DNA from: Candidatus Minimicrobia sp. QA0096
Lineage (GTDB): Bacteria > Patescibacteriota > Saccharimonadia > Saccharimonadales > Saccharimonadaceae
Length of the DNA: 32,000 nucleotides
NCBI RefSeq assembly: GCF_963967315.1
Contig: NZ_OZ017288.1
Span: 570,001 to 602,000, forward strand
Reading direction: 5' to 3'
Part shown: positions 1-32,000 of the stretch, piece after piece
Layout of the letters: each line of letters begins with the position of its first letter
Numbering within the stretch: position 1 is the stretch's first letter
Program-made: the position numbers and the translations under genes
The notes under the pieces: model-generated
Databases searched by the model: none
Seen by the model: the letters and a program-made list of their open reading frames with translations, nothing else
Told to the model about the DNA's origin: nothing

Positions 1-569
1 ATCGTCAAAAACCGCAGCTTTTAAAGTGGTGCGTGGCGGAGGCGAAGGTTCGCGAGTGTGAATTAACGAATCGTCAAGCAGAGATAATTGTCGATCGTTT
101 GGGATTTGATCAGTTGCGATTGAGTAATTTTTTGGATCAATTGTCGCTGGCGGAAAAAGTGACGGATGATTTAATTGACAACTTTATACCTTTGGCGAGA
201 TCGGAAAATGTGTTTGATTTGTTCGTTTCGGCGCTAGCGGGTGATTATGATAAGGTTCACGACATAATTAGCTATTTGGAGTCGGAAAGTGGTGTTGATG
301 GCGCTTATCAGACAATGGGATTGCTTGCCTCGCAGGCAACTAACTTGACGGCGTTGGTTTTGGCTGACGGCGACAGTAAGTTGGTGGCTTCGGATTTTTC
401 GGCTAATCCGTATGTTTTACGAAAATTAGCATCTTCAGCAAAAGGTGTCGATAAGAAAAAACTGAAAAGGATAAATGACGCGCTACTTCGGGCAGACTTG
501 CAAATGAAAACAACTTCTGTAAATCCGTGGCTGCCTGTGGAGGCGGCACTGGTCGGAATTGGAAAATAA
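1..569 (+). CDS. holA: DNA polymerase III delta subunit, C-terminal part (5' end truncated by window edge)
   Basis: The reading frame is open back to base 3 with no upstream stop, so the listed GTG at 33 is probably internal. The helical C-terminal pattern (QLSLAEKVTDDLIDNFIPLARSENVFDLFVSALAGDYDKV) resembles HolA domain III. Convergent rpsT is a common neighbour. Confidence 0.6.
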   Translation, partial: RQKPQLLKWCVAEAKVRECELTNRQAEIIVDRLGFDQLRLSNFLDQLSLAEKVTDDLIDNFIPLARSENVFDLFVSALAGDYDKVHDIISYLESESGVDGAYQTMGLLASQATNLTALVLADGDSKLVASDFSANPYVLRKLASSAKGVDKKKLKRINDALLRADLQMKTTSVNPWLPVEAALVGIGK

Positions 570-598
570 AAATACCCCAGTTAATTCCGGGGTATTTT
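570..598. terminator. Bidirectional rho-independent terminator shared by holA and rpsT
   Basis: 9-bp stem AAATACCCC / GGGGTATTT with a 10-nt loop. It is followed by TTTT on the plus strand and TTTTTATTTT on the minus strand. Confidence 0.65.
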
Positions 599-615
599 CT
601 AGTAATCTTTACAGA

Positions 616-966
616 TTATTTTTCAGATTTCTTAGCAGCTGGCTTCTTTGCTGGAGCTTTTTTAGCGGCAGTTTTCTTTGCTGTTGCTGGCTTTGCGGCT
701 GGTTTTTTAGTAGCTTCTAATGTAACACCTGCTTTTTTAGCAATTTTGCTCAATGCGCTCTTTCGGCGAGCAGCAGTGTTTTTCTTAATCAAGCCTTTTT
801 TAACAGCAGTGTCGATTTCGCTTTGTGCTGCAGCAAGAGTCTTTGCGCTTGGTTCTGTAGAGAAAGCTTTAACAGCAGTCTTAATGTCTTTTTTAATGCT
901 GATGTTTCGCTCGCGGCGCTTTAAGGTTTGTTTAGCACGCTTGATGGCGGATTTGATGATTGGCAT
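616..966 (-). CDS. rpsT: 30S ribosomal protein S20 with a Lys/Ala/Pro-rich C-terminal extension
   Basis: N-terminus MPIIKSAIKRAKQTLKRRERN is typical of S20. AAGGAG Shine-Dalgarno lies 4 nt upstream of the ATG. The tail is KKPAAKPATAKKTAAKKAPAKKPAAKKSEK. Confidence 0.9.
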   Translation of the reverse strand: MPIIKSAIKRAKQTLKRRERNISIKKDIKTAVKAFSTEPSAKTLAAAQSEIDTAVKKGLIKKNTAARRKSALSKIAKKAGVTLEATKKPAAKPATAKKTAAKKAPAKKPAAKKSEK

Positions 967-1010
967 GTTTCTCCTTTACCTCTATAGATTTGTATCGCTA
1001 ATCAGGAAGA

Positions 1011-1039
1011 ATTATACAGAAAATAGCATAAATTGTAAA
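1011..1039 (-). promoter_or_regulatory. Putative sigma-70 promoter for rpsT
   Basis: On the minus strand: TTTACA, 17-nt spacer, TATAAT. Confidence 0.45.
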
Positions 1040-1054
1040 GAGTTGGCTTAGATA

Positions 1055-1084
1055 TTGACTTTATGGTACTGCTTATGGTATAGT
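1055..1084 (+). promoter_or_regulatory. Putative promoter for the DHH-like/truB operon
   Basis: TTGACT (1055-1060), 18-nt spacer, TATAGT (1079-1084), with TG at 1076-1077 giving an extended -10. Confidence 0.45.
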
Positions 1085-1123
1085 GATGCCAAGCGTAATT
1101 ACAAAACAAACATAGGAAAAATC

Positions 1124-2818
1124 ATGTCAAACGGATCAGCAAAGCAAAAAGTAATCCAGAGCATCAAGGATGTAACTAATATTTTAGTGACGGTGAGTTC
1201 TAGTCCGTCAGTCGACGAATTGTCGGCAGCATTAGGATTGACGATTTTCCTCAATAAGCTAGGGAAGCACGCTACGGCTGTGTTTAGCGGCGACATTCCG
1301 CCAGCAATTACGTTCTTGAATCCTGATAAGACGTTTGAGCAGACCGCAGATTCTTTACGTGATTTTATTATTGCTTTAGATAAAGAGAAGGCTGATCATT
1401 TACGCTATAAAGTTGTTGACGACGCCGTAAAGATTTTCATTACGCCATATCGTACGACAATTACCGATAAAGACTTGGAATTTTCACAGGGTGATTATAA
1501 CGTTGAGCTAGTTCTGGCGCTAAATGTTGAAAATAGTGAAAGTATTGATACGGCATTAACGGCACACGGTAAGATTTTACATGATGCTACAGTTGTGGCT
1601 ATAACAGCGGGCGATGTAAAGAGTGGTCTGGGTTCTGTTGATTGGCACGAATCTAACGCGAGTGGTGTGAGTGAAATGGTTGTTGAGCTTCTTGATGATC
1701 TGAAGACGCCGAAGGTGACTCTGGATGAGCAGATGGCGACGGCTTTGCTTACGGGAATTGTTGCAGTAACTGACCGATTTAGTAATGGAAATACATCATC
1801 AAAGGTTATGACTACAGCCGCAGAACTTATGGCGGCCGGCGCAAATCAGCAATTGGTGGTTTCAAAGATTGCAGAGAGCGAAGTAGAGGACAAGCCGCAG
1901 AAGATTGAAAAGATCGAAGAAAAATCTCCAGAAAAAGAAGAAGCTTCAGAGGATAAAACTGAAGAAGCGGAGAAAGATGAGGAAACTGTACACGCGGACG
2001 GAACTTTGTCGATTAGCCACGAAAAGAAGGGCGATGTTGATGAAGTAGCCGAACAAACAGCAAAGGAAAAGCAAGAAGAGTCTGCTAGGATTGCTGAAGA
2101 GAAATTGGCTAAAATTGAGCCAATAAAGGAGGAGCCACAAGTTGGGGAAGAAAATCCTAGTGAAAAAATAGTTTCAAAGGGCGAACTTTCTTTTGAGGAA
2201 ACTCCGCTGATGGGTGGCACTCTGAACGCAACGACTACACAGGCTGCCGAGGATAAGATTAGGGAATTGGCTAGCGATCAGAATAAAACCATCTTAACGC
2301 ACGGTAAATATGTGGGTGATAATACGCCGTCGTTTGGCAATACTCCGTTAAATGCGGCTATGGGCGCGTCTGATGAACCACCAAAGATTGATCCGTTTGC
2401 TACAACTAACGCCGCTGAGCAAAAATTGTCGACGATACCTGTTGCGCCGCAATCTGAAGAGTCAATTATTTCGGCAATTACTAACGACATGAATCAATTG
2501 AATAATCCAGTAGCGCCAGCTCCGAGTCAGCCGATTGCGCCAATTGAGCCAGCAATAACAAATCCTGAAAATAGCATTCCAAGTTTCGATTTGCCAATGC
2601 CACCAGCGATGCCAGATTTCGGCGCTTTGCCACCAATGCCGCCAGCGCCTACAGGTGTTGATGTAAATGGATTGCCACAGATTGCACCGCTAGGAGTGGC
2701 TCCTGAACCAGCATCCGCTCCGCAAGCTCCAGCACCTGCGCCGATCACCGCGATGCCAACTCAGCCAGCTCAAAACGCAGATTTCAATCCAGCGCAATTT
2801 CACATTCCAGGACAATAG
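1124..2818 (+). CDS. DHH/NrnA-like protein with degenerate catalytic motifs and a long acidic then Pro-rich disordered C-terminal tail
   Basis: NrnA-like layout: ILVTVSSSPSVDELSAALGL in place of H-x-x-PDGD-x-x-GS, VVAITAGDVKSG in place of the DHH motif, and ALLTGIVAVTDRFSN matching GIVTDTGxF. Position upstream of truB is typical. Start chosen at ATG 1124 rather than the ORF-track start at 1055, which falls in the promoter. Confidence 0.6.
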   Translation: MSNGSAKQKVIQSIKDVTNILVTVSSSPSVDELSAALGLTIFLNKLGKHATAVFSGDIPPAITFLNPDKTFEQTADSLRDFIIALDKEKADHLRYKVVDDAVKIFITPYRTTITDKDLEFSQGDYNVELVLALNVENSESIDTALTAHGKILHDATVVAITAGDVKSGLGSVDWHESNASGVSEMVVELLDDLKTPKVTLDEQMATALLTGIVAVTDRFSNGNTSSKVMTTAAELMAAGANQQLVVSKIAESEVEDKPQKIEKIEEKSPEKEEASEDKTEEAEKDEETVHADGTLSISHEKKGDVDEVAEQTAKEKQEESARIAEEKLAKIEPIKEEPQVGEENPSEKIVSKGELSFEETPLMGGTLNATTTQAAEDKIRELASDQNKTILTHGKYVGDNTPSFGNTPLNAAMGASDEPPKIDPFATTNAAEQKLSTIPVAPQSEESIISAITNDMNQLNNPVAPAPSQPIAPIEPAITNPENSIPSFDLPMPPAMPDFGALPPMPPAPTGVDVNGLPQIAPLGVAPEPASAPQAPAPAPITAMPTQPAQNADFNPAQFHIPGQ

Positions 2819-2821
2819 TTG

Positions 2822-3478
2822 ATGGATGAAGTGATTCTCATAGACAAGCCTCAGGGAATGACTAGCTTTGGGGTAGTGGCGCGCTTGCGGCGAGTTTTAT
2901 CTAATCAGGCGGGAAAGAAGGTGAAGGTTGGTCACACAGGTACGCTTGATCCGTTTGCTACTGGGCTAATGATTATTGTGACTGGAAAGAAATGCCGCGA
3001 AGCTGAAACTTTCACTAAGTTGGATAAGTGGTACGAGGCGGAAATTATTCTGGGCAAGAATAGTTCAACGGGTGATCCAGAAGGCGAAATTACCGATGTG
3101 TCTGATTATGAGCCAAGTTTGGAAGAAGTTCAGCAGGTGGTTAGTCAATTTGTAGGAAAAATTGAACAGACGCCGCCGATTTTTAGCGCGATAAAAATTA
3201 ACGGCGAAAGAGCGTATAAATTGGCGCGCGAAGGTAAACAAGTTGAGATTCCTAAGCGTGTGATAGAAATTTACTCGTTGGAGTTATTAGCATACGAATA
3301 TCCCAAATTAAAGATCAGAACTCACGTTTCAAGCGGAACTTATATTCGAACGTTAGCGGTGGACATTGGCGAGAAATTGGGGACGGGCGCGTATTGTGAG
3401 AATTTGCGTCGTACGAAAATTGCCGACTATTCTATTGACGCCGCAAAGACTCTGGCGGACTTTGGAATTACTAGCTAA
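2822..3478 (+). CDS. truB: tRNA pseudouridine(55) synthase
   Basis: DKPQGMTSFGVV and the catalytic-Asp motif GHTGTLDPFATGLMII. The ATG at 2822 lies immediately after the upstream stop. Confidence 0.9.
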   Translation: MDEVILIDKPQGMTSFGVVARLRRVLSNQAGKKVKVGHTGTLDPFATGLMIIVTGKKCREAETFTKLDKWYEAEIILGKNSSTGDPEGEITDVSDYEPSLEEVQQVVSQFVGKIEQTPPIFSAIKINGERAYKLAREGKQVEIPKRVIEIYSLELLAYEYPKLKIRTHVSSGTYIRTLAVDIGEKLGTGAYCENLRRTKIADYSIDAAKTLADFGITS

Positions 3479-3507
3479 TTGCAAAAAACAGAGAAGCTTG
3501 GTATAAT
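3479..3507 (+). promoter_or_regulatory. Promoter for rpsO, probably giving a leaderless mRNA
   Basis: TTGCAA (3479-3484), 17-nt spacer, TGgTATAAT (3499-3507). The ATG is 9 nt downstream and there is no Shine-Dalgarno. Confidence 0.55.
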
Positions 3508-3516
3508 TACAGAGCT

Positions 3517-3783
3517 ATGATTAGCAAAGAGAATAAAGCGAAAGCAATTGCTTTGACTCAGGTCAATAAAAACGACGTCGGTAGCCCACAAGCTCAGGTG
3601 TCAGTTTTGACGGCTCGTATCAAAGAAGTCACAGAGCATTTGAAGGCGAATAAGCACGACTTCATGGCTCGTCGCGGCTTGATCCAAATGGTTGGTAAGC
3701 GCAAGCGTTTGCTGAAATATTTGGAGCGAACTGATTTTGAGTCTTACAAAGCAGTTGTTGCCAAATTAGGTTTGCGTAAATAA
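3517..3783 (+). CDS. rpsO: 30S ribosomal protein S15
   Basis: 88 aa. HLKANKHDFMARRGLIQMVGKRKRLLKYL is a classic S15 signature. Confidence 0.95.
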   Translation: MISKENKAKAIALTQVNKNDVGSPQAQVSVLTARIKEVTEHLKANKHDFMARRGLIQMVGKRKRLLKYLERTDFESYKAVVAKLGLRK

Positions 3784-3802
3784 TTTACGTTAAAAACTGC
3801 TT

Positions 3803-3834
3803 AAATCCCCTTTGACGAAAAGGGGATTTTTGTT
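3803..3834. terminator. Rho-independent terminator after rpsO, also positioned after the convergent sortase gene
   Basis: 11-bp stem AAATCCCCTTT / AAAGGGGATTT, 5-nt loop, then a T-run on the plus strand. The T-tract is weaker on the minus strand. Confidence 0.7.
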
Positions 3835-3841
3835 GTCCTGG

Positions 3842-4450
3842 CTATTTTTTCAATTTGGCGATAATCACATCTCGTCCGTCGTTTGCACCGCCCAAAGTGC
3901 AGGAATAAAGAGTTAATTGCGGCTGATCTGTGCGCTGTTCGATTTCCACGGCATCTGGTTTAACGCTTTGTTTTTCGCTGATGACGTAATTGTAACGCAC
4001 GCCGTTATAGTCAATGATAATTTCATCGCCGACAGTCAATTTATCGATATTATAAAAAGGCGATTTTCTGAGTGTTTGTTGAGGAGTTAGGCCCATAATA
4101 AAACGGTGTGCAGATAAGACGAAATTGCCGCCATCTTTTGGGTTGCCGTTTTCTGGTTTTCGCCACCATGCGCCGCGCTCCATTGTTTCGGCGCCACCAG
4201 TGGCATAGGGAAGATTTATATCGATTTTCGGAATATAAAGTCGATTTTCGGTAATTTTATTCTCGGTTTTAGTGATGAGCTGAGTGGTGCGGTTGTCTTT
4301 TGGATTTATGTTTTGCGACAAAATAAGGGGCGTGCTGATGAGAACAAGCAAATAAACTCCGCCAAGAATCATTAAGATTGCGATTATAGTTAAGATATAG
4401 CTTTTCCAGTTTTTTTGGCGATTTTTTACTGAATCTAGCTGAAGTGACAT
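3842..4450 (-). CDS. Sortase family transpeptidase (membrane anchored)
   Basis: N-terminal TM helix, His motif FVLSAHRF, catalytic Cys motif QLTLYSCTLGG, and a downstream Arg (GRDVIIAK). Confidence 0.8.
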   Translation of the reverse strand: MSLQLDSVKNRQKNWKSYILTIIAILMILGGVYLLVLISTPLILSQNINPKDNRTTQLITKTENKITENRLYIPKIDINLPYATGGAETMERGAWWRKPENGNPKDGGNFVLSAHRFIMGLTPQQTLRKSPFYNIDKLTVGDEIIIDYNGVRYNYVISEKQSVKPDAVEIEQRTDQPQLTLYSCTLGGANDGRDVIIAKLKK

Positions 4451-4631
4451 GAATAAATTATAGCATACTCATCTGTTAATAGGGTTATGTTAAGTGCGCT
4501 CGCGGCTGGTGTTTGGGCTGAGGTTTTAGTATAATATAAGGAGCAATTTGTAACGCGGAAGTGATAGAGATGAGACGACTAAATTGCCAAGTAATTTCAT
4601 CCCTGTTACTACCGCAAGAAAGGAGCTCTTT

Positions 4632-6749
4632 ATGAGTATTATCAATCCAAGCGGCAAGGAGATTTTTAGTGTTACCACTGATTTTTGTGGTCGGCCGCTG
4701 ACTTTAGAAGTGAATCGCGTCGGCTTTAGGACGACTGGTAGTGTTTTGGTGCGCTATGGCGACACTGTAGTTTTGGGTAGCGCTCAGGTTAGTTCTCGTC
4801 CAGTGCAATTGGATTATTTTCCGTTGTCGATTGATTACGAAGAAAAGTTTTATGCCGCAGGTAAGATTTCTGGCAGCCGATTTATCAAGCGTGAAGGTCG
4901 TCCAAGCGATGAAGCTGTGTTGATTGGTCGATTGATTGATCGTCCGATTCGTCCGCTTTTCCCGAAGGGTTATAGACAAGAAATTCAAGTTGTTGCAACT
5001 GTTTTGAGCATGGATCCGAGTTTCCGCCCAGATGTGATTGCGATGATCGCTGCGTCTAGTGCGTTAATGTTAACTGGCACGCCGTTTGATGGTCCAGTGG
5101 CTGGTTTGCGCGTGGGTCGAGTGAATGGCGAATTTAAGGCGTTCTTGACTCCAGAAGAGCGCGAAAAGTCAGATCTTGATTTGGTTGTGGCTGGTATTGA
5201 AAGCGGTATAACAATGGTCGAGGCTGGCGCTAAAGAAGTTTCGGAGGACGTTATTGTTGATGCGATGGCGTGGGCTCACCAGATGATGCAGCCAGCGATT
5301 GCCTTGCAACGCGAATTGGCGGAAAAAGTTGCGCCAATACAGCAGGAATATGATCTAATTTTGCCAGATGAATCAATTCAGCAAACAGTTAACGCGTGGG
5401 TTGATGGAAAATTTGGTGAGAAAATTCGTCGCCCATATCCAAAGCGTAATGAAATGATTAGCGAAATTCGTGCCGAGTTCCATGAGGCTATGGCGGAAAA
5501 ATTGGGGCTGGATGAGGAAGAATATAGCGAAGTTCGTGGCGATTATGACGAAGCGTTTACTTTGGCTTTACATAAAGATGTCCGCCGGGGAATTGTTACC
5601 GAGCGAGTTCGTCCTGACGGTCGACAATTGACCGAGATTCGTCCGCTCAGCTCGGAAGTTGGATTCTTGCCGCGCGCTCACGGTTCCAGCTTGTTTACGC
5701 GTGGCGTAACTCAGGGAATGAATATTGTGACTTTGGCGCCACTGAGTTATTCGCAATTGATTGACACTATGGAAATTACCGATGGTGAGCGACGTTATAT
5801 GCATCATTACAATGCGCCGGGCTATACGGTTGGCGAAGTTAAGCGAATGGGCAGTCCAGGTCGACGTGAAATTGGTCACGGATATTTGGCGGAACGTGCT
5901 TTGCTTCCAGTTTTACCAACTGAAGAGGATTTTCCATACGCTATTCGCTCAGTTACTGAGATTATGAGTCAGAACGGTTCAACTTCAATGGCGGCGACTT
6001 GTTCTAGCTGTTTGGCGTTGATGGACGCTGGCGTGCCAATTTCGGCTCCCGTGAGTGGAATTGCGATGGGCTTGATGATGGATGGCGATACTCCGTATGT
6101 GTTGAGCGATATCGCTGACGCCGAGGACTTTGCTGGAGATATGGACTTTAAGGTTACTGGTACTTCAAAAGGTATTACGGCTCTTCAAATGGATATGAAA
6201 GTTCATGGTTTGCCGGTGGCGGTTTTACGTCAAGCGATCGAGCAGAGCAAAGCGGGACGCGCACACATTTTGGAACATATGCTCAGCATTCTTCCAGAAC
6301 CTCGTGAATCGCTAAGTCCGTATGCGCCACGAATTGAGAAGATTAAGATTGATCCAGATAAGATTGGCGTGATTATCGGTAAGGGTGGCGAGACGATCAA
6401 TAAGATTACTTCGGAAACTGGCGCTGAGATCGATATTAAGGAAGATGGTTTGATTACTGTAGCTAGCCCAGACGGCATGTCGATTGAAAAGGCTATGAAC
6501 TGGATTAAGAGTCTGGTTGAGGAACCAGAAGTTGGTAAGATTTACGAAGGTAAAGTTGTTGGCATTAAAGATTTTGGCGCGTTTGTGAATATACTTCCTG
6601 GTGTTGACGGAATGGTTCATATTTCAAAATTGGCAGAACGTCGAGTTGAAAAAGTGACTGATGTCGTGAAAGAAGGTCAAACTGTTCGCGTGAAAATTAC
6701 TGGAATTGACGAGCGCGGTAAGATCAATTTGACGATGATTGGTTTGTAA
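4632..6749 (+). CDS. pnp: Polynucleotide phosphorylase
   Basis: Two RNase PH-like halves, a KH motif (IIGKGGETINKI) and an S1 domain (GKIYEGKVVGIKDFGAFVNI). AAGGAG lies 7 nt upstream of ATG 4632. The ORF-track start at 4584 has no RBS. Confidence 0.95.
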   Translation: MSIINPSGKEIFSVTTDFCGRPLTLEVNRVGFRTTGSVLVRYGDTVVLGSAQVSSRPVQLDYFPLSIDYEEKFYAAGKISGSRFIKREGRPSDEAVLIGRLIDRPIRPLFPKGYRQEIQVVATVLSMDPSFRPDVIAMIAASSALMLTGTPFDGPVAGLRVGRVNGEFKAFLTPEEREKSDLDLVVAGIESGITMVEAGAKEVSEDVIVDAMAWAHQMMQPAIALQRELAEKVAPIQQEYDLILPDESIQQTVNAWVDGKFGEKIRRPYPKRNEMISEIRAEFHEAMAEKLGLDEEEYSEVRGDYDEAFTLALHKDVRRGIVTERVRPDGRQLTEIRPLSSEVGFLPRAHGSSLFTRGVTQGMNIVTLAPLSYSQLIDTMEITDGERRYMHHYNAPGYTVGEVKRMGSPGRREIGHGYLAERALLPVLPTEEDFPYAIRSVTEIMSQNGSTSMAATCSSCLALMDAGVPISAPVSGIAMGLMMDGDTPYVLSDIADAEDFAGDMDFKVTGTSKGITALQMDMKVHGLPVAVLRQAIEQSKAGRAHILEHMLSILPEPRESLSPYAPRIEKIKIDPDKIGVIIGKGGETINKITSETGAEIDIKEDGLITVASPDGMSIEKAMNWIKSLVEEPEVGKIYEGKVVGIKDFGAFVNILPGVDGMVHISKLAERRVEKVTDVVKEGQTVRVKITGIDERGKINLTMIGL

Positions 6750-6788
6750 ATATATAATAGCGAAAGCGTAATTTTAGGAGGGAAATTT

Positions 6789-7721
6789 ATGGACAATAGT
6801 AATAACAACAAACCTCAAGTGCCGCCTCAGCCGCAATTCCAGCAGGCTCCACAACAGCCACAATTCCAACAGGTTCAGCAGCCTCAGCCACAACAACAAT
6901 TCCCACAACAGCCAGTCGTGGGAACCCCATACCAAATGCCACCAAAAAAGAAAATGAGCAAAGGTGTCATGTGGGGAATCATCGGCGGAATAATTGGGCT
7001 AGTCGTAATTATCGTTGGTGTAGTCCTAGCCGTCTTGTTGCTAGGTGGTCCAAGCAAGGCAGATTATAAAGCTGCTGGAGAAAAGTTAAACGAGACAATT
7101 GAGATATACAATAAGGCGGCTTCGTCGCTTTCGTATATCTCCACTTCAGAAACTGAGACTTCATTGAAATCCAATCGTGATAAGCTCGCTAAAACAAAGA
7201 GCGAAATTAACGACAGATTGACCGAGATAGGTAAAATGAAGGCCGTCACTGGTGACAAAGAGGTTCGCGAAAAGTATGAGGCTCTGAAGAGCAAACTAGA
7301 AAAGTTCAATACAGCCGTAGATGCTTTTGGAGAAGTATACGAGAAGATTATGCCAGTGATAATTGAATTTTCTGACGGCAGAAATAGCTCTAACTTTTCT
7401 AGCGTAGAAAGCACAATTAAGAAGACTCGACAGAATCTTAAGAATGTTGACGCTAAGAATGAAACTAATAAAAAGTTTATTAGAGATTTTACTGCCAAGC
7501 TAGAAAAAATCGAAGAAATGTTGCCGAAGGTTGCGGAGATGAAGGCTGACTATAAAAAGTATAATTCCAACTATATGAGTGAATTTTATGACAGTCTTAC
7601 CGCGATTCAGAAGCCTATTAATGAATGGACATCGGGAATACAGAAGCTGGCAGAAGAGGGTGAAATTCGCGATGAATTAAACGACCTAGGAACTATATTG
7701 GCAGACAAGGTAAATAAATAG
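6789..7721 (+). CDS. Single-pass membrane protein of unknown function: Gln/Pro-rich N-terminus, one TM helix, helical extracytoplasmic domain
   Basis: AGGAGG Shine-Dalgarno. N-terminus PQPQFQQAPQQPQFQQVQQPQPQQQFPQQP. TM segment VMWGIIGGIIGLVVIIVGVVLAVLLLGG. The remainder is K/E-rich and looks helical. No family recognised. Confidence 0.6.
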   Translation: MDNSNNNKPQVPPQPQFQQAPQQPQFQQVQQPQPQQQFPQQPVVGTPYQMPPKKKMSKGVMWGIIGGIIGLVVIIVGVVLAVLLLGGPSKADYKAAGEKLNETIEIYNKAASSLSYISTSETETSLKSNRDKLAKTKSEINDRLTEIGKMKAVTGDKEVREKYEALKSKLEKFNTAVDAFGEVYEKIMPVIIEFSDGRNSSNFSSVESTIKKTRQNLKNVDAKNETNKKFIRDFTAKLEKIEEMLPKVAEMKADYKKYNSNYMSEFYDSLTAIQKPINEWTSGIQKLAEEGEIRDELNDLGTILADKVNK

Positions 7722-7739
7722 TTCTGATAAATATCAGAA
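7722..7739. repeat. Perfect 8-2-8 palindrome TTCTGATA-AA-TATCAGAA
   Basis: Read directly from the sequence. It starts 1 nt after the stop codon at 7719-7721 and abuts the terminator. Confidence 0.85.
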
Positions 7740-7740
7740 G

Positions 7741-7767
7741 CGCCTCGTTTCTTGCGGGGCGTTTTTT
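7741..7767 (+). terminator. Rho-independent terminator
   Basis: Stem CGCCTCG / CGGGGCG (7 bp including one G-U pair), 7-nt loop, then TTTTTT. Confidence 0.7.
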
Positions 7768-7781
7768 GATAAAATAAATAT

Positions 7782-8363
7782 ATGGACAAGCAGGCTAAAT
7801 TGGATGCGTTGGCGGAAGAAATTGTAAAAGAGAAGGTTTGCTCGGATTTGGCGGATCAGGCGACACAGCTTGTTATGGGCGATGGAAATCCTGATGCTGA
7901 TATCGTTTTTATTGGCGAGGCGCCGGGGAAGAATGAAGATTTGCAGGGCAAGCCGTTCGTTGGCGCTGCGGGAAAATTCCTTGATGAGATGCTAAAGTCT
8001 GCTAATCTACAACGTTCAGATGTATATATTACCAACATTGTTAAATATCGTCCACCAAATAATCGCGACCCACTGCCGGAGGAAAAGCGACAATTTTGGC
8101 CATATTTACTCAGACAATTAGAGATTATCCAGCCAAAGGCCATTCTGACCTTAGGGCGACACAGCGGCGGCGGGTTTATTCCGGGATTGCAGATCAGTAA
8201 AGAACACGGTCGTCCACGTAAAGTGCGTCTACATGATCTAGAATTTGTGGTCATTCCTCTATATCATCCAGCCGCTGCGCTTTATAACGGCGGTATGCGT
8301 CAGACTTTAATTGACGATTTTATTCAGGCTGTGGAATTTGTGAAGAATAATAGCGGCGCTTAA
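7782..8363 (+). CDS. Uracil-DNA glycosylase, family 4 type, lacking the usual Fe-S cysteines
   Basis: IVFIGEAPGKNEDLQGKPFVGAAGKFL (GEAPGxxED motif), NIVKYRPPNNRDP, and LYHPAAAL (HPS/A motif). The whole protein contains only one Cys. Confidence 0.8.
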   Translation: MDKQAKLDALAEEIVKEKVCSDLADQATQLVMGDGNPDADIVFIGEAPGKNEDLQGKPFVGAAGKFLDEMLKSANLQRSDVYITNIVKYRPPNNRDPLPEEKRQFWPYLLRQLEIIQPKAILTLGRHSGGGFIPGLQISKEHGRPRKVRLHDLEFVVIPLYHPAAALYNGGMRQTLIDDFIQAVEFVKNNSGA

Positions 8364-8376
8364 TTAGACTATTTTC

Positions 8377-8405
8377 TTGCAAAAGTTTTCCAGACGTAGT
8401 ATAGT
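8377..8405 (+). promoter_or_regulatory. Putative promoter for the Rrf2-YhgE/Pip operon
   Basis: TTGCAA (8377-8382), 17-nt spacer, TATAGT (8400-8405). Confidence 0.45.
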
Positions 8406-8448
8406 GGATAGTCGATATCTATTATATCTAAGTCGAGAAAGGATTTGT

Positions 8449-8883
8449 ATGAGATTATCGGGAGCTGTTGAACAGGCGTGCTGCATTATGGCAATTCTGG
8501 CGGATCCGAAAAGGACGACGCCGGTAACTAATGATGCGCTGGCGGAAAAGATGCTGGTTTCGCCGACGTACTTGAAGAAAATTAGTCGGAAATTGGTAAT
8601 AGCAAAGCTAATCACTTCAACGCAAGGAACTGGCGGCGGATTTATTTTAGCAAGAAAAATGAACGAAGTTACGTTGCATGATGTTGTCCTTGCAATTGAG
8701 GGAGAATCGCCATTTTTCCAACCTCAGGGAATTGTTGAGAGAGTTTTTCAATCGCGTCCTCGTCAGGTGGAAATTGGCATGAATATGATAGAAAAGGTTT
8801 TTTCTGAAGCGCAGGAAAAGTGGAGTGAATATTTGAAAACTGTGACACTGGAAGATGTAGCAAAGGAGGTTACGCATGATTAA
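8449..8883 (+). CDS. Rrf2 family transcriptional regulator (no C-terminal Cys cluster ligands)
   Basis: wHTH pattern VSPTYLKKISRKLVIAKLITSTQGTGGGFILARK. Start chosen at ATG 8449 (MRLSGAVEQA), the usual Rrf2 N-terminus. Confidence 0.8.
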   Translation: MRLSGAVEQACCIMAILADPKRTTPVTNDALAEKMLVSPTYLKKISRKLVIAKLITSTQGTGGGFILARKMNEVTLHDVVLAIEGESPFFQPQGIVERVFQSRPRQVEIGMNMIEKVFSEAQEKWSEYLKTVTLEDVAKEVTHD

Positions 8884-10960
8884 AAATAAGATGTTACGAG
8901 CCGAGTGGAAGCATTTGTTTAATAATAAAATATTGCTGATATCCATGGCTGTGATTTCGTTTATCCCGATTTTATACAGTGGATTTTTCCTAGGCTCAAT
9001 TTGGGATCCATACGGACAAACAAAAAACTTGCCGGTGGCGTTTGTGAATGAAGATAAGGGCACCAGCTTAAATGGCAAATCGCTGAATGTAGGCGAATCT
9101 GTCGAGAAAAAACTGAAAGATAATCACGATTTGGGCTGGGAGTTTGTTAGCAAACAACAAGCAGACGAAGGTGTGAATAACGGGCATTTTTATGCAGTGG
9201 TAACTATTCCGTCCGATTTTTCGCAGAAAGTGGCGTCAATTACCAAATCTGAACCTCAGCAAGCGGTTATTAATTTTACAACCACGCCAGCGAAAAACTA
9301 CATAGGTTCGCTAGTCAGTAATCAAGCTGCCGCCAAGGTCAAATCTTCGGTGTCTGAGCAAATCACTCAGGCGTACGCTAAGGGAATTTTGGAGAATTTG
9401 GACAAGCTTGGAATGGGGCTGGACACGGCGGCTAACGGCGCGTCAACTTTGCACGACGGATTAGGGCGATTGCAATCTGGCACACAAACATACGTTGGTG
9501 GCGTTAAACAGTTGGCAGTAAACCAGCAATCCTTGGCTGGCGGATTGGCGCAACTTAGCGACGGTTCTCATAAATTACAGGCGGGATTGGGGCAATTGTC
9601 GAACAATTTGCCGACCGAATCTCAATTGTCGCAATTATCTGACGGTATGAAGCAATTGCAATCGGGCATAAATCAGTTAAACGCCAGCGTGAGGAATCCA
9701 TCGCCAGCGCTCGTGGCTCAACAAAACAAGGTAGAAACGGACGCGCAAACTTTGGTGCAAACAATGAAAGATTCGGAGTCCGACTTGTTGACGGCGGGCG
9801 ATACTTTGCGGATTTTGGGCGCGCAAGCAGCCGCTTCTGGTGGCGATTCTACGACGATAAGTTTGCCACAAATTAGCAGTATTTCTCAGGCACTTAAAAA
9901 AACTCAGCCAATTATCGTGCAGATGGGGATGCTACATGAAGATCTTCAAACTCTAAAACAGCAACTATCAGCACAACAAACGCAACTTCAGGCTGGAGTT
10001 TCTGCATTAAATAACGGCGTGAATCAATTGGCGCCAAACGCAATCACCGCATTTAACGGCTATAACAGCGTGCGATTCGCGAACAATCAATTATTGGCGG
10101 GCTCAGCAAGCTTAACAAACGGCTTAAGCGAAGCAAAATCGGGCAGTCAAAAATTGGCGAATGGTGCGAGTTTGTTAGAAAGCCGCTCGGGTGCGTTGAT
10201 TGATGGAACTTCGCAACTAGCAAGCGGCGCAGATACGCTAGCGAATAAATTGGCGGACGCTTCTAATCGCATAAAAATTCAACCAACTGGTGCTACGACT
10301 CAACAGCAAATTGCAAATCCAGTGAAGTCGGAAATGACCGAAAAGGGCAATGTTCCGAATTATGGCTACGCTTTGTCGCCGTATGTTTTGTCGCTAAGTT
10401 TGTTCGTTGGGGCACTCGTTCTGAACGTTATTTATCCGATCCGCAAAACTTTTTCTGAACAGGAAAGTGCGATTCGTTGGTGGTTATCTAAAGCTTCGGT
10501 GGCTGGCGTGGCGGCGTTTATGCAAGCAACGATTTTGATGCTGGTGATGGTGTTTTTCTTAGGGCTAACTCCAGAGCATCCAGCGCATTTCATCGGGGCA
10601 ATTTATCTGACGTCGTTTGCGTATATGTCGATTGTGTCGCTTTTGGTAATTGTTTTGGACAATCCAGGGCGATTCCTAGCGATGGTTCTTTTGGTGCTTC
10701 AATTGGGCTCCAGCGAGGGAACGTTCCCAATCCAAACCGCCAACGGATTCTTCCAAGCAATTAATCCGCTAGTGCCGATGACTTACTCGATTCGCGCATT
10801 GCGCCAGGCTATTTCGGGTGGGCTAGATAACGCATTTTACGGCGGCAGTATGTGGGTTTTGGTTGGATTTTTGTTGGTGGCTAATTTATTGACAATCGGC
10901 TTCTTCACTTATCGTGGTAAGCGTAAATTCGCACACACGTCGGTGGATGGCGATGATTAA
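8876..10960 (+). CDS. YhgE/Pip domain membrane protein (phage-infection-protein family)
   Basis: N-terminal TM helix followed by FFLGSIWDPYGQTKNLPVAFVNEDKG. The long central region has xxxLxxG-type heptads (GLGRLQSG, GLAQLSDG, GLGQLSNN, GMKQLQSG). The C-terminal block has multiple TM helices in an ABC-2-like arrangement. AAGGAGG Shine-Dalgarno. The gene overlaps the Rrf2 gene by 8 nt. Confidence 0.8.
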   Translation: MIKNKMLRAEWKHLFNNKILLISMAVISFIPILYSGFFLGSIWDPYGQTKNLPVAFVNEDKGTSLNGKSLNVGESVEKKLKDNHDLGWEFVSKQQADEGVNNGHFYAVVTIPSDFSQKVASITKSEPQQAVINFTTTPAKNYIGSLVSNQAAAKVKSSVSEQITQAYAKGILENLDKLGMGLDTAANGASTLHDGLGRLQSGTQTYVGGVKQLAVNQQSLAGGLAQLSDGSHKLQAGLGQLSNNLPTESQLSQLSDGMKQLQSGINQLNASVRNPSPALVAQQNKVETDAQTLVQTMKDSESDLLTAGDTLRILGAQAAASGGDSTTISLPQISSISQALKKTQPIIVQMGMLHEDLQTLKQQLSAQQTQLQAGVSALNNGVNQLAPNAITAFNGYNSVRFANNQLLAGSASLTNGLSEAKSGSQKLANGASLLESRSGALIDGTSQLASGADTLANKLADASNRIKIQPTGATTQQQIANPVKSEMTEKGNVPNYGYALSPYVLSLSLFVGALVLNVIYPIRKTFSEQESAIRWWLSKASVAGVAAFMQATILMLVMVFFLGLTPEHPAHFIGAIYLTSFAYMSIVSLLVIVLDNPGRFLAMVLLVLQLGSSEGTFPIQTANGFFQAINPLVPMTYSIRALRQAISGGLDNAFYGGSMWVLVGFLLVANLLTIGFFTYRGKRKFAHTSVDGDD

Positions 10961-10987
10961 TTGACCTCTGTTATAAAACATTGTTCT

Positions 10988-11016
10988 TTGACAAAAAATG
11001 AGCGGTTTGCTAATAT
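10988..11016 (+). promoter_or_regulatory. Putative promoter for rnj
   Basis: TTGACA (10988-10993), 17-nt spacer, TAATAT (11011-11016). This implies a leader of about 80 nt. Confidence 0.45.
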
Positions 11017-11102
11017 AAGAGTACTAACTAGAGGAATTTACATCAGTTCACCTCTATACCTGGTTTTTGAATTATATTGTAATAAAAAAGGAGTATAACA
11101 AT

Positions 11103-13262
11103 ATGGGTCAGCGGCGACTAGCAACACCGCAAAAAGATGACGCCAATAAGCGTCCGCAGTCAAAGAAAAGCAACAATGCAGTTTTGAATAGCACAACTAC
11201 TCGTAAGGGTGAGGTTTTCCGAGCTCAGCGACGAACGAGCGAGAACGTTAATCTCAGGGCTTCACAGCACTTGATTGATATTCCTGTAAATAAGTCGGTT
11301 TACAACGGATATGGTGGTGAGCAATTTAGCGCCAAAATGCAGCCAAAACCTGTTCGCGGCGGTCAGCCGAAACTGCGCATTATTCCGATTGGTGGCGTGG
11401 GCGAAATGGGAATTGGTAAGAATATGAATGCCATTGAATATGATGATGAAATTATCATCGTAGATATGGGCTTTTTGTTCCCGGGCAGTGATTATCCAGG
11501 CATCAATTACATCACGCCAGATATTACTTGGCTGGAAGAGAATAAGCATAAAATTAAGGCACACGTATTTACGCACGGACACCTTGACCACATTGGTTCG
11601 TTCCGTCACTTCATTCATCGTATTCCAGCGCCAGTTTATGGCTCTAAGTTTACGATTGGCATGCTTGATCGAACGATGGACGATTCAGAAGTGGATTTTA
11701 AGCCAGATTATCGAGTGATGGATCCGCTGAGTCACGAAATTGTTCAAGTTTCTAAGCATTTTTCAATCGAGTTGGTGCGAGTTAACCACTCAATTCCTGA
11801 TTCTACGGCGGTGATTATTCGAACTCCAATGGGTGTGATTGTCGATTCTGGTGACTGGCGATTTGAGGAAAGTCCAGTTGACGGTCAAAAGTTTGACCTT
11901 GAGCGACTTACGGATGTGGCTTCAAAAGAAGGCATTTTGATGCTCATGAACGAGTCGACCAACTGTGAGTCGGCTGGCACACACACGCACACAGAGTTTG
12001 ATATTCAGTATTCCATCGGTCAGGTGATGGACAAGTTTAGTAATAGTCGAGTTATTTTAAGCTGTTTCTCATCGCAGGTGCATCGCTTGCAATTAATTTT
12101 AGAAGAGGCGCATAAGCACGGACGCAAGGTGGCATTTGCTGGATTCTCGATGATTCAAAACCTGGAAGTGGCGTTGCGTTCGGGGACGATTAAGATTCCT
12201 AAAGACACCATCATGAAGATGGAAGATATTGTTAAATTGCCAGATAATCAAATTGCCGTAGTTTGTACTGGATCGCAAGGTGAGTTTAATGCTGTCTTAA
12301 ATCGCATGGCGACGGGTGCTCATAAATATATGAAGATTAAGGGCTCGGACGTTGTAGTGTTTAGCTCAAATCCAATTCCTGGCAATGAAAAAAGCGTGGT
12401 GCGAACGGTTGACGGTCTGATGCGTGAAGGTTCTGATGTTATTCAGAATGGTAAAACCCACTTAACAGGTGTCGGTCCGCTGCACTTGTCAGGTCACGGC
12501 TATTATGACGATCATGTCAAATTGATCAACGCGCTTAACCCAACTTACTATATGCCAATTCACGGTGAATTCCATATGTTGGTGCATAATGCCAGATTGG
12601 CGGAAAAGGAATGTGGAATTCCTCGCAAGAATATTTTTGTGTGCGATGCTGGAGATATTATTGAGATTGATATTGAAAGGCAAGCAAAGAAGGCTGGGCG
12701 AATTCATGTTGGCGGTGTGATGTATGATGATACTGGCGCGATTGTTTCTGAGGTTGTGCTGAAAGATCGCATTCACATGTCGCAAGAGGGAATGTTTGTT
12801 GTGGTGCTGACCGTACAGCGCGGCACAGGACGATTATTAACTAGCCCAGACATTATTTCTCGCGGATTTATTTACTTGCGCGACTCTGAAGAGTTGATGA
12901 ATATGATTCGCCAATACTTGAAGCAAAAAGCGGCACGTAGTTTTTCTGGCAAATATGATTTGGATGTGATTAAAAAAGAGATTAAAGATGAGATTACGCA
13001 TATATTGTACGATCAGACTCGCCGAACACCGATTGTTATTCCGGTGATTAACGAAGTTGGCGGATTGAAGTCTGTAAAGTCGGAAGCTGCGTCAGCTCAT
13101 TCTGTTTCAAAATCGCCAGCGCGCGGTAAGAGACCCGCCTCGGGCGAGTCAAAAATGACCCTTCCGACTACGCCGCGTCGTCGTTTTCCGCAGCGCCAAG
13201 TACCAGATACGGAAGCCAATGACACAAAAGCCAGGGAGCGGCAGAATACTCGCCCGTACTAG
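11103..13262 (+). CDS. rnj: Ribonuclease J with basic N- and C-terminal extensions
   Basis: Metallo-beta-lactamase motif HVFTHGHLDHIGSF, with beta-CASP and C-terminal domains. AAGGAG lies upstream of ATG 11103. Confidence 0.9.
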   Translation: MGQRRLATPQKDDANKRPQSKKSNNAVLNSTTTRKGEVFRAQRRTSENVNLRASQHLIDIPVNKSVYNGYGGEQFSAKMQPKPVRGGQPKLRIIPIGGVGEMGIGKNMNAIEYDDEIIIVDMGFLFPGSDYPGINYITPDITWLEENKHKIKAHVFTHGHLDHIGSFRHFIHRIPAPVYGSKFTIGMLDRTMDDSEVDFKPDYRVMDPLSHEIVQVSKHFSIELVRVNHSIPDSTAVIIRTPMGVIVDSGDWRFEESPVDGQKFDLERLTDVASKEGILMLMNESTNCESAGTHTHTEFDIQYSIGQVMDKFSNSRVILSCFSSQVHRLQLILEEAHKHGRKVAFAGFSMIQNLEVALRSGTIKIPKDTIMKMEDIVKLPDNQIAVVCTGSQGEFNAVLNRMATGAHKYMKIKGSDVVVFSSNPIPGNEKSVVRTVDGLMREGSDVIQNGKTHLTGVGPLHLSGHGYYDDHVKLINALNPTYYMPIHGEFHMLVHNARLAEKECGIPRKNIFVCDAGDIIEIDIERQAKKAGRIHVGGVMYDDTGAIVSEVVLKDRIHMSQEGMFVVVLTVQRGTGRLLTSPDIISRGFIYLRDSEELMNMIRQYLKQKAARSFSGKYDLDVIKKEIKDEITHILYDQTRRTPIVIPVINEVGGLKSVKSEAASAHSVSKSPARGKRPASGESKMTLPTTPRRRFPQRQVPDTEANDTKARERQNTRPY

Positions 13263-13271
13263 GGTTCTAGA

Positions 13272-13300
13272 TTGATTTTGCTGGTGAATTATGCTATAAT
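13272..13300 (+). promoter_or_regulatory. Putative promoter P1 upstream of ftsK
   Basis: TTGATT (13272-13277), 17-nt spacer, TATAAT (13295-13300). Confidence 0.5.
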
Positions 13301-13316
13301 ACTAAGCGTATTAAGT

Positions 13317-13348
13317 TGATTTTACATCTGTTAATAAGTGTAAAATCA
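13317..13348. repeat. Perfect 10-bp inverted repeat TGATTTTACA-N12-TGTAAAATCA
   Basis: Read directly from the sequence. It lies between promoter P1 and a second TATAAT at 13352-13357, which is 10 nt upstream of the ftsK ATG. Confidence 0.85.
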
Positions 13349-13367
13349 GTGTATAATAAAAACGATT

Positions 13368-15581
13368 ATGGCAAAAAAACGAAAGAGCACGAAAAAATCC
13401 GCACCAGCCAAGCCGCAGCATAGTTTGCCGGCGGGTTTTTGGTCGCAAGTTGGCGCGGTGATGCTTATTCTTTTGTCGCTACTACTTGTCGTATCGTGGT
13501 TTGGCGTTGGTGGTCCAGTTTTACAATGGATTGATATGGCGACCGTAAAAACTATTGGTTACACCGCGTATGCCTTGCCGATATTGCTGATTTATTTGGC
13601 GGTTGAGACTTTCCGAGCGGAAGAGAATCAATTGCCTACAGTGGTGAAATTTGCGGCAATTCTGGAAATTGTGTGGTTTTCTGGATTGTTTGGGCTAATG
13701 AAGACGGCTTCGCATCCGAATTCTGGTGGATTTGTGGGCGATATATTGAATACGGCAACCTTGAAAATGGTAGATTCGGCAATTGCGGTGATTATTTATC
13801 TGGTTTTGGCGTTTATAACAGTTCTATTTATTACTCAAACGTCACCGTTTACGGTTTTCAGTAAACTTTGGGAGATATTAAAGAGCAATACCAAGGAAGA
13901 CGATGATAATCGTTCTGTTATGAAGAAGGCGTCAATTGCTCAGCCAGCAGAAGAAGAGAAAAAGACCGACCTGGGAGAAATTAAGCTAAACGCCGGTGTG
14001 CCAATAATTGATACAGCCAAAGAGAAAAAGAGTCTATTGAAGAAAGTAGAGAAGCCGGAAAAGGCCAATGAAGAACAGGCTTTGGTGGCAACTCGTGATC
14101 CGAATTGGGAGGCGCCAAGCTTGGATCTATTAGAGAAGAACGAAAGCGGTGCTGATGCTGGAGATACGCGCCAGAACGCCCAAATAATCCACGATACGCT
14201 GGCTGAATTTAATATTGAAGCGGCGATGGGCGACATTAATGTTGGTCCAAAAGTCACGCAATACACCCTAAGACCACCAAGTGGGGTTAAATTGACGCGA
14301 ATTACGGCGCTGGAAACTAACATTGCGCTTAATTTGGCAGCACAAAGTTTAAGGATTGAGGCGCCAATTCCTGGTCAGCGAGCGGTTGGTATTGAGGTAC
14401 CTAACCGTAAGGCTGCTGAAGTTCGCCTACGAAGTACTTTGTCGTCGAAGCAGTGGGCTGCTGCTCGTGATCCTTTGAGTTTTGGAATTGGTAAAGATAT
14501 ATCTGGTCAAGTTGTTGTGGGTGAACTGGGAAAGATGCCGCATTTGTTGATTGCTGGACAAACGGGTTCTGGTAAGTCTGTGATGATTAATACTTTGCTG
14601 TGTAGCTTGCTGTATCGCAATAGTCCGAGTGATATGAAGTTGATTCTGGTTGACCCGAAGCAAGTTGAAATGGCACCGTATGCTGATATTCCGCACCTTC
14701 TTACGCCAGTTATTAATGAACCAGAGAAGACCATTTCAGCTTTGAAGTGGGCGGTGAATGAGATGGAGCGACGCTACAAATTGTTGGCGGGCGAGAAAAT
14801 CCGTAATATTAAGGAATACAACAAGAGACTGCAGTCGCGCGCTAAGAAGATTGCGATTGCTGATGAAAATGGCAATGTTCAGGAGCATGAAGATGGATCG
14901 ATGCCGTATATTGTGATTGTGGTGGATGAGATGTCTGACCTTATGATGATGGCTAAAAAGGATGTTGAGACGTTAATTGTTCGATTGGCGCAGAAATCGC
15001 GAGCGGTTGGTATTCACTTGGTATTGGCAACTCAGCGTCCGAGTGTGAATGTTATTACTGGTTTGATTAAGGCTAACGTGCCGGCGCGCATTGCCTTTAC
15101 GGTGGCTAGTCAAGTTGACAGTATTACGATCTTAGACCAATCTGGAGCTGAAAAACTATTAGGTCAGGGTGATATGCTATTTTACGTAACAAGTATGAGC
15201 AAGCCAAAACGTATTCAGGGTGCCTGGGTGACAGATGACGAGGTGAATAAAATTGCCGATCATTTGCGTATGCAGATGGCTCCGCAGTACAACGATGAAG
15301 TGGTGGCTCAGCCGGTTCAATTGGACGGCAAGGGTGGCGTCGTGATGGACTTATCTGAAGGTGGTGATGATAAGTTTAAGGATGCGGTTCGTGTGGTGGT
15401 CGAACGACGCAAGGCCTCAACAAGTATGCTGCAAACGCGCCTGGGAATTGGTTATCAGCGAGCAGCGCGAATTATTGAAGAGATGGAAGAGCGGGGAATC
15501 ATTGGTCCGCAGAATGGTTCTAAGCCACGTGATGTTTTGATTTCTAGTCCAGAAGAGCTTGAGGAATTGCTGGCGGAATAG
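13368..15581 (+). CDS. ftsK: DNA translocase FtsK/SpoIIIE
   Basis: N-terminal TM helices, a linker, Walker A LIAGQTGSGKSVMIN, Walker B YIVIVVDEMSDL, and a gamma winged-helix domain (STSMLQTRLGIGYQRAARIIEEME). Confidence 0.9.
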   Translation: MAKKRKSTKKSAPAKPQHSLPAGFWSQVGAVMLILLSLLLVVSWFGVGGPVLQWIDMATVKTIGYTAYALPILLIYLAVETFRAEENQLPTVVKFAAILEIVWFSGLFGLMKTASHPNSGGFVGDILNTATLKMVDSAIAVIIYLVLAFITVLFITQTSPFTVFSKLWEILKSNTKEDDDNRSVMKKASIAQPAEEEKKTDLGEIKLNAGVPIIDTAKEKKSLLKKVEKPEKANEEQALVATRDPNWEAPSLDLLEKNESGADAGDTRQNAQIIHDTLAEFNIEAAMGDINVGPKVTQYTLRPPSGVKLTRITALETNIALNLAAQSLRIEAPIPGQRAVGIEVPNRKAAEVRLRSTLSSKQWAAARDPLSFGIGKDISGQVVVGELGKMPHLLIAGQTGSGKSVMINTLLCSLLYRNSPSDMKLILVDPKQVEMAPYADIPHLLTPVINEPEKTISALKWAVNEMERRYKLLAGEKIRNIKEYNKRLQSRAKKIAIADENGNVQEHEDGSMPYIVIVVDEMSDLMMMAKKDVETLIVRLAQKSRAVGIHLVLATQRPSVNVITGLIKANVPARIAFTVASQVDSITILDQSGAEKLLGQGDMLFYVTSMSKPKRIQGAWVTDDEVNKIADHLRMQMAPQYNDEVVAQPVQLDGKGGVVMDLSEGGDDKFKDAVRVVVERRKASTSMLQTRLGIGYQRAARIIEEMEERGIIGPQNGSKPRDVLISSPEELEELLAE

Positions 15582-15609
15582 TAATTGTTACGACTTATCA
15601 GTAGTGAGA

Positions 15610-15639
15610 TTGGCAATATTGGCTGTTTAGTGATATAAT
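15610..15639 (+). promoter_or_regulatory. Putative promoter for the rpsF-ssb-rpsR operon
   Basis: TTGGCA (15610-15615), 18-nt spacer, TATAAT (15634-15639). The leader is about 65 nt and contains the hairpin GCTTACG / CGTAAGC (15661-15682). Confidence 0.5.
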
Positions 15640-15711
15640 AGCAATTGAATATTAACCTAAGCTTACGTGAGACAGCGTAAGCATCCGTAAATGGATTCCA
15701 GAGGAGGAAAC

Positions 15712-16065
15712 ATGAACGAATACGAACTAACTGTTCTTATTCACCCGGATTTAGAGGCTAATCTAGATTCAGCGTTGGATAAGGTACGTGGTTTAATCAC
15801 TACTAACGGTGGTGAAATTACTAAAGAAGATAACTGGGGCAAGAAAAAATTGGCCTACACAATCAAGCGTGAAGATTTTGCAGTTTACGTTTGCTTTGAG
15901 GTTAAATTGCCAGCACCAGCTTTGTTGAAGATTTCAAATACGCTTAATATTACCGACGAAGTTTTGCGTTACCTATTGGTAAAAACTGATGAAAAAACTC
16001 GTCAAGCATTAAGCGAGCAAAAAGCACGCAACGAAGAATCTGATTCAAGCGAATCAAGTAAATAA
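15712..16065 (+). CDS. rpsF: 30S ribosomal protein S6
   Basis: MNEYELTVLIHPD start, GGAGGA Shine-Dalgarno, and an acidic/Ser-rich tail. It sits in the conserved rpsF-ssb-rpsR order. Confidence 0.9.
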   Translation: MNEYELTVLIHPDLEANLDSALDKVRGLITTNGGEITKEDNWGKKKLAYTIKREDFAVYVCFEVKLPAPALLKISNTLNITDEVLRYLLVKTDEKTRQALSEQKARNEESDSSESSK

Positions 16066-16100
16066 GCCTAACTGCCGTAAGGTAAAAGAGGGGATAGAAT

Positions 16101-16523
16101 ATGGCACGAAGTATCAATCAAGTGATTTTGTTGGGTAGATTGACACGCGATCCAGAACAGCGAACAACTGCTTCTGGCAAGAACGTAGTTAGTTTCAGTA
16201 TTGCTGTTGATCGACAATCTCAAGACGATCAGGCTGACTTTTTCAATATCACAGCCTGGGATAAACTTGGTGATTTGGTAATGCAATATCTAAGCAAAGG
16301 TCGTCGGGTTTTGATCCAAGGACGACTGCGACAGGATAGCTGGGAAGATAAGGATACCGGTAAAAGGCAGAGTCGAATTGAAGTTACTGCTTCGGACGTA
16401 ACGTTCTTAGACGGTCCAAATGGCGATAATTCAGGTTCTGCAGCACCAAAGACTACTAAAAAAGAGGAAGTCGTAACGGAAATTGACGATAAGCCAATTG
16501 ACCTAAGCGAAATTCCATTCTAA
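16101..16523 (+). CDS. ssb: Single-stranded DNA-binding protein
   Basis: OB-fold N-terminus ([15 protein letters not shown]) and an acidic C-terminal tip DLSEIPF. Confidence 0.9.
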
Positions 16524-16536
16524 TAAGGAGATTAAA

Positions 16537-16734
16537 ATGGCACAATTGAAGAAAAATCCACCGATTATTTTTGACTATAAAGATGTAAAAACTTTGCAAC
16601 GTTACATCAATGTTTACGGTCAAATCGAGCCAATCAGCAAGACTGGTTTGAGCGAAAAGCAACAGCGAAGCTTGGCAGTAGCAATTAAGCGTGCTCGCCA
16701 CTTGGCTTTGTTACCATTTGTCAGCAGCAACTAG
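16537..16734 (+). CDS. rpsR: 30S ribosomal protein S18
   Basis: [12 protein letters not shown] and [21 protein letters not shown]. Confidence 0.9.
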
Positions 16735-16749
16735 GAACGTTTAATGCGC

Positions 16750-16793
16750 AATATCTCGTTGCTATTACATATTTGGCAGCGAGATATTTTATT
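16750..16793 (+). terminator. Rho-independent terminator after rpsR
   Basis: 9-bp stem AATATCTCG / CGAGATATT, a 21-nt loop with a few extra internal pairs, then TTTTATT. Confidence 0.55.
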
Positions 16794-16807
16794 GGAAAGG
16801 AGAAAAT

Positions 16808-17368
16808 ATGTATCAGCCAACTGATTTGAAAAAAGGCGCAGTTTGCCAAATTGACGGCAAGCCATATCGCGTCGTAGAATACGGCCAAAAAGTTATGGGT
16901 CGTGGCGGTTCGATTGTTAACGTGAAATTGAAAAACCTAATTGACGGAAGTGTTATTCCAAAGACTTTCAAGGGTCAAGAGCGAATCGAAGCTGCGGAAG
17001 TAAATAACAAAACTGCGCAATATTTGTATAACGATGGTGACAAGTTCTATTTCATGGACCCGACTAGCTTTGAGCAATTTGAGCTGGCTGCGGAAATCGT
17101 GGACGACGCTAGTAAATACCTGAAAGAAGGCGACGAATTAAGCCTCCAATTCTTCGACGGTCGAGTGATTAACGTTGAACTACCAAAGAATAAATATCTG
17201 GAAGTTACCTACACGGAAGATGTGGTTAAGGGCGATACGACTTCATCTGTGTTAAAAGACGCTACTTTGGAGACAGGGCTAGTTGTCAAAGTTCCAGCAT
17301 TTATCAAGCAGGGTGATATTATTAGCGTTGACACATCCACTGGTGAATATCGCGAGCGAAAGAAATAA
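16808..17368 (+). CDS. efp: Elongation factor P (Arg at the loop-tip position)
   Basis: Full-length three-domain EF-P. Loop KVMGRGGSIVNVKLKN. C-terminus VDTSTGEYRERKK. Confidence 0.95.
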   Translation: MYQPTDLKKGAVCQIDGKPYRVVEYGQKVMGRGGSIVNVKLKNLIDGSVIPKTFKGQERIEAAEVNNKTAQYLYNDGDKFYFMDPTSFEQFELAAEIVDDASKYLKEGDELSLQFFDGRVINVELPKNKYLEVTYTEDVVKGDTTSSVLKDATLETGLVVKVPAFIKQGDIISVDTSTGEYRERKK

Positions 17369-17377
17369 TAATATTTA

Positions 17378-18100
17378 ATGAAACAGCGATTAGATAAAGC
17401 TCTGGTCGAGCGTGGTTTGGCAACAACAAGGTCTCAGGCGGATAATTTTATTCGCCTGGGCTATGTTTTTTTGAATAAGAAAATTGTCCAGAAATCAGGA
17501 ACTATGGTGTCTGATTCGGACGAGATAAAGCTCGAGAAGAAAGAAACTTATGTTTCGCGAGCTGGCTTAAAACTGGCAAGCGTAGCGGAGTATTTTCGTC
17601 TTAATTTTCAGGATAAAACGGTTCTGGACATTGGCTCGAGTACGGGTGGATTTACTGACTATTCGCTGCGTCATGGCGCCAAAAAGGTATTTGCTGTTGA
17701 TGTTGGAACGGATCAGCTCCATCCAAGTTTGAGGCCGAATCCAAAAATTGCTCTCCACGAAAAGACCGATATTCGTGATTTTTATGCTGATGAAGCAATT
17801 GATATAATCGTGGGCGATGTGTCGTTTATATCGCTGAGAGAAATTTTGCCGCATGTGGCAGAAAATTTGATGAATAGCGGTACTGTTTTGATTGCTATGG
17901 TAAAGCCTCAATTTGAGGCGGGGCGGCATCAGGTTAATAAGGGAATTATTAAAAACGATAAAGTTCGTCGACAGATTTTATCCGATTTTGAAGATTGGGC
18001 GAAAAAGTATTTTGTTATCTTAGATAAAAAAGATAGTGAAGTGGCAGGCAGTAAGGGTAATCTTGAGCGATTTTACAAATTGAAATTAGCTAAACGTTAA
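17378..18100 (+). CDS. tlyA: TlyA family rRNA 2'-O-methyltransferase
   Basis: N-terminal S4 domain (RLDKALVERGLATTRSQA) and an FtsJ-type SAM motif VLDIGSSTGGFTDY. Confidence 0.85.
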   Translation: MKQRLDKALVERGLATTRSQADNFIRLGYVFLNKKIVQKSGTMVSDSDEIKLEKKETYVSRAGLKLASVAEYFRLNFQDKTVLDIGSSTGGFTDYSLRHGAKKVFAVDVGTDQLHPSLRPNPKIALHEKTDIRDFYADEAIDIIVGDVSFISLREILPHVAENLMNSGTVLIAMVKPQFEAGRHQVNKGIIKNDKVRRQILSDFEDWAKKYFVILDKKDSEVAGSKGNLERFYKLKLAKR

Positions 18101-19169
18101 ACCGAAACTCAACAACGTCATTCGGTTGCATAACGTAAGTTTTTCCTTCGGTGCGAATTTTGCCGTTTTCACGAGCCTTAACTTCCGATCCCGCTGCGAC
18201 TAAATCGTTAAAATCAACAATCTGTGCGGCAATAAATCCGCGCTCAAAATCCGAGTGAATAACGCCCGCGGCTTGCGGTGCAGTCCAGCCTTTGTGAATT
18301 GTCCAAGCGCGAACTTCTTTTTCGCCCGCAGTTAAGTAGCTTTGTAGTCCGAGCGTATCGTAGGCTGCGTGAATAAGTTTGGCGAGTCCAGTTTCTTTGA
18401 CGCCGTAGCTTTCTAATAACTCTTTGGTGTCATTTTCAGATAAGCCCTTCAATTCTTCTTCTAGTTTTGCGCAGACAAAGACGGTTTTTGCGGGACTTAC
18501 GAGTTCGGTCAATTGACTCTGTAGATCAGAATTGTTCAATCCTTCTTCGTCAACATTAAATGCGTAAATGACAGGTTTGGCGGTAAGAAGGTGTAGGTCG
18601 GAAATTGCCTCAAAATCCACATCTGACAGGGCGGAAATTGGTACGCCTTTTTGTAAATTGTCGATTAAAGACTGCAGATATTCAACTTTTTGACGAGCTT
18701 TTGGATTTGCTTTGGCTTCTTTTTGAAGCTGGGGCAGGCGTTTTTCAAGAGTTTGTAGATCAGCCAGAATCAGCTCGGTATTTATAACCTCAATGTCTTT
18801 CTTAGGATCAATCGGTGCTTCATCGTGACGCAAAATTTTTGAATTTTCGAACGCACGAACAACATGAATAATTGCGTCACACTCTCTGATGTTGTGAAGA
18901 AACTTATTGCCCAAACCTTCACCCTTAGACGCGCCAGCAACCAGTCCCGCGATATCAACGAAAGTGACGGTGGCTGGAATAATTTTTTGCGCGTGATAAA
19001 GATCGGCTAAAATTTGCAGGCGATTATCTGGCACGGGAACGATTCCTGTGTTCGGTTCAATTGTCGCAAACGGATAATTAGCCGCCAAAATATCATTATT
19101 TGTTAAAGCGTTAAAAAGTGTCGATTTGCCGACGTTCGGTAAGCCAACGATTCCAATAGATAAACTCAT
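18090..19169 (-). CDS. ychF: Ribosome-binding ATPase YchF
   Basis: [20 protein letters not shown]-loop and a C-terminal TGS-like domain. The -10 element TGaTATAAT lies 6 nt upstream of the ATG on the minus strand. Confidence 0.95.
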
Positions 19170-19213
19170 ATATTTATTATATCATCTGCGTAATCTTTGA
19201 TATAATTATAAGC

Positions 19214-22183
19214 ATGAGAAGAAAATACTCATTGCCTAAGGTGGGCATGCTGGCAATAGTAGTGGCTTTAGCTATTTCAGTAACGGCTTTTTTTATCTAT
19301 ACGTACGCGGCGCCAAGCTCGCCAAATTGGACGATAACTGGTAAATCCTGGGTGACGAAGAAGTTTGATTCGTCAGACACGAATAAGTACGGCTCTGACT
19401 GGGTGGTGGCGCCTGGGCGACTTAAGAATGTAAAGCCTGGTGATACTGTTGACTGGTGGCATAGTCTTTTTGTTAGCGGAGGAGCCACTGACAATGTCGT
19501 GACTGGAGTTCAGCAAGATGTGTTCGATTTAAGCTCAAATCAGCCGATGGATAATGATGTCAGTCTGAACGACAGGGGGGCTTGGCATAATGAAGATCCT
19601 CGATGGTTTAACGTTATGACGGATTGGAAGGATTATGCCTGGAAGCGGATGAACAATCCAGCGGATTATCACACTACCTCTATGGAGGCGTTGAACGGCA
19701 AATCTCGGCTTGAGGATCTTCATGGCGAGCTTGGAAAAGATAAATTTATGTTTACGCGAGTTATTCGAAAAGAGGATATGGGCAAGCGTATCTGTCAGCG
19801 AATCTATTGGAGTAAGCGGAATTCTTTGCCGGTTTCGGGATGGGGCTATTCGCAGTATGCGTGCGTAGAGGTTCCATATGATTATGACGTAGAGCCTTCG
19901 GTTAGTGTTAACTCGGATTACATTGACGCAGAAAATGTCACGAAAATTGAGGGAATAAATGCTGGGTTGAATAATAAGGGCACGTCAAAAACTCAAAATT
20001 CTTCGTATGCACTTGCTCGGTTTGTTGTCAGAGGGGCTGAAGTATCGGGGCTTACGGGCAAGGATAATGTAGTTTCGTTGCCTGGGGGTACTGCTGACAA
20101 TGATTGGCCGTGTGCAGTCGTGCGACTGATTAAAGGACAATATAAAGATAGCTTGAATATTGATAGTGGCGCGTGTGGAAAAATTGTTCAAAACACTGGC
20201 AGTCAATTAAACACCGGTCAGACTCCAGTGGCTACAAATCAGATAGATAATCTGGATAGAGTTAAGCTAAGTGCTAACGACAGCCTATGTTATGTGGTTA
20301 TGGTCAGTAATTACAACGGTTCGGCGCCTTCGACGGATTTTAAATACGCGGTTAAGTGTATTAGGTCGTCAAAAAGACCAAAGGTTCAGGTTTGGGGCGG
20401 TGATATTAAGACAGATAAAGAGGTTATTACTAGTAAGACATCAAACAACGTGAACGTTCCTGATGAGAATCTTAGCCGTATTGAGTTAGATAAGACTTCT
20501 ATACGGTCAAAAGGGTTATGGGGTACAGGATTAGATAGAAATGGTAATAAAATTGGAGGCAATATTAATTTTAGTCCTGGTGAATACGGCTTTAAGGGCG
20601 GTGACAGTGTTGATCCGCACTGGTCTATAGTATGTGCTGAGGATCAGTATGGCGGCAATGGAAATCAGAGAGCATATAAGAAGTCTACTGGACAGCCAGA
20701 TTATCTTCCGAGCTGCCATGGTGACGCGACCAATCTAAAAGACGACTATCAAGCCAGAACGGTCGTAACGACACAGTGGCGCAATCCTAGCGGAGGTGAT
20801 GTATTGCAAGATGGTTATATTACATGTAAACCCGATCCTATGTATTACAGTATAGTCGGGGACGCATCGCTTGTCTATAATCCTGATTATTGCAAGAGGG
20901 GTGTTTGGAGGACATCTGACTCTGCGAAGTGGATTAGTATAAATAGTTTTGGTCGGCATACGCATTCTAATAGTAAACCGGATCCAGCGAATCTGAACTG
21001 TCGGGATGATACTCGCCCTATAGCAGAAGTTATCTCGTGCTCGAATACGTATGTCTTTAGGTTAAAAGGTGTTAATTTAGGAGAGCTAAAAGATGCTAAG
21101 AAGCTGGAGATTGGTTTTAGTGGAGCTGTAGATAACTATGTTCGAGTGAAAATTAATGGTCATGAAATGAAGGTGTTGGGTAATGAAAACGGCGCAAGAC
21201 CTGAGGGAACCCAGTATTCTGGTTGGGGTTTTCCGGGTTATGTTGTAAATTCCCGGTTTACTGCTGAGACGCAGCCGGGCACTGTTTTATACGAGAATAA
21301 CAACTTCATCGATATTTATGTAAAATCTAACCCATCGCATATGGGGCTACTGATCGAGGATATATCATTGGCCTATAAGATGGCTTATACAAATCAGAAT
21401 GTGTACGGTTCTTGGGGTGAATATGGAATTATTGCTAATGGTAAGGCGGATTCGGCTTCGGGTGCTGGATTATCATCGTCGTTTAATGGTCGCTCGGGAG
21501 TAACTCCGCGTGACTATAATAAGCTAACTTTCGCCAATATTCCAAAGTTTGGTAATTTCAGCAGCACCAGTTCGGTTCCAGATAATTTTACTTTACCGTC
21601 GGTTGGTGGCGTCAAGGGCAGTGTTTCTGGTAACGTGGATGTCAACAGCTTGGCCACGGGTGAATATAACGCTGGAAACGTAACCTTAACGGGGTCAAAA
21701 TTAAGCGTAGGCAAGAGTATAGTCATAAAGTCCTCGGGTGTAGTTACGATTTCGGGCGATTTGCTATACACAGACACGAATGATGTACGTCAATTGCCAC
21801 AACTAATTATCTACGCGAAGAATATTATTATAGAGCCTTCGGTTGGAGAAGTGAATGCTTGGTTGATTACTCAGAAAGACGGATATGTTAGTACCTGTGG
21901 CGTGGTAATTAGCGCTGGAGCTTGGCTGAATGGAGTTTCTGAATCTTCTTGCGGTAAACAGCTGAAGGTTAACGGGCCAATTAAAACTGGACACTTGTTC
22001 TTGCGACGAACGTACGGCGGAAAACATGCTTCATCTGCAAAGAATGATCCGAACATGCATCCTGGAACTCCAGCAGAAATCATTAATTTGAGGGCTGATA
22101 CTTATATTTGGGCTTATAATAATTATCGAAACACTGGCGCGATTAGCACGATGAATGTTCGTGAATTGCCGCCAAGATATTAA
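19214..22183 (+). CDS. Large exported protein of unknown function (989 aa, 14 Cys, Trp-rich)
   Basis: N-terminal signal or anchor sequence (KVGMLAIVVALAISVTAFFIYTYA). The long ORF has no competing frames. TGaTATAAT lies 7 nt upstream of the ATG. I recognise no family signature. Confidence 0.7.
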   Translation: MRRKYSLPKVGMLAIVVALAISVTAFFIYTYAAPSSPNWTITGKSWVTKKFDSSDTNKYGSDWVVAPGRLKNVKPGDTVDWWHSLFVSGGATDNVVTGVQQDVFDLSSNQPMDNDVSLNDRGAWHNEDPRWFNVMTDWKDYAWKRMNNPADYHTTSMEALNGKSRLEDLHGELGKDKFMFTRVIRKEDMGKRICQRIYWSKRNSLPVSGWGYSQYACVEVPYDYDVEPSVSVNSDYIDAENVTKIEGINAGLNNKGTSKTQNSSYALARFVVRGAEVSGLTGKDNVVSLPGGTADNDWPCAVVRLIKGQYKDSLNIDSGACGKIVQNTGSQLNTGQTPVATNQIDNLDRVKLSANDSLCYVVMVSNYNGSAPSTDFKYAVKCIRSSKRPKVQVWGGDIKTDKEVITSKTSNNVNVPDENLSRIELDKTSIRSKGLWGTGLDRNGNKIGGNINFSPGEYGFKGGDSVDPHWSIVCAEDQYGGNGNQRAYKKSTGQPDYLPSCHGDATNLKDDYQARTVVTTQWRNPSGGDVLQDGYITCKPDPMYYSIVGDASLVYNPDYCKRGVWRTSDSAKWISINSFGRHTHSNSKPDPANLNCRDDTRPIAEVISCSNTYVFRLKGVNLGELKDAKKLEIGFSGAVDNYVRVKINGHEMKVLGNENGARPEGTQYSGWGFPGYVVNSRFTAETQPGTVLYENNNFIDIYVKSNPSHMGLLIEDISLAYKMAYTNQNVYGSWGEYGIIANGKADSASGAGLSSSFNGRSGVTPRDYNKLTFANIPKFGNFSSTSSVPDNFTLPSVGGVKGSVSGNVDVNSLATGEYNAGNVTLTGSKLSVGKSIVIKSSGVVTISGDLLYTDTNDVRQLPQLIIYAKNIIIEPSVGEVNAWLITQKDGYVSTCGVVISAGAWLNGVSESSCGKQLKVNGPIKTGHLFLRRTYGGKHASSAKNDPNMHPGTPAEIINLRADTYIWAYNNYRNTGAISTMNVRELPPRY

Positions 22184-22187
22184 AAGT

Positions 22188-22216
22188 TTGCAAATTAAAA
22201 CGCTAATGTATATAAT
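22188..22216 (+). promoter_or_regulatory. Near-consensus promoter for the pil operon
   Basis: TTGCAA (22188-22193), 17-nt spacer, TATAAT (22211-22216). The pilM ATG at 22228 is 11 nt downstream and has no Shine-Dalgarno. Confidence 0.6.
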
Positions 22217-22227
22217 TGTTATTAGTT

Positions 22228-23274
22228 ATGAAATTAGCAAAAGGGTTGGGCGACTTCTTCGGACTAGACATCGATACGAATGCGGTGCGGGTGGTTCAAT
22301 TGTCTCGTACTGGCGCGGGATGGAGTTTGTCTCATTACGGTTATACACCAGTTGATTCTAAGATAACGAGCGGCGATTCTCCAGAGTCTAAGCGACGCTT
22401 GGGTGAGGCTATTATGACCGCCGTTGGTCAAGCCGGAATTAAGACGTCTAATGTGGCTGTTGGTTTGCCGTCAAATAAGACGTTTTCTACCATTATTGAC
22501 GTGCCGAAAGTTCCTGAGCAAGAACTAAAGGCGATGATGAAGTATCAAATTGACCAATATATTCCAATGTCTTTGGATGAGGCAGAAGTTGACTGGGCTT
22601 TATTGGGCGATAGTTTGCATGCTCAGAATCAGTATGAGATTTTGCTGACAAGTACAGCGAAGGCTTATGCGGAAGAGCGTCTGGAATTAGTTGAAAATCT
22701 TGGCTTCAATGTGATTGCTGAAGAGCCGAACGCTATTGCTATGGTTCGCTCTTTATCGGCTACCGATTCTCAGGATGCGCGTTTGATTATCAATATGGGC
22801 GAAAATTCAACGGATTTGGCGGTCGTCTACAACGGAGCGCCGCGACTTATTCGTATGATTCCAACTGGACTTTCATCTTTGGTTCGATCGGCGGTTCAGA
22901 ATCTTAGTGTTCAGGAAGATCAAGCTCGTCAATTTATTTTGAAATTTGGTTTGGCGCCGGATAAATTAGACGGTCAAGTGTTAAGGGCTATTGATTCAAC
23001 TCTCGACAATTTTTCTTCAGAGTTGGTGAAATCTATAAAGTTTTTCCAAACTCGATATCCAAGCGTAGCAGTTTCTGGAATTTTGTTATCAGGGTTTGGT
23101 TCAGCTATTCCGCAACTTGATGGATATGTGATGAATAAAACTGGAGTCCAGTCAATTGCCGCAGATCCGTGGCAGCGTGTTCAAGTTTCTCAGTCAGATC
23201 AACAGCAATTGGCGCCGATTGCTTCAGAATTTGCTATTGCCGTAGGTCTGGCACAAAGGAGTAATATATCATGA
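22228..23274 (+). CDS. pilM: Type IV pilus assembly protein PilM (actin-like ATPase fold)
   Basis: N-terminus FFGLDIDTNAVRVVQL is the typical PilM phosphate-1 region. Size and position ahead of pilN/pilO fit. ATGA stop/start overlap with pilN. Confidence 0.8.
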   Translation: MKLAKGLGDFFGLDIDTNAVRVVQLSRTGAGWSLSHYGYTPVDSKITSGDSPESKRRLGEAIMTAVGQAGIKTSNVAVGLPSNKTFSTIIDVPKVPEQELKAMMKYQIDQYIPMSLDEAEVDWALLGDSLHAQNQYEILLTSTAKAYAEERLELVENLGFNVIAEEPNAIAMVRSLSATDSQDARLIINMGENSTDLAVVYNGAPRLIRMIPTGLSSLVRSAVQNLSVQEDQARQFILKFGLAPDKLDGQVLRAIDSTLDNFSSELVKSIKFFQTRYPSVAVSGILLSGFGSAIPQLDGYVMNKTGVQSIAADPWQRVQVSQSDQQQLAPIASEFAIAVGLAQRSNIS

Positions 23275-23996
23275 TTGAGATAAATCTTCTCCCAAACGTT
23301 AAACGCGAGCTATTAAAGACTCGAGTTATGCGCAATCGAGTTATTTCGATATCGTTCTTAGTGGGCGGTGCTTCGATTGCGGCAGTAGTTGTTTTGGCGT
23401 TGATTTTGGGTAGCCAAATTGCAGCCGAGGCGGTCCAGAACGGAGTTATTAAAGATAGAAACGATAAATTGATGGCGGTCGAAGATCTCAATAAGGTTGT
23501 AACGATTCAACATCAATTAACAAAGATCAATGAGCAACATTCTGGAAAGAAGATTAATTCAAGGATTTTTGATGTTGTAACGGCGGTTAATCCAGTTGCA
23601 CCAAATAATGTTAGTTTTTCGGATATAAAAGTCAATCCTGGGTCAAAAACTATTACTCTGGAGGGTAGCGCGGTTAATGGCTATAGTGCGCTAGAGACTT
23701 TAAAGAAAACCATCTTGAATACGAAAGTTCAGACTACTGATGGTGATAAAAGTTCCGAGGTTAGTCTGACTAAGGAGATAAAAGATGGCGATACTAGTTT
23801 TGGAGAGAATTCAGAAGGTAAAAAAGTGTTACAATTCTCGTTCTCGTTTGAATACGCAGAAGAATTACTAGCGCCTGCAAATAATGGCACAGTTTCCGTA
23901 TTGACGCCGACTGGTAAGGTTGATGTGACAGATTCTCGCCGAGGTATTCCAGATAGCTTGTTTAAGAGTAACTCGAAAAAACAGGAGAAGAAATAA
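23271..23996 (+). CDS. pilN: PilN-like pilus alignment protein
   Basis: MIEINLLPNVKRE N-terminus (the PilM-binding motif), followed by a single TM helix. AAGGAG Shine-Dalgarno. Confidence 0.7.
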   Translation: MIEINLLPNVKRELLKTRVMRNRVISISFLVGGASIAAVVVLALILGSQIAAEAVQNGVIKDRNDKLMAVEDLNKVVTIQHQLTKINEQHSGKKINSRIFDVVTAVNPVAPNNVSFSDIKVNPGSKTITLEGSAVNGYSALETLKKTILNTKVQTTDGDKSSEVSLTKEIKDGDTSFGENSEGKKVLQFSFSFEYAEELLAPANNGTVSVLTPTGKVDVTDSRRGIPDSLFKSNSKKQEKK

Positions 23997-24664
23997 TGGC
24001 GACCGATAATAAAGAAGTTGCAATACGCAAGCGGCAACAGATTGACTCATCGAAAAAGACTATGTTTATTTTTGTGGCTTCTGCGGCATTTTTGGCGGGA
24101 ATTGCGCTTGTTGTGAGTGTATTTTTAGTGAAGCAAATTGTATTTCATTCAAAGATTCTTTTAGAGAAGCAAAATACGATTTCTCGCTTGGATAAGAATT
24201 TATCATCTGTTGACGAATTAAAGAAAAATATCCGAGTTTTAGATACGAATACTGCTCTTAACTCTATAAAATCAAGTAGCGAAAGTAATGCTCTTCAGAC
24301 GGTACTGGATGCATTGCCAGATAATGCGAACGCCGACGCTCTTGGCGCTTCATTGAAGAATAAATTTATTGATACAACTACTGGTGTGACTATTCAAAAT
24401 CTGACCGTTGCTCAATCTGGATCTGATAGTGAAAGCTCTGAGTCAACGTCTGAAAATGCCATATCATTTACTATGGAAGTGAGCGGTCCGGCTGAAAAAT
24501 TGAAAGAATTGTTAACTAAGTTAGAGGCGTCTATTCGAGTCATTGACCTAAAGACCGTGGAAATCCAGCGAAATGAGGATAGATTGAGCTTAGTGGTTCG
24601 AGGTGTCGCTTATTACGAGCCAGCGCAAACAATACAATTAGAGAATAAGGTGGTTAAGCCATGA
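23996..24664 (+). CDS. pilO: PilO-like pilus alignment protein
   Basis: Single TM helix, coiled-coil and C-terminal alpha/beta region in operon position after pilN. TAATG start overlap. Contains an acidic Ser-rich insert SGSDSESSESTSEN. Confidence 0.55.
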   Translation: MATDNKEVAIRKRQQIDSSKKTMFIFVASAAFLAGIALVVSVFLVKQIVFHSKILLEKQNTISRLDKNLSSVDELKKNIRVLDTNTALNSIKSSSESNALQTVLDALPDNANADALGASLKNKFIDTTTGVTIQNLTVAQSGSDSESSESTSENAISFTMEVSGPAEKLKELLTKLEASIRVIDLKTVEIQRNEDRLSLVVRGVAYYEPAQTIQLENKVVKP

Positions 24665-24891
24665 AGAAAACAGACATAGCAATGGTAGTATTGATCGCGG
24701 GTGTGGGTGTGGCAATCGGCTATATTGTCGCCTCTAACATCTCGTTCTTAAAAGTCCCAGAATCTGGCACAAAAGTACAGACTATTCGAGAAATATCACC
24801 TGACGTCGAAAAACCAAACCCAGCAATTTTTAATAATAATGCGATAAATCCAACTGTTGAAATATTCGTAGGTCAAGATGCAGCCAAATAG
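24661..24891 (+). CDS. Small single-TM protein of unknown function within the pil operon
   Basis: 76 aa with TM segment IAMVVLIAGVGVAIGYIVA. ATGA overlap with pilO implies translational coupling. Confidence 0.5.
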   Translation: MKKTDIAMVVLIAGVGVAIGYIVASNISFLKVPESGTKVQTIREISPDVEKPNPAIFNNNAINPTVEIFVGQDAAK

Positions 24892-24904
24892 AGAAGGGGT
24901 GTAA

Positions 24905-26665
24905 ATGGCTTTACTGACGGACGACATCCAAGATAAGTTGATCGAGCTGCTCGTAAACGAGGGGCTTATTGAGAAGTCTGTCATTGATGATGCCTTAAAG
25001 CGTGCCTCTGAGAGTGGCAAGCCGTTATTTAGTTTGCTTAGCGAAGAAGGACTGCTTGATAATGAGCTACTGGTTCATGGTGTGGCTCAAGTTTCGGGCG
25101 TGCCGTATGTCAATCTGTCGAATAGTGTTATTAGCCAGGATATTTTATCTCTATTGCCGTCCGACGTTGCTGAGAGATTTATGGCTGTGCCGCTGGCCGA
25201 AGTTCAGAATCGATTAGCAGTAGCGATGATCGACGCGAATAATGTTCAAGCGGTGGACTATTTGTCGAATCGCATCCAGCGTCCGATAAAAGTTTTCATG
25301 GCTTCGGAAGAGAGTGTCCGTCATGTCTTGGATCAATATAAGACTGACTTGTCATCTGTTAATGTGGCTGCACAGGCTTCGCAGGAAGAGTCTTTGTCGG
25401 AGGCTGGAAATATTAAAACAATTGTTCAAGATTCGCCGATATCACGAGCGTTATCGACAATTTTGGAATACGCGGTAAAGAGTCACGCATCCGACGTGCA
25501 TATTGAGCCATTAGAGAAGGATTTGAAGATTCGTTGTCGCGTTGACGGTGTTTTGCGTGAAATAATGCAGCTCCCAAAGAGCATTGAGCCGGCGTTAGTT
25601 AGTCGTATTAAGATTCTTTCCAATTTGAAGATTGACGAACATCGCATTCCTCAGGATGGTCAATTCGCGGTTAACGTTGCAGGCAAGGAGGTTGACCTTC
25701 GTATTGCTATCTCTCCTGTTGTTTGGGGTGAACAGGTGGTTATTCGTCTGCTTGATAAGAGCGGAAGTTCTTTCAATTTGGAAGACATGGGCTACGCTGG
25801 GCGCGCGTTAAGAACGATTCGCAAGGGAATTAAGCGGCCAAATGGAATGATTTTGACGTCAGGTCCAACTGGTTCTGGTAAGTCAACGAGTTTGTACGCG
25901 TTGATTAAAGAAATTAAAGACGACACTGTGAATATTGTGACGCTTGAAGATCCGGTTGAGTATAAGATGGATGGCGTCAATCAGATTCAGGTGAACGCGG
26001 AAGTTGGCTTGACGTTTGCTTCTGGGCTGCGCTCAATTTTGCGTCAAGACCCAGACATTGTGATGGTTGGTGAGATTCGCGATAATGAAACAGCAAATTT
26101 GGCTATTCAGGCAGCCTTAACGGGGCACTTAGTTTTCTCAACACTTCACACCAATTCCGCCGCTGGTGTGCTGCCGCGTCTGTTAGATATGGGAATTGAG
26201 CCATTTCTTATAGCCAGTACGGTTAACACGATTATTGGTCAGCGTTTGGTGAGGCGAGTGGCGCGCCGTCGAGATATTTATCAATCATCACCACTGGAAA
26301 CGCAGGCAATTCGCGAGGCGGTTGGTGGATTATTGCCGCAAACAAGGGAGCAGGTTGCTCAATACGCGCAAGATTTGGGATATGAAAGTTTGCCGCTAGC
26401 GACGCAGACGTCGTTTGCCTTGGCAAAAGGAAAAGATACGCCGCAGACTCCTCGCGGTTATGCTGGGCGAGCTGGTTTGTATGAGGTTATGGATATTACC
26501 GAAGAGATTCAGAATTTGATTGTTAAGCGCGCAACCTCAGCGGAAATCCAGCGAATGGCAATTCAGCAAGGGATGATTACGATGCGTCAAGATGGTTATC
26601 TGAAGGCGTTGAACGGAATAACGACAATAGAAGAAGTTAATAGGGTAGCGGCGGATACCGCGTAA
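24905..26665 (+). CDS. pilB: Type IV pilus extension ATPase PilB (GspE family)
   Basis: N-terminal T2SSE_N-type domain, Walker A LTSGPTGSGKSTSLYA, TLEDPVEY, and His box GHLVFSTLHTNSAAG. Confidence 0.9.
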   Translation: MALLTDDIQDKLIELLVNEGLIEKSVIDDALKRASESGKPLFSLLSEEGLLDNELLVHGVAQVSGVPYVNLSNSVISQDILSLLPSDVAERFMAVPLAEVQNRLAVAMIDANNVQAVDYLSNRIQRPIKVFMASEESVRHVLDQYKTDLSSVNVAAQASQEESLSEAGNIKTIVQDSPISRALSTILEYAVKSHASDVHIEPLEKDLKIRCRVDGVLREIMQLPKSIEPALVSRIKILSNLKIDEHRIPQDGQFAVNVAGKEVDLRIAISPVVWGEQVVIRLLDKSGSSFNLEDMGYAGRALRTIRKGIKRPNGMILTSGPTGSGKSTSLYALIKEIKDDTVNIVTLEDPVEYKMDGVNQIQVNAEVGLTFASGLRSILRQDPDIVMVGEIRDNETANLAIQAALTGHLVFSTLHTNSAAGVLPRLLDMGIEPFLIASTVNTIIGQRLVRRVARRRDIYQSSPLETQAIREAVGGLLPQTREQVAQYAQDLGYESLPLATQTSFALAKGKDTPQTPRGYAGRAGLYEVMDITEEIQNLIVKRATSAEIQRMAIQQGMITMRQDGYLKALNGITTIEEVNRVAADTA

Positions 26666-26676
26666 AAGGAGGAAAC

Positions 26677-27747
26677 ATGAATAATCAAGAATTGCGAATT
26701 GAGATTTTGCTGGAAGAAGTCGTTAAGAAGCGTGCTTCGGACCTTCATATCCAAGTTGGTTTGCCGCCAATGCTACGAATTGACGGTTCATTAATGCCGG
26801 CCGCCGGAACTCAACCATTGGACGAGCCTGCAGTTGAGAGATTGGTATTTCAGATTCTTGATGAAGATCAGCGACAGATTTTGCTAAAAGATAAGGAATT
26901 CGACTTTTCGTTTGCGTTTGGTACACTGGGACGATTCCGAGTTAACGCCTTCCATGAGCGTGGCAATTTGGCTGCAGCTCTACGTTTGATTCCAAATGAA
27001 ATTAAGTCGGCGTCTGAACTAGGTATGCCACCAGTTGTTAATACGTTTGCGGATTTTCCTCGCGGTTTGGTGTTGGTCACTGGTCCAACTGGTTCCGGCA
27101 AGTCAACGACTTTGGCGGCGCTGGTTGATAAAATTAATTCTGAGCGCTCACGGCATATTATTACCATTGAAGATCCTATCGAGTTTACTCACAAGTCGAA
27201 AAAATCAGTGGTAGTTCAGCGGGAAGTTCACTACGATACCTATTCGTTCTCTGCGGCTTTACGCTCAAGCCTTCGTCAGGACCCAGACGTTGTGTTGATT
27301 GGTGAGATGCGCGACCTCGAGACGATTTCAGCAGCGATTACAATTGCTGAAACTGGACACTTGGTGTTTGCGACGCTACACACAAACTCTGCTGCACAAT
27401 CAATCGACCGTATGATTGACGTGTTCCCGCCACACCAGCAGCCACAGATTCGCGCTCAGCTCAGTAATATTTTGATGGCAATTTGTTCGCAGCGACTAGT
27501 CCCAGCTATCGGCGGTGGACGAGTCGTGGCGGCAGAGGTTTTGATTGCTAATCCAGCGGTGCGCAATATTATTCGCGAAGGTAAATCTCACCAATTGGAT
27601 GCCGTGATTCAGACTGGTGCTGACCAGGGAATGCAGACGATGGATCGAACTTTGGCCAATTTGGTGCAGAACGGTACGATTACGTATGATAGTGCTCGTG
27701 AATTTGCTGTCGATTTGACGGAATTTGAGAGGTTGATGAGGGGGTAA
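26677..27747 (+). CDS. pilT: Twitching motility / pilus retraction ATPase PilT
   Basis: About 355 aa. Walker A VTGPTGSGKSTTLAA, ATLHTNSAAQSIDRMIDVF, and PilT signature PAVRNIIREGK. Confidence 0.9.
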   Translation: MNNQELRIEILLEEVVKKRASDLHIQVGLPPMLRIDGSLMPAAGTQPLDEPAVERLVFQILDEDQRQILLKDKEFDFSFAFGTLGRFRVNAFHERGNLAAALRLIPNEIKSASELGMPPVVNTFADFPRGLVLVTGPTGSGKSTTLAALVDKINSERSRHIITIEDPIEFTHKSKKSVVVQREVHYDTYSFSAALRSSLRQDPDVVLIGEMRDLETISAAITIAETGHLVFATLHTNSAAQSIDRMIDVFPPHQQPQIRAQLSNILMAICSQRLVPAIGGGRVVAAEVLIANPAVRNIIREGKSHQLDAVIQTGADQGMQTMDRTLANLVQNGTITYDSAREFAVDLTEFERLMRG

Positions 27748-27750
27748 TAA

Positions 27751-28965
27751 ATGAAAAAATACAATTATGAAGCCAGAGATAGCGCAAGTAACAAAATCGT
27801 TAAATCAGTTGTTCAGGCTGATAGTGAAAACGCTGCCGCAAAGCTTTTGACGGCGCAGGGCTTTGTGCCGTTAAAAATTGAATTACAAGACGATAAAACA
27901 AATTTCTTTGCGAGGTTTTCTGGTAGAATCACCACTAAGGACAAGGTTGTGTTTACTCGTCAGCTAGCAACTCTTATTGGAGCAGGACTACCTTTGGCAC
28001 AAAGCCTTCGAACGGTTCAGGAGCAGACTACGAATAAGCGTATGCAGGAGATAGTCCAGGAAATTATCTCTGACGTCGAAGGTGGTAAATCCTTGTCTGA
28101 TTCGTTCGCAAAGCATCCAGAGGCTTTTAATAAAGTTTATGTAGCTTTGGTTTCGGCTGGTGAAACGTCAGGTACGATGGATGATTCGCTTAAGAGGTTA
28201 GCTGCTCAGCAGGAAAAAGACGCTGCTATGATGAGTAAGATTAGAGGTGCTATGATGTATCCGTCAATTGTCTTGGTAGTGATTATCTTAGTTATCGGAT
28301 TTATGTTGTTCACGGTTGTTCCGCAAGTTGAGGGTCTGTATCGTGACTTAAATAAGGAGTTGCCATTTGTGACTCTTGCGATGATTAAAGTGGCGAACTT
28401 TTTTAGTAGTCTTTGGTGGCTTGTTATATTGGCAATGATTATCGGCGGTTATTTCCTAGCACAATATTTGAAAACTGAGCAGGGAATTAGGACTAAAGAC
28501 ATCTTTAAGCTCAATGTCCCGCTATTTAAAGGAATGTTCAGGAAGATGTACATGGCTCGATTTGCTAGAACTGGTCAAGTTCTTCTGAGAACTGGCGTGC
28601 CAATGCTTGATATGCTTCGTATTACGGCTGACGCTGTTAATAACGTGATTATTAGTGAAAGCATACTTCGCGCATCGGATAAGGTTAAAGGTGGTAAGGC
28701 GCTCTCGGCTTCTTTATCTAATGAAGATTATTTCCTAGCAATGGTGCCGCAGATGATTAAAATCGGTGAGCAGTCGGGTAAGATTGATGAGATGATGGGC
28801 AAGACCGCTCAAGTTTATGAAGATGAGCTTGATGAGGAAATTCGCGCTTTGTCGACGGCGATAGAACCAGTCCTAATGGTCTTCTTGGCTATAGTTGCCG
28901 GTACGATGGTGTCGGCTATCTTGCTTCCAATCTATAGCTTGGTTGGCAACATCAATATTCGCTAG
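27751..28965 (+). CDS. pilC: Type IV pilus platform protein PilC (T2SS F family)
   Basis: Two T2SSF repeats (FTRQLATLIGAGLPLAQSL and FARTGQVLLRTGVPMLDML) and three TM segments. Confidence 0.9.
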   Translation: MKKYNYEARDSASNKIVKSVVQADSENAAAKLLTAQGFVPLKIELQDDKTNFFARFSGRITTKDKVVFTRQLATLIGAGLPLAQSLRTVQEQTTNKRMQEIVQEIISDVEGGKSLSDSFAKHPEAFNKVYVALVSAGETSGTMDDSLKRLAAQQEKDAAMMSKIRGAMMYPSIVLVVIILVIGFMLFTVVPQVEGLYRDLNKELPFVTLAMIKVANFFSSLWWLVILAMIIGGYFLAQYLKTEQGIRTKDIFKLNVPLFKGMFRKMYMARFARTGQVLLRTGVPMLDMLRITADAVNNVIISESILRASDKVKGGKALSASLSNEDYFLAMVPQMIKIGEQSGKIDEMMGKTAQVYEDELDEEIRALSTAIEPVLMVFLAIVAGTMVSAILLPIYSLVGNINIR

Positions 28966-29046
28966 ACTGACTTATATTTTTAGTGTATTATAAACGTAAG
29001 CATTTTTGCGTAAATATAGGTAAACCATAGAAAGGTGGGAAATCTA

Positions 29047-29526
29047 ATGACAAAAAAAGATAATAAAAAAGGATTTACAATCATCGAGGTCGTTCTAGTC
29101 TTGGCTATTGCTGGACTTATCTTTGCGATGGTGTTTATCGCATTGCCAGCTTTGCAACGTAGCCAGCACGACCAGTCAAGGAAGAATGACGCTTCAACGG
29201 TTGCTGCAGCTATTACCAATTGGAATTCAGCTAATCGTAACGGTGGCACGTTTAATGAAGAATCTCTACGCAAGTATGTCGATAAGCTTGATCAATACGA
29301 CAAGTCTTCAGAGTTAAAGGTTGCTACACCTGGTGCTTCAATGTCAGTCGCTGGCAATGAAATCAAGGTTATGCGAGGCAAGAAGTGTCCTTCTAGCACG
29401 CCAGCTCCATCTGCTGACGATCCAGCAAATATAACTTTGCAAAACGGATCTTCACGCAACGCAGCAGTTGTAGTTCTATTGGAAAATAATGGCTCTCAAA
29501 AGCAATTGTATTGCCAGGACGTATAA
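29047..29526 (+). CDS. Type IV major pilin candidate
   Basis: Class III signal peptide MTKKDNKKG/FTIIEVVLVLAIAGLIFA with Glu at +5. A C-terminal Cys pair (KKCPSS ... LYCQDV) is consistent with a D-region disulfide. AAAGGTGG Shine-Dalgarno. A strong terminator follows. Confidence 0.85.
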   Translation: MTKKDNKKGFTIIEVVLVLAIAGLIFAMVFIALPALQRSQHDQSRKNDASTVAAAITNWNSANRNGGTFNEESLRKYVDKLDQYDKSSELKVATPGASMSVAGNEIKVMRGKKCPSSTPAPSADDPANITLQNGSSRNAAVVVLLENNGSQKQLYCQDV

Positions 29527-29543
29527 TCTATAGATAAATTATG

Positions 29544-29573
29544 AATCAGCCTCAGTATGGGGCTGATTTTTTT
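29544..29573 (+). terminator. Rho-independent terminator/attenuator between the pilin gene and pilD
   Basis: Stem AATCAGCCTC / GGGGCTGATT (10 bp with one G-U pair), 5-nt loop, then a run of seven T. Confidence 0.65.
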
Positions 29574-29598
29574 ATGGTTTTTTGTTACCATAAGAAGT

Positions 29599-30480
29599 AT
29601 GATTAAGTTTGTACTAGTGGGATTTTTAGGGGCTATTTTAGGCAGTTTCGCTGGAGCGCAAATTTGGCGCTTGCGGGCTCGTCAATTGATGGAAGATAAA
29701 AAAGCTGGAGAAAAAGTCAACCAAAAGGAATTAAAGAAATTATCTCCATTGATAAAAAAAATTTCCAAAGATAGATCTCGCTGTTTATCTTGCGGGCATG
29801 AGCTTAAGTGGTGCGATTTGATTCCTGTGGTAAGTTGGGTTGCTGGATTGGGGCGATGCAGATATTGCAAAGCATTTATCGGTTGGATGGAAATCTTGCT
29901 AGAACTAGTGATAGCTGGATTATTCGTTGCATCCGTGGCTTTTTGGCCTGGATCATTAACGGATATCTGGCAAGTCGCGTTGCTGGTCTTGTGGTTGGCA
30001 AGTTTGGTGCTGCTGGCGATTTTATTTGTCTATGACCTCAGATGGCTACTTCTTCCAGATGTAGTTAATATTCCGTTTATCATTCTTGGCGCTATTTTTG
30101 CGGGAATAAAAGTATGTCTAGCTGGCGATTTTTCGAAAAGCTTGATGACGTTATTTGGGTCGATTGCGATTCTGAGCGGAATATATATGGTGCTATATTT
30201 ATTCTCGAAATATCGTTACGGGGAAGATAAAACTTGGATCGGTTTTGGTGATGTTAAGCTTGGACTTGGACTGGGTTTATTCTTGGGAAACTGGCTTTTG
30301 GCGTTTGCTGCGTTGTTTATCGCGAATCTTATCGGCACGCTTCTTGTCTTGCCATCAATGATGCGAGGAAAATTGCAAGCAACTTCACGGATATGCTTCG
30401 GCCCATTGCTTATCGTAGGGTTTTTACTCGCTTGGTTCTTTAGCCGACAAATTTTAGAGTGGGGCTTTCTTATTGTCTAA
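29599..30480 (+). CDS. pilD: Prepilin peptidase / N-methyltransferase PilD
   Basis: Cys motif CLSCGHELKWCDLIPVVSWVAGLGRCRYCK and the two catalytic Asp contexts LLLPDVVN and GFGDVKLG. Start chosen at ATG 29599 because the ORF-track start at 29557 lies inside the terminator hairpin. Confidence 0.85.
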   Translation: MIKFVLVGFLGAILGSFAGAQIWRLRARQLMEDKKAGEKVNQKELKKLSPLIKKISKDRSRCLSCGHELKWCDLIPVVSWVAGLGRCRYCKAFIGWMEILLELVIAGLFVASVAFWPGSLTDIWQVALLVLWLASLVLLAILFVYDLRWLLLPDVVNIPFIILGAIFAGIKVCLAGDFSKSLMTLFGSIAILSGIYMVLYLFSKYRYGEDKTWIGFGDVKLGLGLGLFLGNWLLAFAALFIANLIGTLLVLPSMMRGKLQATSRICFGPLLIVGFLLAWFFSRQILEWGFLIV

Positions 30481-30512
30481 GTAAAAAGCGCTTATGTTAT
30501 AATGGAGAAGTG

Positions 30513-31253
30513 ATGGGCAATAAACAAAAAGGTTTTACTATAATTGAAGTGATTTTGTTTGTGGCTATTTCTGGCTTACTGACCTCTATGCTGATGGTCG
30601 GTGTAAGTATGTCAATTAATCGTCAGCAATATCGCGATTCGGTGCAGTCTTATGCTGGTTTTTTGCGAAATGAGTACTCGAAGGTGGTCAATGTTGAGAA
30701 TGAGCGATCTAAGGACACTTGTCCAATTGAAGGCTCTGATGGTCGAGCTGAAACTCTACGCGGCCAATCTGATTGTGTGATTGTTGGTCGCTATATTACC
30801 ACTGAAGGTTCTTTGGGCTCGACGAACGGCAATCTGTACAAAACTTATCCAGTTTATGCCTATAGATCAGATAAGGGTAGTGCGTGGACTTATAAACGCG
30901 GCGCTGAGTCTGACAAATATATTGTTAATTGGCAAGCAAAAACTAGGTTCTCTAACCAAGCTAAGGATAGTGCGTATATTTCTATTTTGATGTACCGCCA
31001 TCCAGATACGGGGCAGTTGGATATTAGAACTGACACGAGTCGATTCGGTGACAATTTGACTGATTTCGTCAATAATAAAAATAGTGCTGGAGTTGTGCAA
31101 TCTGCTGGCGAGCAGCGTCAACAGGGGGAAATTTGTGTTTATGATGACGGCTGGCTACCGGGGGAGAGATTATCTATTTTTCTACGATCACACGCAGGTT
31201 CTGCTGATGCTGTAGTTATGGGTAATGCGACAGGAGGTTGCGCTGATGCGTAA
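30513..31253 (+). CDS. Pilin-like protein (minor pilin candidate 1)
   Basis: MGNKQKG/FTIIEVILFVAISGLL prepilin signal with Glu at +5. GGAG Shine-Dalgarno, plus TGtTATAAT at 30495-30503. Confidence 0.7.
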   Translation: MGNKQKGFTIIEVILFVAISGLLTSMLMVGVSMSINRQQYRDSVQSYAGFLRNEYSKVVNVENERSKDTCPIEGSDGRAETLRGQSDCVIVGRYITTEGSLGSTNGNLYKTYPVYAYRSDKGSAWTYKRGAESDKYIVNWQAKTRFSNQAKDSAYISILMYRHPDTGQLDIRTDTSRFGDNLTDFVNNKNSAGVVQSAGEQRQQGEICVYDDGWLPGERLSIFLRSHAGSADAVVMGNATGGCADA

Positions 31254-31827
31254 GTTTAACAGAGGTGACACACTTGTCGAAGTGTTACTTGGAGTAACCA
31301 TTTTTAGCCTAGTCGCCGTTATTGCATTAGAAACCATGAACCGCGGGATGGCTATTGCTCAGTATTCTTTAGAGACGACGTTGGTTCGTCAACAGGTTGA
31401 CGCTCAGGCTGAAATGATAAGATATGCTCACGATATGAAAAATGATACTTGGAAGAAATTGGTAGACAATAATTCGGTGAGCGTTTCTGCTGTTAATGAC
31501 AATGAAGGAAACTTGGGTGTTGAAAAATGTCCTGATGATTTTTCTACGAAAGAGTTTGCTTTGGCTGCGACGCCTTCGCTCGCTTCGAAGATTAGTATAT
31601 TGAACAATCCTGGAGATTATAAAGCGGCAGAAACATACGCGCGGGTTGATAGCGATACTAAAAAAACGTATGGAATATCAGTTAGATTGGTTAAGCCGAG
31701 TACGGTCACTGGAAGCAGGGATAGTAACAAATATGATGCGTACATAAAAGCGTGCTGGATGCCTGTTGGTAGCAAAATGCCGGCGACTATTGGTACGATT
31801 GTGAGGTTGTATGATTCGGGGCTATAA
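31246..31827 (+). CDS. Pilin-like protein with a non-canonical processing site (minor pilin candidate 2)
   Basis: MRKFNRG/DTLVEVLLGVTIFSLVAV has Gly at -1 and Glu at +5, but Asp instead of Phe/Met at +1. AGGAGG Shine-Dalgarno. 8-nt overlap with the upstream gene. Confidence 0.55.
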   Translation: MRKFNRGDTLVEVLLGVTIFSLVAVIALETMNRGMAIAQYSLETTLVRQQVDAQAEMIRYAHDMKNDTWKKLVDNNSVSVSAVNDNEGNLGVEKCPDDFSTKEFALAATPSLASKISILNNPGDYKAAETYARVDSDTKKTYGISVRLVKPSTVTGSRDSNKYDAYIKACWMPVGSKMPATIGTIVRLYDSGL

Positions 31828-32000
31828 AAAAGGATTTACACTTATCGAATTGATGCTCGCCATGAGTTTTATCTCTGTTCTTTTGTTGTCGATTGCGATG
31901 GTGGGTATTCAAGCGGGAAAAATGTATAGCAGAGGTATTGTGCTTCGTGATGTTAATCAAGCGGGGCGAGATATTTCAGATACTATTCGACGCGATTTTC
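31811..32000 (+). CDS. Pilin-like protein (minor pilin candidate 3), 3' end truncated by window edge
   Basis: My own translation from ATG 31811 gives MIRGYKKG/FTLIELMLAMSFISVLLLSIAMVG. It is open to the end of the window and overlaps the upstream gene by 17 nt. It is absent from the ORF track because no stop falls in the window. Confidence 0.65.
   Translation, partial: MIRGYKKGFTLIELMLAMSFISVLLLSIAMVGIQAGKMYSRGIVLRDVNQAGRDISDTIRRDF

Follow-up and report, generated by a model that had tools for sequence, protein, structure and literature searches.

An unnamed Saccharibacteria protein family with a conserved C-terminal module, encoded upstream of the type IV pilus operon, as a candidate for host-cell recognition

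In a stretch of 32,000 nucleotides from Candidatus Minimicrobia sp. QA0096 (the window), the open reading frame directly upstream of the type IV pilus operon encodes an exported multidomain protein of 989 aa, here called X989. Judged by sequence comparison, the unnamed X989 family is a large, newly defined family of the Saccharibacteria, characterized by a C-terminal 'ELPPRF' module. Since a swappable outer part is joined to a conserved tail, X989 appears to be a good candidate for the recognition of the host cell by the parasite, a very small oral bacterium living on other bacteria. With slightly less than an even chance in our estimate, X989 is a Sec-exported, disulfide-bonded modular surface adhesin recognising the host cell. 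We infer that it would be retained on the surface and bind the host, with a possible role in host range. Host-bacterium recognition by ultrasmall episymbionts (Saccharibacteria/CPR) is an open question, and publications have centred on pilins.

Gene and promoter-like elements

The features of the locus are collected in Table 1. An ORF of 989 aa with 14 cysteines, described before by a sequence-only reading of the window, was recovered; its stop codon is located at 22181-22183. The cysteines occupy positions 194, 217, 300, 321, 359, 382, 474, 501, 538, 560, 596, 609, 895 and 913, and 23 tryptophans are present. Cysteine makes up 1.42% of X989 and 0-0.9% of most ORFs of the window, but about 2.3% of PilD and one pilin, so that the earlier description of the cytoplasmic proteins as Cys-poor in comparison is only loosely correct. 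Homologues of X989 are under purifying selection (omega about 0.1-0.2), thus X989 is a real gene.

Table 1 Positions of the X989 gene, its regions and the adjacent elements within the window
Feature	Position	Strand	Description
Extended -10 promoter-like element TGaTATAAT	19198-19206	+	7 nt 5' of the X989 ATG
ORF X989	19214..22183	+	989 aa, exported multidomain Cys/Trp-rich protein; ORF translation, stop codon included
Signal-peptide-like N-terminus, residues 1-33	19214..19312	+	Hydrophobicity/charge pattern; possible T-Y-A/A cleavage site (between the two A)
Variable N-terminal region, residues 36-175	19319..19738	+	Partly beta, partly low-confidence
Tandem beta-sandwich (Ig/CARDB-like) domains, residues 177-385	19742..20368	+	AF2 pLDDT 80-90
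Family-wide motif KRPKVQVWGGD, residues 387-397	20372..20404	+	(Near-)invariant alignment columns; low pLDDT
Subfamily-only module, residues 405-725	20426..21388	+	Cys-rich part, then jelly-roll-type beta-sandwich; AF2 pLDDT 80-90
Jelly-roll-type beta-sandwich, residues 611-723	21044-21382	+	AF2 model
Most conserved segment, residues 726-796	21389..21601	+	YGSWGEYGI...SASGAGLSS...LTFAN; Gly/Ser-rich
Beta-solenoid core of the C-terminal module, residues 797-945	21602..22048	+	pLDDT above 90, pTM 0.71
Conserved PAEIxNLRxDxYxWA helix and tail ending RELPPRY, residues 946-989	22049..22180	+	pN/pS 0.00-0.03
pil-operon promoter-like element TTGCAA-17-TATAAT	22188-22216	+	Begins 4 nt past the X989 stop
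pilM	22228..23274	+	Pfam PilM_2 at 9e-38; opens the type IV pilus locus-one operon

The promoter-like element predicted for X989 was found at the expected place. Nanosynbacter-like alleles, among them a class of about 70% identity, have TGaTATAAT at an unchanged distance from the gene; in distant lineages the element is not conserved, and a small ORF lies 5' of the gene instead. The 7-nt distance to the ATG implies a leaderless or near-leaderless mRNA. For the promoter-like element of pilM, the -35 and TGTATAAT elements are kept across divergent lineages and the neighbouring bases vary. No terminator-like site was detected in the window between the X989 stop and pilM. The conservation of the pilM element so close behind the X989 stop agrees with the earlier proposal that X989 and the pil genes are controlled separately.

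Export signal and disulfide bonds

The N-terminus of X989, MRRKYSLPK-VGMLAIVVALAISVTAFFIYTYA-AP, contains the sole strongly hydrophobic segment of the protein (19-aa Kyte-Doolittle maximum of 2.67, compared with at most 1.14 elsewhere). A signal-like N-terminus was also recognised in 117 of 132 full-length family representatives, and family members carry classical signal peptides of the AXA type. These features support the N-terminal signal or anchor assumed from the sequence and the export of X989; residues 1-33 could act as an uncleaved anchor instead of a cleaved signal. The prepilin motif G-[FMLIVAY]-[TS]-[LIV]-x-E (G-F-T-L-I-E type) is absent from X989 and all 132 relatives. N_methyl (PF07963) of Pfam was matched by the window's true pilins but not by X989. 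Without motif and match, an identity as prepilin or minor pilin was rejected.

All 14 cysteines are conserved across highly divergent X989 alleles, and in the alleles and relatives compared, cysteines adjacent in the sequence were conserved or lost as pairs. One paralogue adjoins two DsbA-like genes. From these co-kept pairs and the genes beside the paralogue, disulfide bonds in X989, as suspected before for an exported protein, are likely. VKOR is present in these genomes (PMC9040727).

Neither LPXTG nor a C-terminal TM segment nor another known cell-wall or membrane anchoring motif was found in X989; its retention on the cell is therefore an assumption. Anchoring by sortase was rejected: the sequence terminates in ...VRELPPRY, and a hydrophobic segment is missing from the C-terminus. 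A sortase gene is encoded in the window at 3842-4450 (-).

A family defined by its C-terminal module

X989 had been regarded as an orphan and as the only large ORF without a family in the window. Both views had to be given up. An exhaustive search yielded 1547 cluster representatives at E<=1e-3, 1274 of them at E<=1e-10, and the ORF 1055-2818 (587 aa) is likewise without a Pfam match. The family-defining part is a C-terminal module of about 265 aa, whose closing ELPPR[F/Y] is also the very end of the protein. Its signature consists of YGSW[AG]EYG...SASGAGLS...LTFAN, a solenoid with two invariant cysteines and PAEIxNLRxDxYxWA...ELPPR[FY], and all of these parts are present in X989. The terminal ELPPR[F/Y/L/W] occurs in about 95% of the representatives, and the domain reaches the last residue in 122 of 140. 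The same C-terminal module is combined with unrelated or swapped N-terminal modules, in one variant with a vWA domain.

The family is widespread among Saccharibacteria from human-associated and environmental samples (JGI soil and water metagenomes). A phage origin was ruled out, as relatives in viral contigs and PHROG matches were not found. The single X989 sequence gave no match in Pfam, NCBIfam, PHROGs and PDB sequences, and with the profile of the C-terminal module nothing below E 0.5 was detected in the PDB. A word-indexed search with the whole protein returned only relatives of at least 90% identity. With the C-terminal domain or the alignment, mainly short fragments with almost no names were obtained, and a cluster look-up was nameless, too.

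Domain architecture and predicted structure

With a pLDDT of 69 and a pTM of 0.40, the full-length AF2 model is moderate in quality. Whole-model Foldseek searches (PDB, BFVD) gave generic Ig/FN3 arrays with TM of about 0.1 and were not used for function; the neighbours of the models comprise integrin legs, adhesin stalks, Ig/FN3 arrays and beta-solenoid adhesins. The proposed architecture of a beta-sandwich and a C-terminal beta-helix reappeared in the model, with a sandwich at residues 611-723 and a solenoid at about 797-945.

In other lineages the variable residues 36-175 are replaced by different N-terminal modules, and the representative L045 carries an extra N-terminal module of about 230 aa. 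The tandem sandwiches that follow contain the cysteine pairs 194-217, 300-321 and 359-382; Foldseek found only generic tandem Ig-like matches for them. CARDB (PF07705) did not match X989 in Pfam, and the relative P0189 reached E 5.9e-4, under the curated cut-off. In shorter family members the motif KRPKVQVWGGD is placed immediately N-terminal to the C-terminal module. Residues 405-725, with the pairs 474-501, 538-560 and 596-609, are missing from members of about 750 aa; a profile search with this inserted module gave no PDB sequence match.

The most conserved segment of X989 (residues 726-796) has invariant G732, S733, E736 and Y737 and a pN/pS of 0.02-0.04. Its pLDDT is below 50 in both models, hence no confident fold can be given. 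The solenoid behind it harbours C895 and C913, both invariant, as a pair flanking a variable loop. All Foldseek matches of the C-terminal module are beta-solenoids (ComZ, ice-binding proteins, Ag43, TPS domains). The best one, ComZ 6qvi_B, is weak and not significant (probability 0.99, E 0.09, TMq 0.31).

These results bear on the question whether X989 is an exported enzyme, e.g. a beta-helix protein degrading polysaccharides or cell walls, with a catalytic C-terminal module and N-terminal sandwiches targeting different host envelopes. Lyases and depolymerases are known among beta-helix folds, and the invariant E736, R932, E955, R960, D962 and N920 of the C-terminal module, together with its extreme purifying selection, could mark an active site. 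When relatives were scanned singly against Pfam, the inserted module showed carbohydrate-related jelly-roll hints (BetaGal_ABD2, CE2_N), all sub-threshold, and essential glycan-binding or glycan-degrading envelope proteins have been reported in Southlakia. We nevertheless consider an enzyme quite improbable. Neither the single sequence nor the profile matched an enzyme family in Pfam, NCBIfam or PDB, and Beta_helix (PF13229) and pectate-lyase-like models of Pfam did not match X989. Furthermore, the solenoid is short (about 150 aa) and its fold matches are non-enzymatic; among the matches listed for the C-terminal model, enzyme chains had E>3 and a probability of at most 0.03. A match to an enzyme or a housekeeping family, named beforehand as counter-evidence to a surface role, did not turn up in the sequence, profile and Foldseek searches.

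Variability and selection

Residues ~51-700 of X989 share only 38-76% identity between strains that are 97-100% identical in the flanking genes. The dS in this variable region is about 2.2, compared with about 0.27 in the flanks, and close alleles are block-wise mosaics. This divergence fits a replacement of alleles by recombination. The variable part has an omega of 0.12-0.19, higher than the 0.01-0.06 of the flanks and the 0.00-0.04 of the C-terminal motifs. Neither pairwise nor in 30-codon windows was positive selection seen; the highest pN/pS was 0.39 at residues 121-150. As no window exceeds this value, positive selection of the arms-race type is not demonstrated. Cultured HMT-352 strains of differing host range carry different X989 alleles.

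A structural or protective envelope protein, varying under pressure from phages or the human immune system or through relaxed constraint, would also be compatible with relaxed rather than positive selection in the variable region. Moreover, old allele classes kept by recombination are typical of antigenic and phage-receptor loci as well, and oral Saccharibacteria interact with human cells (PMC13194787). Immune pressure is missing in soil and water, however, where the family is widespread, and there was no indication of self-assembly of the S-layer type. We regard this explanation as quite improbable as well.

The adhesin reading preferred here would account for the two-part pattern as follows. 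X989 would be placed on the surface of the episymbiotic cell as a Sec-exported, disulfide-stabilised, modular protein. The C-terminal module, with the Gly/Ser-rich segment, the solenoid of about 150 aa, the helix and the ELPPRY end, may retain it on the producer via a partner kept throughout the Saccharibacteria. A ligand of the host bacterium may be bound by the N-terminal two thirds, i.e. the Ig-like sandwiches, the Cys-rich module and the jelly-roll sandwich, which would be exchanged through homologous recombination with the conserved 5' end and the 3' module as anchors. Transcription would start from the gene's own promoter, beside the pilus locus-one operon but separately from it. X989 could be one of the postulated 'close-proximity adhesins' acting after the pilus-mediated approach; additional adhesins have been postulated (PMC12206443; PMC10633639).

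Gene neighbourhood and the link to the pilus

Pfam matches to PilM_2, T2SSE (twice), T2SSF, N_methyl pilins and Peptidase_A24 confirmed that the genes downstream of X989, in the order pilM-N-O-small-B-T-C-A-D-minor pilins, form a type IV pilus operon. The pilM of the window corresponds to TM7x_00415 = pilM1 (Grossman et al. 2025, PMC12206443). Nearly all of the examined relatives carry a gene of the X989 family between ychF and pilM. It lies immediately 5' of pilM in 69 of 69 genome loci showing downstream sequence, in 62 of 77 informative metagenome or assembly loci (4 more are inside the pil locus) and in all 6 distant representatives looked up. This place is maintained in relatives whose shared domain is as little as about 35% identical, and also where nothing but the C-terminal module is common. 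The synteny with the pil genes, named beforehand as a test, was found in this respect, but it is qualified by unlinked paralogues far from pil genes, by Southlakia, where ychF is directly beside pilM, and by a wider frozen block. As the whole block rpsF-ssb-rpsR-efp-tlyA-ychF-X-pilM is syntenic, the linkage is weaker evidence than it appears.

This neighbourhood is an argument for X989 being a physical component of the locus-one pilus, the C-terminal solenoid docking on the minor-pilin tip complex like PilY1/PilC or ComZ and the N-terminal part serving as tip adhesin. A PilY1-like logic (type-I signal peptide, conserved C-terminal and variable N-terminal part, vWA variant) points in the same direction, as do a pilus protein, ComZ, as top fold match of the C-terminal module and the circumstance that a PilY1 homologue has not been described for locus one. 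The conserved yet unmodelled segments and the tail might be parts that fold only on a partner. Several results speak against it, and we regard a pilus component as rather unlikely. The adjacency belongs to a long block including efp, tlyA and ychF, pilM has its own conserved promoter straight after the X989 stop, and paralogues are distant from pil genes. In Southlakia the pilus is essential, but the gene is missing from this position. A prepilin motif and Pfam PilC/PilY1 or N_methyl matches are lacking, beta-solenoids generically match one another and the ComZ match is not significant. The published TM7x pilus inventory begins at pilM1 and omits the upstream gene.

A bolder proposal, which we hold to be unlikely, is that the monoderm type IVa pilus of Saccharibacteria has its missing PilY1-type tip adhesin in the X989 family. 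Its solenoid would dock as a 'plug' on the locus-one pilus, and the recombination-swapped N-terminal cassette would set which Actinobacteria strains are attached. If true, this would explain why the host range of HMT-352 Nanosynbacter does not follow genome phylogeny; strain-level host range has been described as not tracking phylogeny (PMC9040727).

The family shows the hallmarks of a specificity determinant, namely export, a modular build, a conserved, presumed docking end and a variable end replaced by recombination between otherwise near-identical strains. X989 heads an essential pilus locus, yet it is omitted from published pilus gene inventories. No description of the gene was found in the literature on the TM7x locus tag, adhesins or host specificity, or in transcriptome and Tn-seq supplements. 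Table S6 of PMC9040727 contains annotated variable genes only; 11 further ones are unannotated. Since allelic exchange works in these organisms and HMT-352 strains carry different alleles, the hypothesis is directly testable.

Comparison with known systems

PilY1/PilC of the type IVa pili of Pseudomonas, Neisseria and Myxococcus are, like X989, large exported proteins with a type-I instead of a prepilin signal, encoded in a type IVa pilus neighbourhood. They share with the X989 family a conserved C-terminal and a variable, modular N-terminal part (with vWA in one X989 variant) and possible paralogues at other loci. In contrast, the C-terminal part of PilY1 is a beta-propeller (PF05567) and that of X989 a beta-solenoid, and there is no kinship in sequence or fold. 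Neisseria_PilC (PF05567) did not match X989 in Pfam at E<=10, and a solenoid, not a propeller, was modelled. PilY1-type genes are located among the minor pilins, whereas the X989 gene precedes pilM and has a promoter of its own; an association of X989 with the pilus is putative.

The competence-associated ComZ of Thermus thermophilus (PDB 6qvi) is likewise a beta-solenoid protein encoded with type IV pilus genes. It is a true pilin that begins with a pilin helix and carries the solenoid as an insertion. In X989 a pilin N-terminus is lacking, the solenoid is C-terminal and not inserted, and the match is weak. Modular Ig-stalk adhesins on the surface of Gram-positive and Gram-negative bacteria (Cpe0147, the RTX ice-binding adhesin, S. 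sanguinis pilus proteins, Ag43) combine beta-sandwich arrays and beta-solenoids and are Foldseek neighbours of X989. However, X989 has no LPXTG/sortase signal, autotransporter barrel, RTX/T1SS signal or repeats, and the TM-scores are about 0.1-0.3.

Phage receptor-binding proteins and tail fibres resemble X989 in having one conserved end attached to the machine and a variable receptor end exchanged by recombination; the BFVD matches are Ig/FN3-rich tail proteins. The polarity is reversed, as the conserved end of X989 is C-terminal, and X989 is chromosomal, in a conserved housekeeping block. Within the organism group of X989, PilX1 and PilX2 of Nanosynbacter lyticus TM7x have been proposed as PilY1-like adhesin candidates, with a beta-jelly-roll or beta-propeller C-terminal domain and no PilD signal (PMC12206443). 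The highly variable core genes of HMT-352 include the RCC1 (PilX2-type) gene (PMC9040727). PilX1, a protein of 380 aa, is encoded by TM7x_00475 at the distal end of locus one, whereas X989, of about 990 aa, corresponds to the unlisted gene upstream of pilM1.

Open reading frame and protein family

X989, the open reading frame upstream of pilM, was confirmed at window positions 19214..22183 on the plus strand, encoding 989 aa with the 14 Cys counted in the sequence-only reading and with 23 Trp. The sole strongly hydrophobic stretch is the N-terminus (MRRKYSLPK / VGMLAIVVALAISVTAFFIYTYA / AP). X989 had been called the only unassigned large ORF of the window, which is not correct, because the ORF at 1055-2818 (+; 587 aa) is also without Pfam match. 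Its description as Cys-rich compared with other window proteins does not apply to PilD and one pilin, both of which are higher in Cys. A sortase-domain protein is encoded at 3842-4450 (-) (Pfam Sortase, 6e-19), and the LPXTG signal is absent from X989. At 6789-7721 (+) a 310-aa protein with Gln/Pro-rich N-terminus (QPQ repeats) is encoded, for which Pfam gave only sub-threshold coiled-coil-type matches (SseC-like, RPW8).

For X989 no match was found in Pfam, NCBIfam, PHROGs or the PDB sequences; that it is an enzyme is regarded as improbable. An exhaustive HMMER search over 1.84 billion cluster representatives returned 1547 relatives at E<=1e-3 (1274 at E<=1e-10, 410 at E<=1e-30), so the protein is no orphan. 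The 69 related genome loci all belong to the human oral TM7 group (Candidatus Saccharibacteria or Nanosynbacter); nearest is Nanosynbacter sp. TM7-087 of species HMT-352. For most relatives the shared part is limited to residues ~726-989. This C-terminal module stops exactly at the last residue in 122 of 140 relatives, and a terminal ELPPR[F/Y/L/W] occurs in ~95%. Among 132 full-length representatives, 117 have a signal-like start, one has a second TM-like segment, and a prepilin motif is missing from all. The homologues of Ca. Minimicrobia vallesae IHU2 and of two MAGs (L062:10001-12968, L059:~8400-11392, L155:3755-8840) look fragmented or disrupted by frameshifts, which may reflect either pseudogenes or errors in the assembly.

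Domain architecture and cysteines

The segments of X989 are listed in the table. The full-length AF2 model reached pLDDT 69 and pTM 0.40, the model of the C-terminal part pLDDT 74.6 and pTM 0.71. In family members of ~750 aa the motif KPKVQVWGGD is followed by YGSWAEYG within ~20 residues; thus, residues 405-725 are a subfamily-specific module.

Segments of X989
Segment	Residues	Remark
Signal-like N-terminus	1-33	
Variable N-terminal region	36-175	
Two Ig-like beta-sandwiches	177-385	AF2 models
Conserved motif	387-397	KRPKVQVWGGD
Module with jelly-roll-type sandwich at its end (611-723)	405-725	AF2 models
Gly/Ser-rich segment	726-796	Extreme conservation, unmodelled (YGSWGEYG...SASGAGLSS...LTFAN)
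Beta-solenoid	797-945	pLDDT above 90
Helix and ELPPRY tail	946-989	

At L154:1230-4694 the homologue is present as two ORFs of 727 and 425 aa, split at the border of the Gly/Ser-rich segment and the solenoid. The 425-aa ORF has a TM segment, a vWA domain (Pfam VWA, VWA_2), then the solenoid and an ELPPRF end. Domain insertion, gene fission or a frameshift could account for this.

Nanosynbacter alleles keep all 14 Cys, including in regions where identity around them falls to 38-76%. The pairs 194/217, 359/382 and 895/913 are essentially universal, and 474/501 and 596/609 are each kept or missing as a unit. The pattern is consistent with an extracytoplasmic protein that has seven local disulfides. 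Two DsbA-like genes adjoin one paralogue, and VKOR is reported in HMT-352 genomes (PMC9040727).

Variability and selection

No other gene of the locus comes near X989 in divergence. In six related loci (L025, L026, L029, L033, L058, L069) X989 is only 70-71% identical to the window, flanking proteins being 97-100% identical. Identity is ~92% for residues 1-50, 38-76% for residues 51-700, except an island at 151-200 (88-92%), and 80-100% for residues 701-989. Synonymous divergence is ~2.1-2.3 in residues 51-700, compared with 0.4-0.6 in residues 701-989 and 0.2-0.35 in ychF, pilM, pilB and pilC. This indicates that the middle part is an old allele class, recombined into near-identical genomes. 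Within the closer class, alleles are mosaics built of blocks.

Omega, at 0.01-0.06 in the flanks and 0.00-0.04 in the C-terminal motifs, rises to 0.12-0.19 in the variable part, and no 30-codon window exceeded 0.39; positive selection was looked for and not found. Selection is relaxed yet purifying. That X989 is an envelope protein whose diversity has causes other than host binding is quite improbable. We tentatively propose, with somewhat less than even confidence, an exported, disulfide-bonded modular surface protein, whose conserved C-terminal module would hold it on the producer cell and whose variable N-terminal modules would attach to the host bacterium.

Inside the conserved solenoid, residues 901-930 (nt ~21914-22003) form a variability hotspot (pN/pS 0.29 vs <=0.1 around); the variable loop is closed by the invariant pair C895-C913. 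A second recombination-swapped segment of the same pilus locus is found at L058:18505-19988 (cf. window 27751-29526), where divergent alleles have taken the place of PilC (64% identical, dN 0.28) and of the major pilin (66%) in a background otherwise 97-100% identical to the window. In Table S6 of PMC9040727, which covers annotated genes and does not itemise 11 unannotated variable ones, VKOR and the RCC1-repeat gene (PilX2-type, a candidate pilus adhesin) rank with the single-copy core genes that vary most between HMT-352 strains.

Gene neighbourhood and transcription

By Pfam, the operon 3' of X989 encodes PilM, PilB, PilT, PilC, pilins and prepilin peptidase. A family member lies immediately 5' of pilM in every genome locus with downstream sequence, in 62 of another 77 informative loci (all except four from a metagenome scan) and in six of six distant representatives looked up, with identities down to 33-45% and some sharing the C-terminal module only. 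In four more, the pil operon lies 0.6-2.9 kb 3' of the family member. As evidence on function the linkage is weakened, because the entire block rpsF-ssb-rpsR-efp-tlyA-ychF-X-pilM is syntenic and ychF is equally 'linked' to pilM. Furthermore, Southlakia epibionticum, in which pilus genes are essential, has no gene between ychF (end 103880) and pilM (start 103892), and some paralogues are located away from pil genes.

One group of paralogues is found among two-component systems; its member at L138:4069-6852 (927 aa) has a 187-aa ORF ahead of it and an M48 peptidase gene adjacent. Another (L110:3049-6792, 1247 aa) follows DcuC-type transporter and carbamate-kinase genes (arginine-deiminase pathway) and precedes two DsbA-like thioredoxin genes. 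More distant lineages carry a small gene between ychF and the homologue (L045:~8840-9285, L070:9521-9985, L154:764-1270), absent in the window's lineage. Its ~150-aa product has two conserved Cys and a TM segment at the N-terminus, with weak pairwise similarity (BLASTP E 1e-5 for one pair).

The extended -10 TGaTATAAT of X989 was located at 19198-19206, with 7 nt between it and the ATG, and TTGCAA-17-TATAAT (22188-22216) begins 4 nt after the stop codon (22181-22183), both as previously read; pilM starts at 22228. The pilM 5' element (TTGC/TTTACA -35, ~17 nt, TGTATAAT, ~11 nt to ATG) is kept across divergent lineages while neighbouring bases change, and in one lineage X is followed by a terminator-like hairpin. 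Hence, transcription of X appears to be separate from that of the pil operon, as had been claimed, albeit with no terminator-like site between X989 and pilM in the window. The TGATATAAT-7 nt-ATG arrangement 5' of X is kept only within Nanosynbacter-like alleles; outside these, a small TM-protein gene lies 5' of X. For both X989 and pilM (window 19198-19214, 22208-22228; related loci) a TGnTATAAT extended -10 lies only 7-11 nt from the start codon, leaving no room for a Shine-Dalgarno sequence, which suggests leaderless or near-leaderless mRNAs.

A more specific version of the surface-protein reading, in which X989 would be part of the locus-one pilus tip in the manner of PilY1 or ComZ, is doubtful. 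The position beside the pil genes, the logic of the architecture, the variant with vWA and the weak fold match to the Thermus pilus protein ComZ argue for it indirectly, but the separate promoters, the absence of the gene at the Southlakia site and the unlinked paralogues argue against it.

Comparison with known systems

The window matches 'T4P locus one' of N. lyticus TM7x (Grossman et al. 2025, PMC12206443). That inventory begins at pilM1 (TM7x_00415), the gene 5' of it being unmentioned; X989 is absent from published pilus inventories, and a literature search found no description of the gene or family. The interest of X989 lies in its testability: HMT-352 strains differ in host range independent of phylogeny (PMC9040727) and carry differing X989 alleles, and a working method of allelic exchange exists for these bacteria (PMC12206443), so its role can be tested. 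X989 is a candidate for the postulated 'close-proximity adhesins' (PMC12206443, PMC10633639). Its conserved module is without known homologue; in general kind, the protein falls among the familiar modular adhesins or specificity proteins.
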